Source of the DNA: Eutreptiella sp. 'Long Island Sound 2002'
Lineage: Eukaryota > Protista > Euglenida
DNA length: 64,000 nucleotides
Assembly (NCBI GenBank): GCA_964036045.1
Contig: OZ038379.1
Location: 22,568,001 to 22,632,000 of the forward strand
Reading direction: 5' to 3'
A program made the translations under genes and the position numbers. The notes below the pieces were generated by a model, which ran no database searches, was not told where the DNA came from, and was given only the letters and a program-made list of their open reading frames with translations. Positions 1 to 64,000 of this stretch are shown piece by piece. The first letter of the stretch is position 1. Every line of letters starts with the position of its first letter.

Positions 1-2659
1 CTCCACATATATATTTCATTGTGGTATACTTATTTAGGTCGACCGACGACGTTTTTCTATCTTTGATCCCCTTGGTCCATGTTGTAGATCAAGAGGAGAC
101 CGGATATGGCGTAGGGCGCTGAGTATCAGTGTCCTCACCCCTCCCTTGGAGCATGGGGGACGCCTACGACGTGTGTGGGGCCTCCATGTGTCCTTGGGAC
201 ATGGGGGGGGGGGGTGGAGCCCATTGGGGTCCTCCCGTCCTCTCTTCAATGACTTCCGAGCGGTAACAACGCTCTGAGAAGGGGGGTGAAGCCGGTTCGG
301 ACCCCCGTGGCCATCTTGGGGTCACTTGGGGTGTGTATCTATGTGCCGGCAAGCCGCCATTGGCTGATATCATACTCTCCCATCCACCTGAACTAACCCG
401 ATGTGATAGTGTGATAGGTTTGGCCATTCCGGCTACGAGCGGCCATATTCAGTACCGAGGCGCCGCCAGCGGAGATTTATATGTCAGAATATCAGGAATC
501 AACAGGGTTTTATTATCATGATGTTTCCGTAATTTTTCAGCCTTTCGTTCTGATGGTCAATGTATCGGCGACCGTCAGTTGGCTCGCGATTTTGCGTTAA
601 CCGATTGGTTAACTGTTATTTCCAGATATTTTGGCGGATACTCCGTTGAAGGGTCAGATTTCATCAGCAAAGGGTTCGTTGCTTCCGCAATTTTCTAAAT
701 AAGCACTCGAAATTTTAATCTGAATTTTTCGCGATGTCGAAATCGGATTTTCGACTTCGACATCGACGCACTTGATTTGGACTTCTTCGAGTGGTCATAC
801 TCCTTTCCCTATGCCCGAATCAGGTTTCCCTTATACTTGCCACCCATTTGACTTGGAGATATAAGGGAAACAAAAGTGAATCGTGGGACCACTTTGAAGG
901 ACCATATTTACGCGCGAGTGTGAGGAAAGAGAATAAGGAAGGTTGGGTTGCAAACGCCTTGGTCTCAACTTAATTTAGGAAGCATCAAACGCCTTTGGTG
1001 CGCACACATGCCCGGTGTAGCAAGGGAAAAGGGTCAAGAGGGTATAAAGTGATATATAACTCTTGGACCGTGCAACCGAATATTTTAATGCGACTTTCGA
1101 GTGTGCCGCATGAGTGTTGGGGTTGCATAGCAACTTTCCTTGGGTTCCTACGTATTTTTAACGTGAAGTTATGTCCATGGAGGGACATGGCATATCATGG
1201 TGGGAGCCACATTTTGAGGGTATGTGTTATATGCATGGTATATGTCTTGATATGCTCACGCCCATGTTATATATCTTCGTGTGGCCGAAGAGATGGGGAG
1301 CCATACGTGACAAGGGCTTTGCCCATGTCCCAATTGTGGAATTCAAAGCGCTAGACCAAGTCTACCGCGTATGTATTGCTCATGGTATGTTTGACAAAGA
1401 GATCCATGGGTGCACTCCCATTTTCATGGGGCATGTAGATATTAGTGGCGAAGGTATCTCCATGCGCCCGATTGGGGATCCAAGTGGGGGAATTGTTCGC
1501 AAATGGTTCCAATCATTTGTGTATTGAACTATGAGCGGATATCATGGGTGAGCATAGAGATATACTATCATGACAACTTTGTGTTTGGTCATATTTTCAT
1601 GTTTTTGACCTCAATTTTTGCTCATTTTTGCATTTTGTGTACTTACCTGGTCAGCAAACAGCAAGAAGCCTATGGAGAGTCGAACCGTGGTATGTTGTTC
1701 ATATGTTGGCATATGCTTCGGAGTTGAACACCACCATATGCCGGATCGTGCACTCCATTTGGCTTGGCGCACGAAGGATCACAAGAATTGGTCTCAAGAT
1801 CATGGGCTGACTTGGGCAGTGCGTGGCGCCCATATCCGAAGGGGTTTCGAGGGTGAAATGGGGATGTACATGGGCATTGGCCTTTGGTCTCTATCCTCCA
1901 TGAATACTAGACGTCGATTCCATGCATGCTTTGAGCCTTTGGATAAGTGGTAACCTCAATTTTGAGCATATATTTGATATATGGCCAATATGGTGTGAAT
2001 TGGCAGTTTTTTGGCATGTTATGAGTTCAAACTCATGGGGCATATCTCCAAGCCCATTCGACTCCAAGTCCAACCAAGGTCATGTCAGGGTAGGGCATGG
2101 TCCTGAGTGCCACTCTAGGCCGTGACACGCCACCTTCCCTACTGGGCTAGGATTTAGAGGCTTGGGAGTGAACACATTTTTGGGGTTTGTGTAATGACTT
2201 GTGACACATGGCATTCAGCCATCTCATTTGACCTGGTTCAGGGCAATATGTTGGTGAGTCAAGGGAAGGTCTTGAGTCCAGGGAATGATGGGTTTATGGC
2301 TGTGAATGTGTATGTTTACCTCTTTCCCCAACTTTGCTTTATTTGTTTTCATATGCCAATTTCAGGGCTTTCTTCCTTGGCGCAATTCTTGTACATGCCC
2401 GCCATCGTGAGACAATCGATGTGTTGAACGAAAGCCCGCAGCCTGATTTGGATTGTGAATTGGGTTATTGCTGTATTTGTGGGATCTGGTTGCCATTCAG
2501 GGTTGAAGGAGGATTTTATTTTCTATATTTTTGGATTTGGAACCTTGGATTTTGAACAATGCAATCGTTGATCAGGAGCAAATCGGCAGGGGTTACAGGC
2601 GGAAGGGGCACAGCGGGGGCCGGTCCTGGTAGGGACCTTCTTTAGGTGTTGAACCTTCG

Positions 2660-3520
2660 GTGCGAGTCGCTACAGATGCTAGTGATTTGGAATTGGGTGC
2701 AATCGATTTAAGCAACCACGAGCGAACCGTGCATGCTTATACTGACCCTAAATTGCATATAAATGTCAAAGAGATAAGAGCATCCACGCTCGGGGTTCGA
2801 GCTTTTGCCCTTAAGAACTCGGTTGTTGAATGCTATGTTGACAACATAGTAACATATTTTTATCTCCTTACTCAGGGTGGCCGCAAGCGTCATCTCAACA
2901 AGGAGCTCCGCCCCTTCTTCTTTTGGGCGTGGGACCAGAACATCGAGGTGAGACCTCTTTGGGTGCCGTCGGATCAGAATCCAGCGGACCGAATTTCGAG
3001 GCGCGGGTTCGACGCGAAGGAAGCTCGCTTGTCCCGCGTAGTGTTTCTAACCATTGTGCATCGCTTTCGCATCAAGCCAGTGGTAGACGTTTTTGCCTCT
3101 CACGGCAACTCCCAGTGCCATCTTTATGTCAGCCGGGATTTCGACCCGGACGCTTTGGCTTGCGACGCCCTCAAAACCAATCTTTTAGGGATGCCCCTTC
3201 TTTATGCTTGCCCCCCGTGGAACCTCATAGGTCCCTTTCTGAACCATCTTTCTCAATTCCCCAAGACCCGGTGTCTATTGGTGTGCCCCATGTGGACGGG
3301 GTGCCCTTGGTGGCCCCAACTACTTCGGCTCTCAGATCTGTCGTACCGTCCTCGGGTCGTAAAGCCCCATCGGGGCCTTTTTCAAGACTTTTGGAACAAG
3401 CCGCTTCCGGCTCCAAGAGTATCCCTCCTTTGCGTGATGTTATCTGTTCCGTCGTTGGCAAAAAGAATTATTCTGAGGCATCAATCCAAGCGATTTTGGA
3501 AAAACTTGCGCCCTCTTTGA
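2660..3520 (+). CDS. DIRS-type RNase H followed by DNA N6-adenine methyltransferase-like domain (C-terminal part of pol ORF)
   Basis: RNase H motifs TDAS, HINVKE, YVDN, GG, WVPSDQNPADRISR. MT-like motifs DVFASHGN, DAL, YACPPW, LLVCPMW..CPWWPQL. In-frame TAG at 2630-2632 upstream indicates truncation or decay. Confidence 0.85.
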   Translation: MRVATDASDLELGAIDLSNHERTVHAYTDPKLHINVKEIRASTLGVRAFALKNSVVECYVDNIVTYFYLLTQGGRKRHLNKELRPFFFWAWDQNIEVRPLWVPSDQNPADRISRRGFDAKEARLSRVVFLTIVHRFRIKPVVDVFASHGNSQCHLYVSRDFDPDALACDALKTNLLGMPLLYACPPWNLIGPFLNHLSQFPKTRCLLVCPMWTGCPWWPQLLRLSDLSYRPRVVKPHRGLFQDFWNKPLPAPRVSLLCVMLSVPSLAKRIILRHQSKRFWKNLRPL

Positions 3521-4716
3521 AGAGATATGATTCTGCTTTTCGTTTGTTTTGCTCTCTAGGCATGGAGATGGGATATTCATTCCCCGATGTCACGTTACCC
3601 CAAGTGGTCAACGTACTTTCGACCATGCATCAAGTGTCCCCTTCTCAGGCCTCCTCAGCTTATTCTGCTTTGCTCAAGTTTCCTGATCTTACATCGTTGT
3701 CTTTTGACCCGGCCGTTCGTGCGCTACGACGGCGATGGACGACTAGTGTACCTAAGTACGTTGTCTTTTGGAAAGGCGAGCAATTGGTCGCATTTTTGGC
3801 GGCGCAAAAGCTTGACCGTTCCTCGAAGTTTCACGTCCGTGCACGTTTGATCATTGTTTTTCGTTTGTTTCAATTGTATCGCTCCTTTGATTTGTCCAAT
3901 ATGCTTAGAGTGCTAGCGACTTATGATGGCAAGTGGTTTGTGCCCACCCGCCGAAAGGGGTGGGCAAATTTGCGGTGGGATCGAGTTATGTCTATCCCTT
4001 CTTTGCCCGATTTTTGTCCGCTAACCTTACTGAGATCCTATTTGCGTTTAACACCGGAGGGTGCTTCCCCGGAGGGCGTTGAGCCCAAGCGTGTGTTTTT
4101 GGCCGTTGTGCGGCCCTTTGGCGCTTTGTCGTCCGATAGAATTGCTGCAGTAACCAAGGAGTTGTTGGTGGCTGCAGGCATAGACATGGAGCTATTTGGC
4201 GCCCACACCACGAGGGCCGTGGGCCTCGCCCTACTTCGTGCGTTGGGCTTGTCAGCCGAACAGGCTGCTGAAATTGGCAGTTGGGCCAATTTGCAGGCTT
4301 TTTCCCTTGCCTATTCTCGGGTAGGGGCAGCCGATGTGTTGTCGGATGCCTTGCAGCGCGTTAGTTATGTGCACACTCGTCCAAGCACTTGTTGCGGAGC
4401 CGCCGACTCTCCTCTTACTCCCTCTAGTAAGCATGCAGAGGGAGGAGGGGGAGAGGAGGTGGCGGAGCAACAAGGGCTTGGACCCACCACACCCGACCCT
4501 GATGTTACTCCCGCGCTGCCCGTGCATCCGCCCAAGTCGCAGACCAGGTCCAAGGTTCTTACAATCAAAGGGTGGCGCTCGTCCCCTCGTTTTGTAAATC
4601 ACTTAGGCAAGAGGCGTGCGCCTTCGCCAGCATTGTTGGAGGAGCAACCACGGAAGGAGGCGCGCTCAACCTTCGGAAGAAAGTGTACTCAATTCCGGTT
4701 GGATGACTTACGGTGA
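3430..4716 (+). CDS. Tyrosine recombinase (DIRS YR ORF)
   Basis: Catalytic-type motifs RSFDL, CPLTLLRSYL, FGAHTTR (HxxR), GSW, AFSLAY. Lies within ORF 2923-4716; true start uncertain. Confidence 0.85.
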   Translation: MRDVICSVVGKKNYSEASIQAILEKLAPSLKRYDSAFRLFCSLGMEMGYSFPDVTLPQVVNVLSTMHQVSPSQASSAYSALLKFPDLTSLSFDPAVRALRRRWTTSVPKYVVFWKGEQLVAFLAAQKLDRSSKFHVRARLIIVFRLFQLYRSFDLSNMLRVLATYDGKWFVPTRRKGWANLRWDRVMSIPSLPDFCPLTLLRSYLRLTPEGASPEGVEPKRVFLAVVRPFGALSSDRIAAVTKELLVAAGIDMELFGAHTTRAVGLALLRALGLSAEQAAEIGSWANLQAFSLAYSRVGAADVLSDALQRVSYVHTRPSTCCGAADSPLTPSSKHAEGGGGEEVAEQQGLGPTTPDPDVTPALPVHPPKSQTRSKVLTIKGWRSSPRFVNHLGKRRAPSPALLEEQPRKEARSTFGRKCTQFRLDDLR

Positions 4717-4911
4717 TTTGTTCCTTGGCTACCTGAACTGCCGTCTCCAAAAAAGTTAACGAGCCGGCAATAAGAAGCTGTTGTCCAACCCCTTGTTGCT
4801 CCGCCACCTCCTCTCCCCCTCCTCCCTCTGCATGCTTAGTAGAGGGAGTAAGAGCACCGATTCGGGCGAAGCGAGAATGAGAGAGAATATGGAAGAAGAT
4901 CCCAAAGGGTG

Positions 4912-5098
4912 AGCCACACCTGCCGGTAGTGCAATAGCAGGGCAACTCGTGTCATGGGACTCAGCAAGCTGAGGGGAAGCCCATGACCCCAACAAGAAAT
5001 TAGTTTAATTTCTTATCCAGCAGTGCTGGATATATCAGAAATTAAAGTGATAAGAACAGATACTACACTTGATCTTAGCCAAAAGGCCGAGAAGGTAT
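4912..5098 (-). ncRNA. RNU2: U2 spliceosomal snRNA
   Basis: Minus strand reads ATACCTTCTCGGCCTTTTGGCTAAGATCAAGTGTAGTATCTGTTCTTATCA (U2 5' domain with GTAGTA branch-site recognition sequence), then an Sm-like site AATTTCTTG, stem III, and stem-loop IV with loop ATTGCACTACC. 3' end approximate. Confidence 0.97.
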
Positions 5099-5264
5099 GC
5101 GACAGCGTGCTGATCAAGTAATCAGGCTATCCACGTACAGTTTATAATGTGGTCTTGACTAAGCTACGTTTCCTACAAACACACATGGCACCTTACACGT
5201 GAAGCCTCTGCCGCTTGACACGCCAAGAAACTGCCTAGCTACCCCCCCTGCCGTGGCCCATAAG

Positions 5265-5367
5265 AAAAGGTGATACTTTCTCGATTAATGCGTGTCATCC
5301 TTGCGCAGAGACCATGCTAATCTTCTGTGTATCGTTCCAATTTTAGCGGATGTCCCCGAAGGGCTCC
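5265..5367 (-). ncRNA. RNU6: U6 spliceosomal snRNA (variant ACACAGA box)
   Basis: Minus strand reads GGAGCCCTTCGGGGACATCCGCTAAAATTGGAACGATACACAGAAGATTAGCATGGTCTCTGCGCAAGGATGACACGCATTAATCGAGAAAGTATCACCTTTT: 5' stem-loop, AGC triad, ISL and TTTT terminator. Confidence 0.97.
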
Positions 5368-5617
5368 GGTACAACAGCGGATTTTCTTTCAACTGGCCAT
5401 CTGTGACCTGCCGTTCTTGGCCACTTGGTTCCGGAAACCGGTTTCTAACCAATTATAAATTTGACTCCGCAAAAAAAAAATTGCTGAACAGTGTTGTGCT
5501 CATGAACAGACGGTAGAAAGAAAACAGTAGGCAGTAGAAGTAGACAGCAGACCTGCCTTACCCTGCGTTACCCTAGCAGACCTGCCTTACCTGGCGTTAC
5601 CCTAACTTTAACAATTA

Positions 5618-6490
5618 ACTGGCAATCGGCCCGCGCAAATGCGCGGGTTGCCAACAAAATTTATAGAGTGATAGGGCCGCATCCTTACAGTTGGGTATCC
5701 AGCCTACGCGGTGATCCTATCAGGGTTCGCACTGGTCCCATGGGTAGGGATGGCAGAGGCTCCGCATTGATCTTGTTGTCGGCCCATCACTCACGGTATG
5801 GGACGTTGAAGTTGGAAGGCATGTACGTTGTGAGCTGTGGAAGATCTCAGTCCAATATTTCCGGCCAAACAATGTTTTCAATGACTCCATAGTTGTTTGC
5901 GTCAACCTGCAAGTCCGCTGCTGTCCATACTTTGATACCGCTTAAATTTCCGCAGCGCGATAGAGCAACATAAACTTGACCATGTGAAAATGGTCGGGTT
6001 GCCAATAAGAGACCCACTTTGGGAAACTTCTAACGTTGGCTTTTGTTAATGGTCATACAGAAGGCTAACTTTACAGGAAATTGGCGACGAATAAACTTGA
6101 TAGGGATATCATCATCATCAGATACGGTGAGATTAATTCGGGGTATGCAAACGGAGTTTCCTTTGTGTGTTCCTGTTAGCACCGTTGCTTGGATTGTGTA
6201 GCGAAGACACGAAGTAACACTCAATCGGGTTCATAAGGCCAGTTCAAGTTGCGTATGAGTATTATTGGTGCTCCAGCCTTAAGATTGAGGCGATGTTGTG
6301 GCATTCCTGATGGGATTAATGTGTTGAAGAACTCGTTTGGGTAAATGTTGGATTGGGCTTCAGAATCTTCACCAAAATAATCAGCTGACTCATAAACATG
6401 TAAATCACCGGGCAATGATTCCCGAATCACACATTAATTGTGTCCGGCGTTTCATTTTTGATGTCAAGATACAACGGTCATGAGATGCTT
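5618..6490 (-). mobile_element. Helitron 3' fragment with decayed PIF1-type helicase
   Basis: Minus-strand motifs YPNEFFNTLIPSGMPQHRLNLKAGAPIILIRNLN, IPRINL, RRQFPVKLAFCMTINKSQ and FSHGQVYVALSR, broken by frameshift and stop. Subterminal hairpin CCCGCGCATTTGCGCGGG (5630-5647) is followed by a CCAGT end at ~5618. Confidence 0.88.
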
Positions 6491-6589
6491 GCGCATCAAC
6501 CATACTCAGACAATTATCGCCACTTTGTACCATGTGGGTAGCTAAAGGGAGTGGATTGAGGCTGGGGGCCATGCACCAATGTTCAATGC

Positions 6590-8764
6590 CGGCATGCCGG
6601 CAGGAAGTTCGCGGTGCACTCGGGTACATAGACGAAACTCCAAGAGAGTTGCAGAAATTGACGGAGACATGTGCCGTGCTGTGCAGCGCCGGCGCTGGCG
6701 CTTCCGATAACATCGACAAATAGCGCTAACAGGTGGTTCTGGGAGTAGTTACAAGCGGTTAGCGCCCGCTCGGCCAACTGAACAGCCAGAATCGGCGAAG
6801 ATGCAACCGTACTGCACACCGATCGATGCGCCTCAAAAATGCGCATACATCTGTGTAATTAGATCGCAATGACATTGATCTGAATAACAAAAAGGAAACC
6901 GGATAGACACGAATGTGTTTTTCACAATGAACTTCTATGCCTGTTTTCAACGCCATAGAAGAAGCGCAAGCCTTGCAGTCGATGGATGGCTGGTGAATCT
7001 GATTCGGAATCCGTCATATCTTCCCTAGAAAGCAGGAGGTGCAGGAAATTCATTGGATTGTGTTTCGCTGGTGGTGTTGAAAAACACCGTTTGCAGCTAC
7101 TCGGGAGAACTTCTCATTTCTTCGCGGCCGCCTTTCTTGCACGCTCGCGTATCTTCTTCCTTTCCTTCTCCATTCGCTTGCGTGCTTGCCGCTCTTGATG
7201 CTTCTTCATCCGCGCTTGTTGCTGCAGCAGCGCACATGCTGCGTCTCGGACGAAGCTTCGCACGGCTATGGCCAGGTTGGCCCTCGCATCCTCCAAGTCC
7301 GTGGTGAAGTTTCCCGGAGGACGTGTTGGGAACCGCCGTTCTTGTTCCTGAAAGAGAGGACAAAAAGCAATATGAGGTAGAACCTCTTTTTTTTTTTTTT
7401 TGGTCAAAGGTTAACGTACCTTACGTTGAAGCTTCATGAGCTTGCGAACCCTCTGAACTGCGTTTGGGCCTCGGGGTCCCCGAGGTTCAGCCTTTGTGAG
7501 GCGTCGCTCGGGAGGAGGTGCTCGGCGTTGGGCTTCGGCTGCACGAAGGGCTTCGCGGTATGCACGAGCCCTTTCCAATACTTCGCGGTCGAAGGTATCG
7601 GGGTTGCGGGGAAGTGCCGCCCAGGCCCGAAGAGGTGCCCAGGGGTCCCCCTCTAAAGGGTTCGGTGGGGCCGCAGGGGAGACAGCCGGAGGAGCTGTGG
7701 CATGTGATGCATGTGATGCCTGGGTTGGGTTGCGCACAGACTGCAGCAAATTGCGCAAGTTCCCGTTGGTATCCTTGGGAGGCCTCAAGCTCTCCTCCAC
7801 AGAAGGCACCGGTGAGGGCGCCCGCTATGGCGAAGGGCTATCAGCCACCACAAGAACATCCGCCGGGGATGCTGCCGGGGATGGCAACCTTGCGGGCGAT
7901 GCCGGGGATGGCGACTGTGGTGCCGGGGACGGCGACCGACGGTAGTCCGTGGGGTGCCACATACACTCCACTTCACTGTAGGGGCTACAGTCGAAGGGAT
8001 TGAAGCTGCTTGCAGACATGAGTACCTGCGAAGAGCAATGAGTGAACTGGACAGGAGGGTATTGCACCAGTGATGCAATGCCGGCAGGAAGTTCGCTCTA
8101 AGCCGCTCGGGGACATAGAGGAAACCTCGGGGGAAGTGCAAAAATTGACTGACACATGTGCCGTGCTGTGCAGCGCCGGCGCTGGCGCTTCCGATAACAT
8201 CGACGGATAGCGCTAACAGGTGGTTCTGGGAGTAGTTACAGGCGGTTAGCGCCCGCTCGGCCAACTGAACAGCTACAATGGGCGAAGATGCAACTGTACT
8301 GCACACCGATCGATGCGCCTCAAAAATGCGCATACATCTGTGTAATTGGAAAAAAAAATGCCGCCTTGTACCATAAATTCTTTTCTGCGATGCGCACACG
8401 CGCGCCGCCGCCAGGCCCGCGCCTGGACACGACGACGACCAGTCTGAAAATAATAGAAAGATGTGCCGTGCTGTGCAACGCCGGCGCTGGTGCTTCCGAT
8501 AACATCGACGGATAGAGCTAACAGGTGGTTCTGGGAGTAGTTACAAGCGGTTAGCGCCCGCTCGGCCAACTGAACAGCCAGAATCGGCGAAGATGCAACC
8601 GTACTGCACACCGATCGATGCGCCTCAAAAATGCGCATACATCTGTGTAATTGGAAAAAAAAATGCCGCCTTGTAGCATAAATTCTTTTCTGCGATGCGC
8701 ACACGCGCGCCGCCGCCAGGCCCGCGCCTGGACACAACGACGACCAGTTTGAAAATAATAGAAA
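6590..8764. repeat. Three direct copies of a ~200-270-bp repeat (6590-6860, 8080-8347, 8461-8651); the last two belong to a ~304-bp tandem duplication
   Basis: Shared core CCGTGCTGTGCAGCGCCGGCGCTGG...GGTGGTTCTGGGAGTAGTTAC...GATCGATGCGCCTCAAAAATGCGCATACATCTGTGTAATT. Confidence 0.9.
7114..8067 (-). pseudogene. Spliced ORF of unknown function (Ser/Pro-rich N-part, basic coiled-coil C-part) with an in-frame TAG at 7825-7827
   Basis: ORFs 7825-8067 and 7411-7809 share a frame. A phase-0 GT-AG intron (7348-7419; GTACGT donor, pyrimidine tract + CAG) joins ...KLQRK to EQERRFPT...AAAKK. Confidence 0.5.
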
Positions 8765-9575
8765 GAAGTTTGCGAAGTCTTGTTCTCGTAGGTATCGCCT
8801 CGTACCAGCACCTCTCTCGTACCATACCAGCGTCTCCCGTTGGTGGCCCCATGCACAGAAGAAAGAAGAAAGGCCCCGTGAGGGGCCGCAGAAATTAATC
8901 CGTCAGCCACCGAGTGGCCGTTGGATTGGGGTAATTGGGTAGTTTTCAACTAGCAATTTCCTCAGGCTTCTCTTAAGAGATCACAAGCTCTGAGTAATTC
9001 CCGAGCGCAAGAATACATGGAAATTCGCGAAGGCCAACTTTTGACAGATTGTTTGCGCGTAGCAGATGCTGGTCCGTCTGGCGGTTTCAGCGATTCCCAT
9101 CCCAAATGTGGTCGAAAGATTGATTCGCAGTTCGAGTGGGTACATTCAGGAGGTGAAATCGCGTGCGACGCGCCATTTTGAGGGCTTAAAATGGGACTTG
9201 GAACTTTTCGCCTTTAGACCTGCCGAGGCGATGGATGGATGCCTTTTGATGTGAAGATTTCGACACTGTGCCCTATATAGGCTGTAACGCGATGTCAATT
9301 TCGACGTGTATTTCGTCGGTTCTGGAGGTCGTTTTAGCTAATGCTGTTGAGTTCGAAGATAGGTGAGCAGCCGTTCGACGATAGGTGAGCAGTCGTTCGC
9401 CTTTCTGTGCATTGCACTGGGGCACATTCGCAGGCAATTTAGCGACGTAACACCATCTTTGTGTACAATTTATTTGTCGCCCTTTGGGAAAGCGACAAAT
9501 TACCTCAAGGCCGAATTCACAATTGAGTTCAATTGAAGAATTTATACTTCTACCGTTGCCTAACACGCCGTCATC

Positions 9576-9975
9576 ATGCCGAAAGAAAAAACCTCAACAT
9601 CTAAAGAGCCCAAAAAGATGTATTGGTGCAAGGAACACAAGCGCAACCCGACTCACGACACCGAAAACTGTTATGTCTTATTAATGCGCAAAGAGGGCAA
9701 AGAGCCGGGAAAGAAAAAATGCCGCATGTGTTTGGCAAGCTGCTCCACCAGAATGCCAATAAGAGGGCAAAACTTGAAAAACTTGCCTAGGACCAACAGC
9801 TCCTGCAGCACTTGCAAATGGTGGGTTTGGTGCCCCAAGTCCAAGGGAAGGTAACCAAAGCAGTTCTAACACAGGCTATCAAGCAGTACATTGCCTCTGG
9901 AGGCAATCTGAGGGTGACAGGCAAGAAGCAGGAACTCAGAGAGCGCCTGGAGGTTGTACTGCACACTGGTCAGTG
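9576..9975 (+). pseudogene. Degenerate ORF with CX2HX4HX4C zinc-knuckle-like motif and C-terminal SAP-like motif
   Basis: WCKEHKRNPTHDTENC; after a frameshift and a stop, KVTKAVLTQAIKQYIASGGNLRVTGKKQELRERLE. Confidence 0.35.
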
Positions 9976-12669
9976 AGAGGTGTTTTTGCTGCCCATTTTG
10001 TGCCTGTTGTATGCCTTGTTCTTATGTGTGCCACTTGGAGCCTTTGGAAGGAGGTTGCCCACCAAGAGGGGAAATGGTCCAGTGGGTGTCCAAGACCAAG
10101 TGAAAACTCGCCCAGGCAACCTCCTCACACCCCGTGGTGTCAACACACCGTCCGGATATACCTACGAAAAGGGGGTGTTTTTTGGGGGGGGGGCTGGTAT
10201 TTCACCACCTGAGGGTACATCATGTTGGATGTGAAGGTCTTCCATGTGATACAAGGCCCCTGTATGTCTTGTCACCTGGATCAGAATCCCTGGTTCCTCC
10301 CGCCAACATCCCCACGGCCTCTTCTTCCCCGTTGTCGTTTGTTTGCAAACATTCCCAAACGAATCATAAATCAGAAGGCGCATCAGGTGCTTATGAAAAA
10401 CACAAGACATTCCAAAAACGAAAATCACACACAAAGCATATTAACAAGCTTTGTAAGCCCCACCAATTTTGCGACACCCCGACCCGGCTGAAGATCGAAG
10501 CAACAAGAGTGCAAGAAATGCACCGCACTGAATGGCACAACACCAGGGTTGCAAGCATAGGCAGCACAGGTTCTCTTGCCGTATGGGTTTACTATTTTGG
10601 TGACGCAAGGGGTGCGCCCAAATGGTCCGCGCATATGTCAAAACCAATGTGGTGTTGGCTTCACATGCCGGACTAATGGGTTACCACCACCAAAAGGTGG
10701 AAGGAATGCGATGCGGTGTGTGCCGATAAGCATTCGGTTGCACCGCCAACATTTTCTCCTCAACTTACAACATTCCGTGACCACAAAAACCCCTTGATCA
10801 CAAGCATGCACGCCCGTTTTTAGACTTGTTATAGTTGTAGCTATAAGGTGAGTGCAACTCACAGCTACGAGCCGGGGTAGTCGAATCTCAAGATGAGATT
10901 CGATCATCGGCAATAGGAGATCATTCTGACGTGGCAAATTAAGCGGGTGCACGAGTTGGGTGGTACCGTTTCTAAGAACTAGTTGCTAAGAGATGTCTGA
11001 GCCCTCATGAGTTGCAACTCCCCCCATGCCCCACCCAACTCATACATAGGAATAACAGAAAGGTGGTTGCAAATCATGGCCCCGTGCAAGATGCAAGGTG
11101 TAGATGTGTGTCGGAGGAAATCATGTCGTCACTCTTTTTGAAGCTTTGGTTTCACGGAGGAACGTTAGTTTCCGAACGTCTAAAGCCATAAAAAAACACC
11201 CGCCAAATAGCTACGACTCGCCCCCACGCGGAGCAAGAGTCGTCCCATCGCCTACGTCCGTACACCAACTAGTTGTAGACGGGAAAATTGCATTCAGTGT
11301 GGCCATGGCATTGACTCATCCAAAAGATTGAGTGATGATCATGTACAAGAACCCGCTTGGTCCCTTGCATTTGCCGCACTTGACAATGACCCCGCATGGG
11401 CGAACTAGCGGTTTTGCTTTATTTGTGAATGGCAACCATATCCCGTGTTGGTTTGTGCACCATGCTTTCAAAGTGGGCATGATCATGTTGATGCGCGTGC
11501 AAACAAGCGTGGAACCCATAACAACCTAGATGTTAGAGACAAAATGTAGGCATGCACACAAAGAGAATAAACAACATTGAAAATGAACCAGAAGGATTGG
11601 TTGCACGCAAACCTTTTTGAAAAAGGATGAGCGTGATTGTAGTCAAGGTGTGATTTGTTGCCGCTACTCGTTGGGACAAAAAGCCGGGACCGTTGCGTGC
11701 CGGAATTTCATGTGTCGGGATACTTGAATTCACCGGGGGCGTGACGAGAAGCCGCAAGAGGAACCACACGCCAATGAGGGTTGAGTACACGTTGATTAGG
11801 TTGTTCGCAGTAATTTGAATGACATCTGGACGCTCAGACAAGTGAGGGTTAGCGACACACGTCACGATCGCTTTTCACATCAGTCGTCGCGCCTTTGATT
11901 AGTCGGAAGGGTGTACCGTGGAACTTCCAAAGTTGGCCTACAAACTCTCGCACACGACTGAGGTGCTCGGTACAAAAATGCACGACAGCAACCACGACGG
12001 GAGGCCCATCGCAAACGTTCCATTTCATGCATGATTTCATCTTTCGGGACCCAATCGGCACCACGCATCTTACACGAGCACGCTCAAAATCACAACGCCA
12101 ATCACATTGGCATGAAGCCGATTGCGCCATGTCTCATGGCTTCATCATTGGATCCGATGGGTTTCTCCCGTGTCCCGAACCAACTTTGTCTTAGGTTTTC
12201 CAAACGTTCTTCAAACTATGCGAACGACCGAATCAAGGTGTACTCAACCCGAACGGCCGCCTCGTTCCTCTCGTGGCGCAGGCCCGCCTCTCGTCAAGCT
12301 CCCGATGAATTAGTTTTTAGTTGCATTATAAATTGTTAGATTCGCGTACATGTTGTGCACGGAGTGTGCGCATCGTGTGCAATTAGGTTAAGATTACCCG
12401 AGGGCGGGTCATTGGCATCTAGCTACCTTCTAGCACGATCTTTCTCATCAGTAGTTGTCAGCGCACCGCGACTGGCACACCGCGACGGAACCCGACACTA
12501 CGCTACCGAGGTAACAAGAAGGTCGCCAAATTGGGTTGGACGCGGGGCAACAAAGGGTGATTGCCCCCGTCTCATTTTGGAATTTTGCGCCATCGGTATT
12601 GTGTGTGTGGGTATCATTGTTTCGCATTTTGTGAATGATGAAGGGCGGCATCGACCACAACTCCTCGTG

Positions 12670-12697
12670 AACATCCGTTCTTTTTCGTCTCACTTAG
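12670..12697 (+). promoter_or_regulatory. Pyrimidine tract + AG just upstream of the NUBP2 ATG (probable spliced-leader trans-splice acceptor)
   Basis: CCGTTCTTTTTCGTCTCACTTAG lies 6 nt before ATG 12704. The trans-splicing interpretation depends on the inferred euglenozoan origin. Confidence 0.5.
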
Positions 12698-12703
12698 TTC
12701 ACG

Positions 12704-13807
12704 ATGGCCGATGACGCTCAACACTTAACCCAAGTTAAACGTATCGTGCTTGTCTTGAGCGGAAAGGGCGGTGTGGGGAAGAGCACGGTATCATGCCAAA
12801 TGGCCTTGAGTCTCGCCCTCGCCGGCCACCGTGTTGGAATTCTCGACGTGGATATTTGTGGACCGAGTGTCCCTAAGATTTTGGGGGTGGAAGGCGCGGA
12901 GGTGCAGCAAACAGCTCAAGGTTGGGTTCCCGTGCCCGTGCCGCTCGAAGGTGACCGCAAAGGGCACTTGAGTACCATTTCCATCGGATTTATGGTTGGC
13001 CCGGATGACGCAATCGTGTGGCGCGGCCCGCGAAAGAACGCAATGATCAAGCAGTTTTTCACGGATGTGCTATGGGGGGTTCTCGATTACCTCATCATCG
13101 ACACGCCTCCGGGCACGAGCGACGAACACGTCGCGACCGTTGCAAACCTTATGCCCTTCAATCCGTCTGGCGCAGTGATGGTCACCACTCCCCAGGTGTT
13201 CACCTCCGGACGCGTCCGCCCGACCGACTGCTTATTGTCCGCCTCGATGAAATCCAAACCTGGGTTGCGGGCGGTCAGGGTAACCGTGAAACTTGCATCC
13301 CGTGAGTGCAATTATTTTTGATGCACTTGCACATGCATGTGCAGGAAGCGTGTCAAATGCATCTTTGTGCCCCACCGGCGCAGAACATGTTTGCATTGTG
13401 AGTGCTACATTGTGACCTCCCTCCCTCCTTCCACATCTCGTCCCCATCCCTTGCTCTTTGCCTGGCCACCACAGGACGTGTCAGTTGATGATGTTAAGAA
13501 GGAGCTGGATTTCTGTAACAAGGCTGGGCTTCGGGTGTTGGGGATTGTGGAGAACATGTCGGGGTTTGTGTGCCCGCATTGCGAGGAATGCACCTACATC
13601 TTCTCCAAAGGAGGGGGTGAGAAGCTTGCGCAAAGCCAAAACATCACCTTTTTGGGACGGGTGCCGATCGACCCGCAGTTGGCGGAGTGCGAGGACGAAG
13701 GCAAGAGCTTCACTTCCGCATACGTCGGCAGCCAGTCCGCTGTCGCGCTGCAGAGCGTCATCCAAGGCGTGGTTGGCAGCATCGTGACGGCGGAGACAGC
13801 GCAGTGA
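12704..13807 (+). CDS. NUBP2: Cytosolic Fe-S cluster assembly factor NUBP2/Cfd1; join(12704..13195,13475..13807), ~274 aa
   Basis: SGKGGVGKST P-loop, DVDICGPS, WRGPRK, DYLIIDTPPGTSDEH, VTTPQ|DVS, GIVENMSGFVCPHC. No N-terminal four-Cys ferredoxin extension, so Cfd1 rather than Nbp35. Phase-0 GT-AG intron 13196-13474. Confidence 0.95.
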
Positions 13808-15049
13808 AGTCCATTTCGAGCGGGGCAGACATTTGTCACACCAGGGTCTTTTGAGTGCAGCTCTGGGATGTGTGCGGTACATTCCTGACAGGAATGTGCC
13901 CGCGATAAGCCGCAGAACTTACGAGCAGCCACGTAAGGTCTGAGTGGAAGGCTTGGGCATAAGTGTGACATGTTGACTGGCTTATATATGGTGTGGTTCG
14001 CCGGTTTCGAAGACGACCGCACATGTACAAACCTACAGAGTCTCACATGTTTTCCCCTTTTGGGGAGCTAACCTTTGGATTTTTTTTTGGTCGTCGAGCC
14101 CTTGTGCATAGGGAAGGGGTGCAGCTCAGAGTGCAGATGGTGCCTTGCCTGCCAACTTGACCCAGTCCAGCAGGGGGTGGCATATTCGGGCCTACATCAC
14201 TTTGATGCCGCCTTTGGTGCCGCGGTTTCTGGTGCCAGATCTTTTTTCTTCTACGTTGCACCGTTCGTAGGAGTTGAGGGCGTGCATCAGGGCATCAGGG
14301 CAGGGGTGTGCCCTGTGCCCTGCCCCTTCATCGAAGCCGGCCAGGCTGTAATCTCCAATTTTCAGGTTGGATGGCGCTGACGGTGAATGCGAGAATTTCG
14401 GCCTCTGTGGGTACCCCGCATTTCCCCGCATATTAGACCAGTAGCAGGAGGACTGTGCCTCAGACTGGCACCATACTGCACAGCTACAAGCAAGTGAGAG
14501 CTGGGATTGGCAGTCAGCACTTAATCCATAGCCCTGTTTCAAGTGTACTGAGAGAGGTTGACCTTATCTCCCCCTCTCCTTCACACACACACAAATGGAG
14601 GGTGCACCCGGCAATCTACAGGAACAGGGTAGCCCGTATTGAAGTCCGTTGAAAGCTAACCATCGATGCAGTTGCTGACACCACCTGCTGCATGCTGAGA
14701 ACCTGCGGCATCTGTTTTGTGGCAGTTGGATGGACATTTGGCCCTTTGTTGAGAATGGCCAAGAGCAGGCCAGACCAGACTGGTTTCGGTCCAAAGTTTT
14801 CTGCTTTGAATGCAACATGTTTGCTCTGTGTTCATGTGTGTTGCTGCTTGCCGCAACGCAATCCCCGCAACCATCAATAGCTACATGCTTCAAGTTGGCC
14901 AAGAGCAAGGATATGTGTGTCAGTGGGCAGTCTGCGGAGGAAGTAACAGAACCAGCCCTACAGGGGCAGGTTAGGGTTAGACCTAACCCTAACCCAATCA
15001 AGACTGAACATTGGGACCGGGCTAGCGGGGAAGGGAACATCAACGAAGG

Positions 15050-16640
15050 GGCTCAATAAGGATGCACGTTGAGGGACACCAAGAATGATTCCCGCCATTT
15101 ACCCCATAGCAATCCCCCAAACCCTCACTCGCTTGCTTCGCTTGCTCGAGAGACATGCCCCCCCCAGCACTCCTCCTGCACCCCTCACCTATCATCCCCC
15201 CCTCCCCTGCACAATCTCCCAAGACCCTCGTTGCACTACAGTGTCGGTCAAGAAATTGTCCATTTCAAGGCTTTTTTTGAACTTCCATGGGCTCATATGG
15301 GTCCAAAATGGATCAAAATAGTGGGAAACAAATTATTTGAGCACCCAAGCGCGGTCTAGGAACAATTTTGGATAAAACATGTTTGACCACTTTTCGACCC
15401 ACTGGTGACCACCACAACCCTACCCTAGCGCGTGCACTGTGCGCGTTGCACCACTCCAATAGGGCACTAAAGGGTGTTGACTGTGCGGAAAAAGGTTGGA
15501 AGTGCTCCCCTTCATCATTTTTTTATCACCACAAGGGTGCCCTACGCAATTTATGTAATTCAAACACAACACGCTGACCCAGAACCCCCCCCCCCCCCAA
15601 TATGCACTGCCGGTCGTAAAATTGCCCATTTCAACATGTTTTGGGAACTTGCATGGGCCAATCTGGGTCGTGCTTCGGATTCAACTGAAAATTTCGTGGA
15701 TGATACCTATGGGTGCCAGGGACAACCAGCGTGCACGGTGCATGAGCTACAGTAGCTAGCACCTGTGGGACCAAAAGTCATCAAAAAGGATTTTTTCCAA
15801 ATTTGTTCCTAGATCACTTGGGGTGCCCAAACAAGTGGTCTAAGGGTATTTTGAACAGAATGATGATTTTGCCCATTTCGCATGTTCTTGCCCGCTGCTT
15901 GCTTGCTGCTGCTTCCTTGCTGCCAAACCTGGTAGGTCCACCCTAAACCCTAAAGAGGATGCTAAAACCAAGCTTGGTTCCACCAGCTCGCCGACCCTCA
16001 CCCTAGGTTGTGCACCAATGGTGGTCCTTAAGGGTGGTCCCTCGAAAAGAGAAAGAGAGAGTCCCAGAGGGCCCTCCGGCCTGCGGTTGTCTCCGCTCCC
16101 CATGTGCCCTCACATTGTACCTAACAATCGAACCCTAACCGTACCCTGACTCTAGGCTCTATCTCTAATCAAGAATGAATATTGGGACCAAGCTGGTGGG
16201 AGAGGGAAAATCAGCTACAGGGCTGAATACGGATGCAGTTGAGGGACCCCAAGAACAATTCAAGCCACTGCCTCCCCTGCCACCCCTGTCCCACCATCAA
16301 AACCGTTCCTCGCCCGCTTTCCTCGCTCGAGAGACATGCCCCCTAGCACTCCCCCAAGCACCTTGCCTGCAACCCCCCCTCCCCCCCCCCAAACCCTCCC
16401 CCAAACCCTTCCTCGCTTGCTTCGCCCGCTCGAGATACAACACCCCCCCCCCGCGCATTCCCCCGGAACCCCATTATAGTGCATTTTCAGTCTGAAAATT
16501 GCCCATTTCAAGGCTTTTTGGGAATTTGCATGGGCTGATATGGGTAAACCACGTGTTTGAGCTGAGTGTGGCAACAATTAATTTTGGAAGAAATGATTTT
16601 TGACCACTTTTGGATCATCATGTGACCCCCGTAACACGAC
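15050..16640. repeat. Imperfect direct-repeat family (copies ~15050-15480 and ~16220-16640; shared sub-block also at ~15617-15670)
   Basis: Repeated blocks GGATGCA..TTGAGGGAC.CCAAGAA, CTCGAGAGACATGCCCC and AAATTGCCCATTTCAA..TTTT.GGAA.TTGCATGGGC. Confidence 0.75.
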
Positions 16641-17366
16641 CCATCATGGTAACTCATGAAGAGGTGCCCGCGCGGATGGAGGGGCAAGGCACTTTGTCCA
16701 TGGGTTGAAGTCGTAAATGTGATATCTTTTCATTCAATACACACAAGCCAAATGTCACAATGCGGCTTGTGCCCGAGGCCATGTATTCTGGCGCCCAAGA
16801 ATTACTTAGAGCTTATGATCTCTTAAGAGAAGCCCGAGGAAATTGCTAGTTGAAAACTCCCAATCCAACGGGCACTTGGTGGTTGACACATTGATTTTTG
16901 CGGCCCCTCATGGGGCCTTTCTCCTTTCTCTTCTTGCAGTCTTGGGGTTCCGATGATAGGGTATTTAGGGGTTCAAGGGGGGTGCCCTCAGCGCAGTGTG
17001 CACGCAGTGCAACTATTTGGGCGTCGAGCCGTACTAGAAACCCACACATCGTGATACTAGGGGCATCATTGTTGTTTGATAATAGGTATTTTGATGCTTC
17101 TTCCGCATTGGGGATATGGCAGATTTGGTTTTTCACCCAATTTCACCCATTTTCACCTTTTTTCACCCTTTTTCACACACTACTGGGGTGCTCACTAAAG
17201 GGCTTCAATTTGGTTGTCCTCTTTTTTGACACCATAGTATGGATGGATGAGGCTGTGGACGCTACGGTTACCCTTGATGTTCGAGATTTCTAGGTTGTTC
17301 CCAAGGGGCAGACCGTAGCATAGATGTTGAGGATGTGTACCCCTGCCCCCCCATGTACAACGGATG

Positions 17367-18123
17367 CCGTGTCCAATGAACACTTCCGTTCGGACCGTAT
17401 TTTTTTAGGACATAATTAATTGCGTGTTGAATTATGTACTGGACTTCACAATCGAGGTTTTCAGGCTAAAGGATTGGGAAAATGAGGGGTTGTAGTGAGT
17501 AGCCATGGGTATATTTGTAAAGCAGGCTATGAGGGAATGGTGTCCCTCAACTGCAGGACCTCTATTGCCCACCATGACGGATTCTTTGCTTGCACTTGGC
17601 CGGGGGGTGCTATCCAAGTGGTACCACAGTGGTGAGCTTGTAGAAGCCACGATTCTTGGGCCTTCCACGGAAGGAGATGACTTTGTACGCCCGAAGTACA
17701 CAAGGAATGGGCGTGACTATGAGAACCTATCAGCCCCTCCTAGTGCTATGCAGTTCCATTTGCGCTCGCCATTGCCGATGTCATCAGCATCATCGGAGGG
17801 GACACCACAGCCCCCTTCTCTCGGCTGCACCACCTCTCCCCCATCATGTCCTTCACTTCCACCTGGTTGGGAGCAACTCAAACCCCCAATGGACGTGTGT
17901 TCTATGTGAATCACACCAAAGGAAAACCAATGGGAGGAACCTCCCCCGGCATATTGGAGGCCTCCATCGCTTTGTGCTTTGAATGGGCTGGGTGTCTTGT
18001 GCCTAGCGATGTGTTTCCGTTGTTTCGCAATATCGTCGCACTGAACGGCGTGTCCAACAAACACTCCCGTCCGGACCGTATTTTTTGAGGACAAAATTGT
18101 TCAATGGACACGGGGGGGGGGGG
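17367..18123. mobile_element. Non-autonomous TIR element carrying a frameshifted WW-domain gene fragment
   Basis: Inverted ends CCGTGTCCAATGAACA / TGTTCAATGGACACGG plus a G-run, and a subterminal ~40-bp direct repeat (GGACCGTATTTTTT). Internal [27 protein letters not shown] across two frameshifts (17856-17945). Confidence 0.65.
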
Positions 18124-18700
18124 TGTATTGTGTTCTGGTGCTGTATTGGAGGATGAGGATGAGGTTAGTGGTTATGAGGATTTGGATCATATAGCCTTGC
18201 AAGTCACAAGTGTAGCTGTAAGCAGCTCAGAGCCTGTGACCCACCCTCACGCAATTCCTCTAACCTAGCCCCATTCCTTGAACTCCTCTGCCCCCATTCC
18301 TCGCCCTAAGTTTAAGTATGATGCCGATTCGGCATTCTTGAGGGCACTTGCGAAGGGGGGGCTGCATAAGTGGACCGTTGTGGAGTTTCAAGCTGGATGG
18401 CCTAATTTTGAGGGCGTTTGGAAAGGGTGTCTCTCTTCTGGGGGTTATTTAGTCTAAAAGTAGCGCGCAGTGCGTGCGCTAGTGCAAGGATTCCCCCAAG
18501 GAAAGGAAGTTTCTTGACCTTGATGATGGCCCATGTGCCCCTAATCCTGCACATCCTGCTGTTCCAGTACAGCTTCGGATGCATTCGGTTGGTGATGGTC
18601 GTTGTTAACTTCTAGACTTTTGGGTATTTGGGATGTTGCGGATGCCTCCTGGATGCCGACCACAGCGACAATCTACCCCCCCCCCCCCTTGTATAAGCTA

Positions 18701-20411
18701 TACCCCTGAGCCTGTATGACAACATTGCGCCCACGTGGCAGGGGGTGTACCTTGAGGGGGTGCACCGACTGTTGTCGCCACCAACGGCGGCTTAGCCGCA
18801 GTACGCGGGTCCAGAGTTGGGGCGATGGATGTTCAATTGGGTAACGCGGATAATGCTGCTGTATATGCAGCACAAGCGGCGACATGAGCCGCGACATCCA
18901 CCGGAAGTGTGGCAGACGTTTGGGCAGCTGTTTCTGCCAAAATGGGATCGGGATTTTATACGCCGCGCCCTGTGGCGCAAGTTGCCGCTTGGCACGCGCA
19001 TGGAGAGGTTGGGGGGTAAGCTGTGTCCGTTGGATGGGAGGGTGGAAGACCACGAACACGTTTTTCGCCATTGTATGTTCGGCGCCTTTATGCAGAGCAC
19101 AGTGCGAAAGGCGTTTGGGCTGGTGGAGTCGGGGGGGGTGCAGGTGGAGCCCAGTCGGCTATTGAGGGACTTCCCACTGCTTTCACTGACCTCCACCCAG
19201 GGTTTGTTGCTGTGGGCGGGGCTAAAGGCTCAATGGAACCTTCGGTGCCGGGCGAAATACCAGCACCAACCAGCAACGCTGGACGAGTTTATTGCAGGGT
19301 GGGCAGGGGTGCTGCGGCGCTGGCGCGCCGAGTCCAACATGTCTGTACCCCGTCGAGATTTGTTTTTATTCATCAAGATTCTGGATGGGTGGTTTGACAA
19401 CCCGGCAATGCCGGGGATCTTCCAGGGGCCACCCCAGCAGCCAACCACAGTCGGCGGGAAACCACAGGTGGATAAGCTGCAGGCGAAAGAGGAGAAGTGG
19501 GGGGCGTACAAAGCCAAGGTGGTGGCAGAGCTGGAGGCGATGGCTGGGGAGGGGTGGACAGTGGTCTACACGGACGGTTCAGCGAAAGTGGTCCGGGGCT
19601 GGGCACAGGCAGGGTTTGGGGCTTGGTACGGACCAAATGCCCTGCGTAATGCCTCTGATTTTGTCCCCCTGGGGGAGAAGCAAAGTGTGAGCAGGGCAGA
19701 ACTCAGGGGAGTTCTGCACGCGGTACGCGGTCGGCAGTGGGGAGAGCGCATGGTAGTGGTGTTGGACTCAGAGTATGTATACAAAGGGATCACACAGTGG
19801 TCCAGCAAGTGGCAGCGCCACCAGTGGAGGGTGTCAGGAAGGGACGTGGAGCACAAGGACCTGTGGATTGCGGTCCTGGCGGAGCGGGAGCTCGCAGGGG
19901 ACCGACTCCAAGTGTGGTGGGTGCCGTCCCACCTGGGAGTGGTGGGGAATGAACAGGCTGATCAGCTGGCAGAACAAGGGAGGCTGTTGCATCCTTACAA
20001 TGCAGAGTCCCCCCCAAAACGACGTCGGCTGGAGCAGCAGTGGGAGGAGTTGGGGCTCGAGGAGATGTCTTCAGGGGAGGGGGAAGCCAGTGACAGCGGC
20101 CATTCGTTTACCACAGGAAGCCTGCTTGGGGAGGGGGAGTCATTAGGGACGTCTACGAGTTCGGATTCACAGGGGTGGGCGGAAAGTGAGGACTACAGTA
20201 CGGATGTCAGTGACAATCCCAGGAAGAGGGGCAGGAGGGCCGAACCATCTGTGCTGGCGCCTGGCGGCGCCTTCCTGGACTTCTGAGCACATTGTGTTGG
20301 CGCCTGACGGCGCCGTTTCCGACATTGGCCAGCGGCTTCGCCGCATGATACATGTTGAGGGCATACGTCTGTCGGTGGGGACGTAATGCTGGACTTTCCA
20401 CCGCTCTGCAG
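18701..20411 (+). mobile_element. 5'-truncated non-LTR retrotransposon (zf-RVT + RNase H), flanked by 8-bp duplication ATAAGCTA
   Basis: ATAAGCTA at 18693-18700 and 20412-20419; contains ORF 18817-20286. Confidence 0.85.
18817..20286 (+). CDS. LINE ORF2 C-terminal part: zf-RVT-like zinc finger and RNase HI domain
   Basis: ALWRKLP...CPLDGRVEDHEHVFRHC; YTDGS, SRAELRG, LDSEYV, HKDLW, WVPSHLGVVGNEQADQLA. In-frame TAG just upstream and no RT domain. Confidence 0.88.
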   Translation: MGRWMFNWVTRIMLLYMQHKRRHEPRHPPEVWQTFGQLFLPKWDRDFIRRALWRKLPLGTRMERLGGKLCPLDGRVEDHEHVFRHCMFGAFMQSTVRKAFGLVESGGVQVEPSRLLRDFPLLSLTSTQGLLLWAGLKAQWNLRCRAKYQHQPATLDEFIAGWAGVLRRWRAESNMSVPRRDLFLFIKILDGWFDNPAMPGIFQGPPQQPTTVGGKPQVDKLQAKEEKWGAYKAKVVAELEAMAGEGWTVVYTDGSAKVVRGWAQAGFGAWYGPNALRNASDFVPLGEKQSVSRAELRGVLHAVRGRQWGERMVVVLDSEYVYKGITQWSSKWQRHQWRVSGRDVEHKDLWIAVLAERELAGDRLQVWWVPSHLGVVGNEQADQLAEQGRLLHPYNAESPPKRRRLEQQWEELGLEEMSSGEGEASDSGHSFTTGSLLGEGESLGTSTSSDSQGWAESEDYSTDVSDNPRKRGRRAEPSVLAPGGAFLDF

Positions 20412-22549
20412 ATAAGCTACACCCTTGTCCAAGCTACAGTAGGCGTAGGGACCGTAATAGTGTACGTAATTTAATTAGGTACGAAATGTAGTGTGGCCGC
20501 ATAAGACATGGGTTTGTCGTCACATTTGCCAATTTCAGCACATGTGGCCCCCTGCTGGTGCACCAGGATTTATTTTTTTTCAGTCTGATGCATCCCATAG
20601 GTCCTGAATTGCCAATTTCAGCACATGTGGCCTGCGCATGTGTGTGTCGGCAGTTGTATGTGTTGCGCGCAAGCCACGCCCTTGTCTAAGCTACAGTAGG
20701 CGTAGGGCCTGTAATAATTGTGTACATTGGCGTAGCTTATACAAGGGGGGGGGGTACAAAATTAACAACAGCAAGCCCGATCGCATGTGGACTGCCACAC
20801 TGGTGTGTCCATTCTCCCAATGGTAAAACATGGATCGCGCAGACACCATGGGCTTTTATGTAGATGTCACAGGTTGGCACCTACCAGGCATGCCTGCATA
20901 TCCTACCACAGCGGCTCCCCCAACCCCCTTGGAGCATCATCCTGCTTGACCATAAGAGTGGCCCCCTGCACAATGTAACGCAGCCTCTACACGCACAGTG
21001 ACAGTACGGGAATCGCGTACATGGGGTTTATATGTGTGCACGTGTTTCGTTTGCATTCTTGTACGTTTCCAGATGGTTTTGATGGCTCATCTACTGGATG
21101 CGTAGTAGTCGCCATGTACCGTGCACCCCGCTCTCCTCCGGGCAAAATTGCCTCGAGACAACGCGCCGCTTCGGGGGCGGCTGGTCTCGGATCCGGTACA
21201 CGGCGCATCTCAGGACCGCAGATGGGAGGGCGGGTGGCGATCGTGGATGTCGGCACAGCGCCGAAGCGTAGCAAATCCGCCCCCACATATTTGCGGCCCG
21301 TGTCTGGGTATGGCACCCACCTCAACAACATGAGGGCTTTGCGTGGGGGCCCAAGTGTTGACAGCGAAGGGGATGGCGATGGTCCCTTGGATACACAGCA
21401 GGTGGTGCCTGATCCCAGCCTCTGAGAACGCTCTATCCCTGTATCTGAATCTGATCGCGCCCGTCTCCTTTTGTGGTGGTCCACACTTGGTCGGCAGCGT
21501 TTCGCGGTCAACGAATGGCCTCTGCCGTTGATTACCGACACCGGGCCGGTACCGACTGGCCCATGAGCGGCGTTGGCTACTGCCGGCAATGAGTGGGAGG
21601 TTCTTAGGATACTATCGAAGCGGGGATTTGTCGTGTGTCTGGATCGAGGCCTGGGACGCAGTGCGCCCACCGCATTCGACAGGAAGGCATGCGAAGGCTG
21701 CGGGGAGCATCGCAAGCGCACCACCAATTCGTTGCCAACCTGCCAACTGCCATCGGTCAACATCCGTCGAATCCTTTGCATACTGTAAAATGGAGCCTCC
21801 CCGGAAGGAACCCTCCAGATCCCTAACTGCGGGTGGAGTCGATGGGCGTGGCACGATATTTTGTGACATGAGCCCCATGTCTGAGGGACATGCTAGCGCA
21901 CAACCAACGATGTCAAACACCGGGATCGAACCGACGACCTCTGGGTACGCTGTCTGCCAGCTTCGGGACCTCCGGTTTGGCTCCTGGTGCCCATCGATCG
22001 AGGATTCGTCCTCGGGCTCTTGGGTGTCGAAGGCGGGCGCGAGAGCAACTCAACCACCCCGGTGTCTCTTGAAAACGTGGTAGCCCCTGCACTTGAAGAT
22101 GTTTTGGTCTGGCCAGCTCCCTGATCTGAAGTGCGATGCTGGGGTCTTCCCAGTCAAACAAAAAGATGTGTCCCCATCCTCTCACGTCTCCTGATGTTCC
22201 GGGCCATCCCCGCTTTTAAGTCTGGGTTTTAAGATTCGCGCATCACTCGCAACCTGCACACCATTGCAAGGGTACTGGAAAGGCGGTGCAGCCTTGTCAA
22301 AGCTTTTTGTCACCCGTTAAATGCAGCCGTGGCTGCCTCTCAGCGGTTTACGGCACATTCCTCCCAAAGGTCCAGGACAGGGGCGCTGCGACCCTGACCG
22401 CCATATCAACGACCCCAGAACCAACGTAAGCACTCCCGCGTGCAGTATGAATCTGTGCGTAGTGTGATTTCTCAATGGTCGAACCTGTCCTGGAACCATA
22501 GACTTGAGGTCCAATGCCCCCTTTTCGCTCCGTGTCTCTGTCTCCACAG

Positions 22550-22749
22550 AAGTCCACTGCGCACCAGCGTGTGTACAACACCTGGAACAAGCTGCAGATG
22601 GGAGACCAGAGCAACTTCCTGCACCAGAGCGCACGTGGCATCGAGGGTGTGTTATCCCCGAAGGTTGCAAAACCCGCGAAGAGGACCGGTCCATGGCAGA
22701 TCGATGAGGTGGAGAATATCCAAGTGGAAGATAGCTACACTGGTCCTAG
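22550..22749 (+). CDS. PPEF: PPEF-like exon (pre-catalytic region)
   Basis: CAG acceptor after a pyrimidine tract; ...[13 protein letters not shown]; GTATGC donor in phase 2 matching the next exon. Confidence 0.8.
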
Positions 22750-25700
22750 GTATGCTGCCTGCAGCCTGCAATAAGGAGTGGGGGGGCGGGGGAGAGTCGA
22801 AGGGGAGTAGTCGGCCGGGGAGTGGGACGTGGCATGCGAGCCATGCTGCCAAACCGTGCCGACTGCAAGGGCAGAACTCCGTGGCCCTCCCCTGAGCTGG
22901 GAATAGGATGAAGAGCACAGGCAAGAGAGCCATAGGCAGCATCAGCAATATGGTGTAGGGCAAAAGCAAGAGCATATGGGGCAGCAAAAGGGTGCACGGC
23001 AGGGCAGGGCACGGCATAGGCAATAGGGTATAGGGCATAGGCAAGAGGTTGTAGGGCATATGCGAGAGGTAATGGGACTAGGCAAAAGGGTGTGGGACAT
23101 GGGCAAGAGCTATACAGGGGAAAGTCCCTCAAGGCCCCGTGCAGATTGATATTTTGTCCGGCAGCCAGTCAGTAAGCCAGTCAGTCGTATTCTTGCTGTA
23201 CACGAGCTTCACTTGTTTTTGGGACCTGTGCCCCCCTTCCCCTTCCCCAGCACTTCCAGAGGTGCGCACAGATCTCCACAGGTCAAGGCAGTGGCCAACA
23301 TGCCGACGGTGTCTATAGTCAGCATAGTTGGCGTCTCTTTCTGACAGATAGCGTCTACAGGCGACAAGACTACAGACAACCTCCCCCCCCCCTACACCCC
23401 TTACCCCATAACTCCCCCAGTAGCCACCGCCCCCCCCTGTACCCCCCCCCCCCCCGGCGTTGTTACCTCCCCAACGCACCTCTTGGTCAACAACGATGCC
23501 TACGATATATGTCCCACTGCTCAGGACTGTCGGTTGCTTCCTTCGGCCTCATGTTTCCAAGTGCAGCCTGGGGCTGGAAACCTGTCCCCCTTGGTCGATG
23601 GGTACAGATCCTCCACCAGCGCCACTGCTCCCCGTGCACTCCCGAAGAGTCTGTACGGCACGGACCTCGGAGCATCACCTCCGTGAAGAGACAATATTAA
23701 GGAAGGATGCCCACGGCCCCCTTCACAAAATGGATCCAAGAACAATTACCTGTGCACACGGGGATGGCGGTTCATAGGTTGTAGACATTGCTTGCTACAA
23801 GTAGACTCCTTTAGTGTGGAGTGCTCAGCCGTACTTGAGGTGCAAAGCGCCGAAGTATGGGAAAAATTTTTTTTCTAGTTGTGATGGGCGAAGCGCTGAA
23901 CTGTGTGTGGAATGCAAAGCGCCCAACCATATCCGAGGCCCGGCGGGGAGGTAGGGGAGGGGGTCGTTGATGGGGGGGAAAGGGTACAGGGGGGCGGATT
24001 TGTGGCAACTATCGATGTTCAGGGAGTCCACGTTAACCCTTTAAACTGCGCGGCCAACCCCCCGCCCCCCCGGCAATTGACCGCAACAAACAAGCAAGGC
24101 ACACAAAGCGCATAGCACTTGACACCCGTCGTACCACGCGGTAACAAACGTTCATGGGACCTTCCCGAAGTGATGGGCAAAAGAGTCTCTCGTGCCGCCT
24201 GCGCAGGTCGTCCGCGTTTCAGGCACGCACGGAATCATCTCTGCAGATGTGGCTTAGATCAATCCATTTAGATCACTGGTCTTAGCCGTAGCATCGCTTG
24301 CCGACCTTTGTGTGTCCCATCTGCAGGTTGGTGTGGCCCTTTGGGTGGAATGAGGTGATGGAGCTCGTGCAGTTCTACAAGAGCGACATCAATGCAGTCC
24401 TGCACCGGCGCTATGCCATTGCAATTCTGCTGCAGGCCCACAAGGTTATGCAGCAGAAGGTGACCAGTGCCATCGTGGACTGTGAGCTGTTATCTGGGCA
24501 GGTATGGCTTGGGCTTGGGCTTGGGCTAGAGGGTCTTAGAGGATCATATTGAGGCGTGCTCTCCGTGTGTCGACTGCCGTCACTGTCAATTGGCGTTGGT
24601 TGAATGCAAATGCAATTCTGGAACAGGGTCAAGTCCTCACAGAGCAAAAGGAGTCTGCCCCGTTCCAGAAAGACTACCGTAATGATGTCCGATACAGCCA
24701 CGCCGAATGCCACCACTGAAAAGCAGACGCACTCACTTGCGGAGTGGCAATCCAGCTTGATTGAGGGGCGATTGTGGATTGCAGACCATGTGGAACAATC
24801 TCCCCATCCCCTGTTTACCCGCAGTTCCCCCGCTTCTGCGCCCAATCGCTGCCCCCGCCCCATTGGCAACTGTGAGCAGTGGGGCAGACATTCCACTCTC
24901 ATCCGCTGGAAACCACACGGTATTCGGCGGGTTGCACTCTATTTCTTGACTCCGCGCTCCACCGCTCTGTGCGGGGCGCTTCCTCGTGGGAGGGGACGTG
25001 GGATCGACCCGAATCGTCCTGGTGGGGCATTCCATCCCGACGACGGAGTGCGAGTGTTTTGATGGTTGGGGTGCTGTGGGCTCTAGCGCAGGCCGCCATG
25101 CATGGTGCCACCATTGCTTCGTCTGTGTGGAGATACGCCAAGTGCAGGACGGGTCGGCAGTAGACGCTGTGGTGGCTGCCAACCGCCTGAGCCACGGTGG
25201 AACAGGCCGAGGTGAGTTTGACTTTCCGTTGGACAAGTTGGTTTAGGAGCTGTATGTATGTGTCCTCGCCATTCAGCAGATGGCTGGGGCGACGTTTGCC
25301 AATGCTGACGTCCGTTTTTCTCCTGATCCCTTCATTTCTGGAACACGCCCCTGAGGCGCGCCGTACGCGCAGATCTGCCTGATGCGCTTAGCCTCGGACT
25401 TCCAGGTACGAACCCTTCGGAGGCTGTGTTTGAGTGCAAATACATCAACGAAGACGTTCCACTCACACACACAAAAATGCCCCGCCACCCACCCACCCAC
25501 CCACCCACCCTCCCCTCAGAGGTGACCTGGGCCAACAAAAGCCGGTCACACAAAAGACACAGCACTGCACACCGAGGGTATCACACCGTGCCTACCAGCC
25601 TTTAGGGGACCCCCCCCCCCCTCAGTGTTTTCCAGGCGTTCCGTTTCCCCTGTTTTCCCTCTGGGCCCAGTGCGCAACGTCTCTGGGCAGACCTTCGGAA

Positions 25701-28700
25701 ATTTTGCCCCGTACTTCCGAGTGCCGCGGTAGCCAAGGTCTGGAACCAGGCTTCTGAGGGGTCCTCTCTTCCCGCCCAAGGGGGGGGGGGCGAACGGGTG
25801 CGTGCTGCGCTGTTTGCGGATGCAATGCCGAGCACGATGTCCATCTGCAGACGTTGAACATCTGCGGCGACACCCATGGGCAGTTACACGACGTGCTCTG
25901 GATATTCCATTTGCACGGGTACCCGAGCGAAAGGAACATTTACGTGTTCAACGGCGACATCGCGGACCGTGGGGAACAGGCCACGCAGATCTACTTCATC
26001 CTCTTCGCCATTATGCTGGTGCAGCCCAATTGTGTGTACATCAACCGGGGCAATCACGAGGTGCCCGTTGCTGCCCTGTCCCTTGCCCCTACTGACACCC
26101 CCACCCGCTCCTTTACCCCCATCGCTGTGATCTCAGGCTTTCGGTACTGCCCCCCCCCCCCCCCCGAGCCACCTCTTGGGCCTTGCTGAGGAATGGGCTG
26201 TGCAGTCGGCAAATCGACTGAGTGCCGTGCTCGCCGGGCTTACGCCAGCGGCCGTCGGTCGCCTTCCTACTGCCGTCTGCCCTCGCGCGTTGAGCGCCAA
26301 ACAGCACAACCGGACCACGTTCTGACCGCCGCGTTGGCGGAACGCCATCACCTCAGGCCCACCAAATGGCAGTACCCTATTTCTTTTGTGAGCACCAAAC
26401 AGCACATCCTCCGCCGCTCGCTTCCCTCCAGCTGCTGGGTCCATGACGGTTGTCGGAGCCTGGCCCTCCAGCCCATCACTCATACCTTCGCCGCGTCCGC
26501 AGGATTGCGAGATGAACGAGCTCCCCCTCTTCGCTGGCGGAGGATTTGCCAAAGAAGTGCGCCGAAAGTACGGCGGCCGCACCTTCGCCCTGTTTCAAGA
26601 GCTGTTCAATCTGCTGCCTCTTGCGCAGATCGTCAACAAAGAGCTCTTCATAGTACATGGGGGCCTCCCGCGCCACGTGGGCGTCAAGCTGGAGCACATT
26701 CGGGGGCTGGACTACCACCGCCAGCCGCCGTGTCCCAATTCGTACCCCAATTCCATATTCTTCGATATGCTCTGGTCCGATCCCGCCGTCGGCGAAGGGC
26801 TGAAGGCCTCGCGTCGCGGCCCTTTCTGTGTGAACTTCGGGCGAGACATCACTCATCGCTTTTTGGGTGTGTACATTCCGTCAGTGTCTCGTGTCTGACG
26901 GCCCCTCTTGCGGTTGGCGGAAAAGCGGGCCCTGATTCGGAGGAGGGATGATCTTGGGGAGTAGGCGCATCCCCCGAGTTGTGGAGTGTGATTACTGTGC
27001 ATGACACAGACCTTTCCCCTCCCCTCCGACCTTGCCCCCTGGCCCCTCCGCTGTCAGCCCCTCACCAGCCCTGAAAAAGGTAAGATTTTCTGATAACTTG
27101 TTTCCTGCAACATAAATGCGTCAAAACTGTCAGTGCGACGTGCTGATCATTTTGGCATACATCGCTTGGGGTATCCCGGACCGCCTGACAGCTTCCCCTC
27201 CCCTCCCCTCCTCCGCCTCTGCCCCTCCCCCCGTTGGGTTGCTGGCGACCTGATGGATGATCGGCCTGCGACATTGGGCAGCCATGTGAGAAGCAAATAT
27301 GGCGGCGCTGTGTGCCCCATGGGCCGTTGAACGCAATCCAATCGGAGTTCCAGCCTATGGCCCATGATGGGGTAGCGCCTTGTCAGTAGCTTCTGAACCA
27401 ACACCAGGTTTTAATGCACTGCCCACTGGCGGTTCATGCGGGATTGTCACATTTTGTTTGCGTCTGCCACGCGCACAAAATGTGTTGTGGTTGTGGGCGC
27501 ATCGCCCTCGCTGGCTGGGGCTGGGGCTACCGAGAAGCATGCACGGCCTCCTGACCCCTTCCATCCCATGAGTCTGTGGTGACCCCGTCCCTCACTGGCC
27601 ATTGCGACGTCCCTGTGCCAGATGACAATGGCCTCGCGGTGTGTGTGCGCTCTCATGAAGTCCCTAACACTCTACGGGGATTCGAGGTCCAGCACGACAA
27701 TCGCATGATCACTGTGTTCTCCGCCTCCAATTATTGTGGCAGCACCGGCAATTTCGGTGCAGTGTTACGGTATGGACCTTCCCTTCTGACTGCTCCCCCT
27801 TTCATGCCTCCCTCAACCCCATTGGCCTTGTGTTTCATTCCCCACGCGGCGGAATCCTTCAAACTTGGCCATGAAGCCTGTCGGCACCTAGGGGGGATCT
27901 CCATGCAAAAAGACCTATTCACAGACATCCGCATCTCCATCCCCATGTGCATCCCCATCCCAGACATCCCTGTTGACCATTCACATTCCCGTTTCCATCT
28001 GCACAAACACTAATGTACACGAGGAACCAGAAATGGCTGTAAAACAGAATTGAACATACCTGCATCTACTGCTACATCCATCAAGGATGCACGGGTTGCC
28101 GTGGATGGTATGCTGCATCTTGCGAATCGATACCCTGTCTGGCCTGTCAGGCATCTTAAATCTAATATTATGTGACCTGTTGCAACCGCTTTCACCATTA
28201 TTCAACTTATCTCGTGCTCCAGAGCCAGACCTGTCAAGGCTAAGTTCCATGGGAATGTGCGCACAAAAATTTGCTCATGCCCAAGCCAAGCATCAACATT
28301 GCCACAACCAAGCATCGGCGCAAGCACGTTCCATAAGGAGTCCAGTGATCACATGGAAGCCACTCCCGGCACTAGATGCTTTGCTGCCCTGTTCGCTTGG
28401 GCTGCTGGGCCCCGTCTTGGTCATTGGCGTTTGTCTGTGACACTGCAGCCGCTCGATGGTGAGTGAGCGCCCCGTTGGTGAACTTGATGCAGGTTTTGGT
28501 ACCTCATTGGCCTACTATGCTTGTCAAGCCTATTTTTTTTGGTATCTATTTCACCACAACCAATGTTGCTTCCTGAACCGTGGCACTGCGGCAGTGCATG
28601 GAAGGAGTTCCACTGCCCACTGCCCACAGGCAGTGAAGGAGTGAAGCGGTCCGCTGAAGGACAACTACCCACTGCCCTCGGGCAGTGCGGCAGAGCACAG

Positions 28701-31700
28701 AAGGAGTCCCACTGTCCGCTGCCCTAGGGGTGTGCGGCAGTGTGCGGCAGTGCACAGCAAGAGTTCTGCAAGAGTTCTGCAGTGTATAGGAGGAGCCCTG
28801 CTGCCCACTGCCCACTGCCCATTGCAGGTGGCGGTATACCGCAGGATCCCCACTGCCCATTGCCCGACGCCGTGTGGCAATATCAAAATATACTAAAGGA
28901 TCTCAGCAACCCAAATGCCGGCCTCATCATAGCCTGACCAGGCCCTGCGGCATAAAGGCCCGGACCTCGTTAGAACTTCGGTGGCAACATCAGGTAGAGG
29001 ACAAGGCCTCCGCAGGGCAGTCCTGGACAGCTGCCGCCCAGCGCCAGAGAGGGTGACAGCCCTCTGCCACCGGTGCACAACACACTACACAAAGCGCACA
29101 TTTAGACACACAGCCCTCCCGTTTTGCATTACCCGTATGCAAGGCATCCCGGCCATTGCCATTTGGTAATAGCGCCTTCGGCACACCACACCACACTACA
29201 CCACACCACACCACACCACACCACACCACACCCTGAGTACTCCCCAGCCCTGCCCATGGGCTGGGTACTGGGTGCGAAGCCCACATGACAGGGTCTGGGC
29301 ACGCCCTCGAGCGGTGTACTAACAGTGTCAAGTGTACGCACGCACCAGCGCTAAGCACTAGCCACGGGATGCTGCGGCCCCCTAGTACCGGCTGCATACG
29401 GGTCAACAACTTTGCGACAAAGGCACCCCACTAACCACCAAGCCTTTGGGTTTCCAACGATTTGATGGTTGGACCTGCCGTTATCAGTCCCTAAGTGTGC
29501 TGCAGCAATTGTTGCAGATGGACCCCTAGTACTAATTTGGGCAAGTTCATTGCTGAACGCATGTTGCCAACCTTTGTGACACATGTTCAAGACAGTGTGA
29601 ATGGCGGTGCCATGCTCCCCTTTTTTGGTGTCCATTGCCTCTCCCCTCTCACTTCTGTTACAACAACTGGCCTATCGTACGGTGCGTTTTTTAGGTACAG
29701 TGTGTGCATACAATATTCGTTGGTTTCCCCTCAACCCCTTCCTCTCCTCTAGCCTCTGATCATCAAACCAATAGACCCTCACCAATCAACTAATCTCTGC
29801 TAACCTTTTGTTTGTTTGCCCCTTCCTTCTCTATTTAACCCTATAGACCCTAACCAACCAACTAATCTGTTGTACACTTGCTACTTGCGGTGTATCCAAT
29901 GCCCACCCATTGGTCTCCCCTCCTATCCTTGTTATCATCCATCTGCTACAGCTCCATTGCCTTGCCCATGCTTGGAGTACCCACAATGTCTGTGGGAGTG
30001 AGTTTGCCTCACTTCACCTCCCCAAGTAGCAATGGCGGTCAAATTTGATTTTTTGCCCTCAGCACTTGTGCTGACACTGAAAAAGAAATTCTGGGGGTAC
30101 ACTTGCATTGACACTCAAAAAAAAATAATAAACATATTTTTTTCTTCTGAGTGTCACGTGAGTGTACTCGCGTGACACTTCCCCCATTTTGTTGCATGGT
30201 CTTGGAGAAACCTGTGTCAGCTGTTTGGCTTTGTGTGGACTTCAGTGTTAAGAGTCTTCTTCTCCTTGTGCACCATTCATTTGCTGTGCCCTCAGAATGC
30301 CATGATTTCCACACACCACGATGTGCCTCGGCATTATCTTATTGTATTTGTTCGACTTTTGTGGAGGGTAGTTTACCAACAAATCTTCGAGGGTAGTTTA
30401 CCAACAAATCTTCATCGTTGCACCAGTTTCACTGCACCATTGCTGATGATGTGGTGGGCCTGCACTACAACTGCGCATTACCATCTCCACTGCCATCTCC
30501 ATCTCTATCCCAATCCCCAAGCCCTTCCCCTTTTCCGTCCCCCTCCTCCTCCCCATTCCAATACACATCTCCTCACCACGTTCACATTTCGACCCTCATT
30601 CCAGGTTCCGCCTCAAATCCGATGTGCCTCTGAATGAAACCACGAACAGCAATGTCAGTCTTGACAGTAGCGTCTTGGATTCCTCTTCCCTCTCCCTGAA
30701 CTCCGTTGGCAGCGACAGCCCTCCTGGCCCTCCTTTGCCGTCTGGCACCCAGAGCCCGGTCGCAAAGAACTCACGTACCTCTCCCAATGCAAAAGCAAAG
30801 GTCTGTACTACACTATGTCGAATGGATCGTTGCTATTCTTTCATCGCTCACTACCTGTGTTGACACGGCCCAATTGAACTTAGAATCATGCGTCTCAATA
30901 ATACCTCATCCGCCTGATTGTTGTATGGAATGAGAACATCTTTGGTCCAAAAAGGGACGCTTGGTTGGGGGAGGGGGGAGGGGTGGTGCTTCTACCCTGT
31001 TCCATCCAAATGTATGTGCGTGCGTGCGTGTGTGTGTTTGTGTGTGTGTGTTGAAGCTTGACACAAGAAAGCTCTGACGTGTAGTCGTAATGATGTTCTG
31101 GCCCCAGTGAAGCCAGTGAAGCCCGGAATCGACATACCTACCCTGTCAGCGTCTTCACGGAACAGGACGTTTGATGTTGGGCTTCCTCCAAAGGCATTGC
31201 CAGCCAATGTGCAGTATGAAAGTGGCGGCAAGTTATTCCTCATGAAGGCGGCCTTGATGCCGCCAGAGGTATTGAGCGCCACTTGTCACTGCCGGGAGTG
31301 TGCAGAATCTGTGTGTACCTCAGGAAAGGTCCAGACGCGCCGGCACAAGTGTGGGTATTGTGGGAGAGTTCAGATGAGGGCTTGCAATGAGAGTACCCAT
31401 GATTTCTTGTTCGTCGCTGGATGGCCAACTACCGCTGGTTAACCATTGATTTGCTGGTGGCAAATTATCAGCTAAAGGCCGTTCACCACCACTCGCTGCC
31501 GGTGGAGCATCGACCGCCGTCGATCAATTTACCACTGGGCCCCTTTTTCAGGTCAGGGCCAGCCCTTCGTGGACAGACGGGGGAGACCGTTTGACGAGCA
31601 CCAAGGCGCAGGGGCAGGAGGGAAGAGATCCCTGTGCCGCGAAGGATCTTGCGCCGTGCGGTAATACCTACGTGCGGGGAAGCTGGGTGGTGTGTGCATG

Positions 31701-34700
31701 TTGGACGTGTACTCTTTGTATGTACCACAATATGTGAGCGTAGTTGTGCCTGCTGGCCCTTTGGTGTGCTCCTGACGGCTGGCTCGATTGTGCCTGCTGA
31801 ACATCGCCTGTGTACCTGTTCCTGTACCCAGCAGCAATACCAACATGCCAAGTTTTCTGTTGCGGGAGGGGCAATGGAGCTGGTGCTATTTCAGCTGCGC
31901 TTTGGTTCTCACTCTGGCCCATGCCTGTATTGTAGTTCATTTTGCAGCACAGACGCTACGAGCGGATAGTCTAGAAAGGCCGTCTTCGTTCCGGGGCGTG
32001 CCGTCCCCAACCAACGGTGCTTGGTGGTTCACTCACGCAATGGCAAGTATTCGATTGCGTATGACAGGCACCCGACGGCCCGGTGATGTTTGAGGACATT
32101 TGCTTAAAGTAAGGCTGTAGCGCGGCCAGCAGCTGTTGAGTGTTGTTTAGCCGAGCCGACTGCTTGGCTTCCTCCCATTTCCGTGCGAACCGTGAAACTA
32201 ACAATCAATTGGACTCTCCCTTCATGCTTTCGCCCACAGAGCCCCAGCCGCGCTGGCGCCGGAAGCCCTCACCTCCCGCCCCTCTTGAGCACGGTCCGCC
32301 TCGGTGCCAGTGGGCGGCAGGTCGGCATCATGTCGTCACCCGCTATGTCCCCTATCACCAACCAGCAGCTGCCACTGTCCTCCTTGCAACAATTGGAGTG
32401 CACTGCCCATGAGCACTGGGCCCCGGCGTTGGCGGAATTCCCCTCTGAGACGTCGTCCACGTTGATAGAGTTCGGGGAGCAGCAGCGGTTGGCTGCCGAG
32501 CGGGCGGCCACCAGCACACCTCGGGGACACCACAAGATGAAGCTGGAGATTTTGGACAAGGTATCAGGGTTCCAAGGGTGGATGAAGACCTCTGAGCGCA
32601 TGGGCAGATCCAACAAACAAGTTCAAGCAAATGTAGTATCGGGATTTTCCACAGTGCACCGAAATTTGTTTCGGTTCGGGCGCACTTCACATAGGGTGTG
32701 CACAAAAGCGTACGCTTACAAAGCCCCAGCAATGAACTGTCGAACAGGCACTCTGCAAGGCTAACTTCAAATACAGCACAATTTGAACAGCCTTCGCTTG
32801 TTTTTTCTTTGCTGTGGTACCACAGTGAAATGGGGAATCTTAGTGATCATTACACTGGCTTCAAGTCCATGCTGCAGCCGTAGATGTTGTGTAATGCCGT
32901 AAGTCTTCCCAATCTGGGTTTTGCAGTGCAGGCAATACGGCGTGTCGTGGGCTACACCGACAATTAAATGGAACAAACGCAATGTGTGTACCCCTGCCCT
33001 CCACATGGCTTGTCCAAAAGCTACGTTCGACACTGCCTTTCTGCGCCCGGGGACCCTGGGGATCTGTAGCCTTGGTTGGCCACCGCTCAGAACCCACACC
33101 ACCCGTTCTTTCTGGTGATCCTTGGTGGACCGGGGCCCATGACGGCGGTGGCCTGTGTGTCTCCGTCCAGGCAACCGCGTTCTTGGAGGTGTCCCATGAT
33201 GTGCGACATGGTTTCGCAGTCCCGAACATTGTACAGCCGGACATGAAGATCCCCTTCCTTTCCCAACCTCCACCACCACTTGCCACCTCAATTAGGAGCT
33301 CATCGACAAAAGACTGGATTTGGTAGTAGGCAGTGTGTCGCCTGGTACGCAGGAAAGCACAGATGGTCTGTTGGTACACCCGTGACACCTCCTGCATGGA
33401 GGCCGTCAGCCATGAGTCCCTGGTACGGAAGTAGTAGTACGCCGCCCATGTCTCAAAGTGCTGGAATTCAATCTGAAGGTGGTGCCACCTGCCACGCCTG
33501 CAAAGCGTGCAGCCCACATGCTCTATTGTGAAGTCTATGACTTCCTTCATGAGAGACAAGACACATCAACCAATTAGTCTTTGTGCTGCAATGTCCCTCA
33601 TCTTCCCCCCCCCCCCCCTGCACGCAAGGCACTCATCGGAAAACACCTGACACAAGTGAATGTCTACTTCTGGTTCGAAGTACCTGCTTCTACGTGGTGG
33701 AAAGATGTTTTGTGGAAGTACTTGCTTCTACGTGGATTTAGCTGCTTCTAAGTGCGTAGCGGCCTACATGTAGTGGTACCTGATTTCATTTCGAAGCATC
33801 TACTGCTGCTCAGAAGTACCCGCTTAGACTTGGCAGTACCTACTGCTATGTGGGGTTATTTGTTGCTTCGTGGAAGACCCTACTTCCGCCTGGAAGTACC
33901 TTTTCCTCCGCAGAAGGTGACACCTGCCACAGGGAAGCTCGTTGACCCATAGGCCCACGTGGGGAGACGCGAGCCAATATTGGACACTAGAGCACAACCC
34001 CTTGTGTGCCCGGGAGTCAGTCCGCGCAGAAACAAACCAAGGCCCATGAACGGTGAGCAGCAGCAACACTGTACCGCCAACCACCGGCCGCCCACAGCCC
34101 CGGAGGCACGCCCCGTGACACACAACCAAATGCGTTATACCGCAAGTATCGACCCGCGCACCTGCCACCTTTGATGGTTTACCCTTCCACAACAATCAGG
34201 GGAAAGGTTTCCAGTCCCACCAGACGAGGCCCAAAGAAACAAGTGGCAATCTTGGCTGGTCTGACAAACATTCCACTCCCACCCACAAACCTGCACCCCC
34301 TCTGCCACCATTGGCCTCGAACTCCCCGCTCCTTCCCACAAACCGCTTAGATGAATGACAGCTGGTCAACAGACATGGCACTGGAAACTGGTTGTACTAC
34401 ACCCTGCCTCACTGGACCCCCCCCCCCCTCCCCTGGGTGGGTTTGATGGAGTGCTCAGTGACTTGCGGCCAGTCAGCATCTCAAACGATGGCTCTGGGAA
34501 TCAGAGCACGCCTGCTGGAGGGTCTGACCGTATGCCTGCCGGGCTTTCCCTTGTGCCCTTGTGCCCCCTCCTCAGTCATCCCCCCCCCACCCCCTCGTCA
34601 AAGCAGAAGAACCGATAAGACCAGAATGCCACAATTTTCTCATCGCCCATCTTTGTTTGGCTCAGGTGCGTGCGCGGATTGTTGAGAAGAAGCAGGAGTT

Positions 34701-37700
34701 GCTGTGGCATTACATTCACGTGGACAATGATGACTCTGGCACCGTGACCGAGCACCAGTGGCAAGAGGTATGTCTGTGAACATGTTCACAAGTCTCATGC
34801 CATGTCATTTGGTCTCGACAAACGATGTGCAGGGGAGCAGGGACATGGGCCTGGTGAAAGGGAGACCAACATCCTAGAAGTGCGCAAGGCCTGTCAGAAG
34901 GCCGCGTCGTGCTCTGCGGATATGTATCGTGCAGGGTCCCTGAGTTGGATGCCTGCATAAGCAGAGAACGTCCAGTGTTGAGGCACAGGAGTTGAAAGTT
35001 TTAGATGCAATCTGCTCCCTGCTTTTTTGCCGTAGCAATAGTTTTTCGTTCTTTTCGGTGCTAAGTTTCTTTGTAAATGGCAAAAGGTGGTGCAAAAGGG
35101 ACCCAATTTGAAAAAGGAGTGCATGCGAAGCAAAAATTGCAACAGGTAAAAGGCAAAAAGGTGCAAACCAGAGTAGTACTGTAATTTTGTGGTGACTATC
35201 CCTTCCATGTTCTGGGCCGATTTCATAACATGAATCTCCAACTCGGCTTTCCGTTGCGGATTCCCGGAGGGAACGTCTTAAACCGTCCGTTAGATACATC
35301 CGAATGCCGATTCACAAAACGATGAAAAAAAATCAGGTGTTGCAACAGCAGTATTCAATCCAAATTCAATGGTTCTTGATTCAATGTCCATGGTTGCACC
35401 CAGGGGCATTGCTTTGTCGTTTCTAATTCTAAAACTTCACAAAATTCCAGGAAATTCAAAAGGGGCTGCGTGTATACATTGGGGCCCACAAAAGATAGAA
35501 GAATGATCAAGGTCAGGTGTGTGGGAGGTACACTTCCTCCTTGTATATGATTGCGTTGCTCCTACGTAGTTCCCAACAATCGGTACACCGTCCTGACATA
35601 GTCCTGACACTACGTTTTTCCCAGACACAGAGTTCATCATGCCCAGGCAATGACCAGATGTATCTATGGCAACACAGGCACAGAGAGTGATCTCTCTTAG
35701 ACATACTAATATCCAGACGAGCAGTTTGGGCAGCCCATTTCTGACCGACGCAGGAGCAGGGGACAGCTTTCAGAAACCATGCCGGGACAGTGGGCCGGAG
35801 GGTGTCGTGCCTGTCCCAGTGGTTGTCAGTTCGTGTTACGGCACGGCGTAACTGTCAATCAGCGTTTGTACGCTCTGCATTGTGCCCTATTCATCAGGGA
35901 CTGGAGGCTGTGTTGCAGCTGGACATCCCCTGGAACGAGTACCAGGAGGACCTGGTCACATTGGACGACTCAGGGCGTGTGGATTATCGCCGCTTTTTGC
36001 ACCGCTTCCGCATTGGGGTCTGTCCCGTGAGGTAGTTTACGCATCTACGCGTGCGCCAGTGTGCAGCCTATGGGTCTGTGGTAGTGTGATTTGTGCGGAG
36101 TTATTGTTGTGCGGCTTTTTACCCAGAGTCCAGGCTCTGCACAGGTGGGGGTGGGGGGAAGGAATGTGTATGTTGTAATTCGTGTAATTTTTTTTTTTTC
36201 GCTGTAAATGCGCGTAACAAAAAAACCGTATAGTCGTGTAATTTTTTTTTTTTCGCTGTAAGTCGTGTAAGCCGGCTTACACGACTTACAGCAAAAAAAA
36301 AAAAATTACACCACCTGACGGTTTTTTTGTTACACGCATTTACAGCGAAAAAAAAAAAATTACACGACTTACAGCGAAAAAAAAAAAATTACACGACCTG
36401 ACGGTTTTTTTGTTACACGCATTTACAGCGAAAAAAAAAAAATTACACGACTTACAGCAAAAAAAAAAAAATTACACGACTTACAGCAAAAAAAAAAAAA
36501 TTACACCACCTGACGGTTTTTTGTTACACGCATTTACAGCAGAAAAAAAAAGCAAAAAAAAGCGTCAGGGGTTATGTAGCCACCTTGCCCACTTGTGGGC
36601 CACTTCTGATTCTGCCCCCCGCTCTGCAGCGGTGGGGCTCCCCGATACGGCAGGGGTGAGGTAGCCAATTTGCCCACTTGTGGGCCACTTCTGATTCTGC
36701 CCCCCGCTCTGCAGCGGTGGGGCTCCCCGATACGGCAGGGGTGAGGTAGCCAATTTGCCCACTTGTGGGCCACTTCTGATTCTGCCCCCCGCTCTGCAGC
36801 GGTGGGGCTCCCCGATACGGCAGGGGTGAGGTAGCCAATTTGCCCACTTGTGGGCCACTTCTGATTATGCCCCCCGCTCTGCAGCGGTGGGGCTCCCCGA
36901 TACGGCAGGGGTGAGGTAGCCAATTTGCCCACTTGTGGGCCACTTCTGATTCTGCCCCCCGCTCTGCAGCGGTGGGGCTCCCCGATACGGCAGGGGTGAG
37001 GTAGCCAATTTGCCCACTTGTGGGCCACTTCTGATTCTGCCCCCCGCTCTGCAGCGGTGGGGCTCCCCGATACGGCAGGGGTGAGGTAGCCAATTTGCCC
37101 ACTTGTGGGCCACTTCTGATTCTGCCCCCCGCTCTGCAGCGGTGGGGCTCCCCGATACGGCAGGGGTGAGGTAGCCAATTTGCCCACTTGTGGGCCACTT
37201 CTGATTCTGCCCCCCGCTCTGCAGCGGTGGGGCTCCCCGATACGGCAGGGGTGAGGTAGCCAATTTGCCCACTTGTGGGCCAATTCTGATTCTGCCCCCC
37301 GCTCTGCAGCGGTGGGGCTCCCCGATACGGCAGGGGTGAGGTAGCCAATTTGCCCACTTGTGGGCCACTTCTGATTCTGCCCCCCGCTCTGCAGCGGTGG
37401 GGCTCCCCGATACGGCAGGGGTGAGGTAGCCAATTTGCCCACTTGTGGGCCACTCCTGATTCTGCCCCCCGCTCTGCAGCGGTGGGGCTCCCCGATACGG
37501 CAGGGGTGAGGTAGCCAATTTGCCCACTTGTGGGCCACTTCTGATTATGCCCCCCGCTCTGCAGCGGTGGGGCTCCCCGATACGGCAGGGGTGAGGTAGC
37601 CAATTTGCCCACTTGTGGGCCACTTCTGATTCTGCCCCCCGCTCTGCAGCGGTGGGGCTCCCCGATACGGCAGGGGTGAGGTAGCCAATTTGCCCACTTG

Positions 37701-40700
37701 TGGGCCACTTCTGATTCTGCCCCCCGCTCTGCAGCGGTGGGGCTCCCCGATACGGCAGGGGTGAGGTAGCCAATTTGCCCACTTGTGGGCCACTTCTGAT
37801 TCTGCCCCCCGCTCTGCAGCGGTGGGGCTCCCCGATACGGCAGGGGTGAGGTAGCCAATTTGCCCACTTGTGGGCCACTTCTGATTCTGCCCCCCGCTCT
37901 GCAGCGGTGGGGCTCCCCGATACGGCAGGGGTGAGGTAGCCAATTTGCCCACTTGTGGGCCAATTCTGATTCTGCCCCCCGCTCTGCAGCGGTGGGGCTC
38001 CCCGATACGGCAGGGGTGAGGTAGCCAATTTGCCCACTTGTGGGCCACTTCTGATTCTGCCCCCCGCTCTGCAGCGGTGGGGCTCCCCGATACGGCAGGG
38101 GTGAGGTAGCCAATTTGCCCACTTGTGGGCCACTTCTGATTCTGCCCCCCGCTCTGCAGCGGTGGGGCTCCCCGATACGGCAGGGGTGAGGTAGCCAATT
38201 TGCCCACTTGTGGGCCAATTCTGATTCTGCCCCCCGCTCTGCAGCGGTGGGGCTCCCCGATACGGCAGGGGTGAGGTAGCCAATTTGCCCACTTGTGGGC
38301 CAATTCTGATTCTGCCCCCCGCTCTGCAGCGGTGGGGCTCCCCGATACGGCAGGGGTGAGGTAGCCAATTTGCCCACTTGTGGGCCACTTCTGATTCTAC
38401 CCCCCGCTCTGCAGCGGTGGGGCTCCCCGATACGGCAGGGGTGAGGTAGCCAATTTGCCCACTTGTGGGCCACTTCTGATTCTGCCCCCCGCTCTGCAGC
38501 GGTGGGGCTCCCCGATACGGCAGGGGTGAGGTAGCCAATTTGCCCACTTGTGGGCCACTTTTGATTCTGCCCCCCGCTCTGCAGCGGTGGGGCTCCCCGA
38601 TACGGCAGGGGTGAGGTAGCCAATTTGCCCACTTGTGGGCCACTTCTGATTCTGCCCCCCGCTCTGCAGCGGTGGGGCTCCCCGATACGGCAGGGGTGAG
38701 GTAGCCAATTTGCCCACTTGTGGGCCAATTCTGATTCTGCCCCCCGCTCTGCAGCGGTGGGGCTCCCCGATACGGCAGGGGTGAGGTAGCCAATTTGCCC
38801 ACTTGTGGGCCACTTCTGATTCTGCCCCCCGCTCTGCAGCGGTGGGGCTCCCCGATACGGCAGGGGTGAGGTAGCCAATTTGCCCACTTGTGGGCCACTT
38901 CTGATTCTGCCCGAGGAGTTGGACGTCCTTTCTAATCCTCTATTGGCTTCTCCCCCAGGTAAGGAGGTGAAGAAAAAAGAGGTCCAGTCATCTGATTCAG
39001 AGGTGGACCTCTTTGCGCCTCCCCCTGGCGCCCCTGTGCCAAAGAAGAAGGCGAAGGGAAAGAAGGTCTTGCCCAAGGCACCCCCTATCGACCCTCCCAA
39101 TCCCCAAAGGCGTACTCGGAGCACCATTCCGAGCGAAACAACCCCTTTGGGGGTGGGACATTGGTTGACCGACAAGGATATCCTGTGTTGGTTGAACCAA
39201 GAGGTCTGCCACAATGAAATCGATGAACCACGTGCGTGGACTCTTGCGGTTATATATATCAAGAGACTCTCCAAGTACATGCAGAGAGTTGAATCCGGCG
39301 AAAGAATGACCAACATGAGGTGGTGCCGCCGCCACATTTTTGTGGTTAATTCCAATGACAAGGAAGGGTTGCACTGGTTTGTGTGTGCCTTCGATTGTCG
39401 TGTCCGGTTGGAGCTTTTCACTATTTGGGTTTGGGAACCCCTAAGCTCCACTCATTTGATCCGTCCTTTCTTGTCGGCCTTGAAGAAGCTTTCGCGAACC
39501 ACCAAGCACCGCGCCTTGGGATTCCAAACGGACGGTTGGTCTTGTGGTTTTCAAAGCTTGAACATCGCAAAGCAGGTGGTGGAGCACCGGGGTACTTTTT
39601 CCAATGTGCCCCTTGTCCCAATGGGTGCCGGTTTTGTGGACTACGTGCTCAACATTGTTAACGCTGATCGTGCTGTGCGGGTCGCTCAAGCGCCCGGTGA
39701 TGATGTGGAGGGCGTGATCGAGCTTGCTGGCCCTCCTGAGTCCCCCCCCAGCACCCAAGTTGAAGGTGCACTTTCGGCTAAGGAGGACAGTGTTCAGGCC
39801 ACCCCCACCCCACTCGAAGGCAAGGAGGCCTCCGCCGAGCAGAGCGTGGAAAGCCCGGAGGCCAGGCCGCAACCTTCCGTGGACACTCCCACCGAGGAGG
39901 AGGACACCCGTCCCAAGGTCCTCATCCGTGGAGAGTGGCGCAAGGTGCCGGATGGCTACCCAGCAGATGCATCTGGCCAGCTGGAGCGTGACCAGCTTTT
40001 CATTGATGGCCTGTGCAAGCAGATAGTTCCAGAGTTGCGCGCCGCTTGTCAACTTAACGCCAATCCTGGTGCAAAGCCCAAGTCCGGTGACACAAAAACG
40101 GACTTGATCTACAAGCGTGCATTCTGCAACTACTTGTAGCGGGTGCATGTTTTGTGGGTTGTATTTTCCTCCGCCGTTTGGTGTACCAATGGTGGAGCGT
40201 ATAAGATTGCTATAATATTGGCCCCATGCCAGTGCCTTGGTGGCCTATAATGGTGGCAGTAGCGTTGGCCATGGCCCTGTCGGGACTCTTTTTCTTGAGC
40301 CTGATTTTGTTCCCAGTGCAGGCACACTGGATGTTGGCCATGGCCCTGTCAGGAATCTTCTCTTGGGCCTGATTTTGAGTCTAGTGCCAATGACAACATG
40401 TGAAACTATGTTATATTGGCCGAGTCCCAACTAATTGGTGGCCACGCGGAGTACTATGTGCTTTGTGGACTCGGCGTCCCATCGTTAAGGTCGCTATGGG
40501 GTGCCGTACGGAACCGGCAGCTGTACATATTGCGCATGTATTGCAAAGGTTGGATTTCTTTCAATTTTTCAATTTTTTTTATAATTTACACGACTTACAG
40601 CAAAAAAAAAAAAATTACACGACTTACAGCAAAAAAAAAAAATTCAATTTTTTTTTATAATTCACACGACTTACAGCAAAAAAAAAAAAATTACACGCAT

Positions 40701-43700
40701 TTACAGCAAAAAAAAAAAAATTACACGACTATACGGTTTTTTTGTACACGACTTACATTTTTCACGGAAGGAATGAGACGAAGGAGGGGGGCGGTGCTGC
40801 ATTTGTGCAGGGGTGTCCGAGGGCTGAACAGCAGTCCGCGTTTCCAGTGTCTACCTCACTGAATACCAGCACACCCTGGTCAATGTTGCCACGTGGCCCA
40901 CTTGCTGCACCAACTTTGAGCCGTTTGAGGTGCCGGATGTATCGGTAGTGTGAGGGCACGGGTCCGGGGGAAAGGGACGTCAGGGAGAGTGTGAGGGGAA
41001 TTGTCAATTACGACCAACTTAAGCAGAAGACCGCAGATCAACAACTGTGCCCCAGCTGGGGGCTTGCCTCCCATCAAAATAAGAGCAAATGAATGACTGA
41101 CGAACTGAAGGGCTGACGGGCTGACGGACAGACCATGGTTAATGGGTCTTTTTTTGGCTGGGGTCCATGTGGGGTTAAGGGGGTTCGGGAATCATTACTC
41201 AGTAGTGGTTGGTCAGTAATGATTCAGGGTTTCAGAATGAGAGGTTTCATTGAGACTTTTGGGTGTCAATTTCTGTGTCTCCCTGCCACCCGCCGCCCCC
41301 CCCTTTTTTCCCTTCCGTCTACTCCCGAGATGCAGAATTGTCCGCTTTTGATGCCTAAAACCTGGCATTGTGAGCACAACACTAAATGTACCCCTGCCAA
41401 TGCTTGTCGAAGAAAGCTGCTGCACAATACGAACCTCGAGCACAAGCTGCAACAATTCTGCCGAAGTTGTTGGCCTTGCGGTTTTTCCACTTATTGCTGG
41501 CATTTACTGTGCTGCTGCCATCACTGCAGCTGTGTACCCAAAGACCCCTTTGAAGCCAGCTCTAGTTGTAGTTCTCGTTTTGGGTCCAGAGAACAGGTCT
41601 TGAACTCCACATGTGTGAAACTGTTTGCATGGCAGCAATTGCCTGCTCATTCACAGTCACCCTGATCTATGGTTTCTCAGTCATCTTTCAATTGCCGAGC
41701 TGGGATGGTTGTCTTCAGCTGCTGGTGTCCTTCTTGCTCTGTGCTCAATACAATACCAATTGTTGAATGATTACTCCATGCCATTACTCAAGAACCTTTC
41801 CTCTGGCGGGTGGTTAGGGGGGGCGGTTCGCGGGACCCCCCCTCGCTTATTCGCAGCCCTGGGACAGACTGAATGCCAGACGGATTGTCTGACTGAATTG
41901 AATGAAGGCAGCAGTAGGGACTCACAACAGCATCAATAACATGTTTCTTTGCTGGCCTTTAACAGCATTGGCGTTTGGCGCAGCCACTACCCAACTGGTT
42001 GCGGACTGGGGGGATGAAGGGGATGGGCGCAGGGAATACAGGACATCATGGGAAAAGGGAGGGGGCGAAGGGGTGAAACAAGGGGATTTCCAACCGGGGG
42101 GCGAGGAAGGGAAAGGGGGACGGGAGGCCCCTCTTATGCTTCATGATGCGGTCAGGAGTTCGACCAAATGACGAAGAATTCAGACCCTGGGCTAATTGGG
42201 CGTTTCCAAAGATGAAACTTTGGGCCTGGTCTGGGCGTTTCGGATGCCCACAGACATTTGGTCGTTGTGTCCTGTTCAGTGACAATTGGCCTGCGGTGCG
42301 AGACACTCGCGTATATCAGACTTTGATGAGGGCGGATTTGTGTTATCAAGACACACTTAAGCTCTTTGAAGACGGCCTCACTGCAGAACATTTTTCTGCC
42401 ATGCTTCAGAAGTGCGGTTTGCAGGTTGCGTTGCCCTCCATCGTTCTGCACTCCGAATCAACGTCAGCGCACACAATGTCCATGTCCATGCTGTGCCACC
42501 CGCAGTGACTGGCTACTTGTTCCAAGGAGCTATCCTTCAGCAGGCACCGGGATTTGAACCTGCGGCTTCCCTGGCTGAAACAACGTCTGTCCCGCCAGGC
42601 ACAATGGTCTTTGGACCGGGTCTAGCTCAGTCAAGAGTTCAGTTTTGATTTCTGTCCCACACTGTCACCCGCAGTTGCCTTGTATGTTGCAGGTCCGAAT
42701 ACAATTTCCTGATAAAGACTCCAGTGGCCCGGAAAACTGCCGCATTTCACGGCCACCACCATTTTGTTTTTTTGCTCACGTCGCACGAGAGGAGGCCCCA
42801 ATGAATTATGATCATGGGTGTTGGGCAGGTCTCGTGATTTTTCCATACCGTTTTTCAGGTCGTTGTGCACATGTTTTCCTTTTGGACGTATTCGGTAAAC
42901 GGCCAAACCATTGCTCTAAACCGGAAACAATAGGCCTCTGCGGCAGCGAGGGCATTGCTACAGCATCTGTATTGCCCACCCTTCTAGGCGGGGGGGGGGC
43001 GGGGTCGGGGGCATCACATCTGAGCCCCGAAGTAGGGCTCCGGCAATCTCCATACCGCGACCTCATGGCAGCATTCAGCAGAAGTCATCGACACTGCGAT
43101 TCACAAACTGTGCCACCTCGCATCACTAAAGATCAATAATGGGGCAAATTCATTGTAAACCCCCCCCCTCGTTTAGACCGACCCCGCCCACTGCAACGAC
43201 CCACTCAAATACACTGACCCCTTCCAGTCACCGGGGCATGCAACACAATAAACCGACCCATTCCCAGACCCACGGCCACATCAAAGACGGATACAACAAC
43301 AATGTGGACAGGCAGCAGACTCTCATTGAAACTGTGCTGTGCGACAGTTGCTAACGCAGAAAGGAGGTGATGGGCATTTGCTTTGGTGCTGCCTTAGGTT
43401 TCGGCTTAGGCCTGGGCTGGGCAGCAGGTTTTGCTGCTGCAATCATATCCTTCTTGAACTGCTCCATGACAGCATCCACCCTAAAATAGAACGACCCCCC
43501 CCAATACACCGACCCCCGCAAAAATCTGCACCGTGCTGCCCGAAATTAACGACAGGGGCGTTCTAAACAGGGGGGGGGGGTTTAAGGGGGGGCTGCTGCA
43601 TCTGGTGGTTTGCAATACAGCTGGCCCTCCTCCCACCCATTCCTCAGCAGCACGGTGCCTGCACGCTGTGCGTGGTTCGACATTGCGAAGTTGAAACCGG

Positions 43701-46700
43701 CCGCCGGAAAATTTCAGATGTTTTACAGTTGAGGTTCTGGTACTATTGTGGGTACGGCGTGCAGACTGTGCATCTCCCGCCACGACAGCCACTAAGGCTA
43801 CCCTTGGATGTAGAGGGAAGCCTGCAAGTTGTTGTTGTTGTCGTTAATAACACCACTACGTTACGCTGGGGTTATCGGGATTGGTTTTCACAAAATACCT
43901 GAAAATCCTGTTTGGGAATATTGTTGCACCAAAAGAGGACAAAAAAGGCCTACAGCACTCTTCCTCTCTGCGCAGGCCTGCGATTCCAAATCTTTGTTCA
44001 GCAAGCACTGCCACAGCACTAATGACACAGCTACGGCCTGTAGCACCAATGGTCACTTTCTTGTTTTGCAGAAGGAGATCACATTTGATCAAATCCGGGA
44101 GGTGGTGGCAATGGTGCGGTCCTTGGGCAGTGATCCCAAAGGAGATCTAAGCGCCGAAGAACTTGCGGCGCTCTTTGTTGTGATGTTCGAGGATGCGGCT
44201 GAGGAGGAGCACGAAAAGGTATGGGGCTGGGGTGCCGGGTCAGGACCATGAGTCAGGTTGGGTTGCGGGGGGTGCGCTTTGCATCACAACGGGTTGTCTC
44301 GACCTTTTGTGGCATGTTTCTTCAAAGGTTTGGTGCAATGCCCGCTGGGCATCTCCAGCCCCCCCCCCCTTCAACTTCCGTATTCCAGACATGTGACAAA
44401 GCCCATGACTGTTTGCGTTACCGTGTGTATTCCTTCATGATGCAGCTGGCAGCCAGCGGTCCAAGACGCCTGCTTTTCTTTTTCCTCATTGACAGCAGTC
44501 TCTTACTGTGTGTCTTTGTCGGCAAACGGCAAACCCGTCCACAGTTCCAACGGTGCTCCTGGACGTTGTTGTGCTGTTCCCGCCCCAGACCCGTATGTTA
44601 CACTGTGACTGGGACGGCGCCAGTGCCACAACGCACCCGAATTTGCACAAGCCTCTGACCCCTCATTCTGCATCAAATCCGTTCAGGGTCCAGAGGCACC
44701 GTCACAGAGTGGCACTGCGATCACGGAGCAGCTCAACACTGACCTGGAGGCCCCTGTGATTGAGGACGCCGGGGGGCCTGTGGTGGCTGATGAGGACGCT
44801 GCGGACGGCACTTTGGGTACCGCGGACAGCACGTTGGACGGCACTTTGGGTACTGGAAGCCTGCCGATTCAGGTATTGCGGATGCCACGGGCAGCACACA
44901 CACGCGCGCACCCCAATCACCCCGACGGGTTTCGTTTTCGACACACATCCCTTTGCCGGTCCACGCGTGCTTTCTTTTGTGCATTTTGAATTTGGGTCCC
45001 CGTTTGTCACGCAGGCATTGCCATTCCCAAGCGGGTTCCTCAAAACGATGCAGGCGTCGCAGTGGACATGTGCGAAAATGTTCCGTGATTTCGATACGTC
45101 GAGCGTGGGGTATCTGTCCTACGACGATTTCGCAAAAGGTGTGGGGCCATGAGGCAGGGCAAGGCCTCCAGCGCCGCTCAGCCTCAATGGGCTGCAAGTG
45201 TTGGCAGGCACACGGGAGGCCAACTGGTTTGCCCCATCCCCACCCAGAGGCAAAAGGTGACATGTTACGGCAAGAAAGTCTTAATCACTTTGGCCACAGG
45301 TATGCCAATCAGTTTGTAACGGTGTTTTGGTGGGGGGGTGGGGGTCGGCCACCATAAAGTTCTCCCTCTGCCGTTTTTGGTGCCCAGCTAGTTGGTCAAT
45401 TACGTCTGGCCGAAGGCCCGGGGAGGCGAGTAGATGGACCATGAAGGGTATGTTTGCCAGTTGGCACTTCCATAGTGCCCCATGCCCCTGTGTTCCCCAT
45501 ATCGCCTCTTGCTTGTGCCCAGGACAATGTACGGCCAAAACAGGTATCCGGCCATGGAGCCCACCATGATAGCAAAAATCACATGAAATCTTCAGCAAAA
45601 TAACTTCACATGTTTGTGTACCACGGTATGCCACACCAGATACAAAACACTTGTTCTACTGCTAGTAGAATCAAATCAATGAACAGCAAGACCCCTCGTA
45701 ATTGCAGTTTTACACGGGGATTAGATACAGGCTACTACACCCAGTGTTTTGCATTTTGTCTGTTTTCAAGCCCAACATTTTACGACTTTTTGACGGAAAC
45801 TGGGCAAGTGGGGTTTTCACTTTCGGGGGGGGGGGTCGATAGAGCCCCCCTCCGCGGGGTTCGGGAAAAGGGCTCAATTGACAAGACCATTAATCAGCCA
45901 TCATGAACTGTGGCGCCAAAAGCGCTGAAAAATTGTTTGAGCATTGAAAATGGTCAATTTTTTTTCACCAAATACATGGCAAATGATGACTGAGCCCCCT
46001 CGACGCACTGATTCCAAAAATCCCATTTTCATTTTTTGGCCGAATTTTGGGTCTGGGTCACCTCCGGGCTTGGGGGTCAGTCTCAGTAGGATTCTGGGGG
46101 GCCCGCCAATGGAGGCCTTTTTGGGGTGTGGGGGGGGCTAGCCAGAGGGCTGTATCGACCCCCCCCCCCCCTGGGGAGAGACGAATGCCCGCCCATCCGT
46201 GCTGTTTTCAGGCTCCCTGAAATGAGCCCGCGGGGACTGGGCCTGTCGGGCATGGTGGGGAACATAGACTTCGTACCCCCAAGATTGCCTTTTTGTCGGC
46301 TCGCCTCCCTGTTCAACACCACCAAAATGTCATCGTTGGGCCAGCCAGGGTGCCCAGTGGCACAAGTGCCGAAAAAATGCGGGTCTTGCAACGAAAAGTG
46401 ATATTTGCAGGTTCCATTGCATCCCTGCTCCACCCTTCTGGGCATTGTGATAGTAGTACCCTCACCCTGTAACAGCGTGTGCCAGACTGGACTGCGTTAT
46501 GTGATCTTGAGGTGTGATTACAGTTGTGTTGAGAGGGGGGCGTGGACCTGATCCTCCTGCTCGTGGTGCTCAGGGATGCAGATGTTGTGGGATGAAGTGC
46601 AGCAAGGTGAGCAGAAGATGGGCGAGGCGTTGTCGGAGGACGAGCTGTTAGCCCTTGCCAGCGATATGGATGAGGCACGGCGGGGTCACGTCACTCTGCT

Positions 46701-49280
46701 GCAGGTGTGAGGGCGGACGTGTGCTGTGTGCCCCTGCCCCTAACCGTAGACCGCCCCCCCCCGCCCTCCCGGGGCATGGGGACGCGGATGGCTGTAGCGC
46801 CCCGGTACTGAAGTGCAGCCCTGGGCGGGTGACTGAGGGTTTGGCCCCTCCTGCACAACAGACCGGTTGGCCCTGCCTGTGGACTACAAGCGAGCCGTGC
46901 TATTCCTCAAAAGGCAAAGTGCCTGGAGATGCTGCGCACCACCGATGCGTAAATTTTGGGGATCTGGAACCCCCTGCTTTTGTGTTACGATGACCGACTC
47001 GAGCCTGCAAATGCATTGAGGGACTGTTTAGGGTGCCGTGGACCCAATCTTGTACGAGTGGAGGGGTTGATCAGTACCACCAGATGATGATGCCCTCGCT
47101 GAAGTTGCAATCGGCTGCATGTTGGGTGTGGGCTGAGAACATAGATGTCTTTCATCGGACAAAAAAGACTGCTGGACTCGCCAGTCCATCGCACGGGCAC
47201 AGGCACAGGCAAAGGCAGAAGCACAGGCACGCATTATGACGCCCCTCATCCCCGACCCCCGTCTCTTTGGGGAGGTCACTGAACAAAAACCTGGTCTCCG
47301 TCTCGATGGGGGCTCACAACCTTTGCTTCCGCTCCCCAGTTCTGTCGCGCGTTCTACGCTATGGACAACGATAAAGTGGCGGACACGGTGATGCAGCAGC
47401 TTTACGCACTCCTGTACGAGAACAGCATGACCGTACGCAGGGCCTGTCGCTTTTATGATGACGACGAGGATGGCGTCGTGTCAGTGCAGGTTTGCAGAAC
47501 ATGCCACTGACTGTCCTCCCCACCGCACAAGAATGTTTGGGGCGGGGGTGCAGCAGCCCGGGGTAGAGTTGGGGCAGGTTCTGATTTGCCAGGGCAGTCT
47601 GTGAAAGGCACTTGGTAGTCCGTTGTCAAGGACTGTCACCGATGTGTTCGTTCGATTAACGGTGATGGCTGTTGTTGACGTTGGCGGGTGAGCGATGGTG
47701 TTGAACTGCCAACCGAAGTCGGTTAGCTGGCCACCGGTAGCAGCGGCTGGGCGACTCTTTCTTGAAGTCTGAGTGCAACAAAGTCTGGCGATTTCCTGGC
47801 CTAGCAGACTGGGCACCCACCAGTGTGCAGTTGGGGAGGAGATTGGGCGCGGGCTCCCACGCCACGCCTTTCGAGGAGGGGAGGCGTTCGAAGTTGCCAG
47901 GGCACGGGTGTCGTGCATTCCCACTCAGCGCGCTCACTGCACTTGGGGTGTCGTGAAGACATTTTTTCTGGAAATACGAACACATGTTGCTGCCTAAATA
48001 AACTCCGGGGGTACCTTTGTACTGGCCACAGTGGGCCCTGAGGGTGGGGTGCCTGCCCCAAAGACCATGAGGGCGGTCAGGTACCTCGGGGCTGGCACAT
48101 GCCCCGGCCCACGTGGACCTTGAGTATTGTGATTTGCAAATTGGGGGTTGGAATTGAGACCCTTTGCCCCCGTCCCCCGACGCTCTGCAGGAGTTCAAAG
48201 AGGCCCTCGCTGCCCTGAACGTGATCTTGTTCCAGAAGGGCAATCCCCTGAGCCCCGCGCACATGGCCATTCTGACCGCTCACGGCTGCCGTGGGGCCCA
48301 GTGGACCGTCAAATACGTTGAGTTCTTTGATTCTTTTGAGGTTTTTGACGCGGAGACAACCCCCACGTCCCCCACGGGCAGCCGGCGGAAGTCCCTCAGC
48401 CCCGGCTCCGGATCGGAGTGCGGCAGTGTCGGCGCAGGGGAGGCTGATGGGCGTCCCGACAGTATGGGCCGGTAGGGGGAGGGTGCAATGGAGGCACATG
48501 CAAACACACGGGGACCGAGCTGCTCGGCGCGGTTCGCATGCGGCTTCTTGCAACGCGGGATGGGTCTAAGCGCAGGAGTGTTTGTAGTGGGAGTTGTCCA
48601 GGCCGGGCCTGTTGCTTGGGCCAACCGGAATGCGAACCTGTGGTTTGCAGCGGATGTACGCGATGGCGAATGTTGTTGAAACTCGCAATTTATGCAGATG
48701 GCAATGGATTGCCTTCGCGCGCGCGCGCACACACACACACAGACCGGCGCGCACGCACACGCACGCCCGCACGCACGCACGCACGCCCGCCCGCACGCAC
48801 TGTGGTGTGCACAAACACAAAGCACTGCCCGCTGTCCACAAGGGCACAGAGACCACCTTCTTGCCCAGGGCTTGTGCTGTCCCTCTGTGCCCCAACAGCA
48901 CATCTTCACTTTGATGAGCTCAATGAAGTCCAATGTCTCTTGGTGCATACAATTACTCAAGTCACAAATTTCCCAACCATCCTCCCGAAATGACTGCCAT
49001 CGGTCTGTCACGCCGCCGTGGGTGCCAAGCCCTCCAGTCCATTTCCTCCCACAGTATTGTCGCGTCAGCCATTGGCAGTTTGACCGCGCACCCCCCCCCC
49101 CCCCCACACCTGTGCTTTGACCACTCTCCATGTGACCCCGTCTGCCCCCTTCATTTATTCCGTTCAATTGACCCGCGTATTCCCCTTCGGTCTGCCTCTA
49201 CACTCAGTGCCCCTCGCAGACGTCTCATGCGCCTCTTGTCCCCAGACAAGAAGCCACGTCCCATGCAAAACCCGTCTTGA
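22550..49280 (+). CDS. PPEF: PPEF/rdgC-like Ser/Thr protein phosphatase with C-terminal EF-hands (multi-exon; 5' end not resolved)
   Basis: Phase-consistent GT-AG exons: 22550-22749, 24327-24501, 25851-26060, 26503-26866, 27622-27769, 30605-30800, 31068(acceptor tentative)-31268, 32240-32560, 34666-34767, 35898-36031, 42280-42424, 44072-44218, 45015-45138, 46574-46704, 47340-47489, 48191-48471/48475, and possibly 49208-49280. PPP motifs GDTHG, GDIADRG, RGNHE, HGG, WSDP, RSHE, FSASNYC. Confidence 0.88.
24327..24501 (+). CDS. PPEF: PPEF-like exon (LVWPF...[15 protein letters not shown])
   Basis: Phase-2 acceptor and GTATGG donor; resembles the PP5/PP7 N-terminal helices. Confidence 0.85.
25851..26060 (+). 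CDS. PPEF: PPEF-like exon (catalytic GDxHG / GDxxDRG / RGNHE)
   Basis: [28 protein letters not shown]. Confidence 0.93.
26503..26866 (+). CDS. PPEF: PPEF-like exon (HGG, WSDP)
   Basis: [34 protein letters not shown]. Confidence 0.93.
27622..27769 (+). CDS. PPEF: PPEF-like exon (RSHE, SASNYC)
   Basis: [29 protein letters not shown]. Confidence 0.93.
28580..28890. repeat. Modular intronic repeat built from CACTGC/GCAGTG motifs
   Basis: Repeated CCCACTGCCC and GGCAGTG units in both orientations. Confidence 0.6.
29183..29232. repeat. (CACCA)n microsatellite
   Basis: Direct reading of the sequence. Confidence 0.9.
30605..32560 (+). CDS. PPEF: PPEF-like Ser/Pro-rich linker exons (30605-30800, ~31068-31268, 32240-32560)
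   Basis: Open frames with matching splice phases (2-0, 0-0, 0-0); low-complexity content; acceptor of the middle exon uncertain. Confidence 0.65.
33660..33905. repeat. Degenerate minisatellite (GAAGTACC / CTTCTAC motifs)
   Basis: Recurrent GAAGTAC and GCTTCTA blocks. Confidence 0.55.
34666..36031 (+). CDS. PPEF: PPEF-like EF-hand exons (34666-34767, 35898-36031)
   Basis: [28 protein letters not shown]; VLQLDIPW...[12 protein letters not shown]. Confidence 0.85.
36575..38912. repeat. 85-bp tandem array, ~27.5 near-identical copies
   Basis: Unit GTAGCCAATTTGCCCACTTGTGGGCCACTTCTGATTCTGCCCCCCGCTCTGCAGCGGTGGGGCTCCCCGATACGGCAGGGGTGAG; period checked at 36661, 36746 and 36916. Confidence 0.98.
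38880..40139 (+). CDS. Ulp1/SENP-like (C48-fold) cysteine protease with C-terminal SAP-like motif; no in-frame ATG before the domain
   Basis: WLTDKDI, IFVVN, GLHWFV (His), WEPL (acidic), FQTDGWSCG (Gln, Cys). C-terminal IVPELRAAC...[13 protein letters not shown]. Frame open from 38820. Confidence 0.75.
   Translation: MPTCGPLLILPEELDVLSNPLLASPPGKEVKKKEVQSSDSEVDLFAPPPGAPVPKKKAKGKKVLPKAPPIDPPNPQRRTRSTIPSETTPLGVGHWLTDKDILCWLNQEVCHNEIDEPRAWTLAVIYIKRLSKYMQRVESGERMTNMRWCRRHIFVVNSNDKEGLHWFVCAFDCRVRLELFTIWVWEPLSSTHLIRPFLSALKKLSRTTKHRALGFQTDGWSCGFQSLNIAKQVVEHRGTFSNVPLVPMGAGFVDYVLNIVNADRAVRVAQAPGDDVEGVIELAGPPESPPSTQVEGALSAKEDSVQATPTPLEGKEASAEQSVESPEARPQPSVDTPTEEEDTRPKVLIRGEWRKVPDGYPADASGQLERDQLFIDGLCKQIVPELRAACQLNANPGAKPKSGDTKTDLIYKRAFCNYL
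42280..48475 (+). CDS. PPEF: PPEF-like C-terminal EF-hand exons (42280-42424, 44072-44218, 45015-45138, 46574-46704, 47340-47489, 48191-48475)
   Basis: [18 protein letters not shown]; [17 protein letters not shown]; [19 protein letters not shown]; splice phases all match. Confidence 0.8.
43158..43582. mobile_element. MITE with poly(C)-led TIRs and TA flanks (intronic)
   Basis: TA|AAC9TCGTTTAGACCGACCCC ... GGGGCGTTCTAAACAG11TT|TA. Confidence 0.65.
45825..46171. mobile_element. MITE with poly(G)-led TIRs (intronic)
   Basis: G11TCGATAGAGCCC ... GGGCTGTATCGAC13; no clear TSD. Confidence 0.6.
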
Positions 49281-51709
49281 AGTATCTTTTGGTGAAGGGC
49301 CCCATGCGGCCCGCAAAGGCTGCGCGCGCGCTTTGGGGTGGATTCCTGGGGCCACTGCCTCCGTTGGGTGTGTCTCCCGCATGTGTAGTGGACACGCGAC
49401 CCCCCATCGGCCACGGCAGTGCTGCAAGCGAAGTGCCCGCAGCACTTCGCTCGTCGGGGGGTTGGGGCTGCACCATTCGCGTTGGGGATGTTCAGGCCGC
49501 CGAGGCAAGTTCGTGGCGCTGGAATGTGCCCTCTGGGATCACCGAGGCCTTTCTAGGCTCCGCAACGGGGGCCCCCGCCTGTTCACATGATTATGCTACG
49601 TCAATGTCCAGAGATTTCAGAGATTTGATGCGTGGCATTTGCAAGTTCGCCCACACTGCGCGCGCAGGCACCACTGCGTGCCCCGTGCGCGTTTTGCAGG
49701 ATCTGCATAAGCCTCACACGCTTCAGCACGATGGCAGAAATGGCAGGGGCGCAGTGGCGCAGCAGTCAGCAGCGGCGCTACACCACTTCCAACCCCCCCC
49801 CCCCCTGTTCATGTAAAAGCATGATGGCCCGTCTATGGGGGCATGTTGAACACGGTGGCGTCCTCACCGTGTGAGCGGAGGACCAGGGGCACGTACCCGG
49901 TGGTTGACAGGACCGGCAGGATCACTCTGGTTTCCTGCTTCGCGAATGCCTTGCAGATTGCCTCGGGGCACCACAGTACTCGAAGCGTGACCATCCCCTC
50001 AGGCATCGGTAGTGGGGGTGCTGCCAAGCCGTGGCACTCAGCATTTGAATCGCACGGGCAAATCAGACTTGGCTGCCACAAGCCTTGATTTTGGAGGATG
50101 TTGAGGAGGTCAGTCACATGGTAATAGGGAAACTGAGCCCCGAGGACGGTAGGAGGTCGTCACATTGCGCGGCACAATTGCACGAACAAGAGGTGCGAAT
50201 GCTGTGGCCCGGCGGGTCGCAGGGTGTGAGTTTTGTTTTGGATTCCAGAGCTCTGGGGAGTTTTTGAGTGCCCCGCAGGGCCCTGACAGAGTGGCTTCAA
50301 AGCCTCCTCTGCCGGGCAGCCACCGGTCGCTCGGGTTGCCCCCGGGTAGAAACATGTCCAGCACTTGCAGCGCATTCCTCAACAAAAAATGGGGCATGCA
50401 CAAACACATGACATGGCAGCACACTGACGAGAATGATGGGGGGCAATGCAGAGAGCTGATGGAACACACAGCCGATCGGGCCCGGGCCCACGTGCAGCTA
50501 CGGGGGTCAAGCTACTGCCTTGCGGGTCTTGTATGTCCCCAGCCCCTCAAAGCGCACAGCTTGAGGGGGCTCTCAACGGCAGAAAACCGATGAAGTCCTC
50601 TTCCTGATTTTGTTGTTCACAACGGCGGCGCACATGCACCTGAGCACCCGCGCCGCTGTGGACCGCCCGTGTTGTATCATGTCGTACCATGTAGTGCCCT
50701 CATTCGCAGTGAACTAGATGTGCAAGACGTTTGTACAGCATTAGGCCAGCACACCTGCATGGCACATGCCCTGTGCACAGCCGGTGATGTACATATGAGA
50801 ATGCAGCTGGTCTGCCCACTTGGTTCTTGTCTGCGCATTTGGCCAGGGCATTTTGTACTGTACATAAGACACAGAGCATGTAACAGAGGTTTGATGTCCT
50901 TGAGATGTGCTGCAGAGTGATCATCTTGATAGCCTTTTTCACTGGCCCTGCTTTTGGAGCTGCACACCGAAGCAGCATTACCGAGCCTCACGTTCTGCAT
51001 CCCATTGGGCATGGGCCCATGCAATGGCCCTCGTCTCCTCCGGAGATGCTGCAGAGCGAGTCGCAATTTGGGGCTGCTTGCTGTTGTATCTTAAGACAAC
51101 CCGTATGTTTTTTTCATTGCAATGACCCGTTGTCCTGTTTTTAATGCAGTCAGCACCCAGTGGATCAAATAAAGCCAGTCCAGCTCGTCTCCCATTTTTA
51201 CTCCTGTGCATCTGCAGGCCTCCAACTGGCGAAGTATGCCACCCCCCCCCCTCCCCCCCCCAGGTTTGCAGGCCTGCAGCGGTATGTCCATGAGTTTGTG
51301 ACATCATGTGCAGACCACTGCTGTAGAACTCAGCTCTTTTGAGGAGCAGCTCACCCCCCCCCCCCGTCCCTGGTCCACCCCCGTCCCCCTTCTCAAGCCA
51401 GGGAAATGTTTTCTTCTTGGTGCATTTGCGTTTTGGTCTGTGTAAGTAACATTTTCATGTTGTCTACTTCACCTGATCCTATTTCTATGTCCTGTTTTGG
51501 TGGGTGCTTGTATGGGAGGGGAGACGTAGCCAATTCCCAGCCCGATTCTTAATGGTATTATTTGCTTCTTCTTTTTACTTCAGGGGGGTCGAAGTTGTTG
51601 TTGAGCAGATGTTCAAGGAACAATAAACGCCTCCCAACGAGCGCGTGTCCGATCTGTTTTCGTTGCAGAGTGGGGTTATCATGTTTCATAGGAAAAAAAT
51701 TGACCATGG

Positions 51710-51998
51710 ATCTATTGGAGCAACTCCTTGTAGTGACAGGATCCTGGGCTGTGGCTCATGCATAAGTGCAGTGCTTTTGTTGACCTGTTGCATATCAAAT
51801 GCCGTGTCTGTGGATGCAGGGGTACAAAGAAGGGACAAGGGAGCATGCAGGAAGAAGTTTGAGGCAGATTGTACTCGTTTGGATGAAATGGGAATTGTTC
51901 AGAGGACTCATCACCAACATGGCCGTTGTTGCCCTCCTTCTCCTTCTCCTCCTCCTCCTTCTCCTCATCCTCATCTGCATCCTCTTCAGGCTTCAGTT
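51710..51998 (-). CDS. Candidate exons of an unidentified minus-strand gene (acidic Glu-rich segment)
   Basis: Exon 51915-51998 (ELKPEEDADEDEEKEEEEKEKEGNNGHV) has a CAG acceptor and GT donor. A 107-nt phase-1 intron joins it to an exon starting at 51807 (DTAFDMQQ...). Confidence 0.35.
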
Positions 51999-52579
51999 CT
52001 GTGGACTGATTCAGCACAGGTACAGAAAACCTGGGTTGATATGTTTATTTTGGCCTTATACCGTTCAACAGGAGGAGGAAGCCCCCGCCCCCCCCCACAC
52101 GCCGCCTGCCTTCATAGACCCCACCCCCCCTGCTCTGAGGCGTCGGATGGGCTAGATGAGCCCCCGACACCAGGGAACACCGCCCCCCGGGGAAGGCGCT
52201 ATCTGGATGGGGCAGCACCCACCACTGCCACACCAAGCGGAAGAAGTAGGGGTTGCCAGTCACGGTCTCCAGGTGAGCCTGGCTTTAGCACAGTAGGGCG
52301 GGGGTCTCATATGGGTTCTGTTGTGGCCAGGTGCCCAGTGTCTCAGCCCACTAAACAGTGACCATGCATGAGTGGGTCAGTCTGTAGAGATTGTCCTCGC
52401 TTTCCACTGTCAGTGTCCCAAGCGGCCGGGAGCCCGTGAATGCGTGCCAGAGGAGAATGTGGCCCCGGCCCCGTAATGGGATGAGACGGGCAGGTGGACC
52501 CCACTATCATTGGACAATGCTCTTACTGGTGCAATCACCTTTTTTCAGCTAATCGAGGCCTGCTCGTAATTCTTGGAAA

Positions 52580-52822
52580 ATGTTGGATGCTTGCTACTAG
52601 TTGTTGGAGGCCTACAGATGGTGGCTGTCATTTCTTGGAGGCTTCTGGATGGTTGCTTTCATTTCTTGGAGGCTTTTTCATCGTTGTTGTTGATTCTTGG
52701 AGGCTTTTGCTTGGTTACAGTTAATTCTTTGAGGCTTGCTGTTATTTTCCACAGGCTCCTGGAAGGTTGCTGTCATTTGCCAGAGTCTTTTGCTGGGCAC
52801 TGTTATTTCCTGGAGGCTTCTT
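52580..52822. repeat. Degenerate minisatellite (TTCTTGGAGGCTT)
   Basis: At least five imperfect copies of the core. Confidence 0.7.
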
Positions 52823-54668
52823 AATCAATGCGGATGGTGCTTAGTTGTTGCATGCTGAATATAGATAGACAGAAAGGCAGCAGACAAACAGGCAGGCGGA
52901 CAAGGACAGGCATATAGAAGGGCAGGCAAATCAACAGGCAAAGAGATAGAGAGACAGAGACAAGGCAAACAGACAGATAATTTGCCACCTACCGAACCCC
53001 TGAAGAGGGCAACCCCATCAACCCCATTACCCACACTGAGGCCTGTCAGCGGCCACTGAACTCGTTTGTGCATGCTCTGGCGGACACTTGGTGAAACATT
53101 GGTTCCCAGTAAAAAAAAAAAGGACAAATGTACAGCTTCAGCATCGGGGGTATCCTGCACCAGGAACAGGCTATGATCCTTGGCTTCAGCAGTAGGGGTG
53201 TTCTGCACCGGGAACAGGCTATCCCGTCCCGTCGGAATGGTACTGCAGCTCAGTGAGCCACACAGCCACGCAGTCCCATCAACCCCCCAGTCTGACGTTG
53301 CCAAACACCTGCGCGTCCTGCAGTCGTCCAGGTCCGTCCAGGCCTTGGGCCACTCCTTTGGGCGGCACTCCCCGTACAGACAAATGAGATGAGACAGGTA
53401 GACAGGCAGACAGACAGGGAGAAAGAGAGACAGGGCAAATAAACGAATAGACACGCAGCCAGACAAAAAGACAAAGAAAAAATGGCAGACAAGTAAATGC
53501 AGGTTGATGTACGCTACACTATCATGCACATTAGTTGGCCCACTGACATTGTATTCCTATCACACCGTCACAGCGGCATGCAGTGCATGACTTTTTTTCA
53601 GGTGCAAAATATAGCTTAAATGTTGTGAAGCTTGCACACCATCACAGCTTTGCAAGTGGACGAGGCATTGCCATCGAGAGATAGTGTTGCAGCGCATTTC
53701 TTTTTTTTCTGGCCATCTTCTTGTGTTTGGATGTCTTGCATTGGCTTTTGAGACTAGCTGCCATCCTATGACAAAATGATGACATACAGAGGTCTTTCCC
53801 GCAATAATTAGCATGAGCACACCTTTTGAATTTCAAATCTTTGCCACAGCTTATGCATTGTTTCAGGTGGGATCAGCCGATGCTCTTTCCCCATGCGGAT
53901 AGCGGATAAAATTTGATTTGATGTGCGCAACATTGGGTGGTGGTCAAGCTGTCCTCCATTTGCAGTTTGAGGTGGTTTCTTGTCCAATCACATTAGAAAG
54001 GAGCACTGTGGGCACAGATTGGAAGCCAATTTGACTTGCAAGTGGGTAATAATTAGGCAGGTTGTCAAACTGAGAGGTGGCTGCACAACAATGTTCCCAC
54101 ATCTTTGGCTAGGAGAAGTGACTAGGGCAATGTGCCTTAGATTCAAACAGGATGCAAAAATATCTCAACTTGCTGTGGCCTCCATCACCAAGTCCTCTGG
54201 TGCTGGGTTTGGATGAGATCTTGCAGGTTCTAATTTGCTACGTTGCTATTGCTACGGATGGACATTGAGGCAACGGCGCAGTGGCACTGGAGGTTTCAAC
54301 TGTTGAAAAATTTTTCACTGACCATTCGTTGGAATTACCCGTGCTAGTCAGCTTTCCGCCAACTGCACTTGTGGAACTTTGAATGGCCCAAGAACAAGTC
54401 AAACATGCTCAAATGGCCGAGGGTGCGTGCCTGCAAGGCTATGCATGACCAACTGTACAGCTTTAGAACACTCACAATTTGCTGGCACCAGGCAACCTTC
54501 ATACCACTGTAATTCCTTCAGCTTTTGGGGTCTGTGGAGCTTGTGGAAGGTCAGCAAAAAGGGAAATATTTTTCATGTGCTGTTTGCGAAATTGTGTCAC
54601 TTCACTTTGGGGGGAACGTTAGTGCGCCGGGCGCGCGCCGGGCACGCGCCGGGCATCTTTTGTGACCT

Positions 54669-55116
54669 GTGCCCCACCGGTGGACTCTTGCTGTTGATAT
54701 GTTGGGCAACATTATATGGATTTGCCCCTTGGCCCCCGGGACATCAGCAGATGTTTTGATTTGGGATGGGTATGAACCTTCTCGTACCCCAGGTGATTTC
54801 TTTGATTTCGAAGTTGGGGGCCATGATGGTGCTTATAAAGGCCGGATTCATGTCATTGTGCCGTTCATTGGAAGAAAGAATGGCACTTTGACAGCCCGCC
54901 AACAATGTTATAATGACGTGCACGGGTGGTATAGGGCACGCATTGAGCAGCTGTTTGCTCGGTTGTGGCATGCAAGATGAGGCAAAGGATGAGGCAGAAG
55001 TGTGTGTATTGTGTTGCCAGAAGCGCCCCACCATCGCAGTTTGTGATGAGTGTAAGGAGCACTATTGTACTGAATGTATTGACACCCACACTTGTGGGAC
55101 CAATGTTGTTTGTTAA
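54669..55116 (+). pseudogene. PIF/Harbinger-like (DDE_Tnp_4-type) transposase fragment followed by a Cys-rich B-box-like motif
   Basis: LAVDMLGNIIWICPLAPGTSADVLIW...EVGGHDGAYKG...LTARQQCYNDVHGWYRARIEQLFARL; in another frame CVLC...CDECKEHYCTECIDTHTC. Confidence 0.7.
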
Positions 55117-55660
55117 GTACAATACAGATGACAGTTGCAGTTGCTGAATTCACAGATATTGCTTTATCATGCAACGCGCTTTGTAGGGAAGGTGTGCAGT
55201 GCAACGTGGTCTACTTGGGGGGCTTCTCCATGAGAGGCTAAATCTGGGGCTGAAGTCGGGATAGTTAATAGAAAAGTAGCACGCCGGGCGCGCGCCGGGC
55301 AAACATTCCCCCATTTGTGGGATCATCGTAGCACTGGACAGCTCTGAACCTTGATCCCAAGGGGTCACCTCGAGTACTGTGAAGTGAGCAGGCTACACCA
55401 GCTCATCTTGGTCTGAGCCAAAAAAAAAAGTACCGTTTGTTAAGTACAATACAAATGACATTTGGAGTTGTTGAATTCACAACGATTGTCTAATTATGCA
55501 ACGTGCTTTGCAGGGAAGGTGCAGTCCATCATGGTCTATTTGGGGGGCCTTCTCCATCAGAAGGTAAATCTCGGGCTGAAGTCGGGATAGTTAATAGAAA
55601 GGTAGCGCGCCGGGCGCGCGCCGAGTGCGCGCCGGGTGCGCGCCGGGCAAACATTCCCCC
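55106..55660. repeat. Imperfect tandem duplication (~230-bp copies at ~55106-55312 and ~55436-55660) ending in CGCGCCGGG repeats
   Basis: Both copies run TTTGTTAAGTACAATACA...GCTGAAGTCGGGATAGTTAATAGAAA.GTAGC...GGGCAAACATTCCCCC. Confidence 0.8.
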
Positions 55661-56099
55661 TTGGGGGACTCTGTCTTTGCAAGATTTCTACTTGGTTGTC
55701 ATGGGTGCACAATGGGTGCCACAAATGCAAAGTCTCAGAGGTTGGTTTTTTTTTTTGCAGTTCAAAAAATTCAAACCGTCCAACAATTGTTTGCATGCAC
55801 AGAGCAGTCTAATGTTGCGGGGTCTCATGGGAATGTTCGGGGCAGCCACGCATACCTGCCCCACGCCTATTTCTGGGGTAATTTCAACTGATGTTTGTGG
55901 GGTTGGTGGGCCACTGGGGTTCCGGGCCTGGGCAGTCAGCCATTCTGCTGGTCAATGTCACCACAGTGCACAATGCATGTGTTGCAAGGTCAAGGTCAGT
56001 TATTCAATATTCTGATGGGTTGGACAAATCTGGCTTGTGGGCAAGCAGTTCTTTGGATAAGCCAAGGTCAGACTGAGTGCAATCCCCATCGTCACCTAC

Positions 56100-56390
56100 A
56101 ACACCCTCATCATCACAGTTGGAGCCCACCTTGTAATCCATATCATGCCCCTTGGATCTTTTAGGCCCTTCACGATCCCGAATGAGAACATCCGCCGTGT
56201 CCCGGGAGACGAAGGACAAATCCAAACACTATTGCCGAAACTATGAACTGCAACTGTGACTTTATATACACAAGTCGTATACTTCAGATTGAAGAGGACA
56301 TCACAAAGGGCCATGAGGTTGAGAGAGACAACTTTCACAGCTTGTCGACGGGCTTTGTCTAATGCACGGGACCGAAACAAGTATTGGCTG
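56100..56390 (-). pseudogene. Second, more decayed copy of the Harbinger-like transposase fragment
   Basis: YKVTVAVHSFGNSVWICPSSPGT-ADVLIRDREGP (frameshifted) aligns by eye with 54669-54790. Confidence 0.65.
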
Positions 56391-56449
56391 GCCCCTTTGC
56401 TGGCATGAACCATTACAAGGGAAAGCACTGTGGGCCGCTCCTTGTCCGG

Positions 56450-56660
56450 GAAAAAAATATGTGAAAAAGGGTGAAGATGGATGAAAATGGTGAAATTGGA
56501 TGAAATTCCAAATGTGCCATATCTCCAATGCGGAAGAAGCATCGAAATACCTGTTGAACAACAATGATGCCCCTAGTATCACAAAGTTTGGGTTTGTAGT
56601 ACGGCTGGACGCCTAAATAGTTGCACTGCGTGCGCACTACGCTAAGGGTGCCCCCAATGC
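56450..56660 (-). repeat. Dispersed repeat homologous to 16975-17175 (+)
   Basis: Shared GCAGTGCAACTATTT.GGCGTC.AGCCGTACT...GTGATACTAGGGGCATCATTGTTGTT...GATGCTTCTTCCGCATTGG. Confidence 0.8.
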
Positions 56661-59600
56661 ATGTCCCATCCCCGCGTCTTGCGATAGCATGCGCTTGTCC
56701 ATGCACTGCAACCGTGTGTGGCTGCTGCCAGACACGGTTGACGGTGGTTTTTGTGTTCAGGGTGTACAACAAGCGCATTGTGGTGGAAAAGAGGGACTGG
56801 GTCTTGCCTGGAAATGTGGTTGGGATTGCACTCCAATTCTAGATGTGGCTTGATGTGATTCTCCGCTAATTTTTGCAGCAACGCGCTCCAAACCCCCAAA
56901 CACAGGTGTGATAAGTGTCAGTTGATGTATGGTACAGATGACATTGACACACACATGTAACAAGTGACTATTGCTTAATTCCCTTGTCCTTCCCCAACAA
57001 ACCTTGTGTACACTTTGGATTCGGTAACTGTGTCACACTGTGCACATGAGTTGCTACAGCTGAGATTGTATTTGGCAGACAAGCTCGGGCAGTTGGGGTA
57101 GCCTAATTTTGAGGGCGTTTGGAAGGGGTCGGTCTGGGGGCTCTTCACAGGGGGGGGGCTAATCTAAAAGTAGTGCACAGTTCGCAGTGCAAGAATTCCC
57201 CCTTTGACAGTAGCGTTCCTACTGCCTACAGCAGCTCGCACAAGTCTCTTCCATCAAAGTGAGCCGCATGCAGTGCTTGGAGCGTGTGTTGCATTGCCTT
57301 CATGGCTTGAGGATCAGCACGGCTAGGCCCGGGCCTGAGATCCCCAACTGACCGCCTTGGGCGGTGTGTGCACAGGGGGTGGGGCGTCGACCATACATCT
57401 TGTGTGTGGTTCCGTGGCTCTGCAGGAGCGCCCCTTCTGTTGTGTTGCCACTTTATGGGGGTGGTGCGGGGGTGGGTTGTGCCAAGCACACGGAAGGGGA
57501 CTTGCCAGTTCTGCACACTCAGGCCACACCCATGTGTATGCGGGAGGGGCATCCCAAGACATGATCCCAGTCCCGCTGCCACCTGATAATGCATTCTGCA
57601 ATCCTGCAACGAAGCGGCGCCAAAGGGTCGCCGCCAAGGCTCCTCCGATGCTTCCGATGGCTAGCGCAAGAGCTGCCAAAGGGGCATTGTTGAACTCGCC
57701 GGGGCTGGCTCAGGCACGCAGCCGCAACAGGCGATCTTCCACGCCCTCGCTTTCGAAACCCGCCCCACCACTGCAGCATTTCAGTGGTTTAGCCGCTCCA
57801 CGTCCCAAAGGAAAGGGGCGCAAACCCAACGCACTGAGTCTGCGCAACCAAAGAGGTGTGCTTGGGAGTGGTGTCTTGGTGTCTTGTTCACTGTGACTGC
57901 TCAAACCAAGCCTCCCCTCATGCCCCCCCTTCTCTGCAGCCACCCACTGGACAGGACCATCATTGTCATTCTTACGGCCAGTTGCCCCAGCCCCCATTGC
58001 CCCCCAATCCCCCTTCTCCCAGGGCGAAGGGACCGTCATTTTTTTGACCTCAGAAAAACGGGTTGTGGGTTGAAGTGGTACGTTTCCTGGATCCACGGGT
58101 TGTGCGTTTCGTGGTTCTGCGTAAGTGCAATTTGTGAAAGCGTGTGTGGGCAGGCATGGCGTGTTAGTGCAGTCTTCTCCCCCTGAGGCTCTACATGATG
58201 TTTACCTAGGGCACCCTTGTGCGCTATATTCGCCCCACAAAAGAGCCTGCAGTTGCTGTTGTCAAAGGCCCTTCACGTCATGGAGAATGGTACCGATCTC
58301 TTGGGATGGAAAAAAGTATTTCAGTCGCCTTTGGTGCACAAAGTTTGCACTATCAGCCCCGCCCGCCCCTGGTCAAGGCCACGTTCAGTTTTGTGAAAGC
58401 CCACACTTCATTGTACTCAGGACTGCAGTTGATGTGTGCTGAGTTGGTGTTATAGTGCTGGAGTGTTTTCAGAGGGCAAAAACCATCTTTGAAGAGCCCA
58501 TCGCCGTTGGAGGTGGCGGATTTGACAATGGGCTCCCTCAACTGCCTAAATTTGGAGCGTTTACTGGAAAAATTGTAGCAAAGAAAATGGAAATGAGGCA
58601 TGAAATGTTCATTATTCCTCTTGGCTCACAACCCCTGTCCCCTGGTGGCATTGGTCCGCTACGACCAATGCCACTTTCGACGTGGTGTGTCTCGTAGGCA
58701 CCGGCTCAATTGGCTGTAGCTGGACCATTTCTGGGCTGCCCATCGAAAAGGGCCCTGGAAAAAAGAAGGGGAGTATAACATCTTGAAATTCATGCCAACT
58801 CAACCGACCATTTTATCTCCCCACGTGGCCCCATCTATCGTGCAGGTGAATGTTTATTTTGAGGCGGGATTGCTCTGAGTGTGTTGCTGGGATGATGAGG
58901 GATGATGGCCGCAGGCCAAAGGAAGATGGCCACTTGATGATTTCGTGCGCACCGTGTCGCGTGCTATCCCTATAAAAAGGTCAAACAGGTGCGTGGCCAT
59001 GGAGAACAATGCATTCTGGGGCAGGGGTGCAAATGTGCCAAACAGCAAAAAGGTGCGGCCAACGCGGCACATGATGAAGGTCCCAAAGAGGACGGCCCCA
59101 GGGTACCTGCAGACAACAACGTGGTCATCTGTTGAGCTTCGCAGTTTGAGCATTGGGTAGAGGGCTGTAGTGTGATTTAGTGATGTGTATGGGGTGCATA
59201 GTGTGCGTATTGTACTGGGAGACTGGAGATCACACCCCTATCCCTGGAGTCGCTCTGCTTGGCATGACAGCCACAAGCATCGACGATGGTCTGTATACGA
59301 GACCTCAGTTCTGATAGGGTCAGACTAGAATGGAAACACTCTCTGAAAAATTCCACTGCGCAATTAGCACCAGTGTGGCCTGAGCTGAGATGGACCCACT
59401 GTAAGCACCCATTGAGGCGCACCTCTGGTACAACGATTCGGTATGCAGTGTGCAGCATGTGTAGTCTGCAACGTGTGGTTGCACTACTCACAGTGTGTGT
59501 TTTGCCCGAACCACTAGAAGCAGGTATGGCATGCAGTTCAGGCATTGTGATGTGTTTTGGGCGCCTCAGTGCACCGTTCCTCTATACCGCTTTCCCATAT

Positions 59601-59780
59601 GGTTACTCTGTACTGTGGCTCTCTACCGTTGTTCTCTACCGCTGCTCTCTACTGTTACTCAGAACCGTTACTCTACCATTGCTCCATTCTCGTTTCATTT
59701 TGACACTCTGCCTGCCCGCGAGGGGGTTTGGGATTGATGCTCAAACGGTCCAGTAATCAGAGCTTGTCAGACTCGACAGC

Positions 59781-62700
59781 ATGAGAATGCAGGCGCCAAA
59801 AAAGAGCAATGCGGGCCGCACACTGCGCGTCCTGTCACTCGGGGCCAGTGATGGTTTTGATCTGTCGGTTTTGGTTGGGCCCGCTGTTTTCAAGGGGTTC
59901 CGCTCAGGTCGGTGTGACCTGCCTCAGGCACCAGAATTCGACAGTCGCCGTTTGTGTTTCAGACTCCCCGTTCGTGAGGCTGCCGCTGGACATTTTGGCG
60001 CTGATCTCCGACTTCACACAGTCTACACACCTGTCACAGTTGTGTACCTACACGAGAGCGCTGCTGCGGTGGCGGCACGTCAGTATCGGCACCGACGTGG
60101 ACCCCCTGCAGAGCGCCTTTGATGCTGTGAGGTACTGTGTGCCCCGGGATTCTGGACAAACTGGGCCGAAGGCCAGGCACAGGAACGTGGCACGTGCAAA
60201 CATGGCCCTAATGTCCGGTGTTGGCAAGAGATGGGGGCGAGGAGGGCAGAGCAGACACCACAGTACCCGGAGAAGAGAAGAGAAAAGGTTGCATTTGGAC
60301 CTTCAGAACAACGGTGACCTTGCAAACGGCCCGAAGTGTGTGTTCCTCTGCCGTGTGTACCGAATCAGCGTGGCCATTCTGAAATGATTGCCAGGTGACC
60401 GTCTTTTCGGAGAAGCACACACTCATCACGAATCATTTAATGATTTCGAAGCAGCCAAAAGCAATTGGATGTGGAAAACTGCAGATTTGGACCATTAACC
60501 AGCAGTTCGGACCCGAAACACGCCAACTGAGGGTGCAAATCGGCTGAATGACTGCTAGTGTGGATGACCGTGACGTTGCAGAGTGTGTCTGACAGCCCGG
60601 TACTCTGGCGTTGTGGTTTTTCGCCCTGAGAAGAAGTCCGCCCTGAGCGAACCAAGGGTCACTGCTGCTGTGTACCTTCCAGGGCCGGATGCAGTGGTTT
60701 AACTGTGTTTGGGTTTGCTGTTTATTTCTGAAGGTGTCTGTGAATTTAGGTTTGGCACGATGCGGCCCCTGATTTTTTCATCACAAGGGGTTTGAGAAAG
60801 AGGCTGCGCAAGACACAGGGGCCGTAGCACAGCCATAGGAACGCCACTCACCGACATGGAGCGCAAACATAGGCACATGCACAATCATACATCCGCACGT
60901 GTACACACACGCCGGGCGTCTACGCACATTTTTTTTGGGGGGGGGGCTCGGGACGGACACCCAGAAACTGGGGTGCCCTGTATTTTGTACATTCGCTTAT
61001 TGCTCCCTTTGCCCTTCCCAGCAAGCGTCCAGGGAGTGAGCTTCGGAAGGGGGTCGCCACCGCTAGTGTGCGTTGTGTAGTTCCCCCCTCCTCGTAGGGA
61101 TTCCATGCCTTTTGCAGCCACGTTTATGGTCCCTCTGCCGCGCCTCTTCGAGGACTGCCATTTTCCTTTCGACCCTGACACAGCAGGCACAGGGGGCATG
61201 ACTGATGCGGGACTTTTGCGCGGCTCAGGCAAAGGGGAAGGGGGTACGTCTATAAGCATCGTCTGCACGTGGGTAGGGCTACGGGCTTTTGTAAGCCACC
61301 ATAGGTGGGGGGACGGTGCCAAGTTGGGACTGTTCCGTAGTCTGGAGGAAGGGTGGGAGTCAGGACAGGTCCCTCCCACGCCTCCACAGCCGGAAAGTTG
61401 AGTCTCTGACGGTAACGTACCCATTGCCAACCTCGCGTCTGGTGGCGGTGCTGAAGGAGGCCACGTCTCTGCGGTATATCAGCATCGCCCTCAGCCACCC
61501 TGCGGCAGCGAATCCCGCGGAAGTCATTGCTGCGGTACGCCAGATTCCGACTGTGCATACATTGAGCCTGGACATGTCCAACAACAGTCTGTATGTCCGA
61601 GATCAGGTACGCCCGCAGGGACGTAAGACCAGGGGGCAGTTGCGGTCTGGGCTCCATTGTCAACAGAGACCAGCTCCGTTTTGTCCTGGTAATATATGGT
61701 GGGTATGCGTGTCACAGGGTTGGGCGTAAAGCGCTCTTGCCCAAACACCTCCTGGTGCCGTTTCGGCAACTTTTGGTGCTTCAGCTAGAGGGGACACGTT
61801 TGTTGTTTGGCGGATGGGTTTGATTAACTGGTCTGCAGTGCTCTTCTCTGTGCAAAGTAGTCGGCCCGTGCGATGTGTTGAGTTGAATGGTCTAACCCGA
61901 GAAACCAATTGCACGCAGATATGAACAACCCCACCAATTTGACCGCAGTGGGATTGATTCAGTATGCGCGTGAGCGAGTGCAACGTGGATTGTGCTCACT
62001 GCCACTGGTGGTGATCCGGAGTGGGGTAGCTGACGCACTCTGAGGAGATCTTGAGCCCACAGTAACAGATCTATGCGTTTCCTCAAATGGGTGTTGCCAC
62101 AGATAGATGTGTAGGTGCCCTCTCGCATGCGATGATGTGCGATTCGTGAAGGCTCCACAAGGGTGGCAGGGCATTTCATATCGGTCTGTAACTTGTTGCC
62201 TTATGCCACTAGCACACCGCAACTTGGGGTTGCATTAGTGTACGTTTGAAGTGCCAAAGCCGGGTGTAAATGCTAATTGCATGTTGGCACATCGTAGACT
62301 GCTGTGTTTGGCTGCCTGTCACGATTTTAGATGCAGCCCGAAGTCACAAATGTCGGGCTGCCATATGCAGCACAATGGACCCCCCCCGTCCTTCCTTTAT
62401 AATTGGTTGGTCCCACACTGCCCATCAAATCGAAGTTCAATGCCAAACCAGTGATGATTGTCTCTCTGTCGGCCTGCACTCGGAAAGAATGGCAAGGGTG
62501 TGTTCAGTGCATACCTGAAGCTAACACCTGCCAAAACTTTTCTTGACACCTGCCGACTCCTGCCAAAAACTTTCTTGATACCTGCCGCCACCTGCCGGGT
62601 TGTGTGGTGTGCATGCAAGCAGTGTGTTGTTGTTGATGTTACTGTTCTGTGGTCTGAGCGTACAGTATTGTGCCCTGTAGTCGCCGTCCTTGTACAGACT

Positions 62701-63370
62701 TCAGATCATGTTTGCTATCTTTCAGCGAGGCCATCGGCCACACAATGGTTCTGTGGTCACAGCATACCCTGTGCTGCAAAAAGGCGCCTATGCCCATGTT
62801 CTGTCTCTCTCTGTGTGTGTGTGTGCCGCATGTCTATCACCAGCCACATGTTTGACACCTGCCGACACCTGCCAAAAATTTTGCTGACACCTGCCGGCAC
62901 CTGCCAAAAATTTTGCCGACACCTGCCGACACCTGCCATGGCAGGTGTTAGCTTCAGGTCTGGTTCAGTGCTTCCTCATGATACAGAATTGTTTTGCCTT
63001 TGGCAGTTGTGTGCAGGATGCGAAGCACCACTTCGTGCCCGGTGCCTTGTTCTTTGCACGCACTGCTAGGGCCGCCAGGGCATCACCCAAACCATTTCTG
63101 CGCTGCAGAGCCTCACCCTCAAAGAGCTGGCGCTGCTGAAGAATCTTGCGGAGCTGCAGAAGCTGTCGCTTGCTTTTAAGGACAACTGCCTCTCGGGCTC
63201 TGACATAGGGCCCTTGGCGGAGCTCAAGGCATCCACCAGCCTCACAGACGCGTCGTTGGACTTGTCGGGCAACAGCATTGGGAAAGTGGGGCTGGAGGCA
63301 CTGATGGAGGTCTTGTATGCCCCGGCTCTATGCAAGTTCGAGTTGAATCTGGCAGAGGCACGACTCATAG
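59781..63370 (+). CDS. F-box-like / RNI-type leucine-rich-repeat protein, 5' part; join(59781..59853,59963..60131,61390..61606,63109..63370...), continues beyond the last traced exon
   Basis: FVRLPLDILALISDF (F-box-like); LRRs VHTLSLDMSNNSL, LQKLSLAFKDNCL, LTDASLDLSGNSIG. GT-AG introns with matching phases 1, 2 and 0. Confidence 0.75.
62510..62962. mobile_element. hAT-type MITE in an intron of the LRR gene
   Basis: TIR CA(T/G)ACCTGAAGCTAACACCTGCCA; 8-bp TSD GTTCAGTG at 62502-62509 and 62963-62970; subterminal CACCTGCC repeats. Confidence 0.8.
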
Positions 63371-64000
63371 GTGCTGTGCTTGCTTCTAGGTTTTCTTGCC
63401 CTTGACATTTTGTCTGAAGGTGTGGTTGTGCCGCGCAAGCCCAGGCCTCTTCCACAGCCTTTTTTTTGTATTTAAAAAAGGCGACAACACCATCACATAC
63501 CCCCATATCGTACCGTGCAGTTTTATGACCCTGAGCATTTGGTTAGATTGGATCATTGAGATGAGAGAATTGTCTTCAGCTGTGCGACGGGAGTTCATGT
63601 GTTGGATAGTTGAGACCCCAGCCCGGCATCAGGTGGAACCTCATGGCGGTTGATGGTTTGTGGTGGGCTGACGGCGGTCGATGGTTGACAGTCAGCTGGT
63701 TGGCAGGTTGCCCCACAGCAGTTGCTGGTTGATCGACAGTTTCTTAACCTTCCGATTTTAAAGCACTTGTCTAGGCCGGCCGAGGGCCACACACCATCGT
63801 CGGGTTCTTCCCCAGTCTGTTCCAGTCTGCCACCTCCATTTACCCGCTCTTCATATTCACATTCCGCATGCCCACAGGCGGTGTCGTCCAAGCTTTGCTG
63901 CCCCTCTGCATCGCCCCGCACTTGCACACACTGCACCTCAACCTCATGGACAACTTACTGGGGGCCCGCTGCCACACGCCGCGCACGGACGATCACCCTG

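Follow-up and report, generated by a model that had tools for sequence, protein, structure and literature searches.

A probable deletion derivative of a euglenid Mutator-like transposon whose transposase carries a C-terminal protease-like domain

Mutator-like elements (MULEs) carrying Ulp1-like domains have been described in plants, as KI-MULE/Vandal KIU elements and in melon, rice and grapevine, and are represented among MuDR entries from hydra and lancelet (PMC2836005; see also PMC13317346). Ulp1 or OTU domains are also found at the C termini of Ginger1 transposases (PMC2836005). Composite termini occur in Tm1, a Mutator/Foldback element of the Phantom subclass from root-knot nematodes (PMC3169594). 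For euglenids, the Euglena gracilis genome paper classified repeats in bulk only, with about a third remaining unclassified (PMC11252322).

The element and its host context

The element studied here occupies positions 36166–40765 of the window, a 64,000-nucleotide stretch of contig OZ038379.1 (22,568,001–22,632,000) from Eutreptiella sp. 'Long Island Sound 2002' (GCA_964036045.1). [quoted passage not shown] The left composite terminus (36166–36565, plus strand) is built from 29–30 bp modules (GTCGTGTAA, a T run and CGCTGTAA), with a module-containing 38-nt repeat present six times, and includes a palindrome centered at 36273/36274 with two 100-nt arms (36174–36273 and 36274–36373) that are 93% complementary and have no spacer. 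Related 29–30-bp repeats, inverted relative to the left end (98% for 36217–36261 versus 40701–40745), form the right terminus (40566–40765, plus strand), in which the final 12 bases, including the CAC end, are the same in 30 other copies. The interior contains an 85-bp tandem array (36566–38912, plus strand; 27.6 units with 99% matches by TRF), an open reading frame (ORF) segment (38913–40139, plus strand) and a 3' untranslated segment (40140–40565, plus strand) with 98–99.5% identity to copies L061, L065 and L067, described below. The TSD, the G...C ends, the modular inverted termini with a local palindrome near 36273 and the array had all been reported in an initial annotation made from the sequence alone; each was borne out, and the boundaries recur at base resolution in other copies. 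Composite termini of tandem sub-repeats that are capable of folding back, flanked by a 9-bp duplication, are the hallmarks of Foldback-type elements.

Upstream of the element lies a probable host coding exon (35871–36029, plus strand) that encodes an EF-hand-like motif, is followed by GTGAGG, and was recognized from protein-level matches to paralogues elsewhere in the genome (43–49% identity and E values of 4.5e-5 to 1.75e-3 for the five best). The exon gave no Pfam match. Between the exon and the element, which has the same orientation, lie 136 bp; the intronic location given in the initial annotation is plausible, and insertion was probably into an intron. In an empty-site search both flanks were single-copy in this assembly, and no empty-site allele was found.

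Full-length relatives and the deletion in the window copy

A search for sister elements with the same termini, as the initial annotation had proposed, was successful. Fifteen copies had both ends, and the 9-bp match was reproduced perfectly in 11 of these; three have 8-bp duplications and one has none. The duplicated 9-mers are unrelated in sequence between copies, and with the boundaries fixed, a 9-mer would match by chance with a probability of ~4e-6 per element. At least 100 copies of the ORF were scored in the genome, every one with E < 1e-180, and at least 40 left ends were recovered at 91–100% identity; the left composite terminus of the window copy (36166–36565) is 97–100% identical to at least 40 others. 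Scoring was restricted to the top candidates of each genome search, which makes the copy counts, and the uniqueness of the deletion junction described below, lower-bound statements.

The absence of a transposase noted in the initial annotation holds for the window copy, but the family does have an autonomous partner: full-length, transposase-coding copies with the same termini exist. One such copy, L065:944–9789 (minus strand; 8846 bp; TSD TGTGCTGGT), has an ATG-initiated ORF of 1365 amino acids whose C terminus is the window ORF; the two elements have common termini, and both are flanked by 9-bp duplications. The same layout was found in L061/L062 and L067. Full-length members of ~8.8 kb consist of the left terminus, the 85-bp array, a 5' region of ~1.3 kb, a single intronless ORF of 1365 codons, a 3' UTR and the right terminus. 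The array is a regular component of the family's interior and varies from 0 to ~150 units in other copies, including full-length and 16-kb copies. The composite termini measure ~200–400 bp and are shared by 8.8-kb coding copies and short copies, as expected of the long terminal inverted repeats (TIRs) of MULEs, and the modal TSD of 9 bp agrees with the ~9 bp (8–11) typical of that group. An apparent inverted pair of 416-aa ORFs at L064 was rejected, as these are two unrelated proteins. Other, canonical MULE families saturated a genome scan with PF10551, which was uninformative on the present family.

Against the 8846-bp reference, the window element maps to 1–2888 and 7024/7025–8846, so that ~4.1 kb is missing, from inside the array through codon 957. 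The junction, 38912|38913, was seen in the window only, among 40 scored of 416 candidate places. From there, window positions 38913–40139 are colinear with L065:1539–2765 at 97–99% identity and comprise the last 408 codons of the transposase ORF (958–1365 of 1365) plus the stop, with the frame kept and unbroken. The stop-free frame noted in the initial annotation was recovered at 38820–40139; its first in-frame ATG, on which the initial annotation is silent, is at 39279, and none precedes residue 52 of the protease domain. The start and 957 upstream codons are gone. Gene-capture MULEs contain a host-derived unit separate from the transposase; none was found here, where the ORF corresponds to transposase codons. 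As judged from sequence, the "protease gene" of the window is the start-less tail of the family transposase, which ends in an Ulp1/adenain-type domain, and is therefore not a delivered cargo gene.

Deletions are common in the family, affecting 26 of 30 ORF-anchored copies and all 17 visible left-end-anchored copies. Their endpoints are heterogeneous between copies (reference positions 5627–8122), and in 8 of the 17 left-end-anchored copies the deletion cuts into or passes the protease; L045, a 1.5-kb copy, retains almost none of it. L037 and L042 lie at different loci yet have one junction in common, which shows that copies with deletions can still transpose. The family is young, with copies 0.25–2% from their consensus. 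Collectively, these data support the earlier view of a recent, non-autonomous Mutator/Foldback-like DNA transposon and make it very probable that the window element inserted recently and is an internally deleted member of a young, high-copy Mutator-like family with Foldback-style termini.

The initial annotation went further and considered the element a vehicle delivering an intact Ulp1-type protease as a candidate anti-silencing cargo. On this reading the protease would be under selection, a case comparable to ULP capture in plant KI-MULEs. Several observations are in keeping with this proposal: the frame is stop-free and retains the catalytic residues, the encoded domain has a CE-clan fold (see below), stops are absent from most of the 30 best ORF matches, and dN/dS (ω) was ~0.55 in the 28 best-scoring copies, which at face value could suggest weak constraint. 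That sample was ranked by protein score and is biased, and it was set aside in favor of pairs not chosen by protein score, in which ω between recent copies was 0.80–0.95. An open frame is expected from youth alone, given how little the copies have diverged from consensus. Rather than being a separate gene, the ORF forms the 3' part of the one that encodes the transposase; the fold begins before any ATG, and the junction is confined to the window among the scored places. Since endpoints vary, about half of the left-end-anchored deletions cut or pass the protease, and drift is near-neutral, there is no indication that the tail is retained as cargo. Delivery of a selected protease is largely refuted, and we regard it as very unlikely.

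A different role for the tail would be as an expressed product that modulates transposition or host SUMO/ubiquitin pathways. Truncated transposase products are established regulators of P elements, and the route to expression here could be read-through from the host transcript, trans-splicing combined with initiation at the AUG that lies within the frame at 39279, or initiation at a codon other than AUG. The orientation of the element on the strand of the probable host exon 136 bp upstream, and the frame open from 38820, would permit this. Initiation at the first AUG, however, would drop domain residues 1–51, which include most of the three N-terminal helices in the model, and heterogeneous breakpoints with near-neutral evolution argue against this role. 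Such a product is conceivable but very improbable; the leftover frame of the deletion derivative is most likely silent and decaying.

Transposase and protease regions of the full-length protein

The 1365-aa protein begins with a Cys/His-rich region and a probable, divergent DDE core of MULE/IS256 type. These are followed by zinc fingers resembling the SWIM and C1/PHD types, a linker rich in Lys and Pro, a predicted protease domain of the CE clan (Ulp1/adenain type) and a short tail. Pfam searches with this protein and with the 419-aa ORF returned nothing useful, and no Pfam or NCBIfam transposase model reached its curated cut-off. Below the cut-off, the Pfam MULE model (PF10551) aligned over positions 2–99 of 99 to residues 436–536 of the L065 protein (E 0.12; 13.3 bits versus a cut-off of 27.6). 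A relative with 36–41% identity, P0074, gave sub-cut-off matches to MULE (E 0.0015), Transposase_mut (PF00872; E 0.012) and the NCBIfam models IS256 (E 5.5e-4) and IS1249 (E 1.5e-4); P0074, P0222 and P0225 each scored ~19 bits to PF10551 in addition to sub-cut-off PF00872, IS256 and IS1249 matches. The nearest ESM Atlas clusters of the transposase were all MULE/SWIM (score 0.96; 192 shared features), and the listed neighbor clusters with a Pfam family were MULE, SWIM or ZSWIM. MULE transposases have a signature around the second Asp, D-x3-G-[LIVMF]-x6-...-C-x2-H (PMC2725143). On visual inspection of an alignment, P0074 reproduces its spacing exactly (D, G at +4, C at +21 and H at +24); in the euglenid family the Gly is replaced by Ala and there is one additional residue, and several intermediate positions differ. 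The Glu that would complete the DDE triad could not be identified.

The case for the Mutator superfamily is strong but not formal, because the transposase models all fall below their curated cut-offs. That shortfall, the 8-bp duplications in three of the 15 elements and the report of Merlin families with 8-bp TSDs in Euglena gracilis (PMC8101967) could be taken to favor another superfamily with 8–9 bp duplications, such as Merlin or hAT. Yet every sub-threshold transposase match and every Pfam-assigned ESM neighbor listed belongs to the Mutator/IS256 group or to MULE, SWIM or ZSWIM, the modal TSD is 9 bp, and the termini are long and composite as in Mutator/Foldback elements such as Tm1 (PMC3169594). 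Membership of another superfamily is extremely unlikely, and the Mutator assignment is retained below.

The protease domain (39126–39716, plus strand) was identified from an AF2 model, Foldseek, VIA-align and residue conservation. A single-sequence AF2 prediction was unusable (pLDDT 41). A representative search gave 255 matches, mostly decayed euglenid fragments, and six distant full-domain relatives among them enabled fold prediction, yielding a model with pLDDT 89.3. Foldseek matched this model to 82 PDB entries at E ≤ 1e-3, of which all those listed are CE clan, as are all VIA-align matches. The candidate catalytic codons are His 39372–39374, Glu 39435–39437, Gln 39525–39527 and Cys 39543–39545, or H83, E104 (Asp in distant kin), Q134 and C140 in domain numbering. 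The His/Glu-or-Asp/Gln-x5-Cys arrangement is conserved in relatives and lost only in evidently decayed fragments, so the residues named in the initial annotation are present and kept. Its C48 assignment stands in part: the predicted fold is CE clan with the catalytic residues in order, but membership of family C48 found no support by sequence, as PF02902 (Peptidase_C48) gave no match at E up to 1 with the ORF, the 1365-aa protein or the distant relatives. One distant relative gave a weak Peptidase_C5 match (E 0.0039). PDB sequence and profile searches with the ORF, A2, A3 and A4 detected nothing beyond weak zinc-finger matches, and word-indexed homologue searches retrieved the family itself and one environmental relative. 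The SAP-like tail was not upheld; Pfam SAP (PF02037) had no match at E up to 10 with the tail alone or with the linker. We consider the domain to be a predicted Ulp1-like protease by fold, assigned at clan level only.

Between subfamilies, ω is ~0.16, and in L068 and P0077 the protease directly follows the transposase zinc ribbon. The protease has been maintained alongside the transposase through long periods of evolution, and its importance lies with the autonomous element rather than in a cargo role.

Proposed mechanism and comparison with known systems

The full-length protein would have mobilized the window copy in trans, binding the repeated modules of the termini and cutting the target with a 9-bp stagger. 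The protease would presumably free the transposase, or chromatin or repair factors present where transposition occurs, of ubiquitin-like modifiers (SUMO, ubiquitin or NEDD8); alternatively, it may process the polyprotein. The family may still be mobile, given that at least one copy with an intact coding region and derivatives of very recent origin are present in the genome. A stronger proposal is that the family is currently active and that its transposase needs its own C-terminal protease, representing a previously unrecognized CE-clan family conserved between euglenid subfamilies and uncultured relatives, for transposition or escape from silencing. We advance this tentatively and think it rather less probable than not. 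If true, an intact copy of 1365 codons, together with hundreds of nearly identical derivatives, would make it practicable to study why proteases acting on ubiquitin-like modifiers have appeared repeatedly in DNA transposases, and could also provide an endogenous tagging tool for the host euglenid.

The locus itself is of little importance, being an ordinary dead-on-arrival deletion derivative; the interest lies in the family. Its CE-clan domain shares the His, acid, Gln, Cys order and Gln-x5-Cys spacing with known structures (Ulp1 1euv, SENP2, Den1, XopD, OtDUB, CidB DUB and adenain) but has only 9–17% identity to them, no sequence-profile link to PDB chains, and Glu as the acid in euglenid subfamilies versus Asp in distant kin. 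The family defines a divergent CE-clan group missed by Pfam. With Tm1 it shares composite inverted termini of short tandem modules whose lengths vary between ends and copies, duplications of 8–10 bp (mostly 9 bp) without a target consensus, and few transposase-coding copies among many short derivatives. It differs from Tm1, which lacks a protease domain, in module sequences, in its large internal satellite and in its much longer transposase. The 85-bp array, with 0 to ~150 units, clearly illustrates how a transposon can carry and spread a satellite.

Ginger1 elements resemble the family in that the C terminus of their DDE transposase carries a protease domain for ubiquitin-like modifiers, in some cases together with a PHD-type finger, but their DDE domain is Gypsy-integrase-like, whereas the present family shows Mutator/IS256-type signals. 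Ginger elements also make short target duplications, unlike the 9 bp found here. Ulp1-carrying MULEs are closer, with 9-bp TSDs, long TIRs, a probable MULE-type transposase, an internal CE-clan Ulp1-like domain and non-autonomous deletion derivatives in common. They differ in that the present host is a euglenid, the domains are under Pfam cut-offs (no C48; MULE at 13–19 bits versus 27.6) and the family has an internal 85-bp satellite; in KIU the protease is a separate captured gene, whereas here it is fused in frame to the transposase C terminus. This euglenid protease-fused Mutator lineage joins scattered plant, cnidarian and lancelet cases and supports CE-clan proteases as recurrent functional partners of DDE transposases, not accidental captures. 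Ulp1-bearing Mutator and Ginger transposases were already known, and the present family adds a euglenid member.

Anatomy of the window element and its family

The element at 36166–40765 is flanked by a perfect 9-bp target-site duplication (GGAAGGAAT; 36157–36165 and 40766–40774), starts with GTGTATG, and finishes with TTTTTCAC, all by direct reading. The left terminus (first 400 bp) is built of 29–30-bp modules, with a zero-spacer palindrome whose 100-nt arms (36174–36273 and 36274–36373) are 93% complementary. Left-end modules are present inverted in the last 200 bp (e.g., 36217–36261 versus 40701–40745, 98%). An 85-bp tandem array occupies 36566–38912 (27.6 units, 99% matches), and an open frame on the plus strand runs from 38820 to a stop codon at 40137–40139. 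The duplication, ends, modular inverted termini, array, and stop-free frame described in the initial annotation were all borne out. The 85-bp unit is stop-free in every minus-strand frame and produces mechanical ORFs as long as 959 codons (36572–39451, minus strand); this has a ~10% chance at the local GC content, and there is no sign of coding.

Duplications included, the insertion occupies 22,604,157–22,608,774 of contig C2 of the assembly (G000). Both flanks of the element are single-copy in the assembly, which thus offers no empty site for comparison. The upstream flank includes an exon-like ORF that carries an EF-hand-like motif and whose end, at GTGAGG, is 136 bp from the element. At the protein level it matches paralogues (five best, E 4.5e-5 to 1.75e-3); a Pfam search gave it no name. 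Its position makes an intronic location for the element plausible.

The 2.28-Gb, 2317-contig assembly was searched and only the best candidates were scored, so the counts are lower bounds. The window ORF had at least 100 scored matches (all E < 1e-180) out of 9385 first-look candidates, and the left terminus at least 40 matches with 91–100% identity. The first 12 bases of the element were found at ~40 other loci and the last 12 at ~30. Among 15 elements with both ends, the 9-bp duplication was reproduced perfectly in 11, each time with unrelated sequence; three had 8 bp and one had none. The boundaries and duplication pattern are far beyond chance. Copies diverge from the consensus over the ORF segment by only 0.25–2%, so the family is young, and a single deletion junction shared by two different loci (L037 and L042) indicates that deleted copies get mobilised. 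Two further loci, L033 (contig C994 of the assembly, G000) and L035 (G000:C6, ~1.61 Mb), share one double-deletion structure, and their flanks are nearly identical (AGGGGAACGTGC versus AGGGGAATGTGC); the assembly probably includes a single locus twice here, through a haplotig or unplaced duplicate contig.

Full-length copies and the origin of the window copy

In several copies, open frames extend far upstream of the window-type protease ORF. One locus, L065 (G000:C4, ~14.81 Mb), contains the whole element, which is 8846 bp long, bears the family's termini, and is flanked by a 9-bp duplication (TGTGCTGGT). Its minus strand carries a single uninterrupted ORF of 1365 codons beginning with ATG (L065:1539–5636), the last 408 of which correspond to the window ORF. 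A second copy (L067) has the duplication ACTGCGTGC, and in a copy of 16 kb (L061/L062; duplication GGGTAACTC) the main difference is an array of ~150 units. That array (L061:5058–10000 and L062:1–7854; G000:C23, ~37.457–37.470 Mb) spans ~12.8 kb, and other copies hold from 0 (L054) to ~30 units; the 85-bp satellite grows and shrinks inside the transposon and is dispersed along with it.

With L065 as the reference, the element consists of a left terminus (1–358), the 85-bp array (358–2888), a 5' region (2889–4153), the 1365-codon ORF (4154–8251), a 3' UTR (8252–8677), and a right terminus (8678–8846). The window element aligns to reference positions 1–2888 and 7024/7025–8846 and is therefore the product of an internal deletion of ~4.1 kb, which took out the 5' region and codons 1–957. 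The junction (38912|38913) was seen in the window only, among the scored places. A candidate autonomous partner, which the initial annotation proposed to search for, is L065, which combines the same termini and a 9-bp duplication with an intact ORF ending in the window ORF. The window feature is an unexceptional deletion derivative, and the transposon family behind it is new.

Identity and fate of the protease domain

The protease domain of the window ORF had no match in Pfam, and PDB sequence and profile searches returned nothing; ESM Atlas gave a weak pointer to Peptidase_C48 (score 0.84). Against 1.84 billion representatives, a profile built from divergent members of the family yielded 255 matches, mainly decayed fragments from the window's genome, plus six distant full-domain relatives. 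With these six in the alignment, AlphaFold2 produced a model with pLDDT 89.3 and pTM 0.85, for which the top Foldseek list against the PDB contained CE-clan enzymes only (OtDUB, AvrA, XopD, NopD, SseL, SENP2, CidB, adenain, Ulp1, Den1, and ASFV pS273R; best E 3.6e-7; 82 matches at E ≤1e-3). His83, Glu104, Gln134, and Cys140 of the domain (window 39372, 39435, 39525, and 39543) are kept across relatives, with Asp at position 104 in the distant ones, and the Gln-x5-Cys spacing is that of Ulp1. In the 1365-aa protein, the domain covers residues ~1029–1225, and its Cys140 is Cys1168. The proposed Ulp1-type protease thus stands as to predicted CE-clan fold and conserved residues, but not as a Pfam match.

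The initial annotation had an intact protease delivered as a candidate anti-silencing cargo. The window ORF is instead the last 408 of the 1365 codons of a transposase ORF, and its first in-frame ATG (39279) falls at residue 52 of the domain, past most N-terminal helices of the predicted fold. Deletions were found in 26 of 30 ORF-anchored copies, with varied 3' endpoints (reference 5627–7062), in a sample biased to copies retaining the ORF. Copies anchored on the left terminus are free of that bias; in the 17 with a visible junction, endpoints lie at reference 6268–8122, and eight deletions reach into or past the protease domain (~7240–7830). One 1.5-kb copy (L045; 9-bp duplication CCCTTGAGT) has nearly no ORF left. 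The dN/dS comparison among copies proposed in the initial annotation gave near-neutral values of 0.80–0.95 between recent copies, in pairs not picked by protein score; the ~0.55 obtained among the 28 best protein-scoring copies reflects their choice as best protein matches. Copies carry 3–24 substitutions per 1224 nt, so an open frame is expected from youth alone. We conclude from these comparisons that the window ORF is very probably a neutral remnant and no cargo gene.

In an environmental lineage, the protease directly follows the transposase zinc ribbon, in frame in the protein P0077. Another subfamily in the window's genome, ~61% identical to the protein P0061 (G000:C15:33273796, C25:14660846, and others; 2442 first-look candidates), carries the protease domain as the last part of open frames reaching 1246 codons; therefore several transposase-protease lineages coexist in the genome. 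Between subfamilies of the window's genome, the domain shows dN 0.47, dS ~2.9 (saturated), and omega ~0.16. The linkage in relatives, together with this omega, makes the protease domain an old component of the autonomous protein, and one under constraint. In DNA of the environmental relative, the protease ORF (L068:4841–5488) begins in a shifted frame, at a Lys/A-rich run, before the transposase ORF (L068:1735–4884) has ended; this could be an inherited frameshift, a homopolymer assembly artefact, or programmed frameshifting. A separate 215-aa protease form (P0227, P0075 cluster) occurs on 14 contigs.

Probable Mutator affinity and comparison with known systems

Pfam gave no match at E ≤1 for the whole 1365-aa protein. 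Searched with the transposase segment, PF10551 (MULE) aligned over profile positions 2–99 of 99 with residues 436–536 at E 0.12, below the cut-off. BLAST aligns a metagenome relative, P0074, over 898 positions with 36% identity (a MAFFT alignment gives 41%); P0074 and its cluster mates matched MULE (E 0.0015), Transposase_mut (E 0.012), and, in NCBIfam, IS256 (E 5.5e-4) and IS1249 (E 1.5e-4), all below cut-off. These sub-cut-off transposase matches all come from the Mutator/IS256 group, and the ESM Atlas neighbours of residues 230–800 are MULE/SWIM clusters (score 0.96, 192 shared features). Of the published signature D-x3-G-h...C-x2-H (PMC2725143), the D/G/C-x2-H spacing is retained exactly in P0074 and with slight alteration in the family of the window's genome, with differences at a number of intermediate positions. 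Like the Mutator/Foldback family Tm1 (PMC3169594), this family has long composite termini. Taken with the 9-bp duplications, these features make it very probably a member of the Mutator group. Other, canonical MULE families in the genome score above the Pfam MULE cut-off (~70–76 bits), with open frames of ~1007–1039 codons (e.g., G000 C16:6.45–6.82 Mb, C6:29992165, and C8:24239576); ~15 such matches cluster in the C16 interval, and ten of these have open frames of 338 codons.

Transposase and protease are separated by a Cys-rich finger (L065 protein residues 880–938), with weak resemblance to DC1/C1-like and PHD (Pygopus) fingers (E 0.08–0.7); it recalls the PHD finger found beside Ulp1 in some Ginger1 transposases (PMC2836005). 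Diplonema MULE-like ORFs (PMC10161547) and E. gracilis Merlin elements (PMC8101967) have been mentioned, and the E. gracilis genome paper gives repeats as bulk classes only (PMC11252322); the literature searched gave no description of the protease-bearing Mutator-like family of the window's genome. Ulp1 domains have been described in Mutator elements of Arabidopsis, rice, maize, melon, and grapevine, with hydra and lancelet entries, and as the C-terminal domain of Ginger1 transposases (PMC2836005, PMC13317346). Ulp1 in Mutator and Ginger1 elements is already known, and the family of the window's genome is a new addition.
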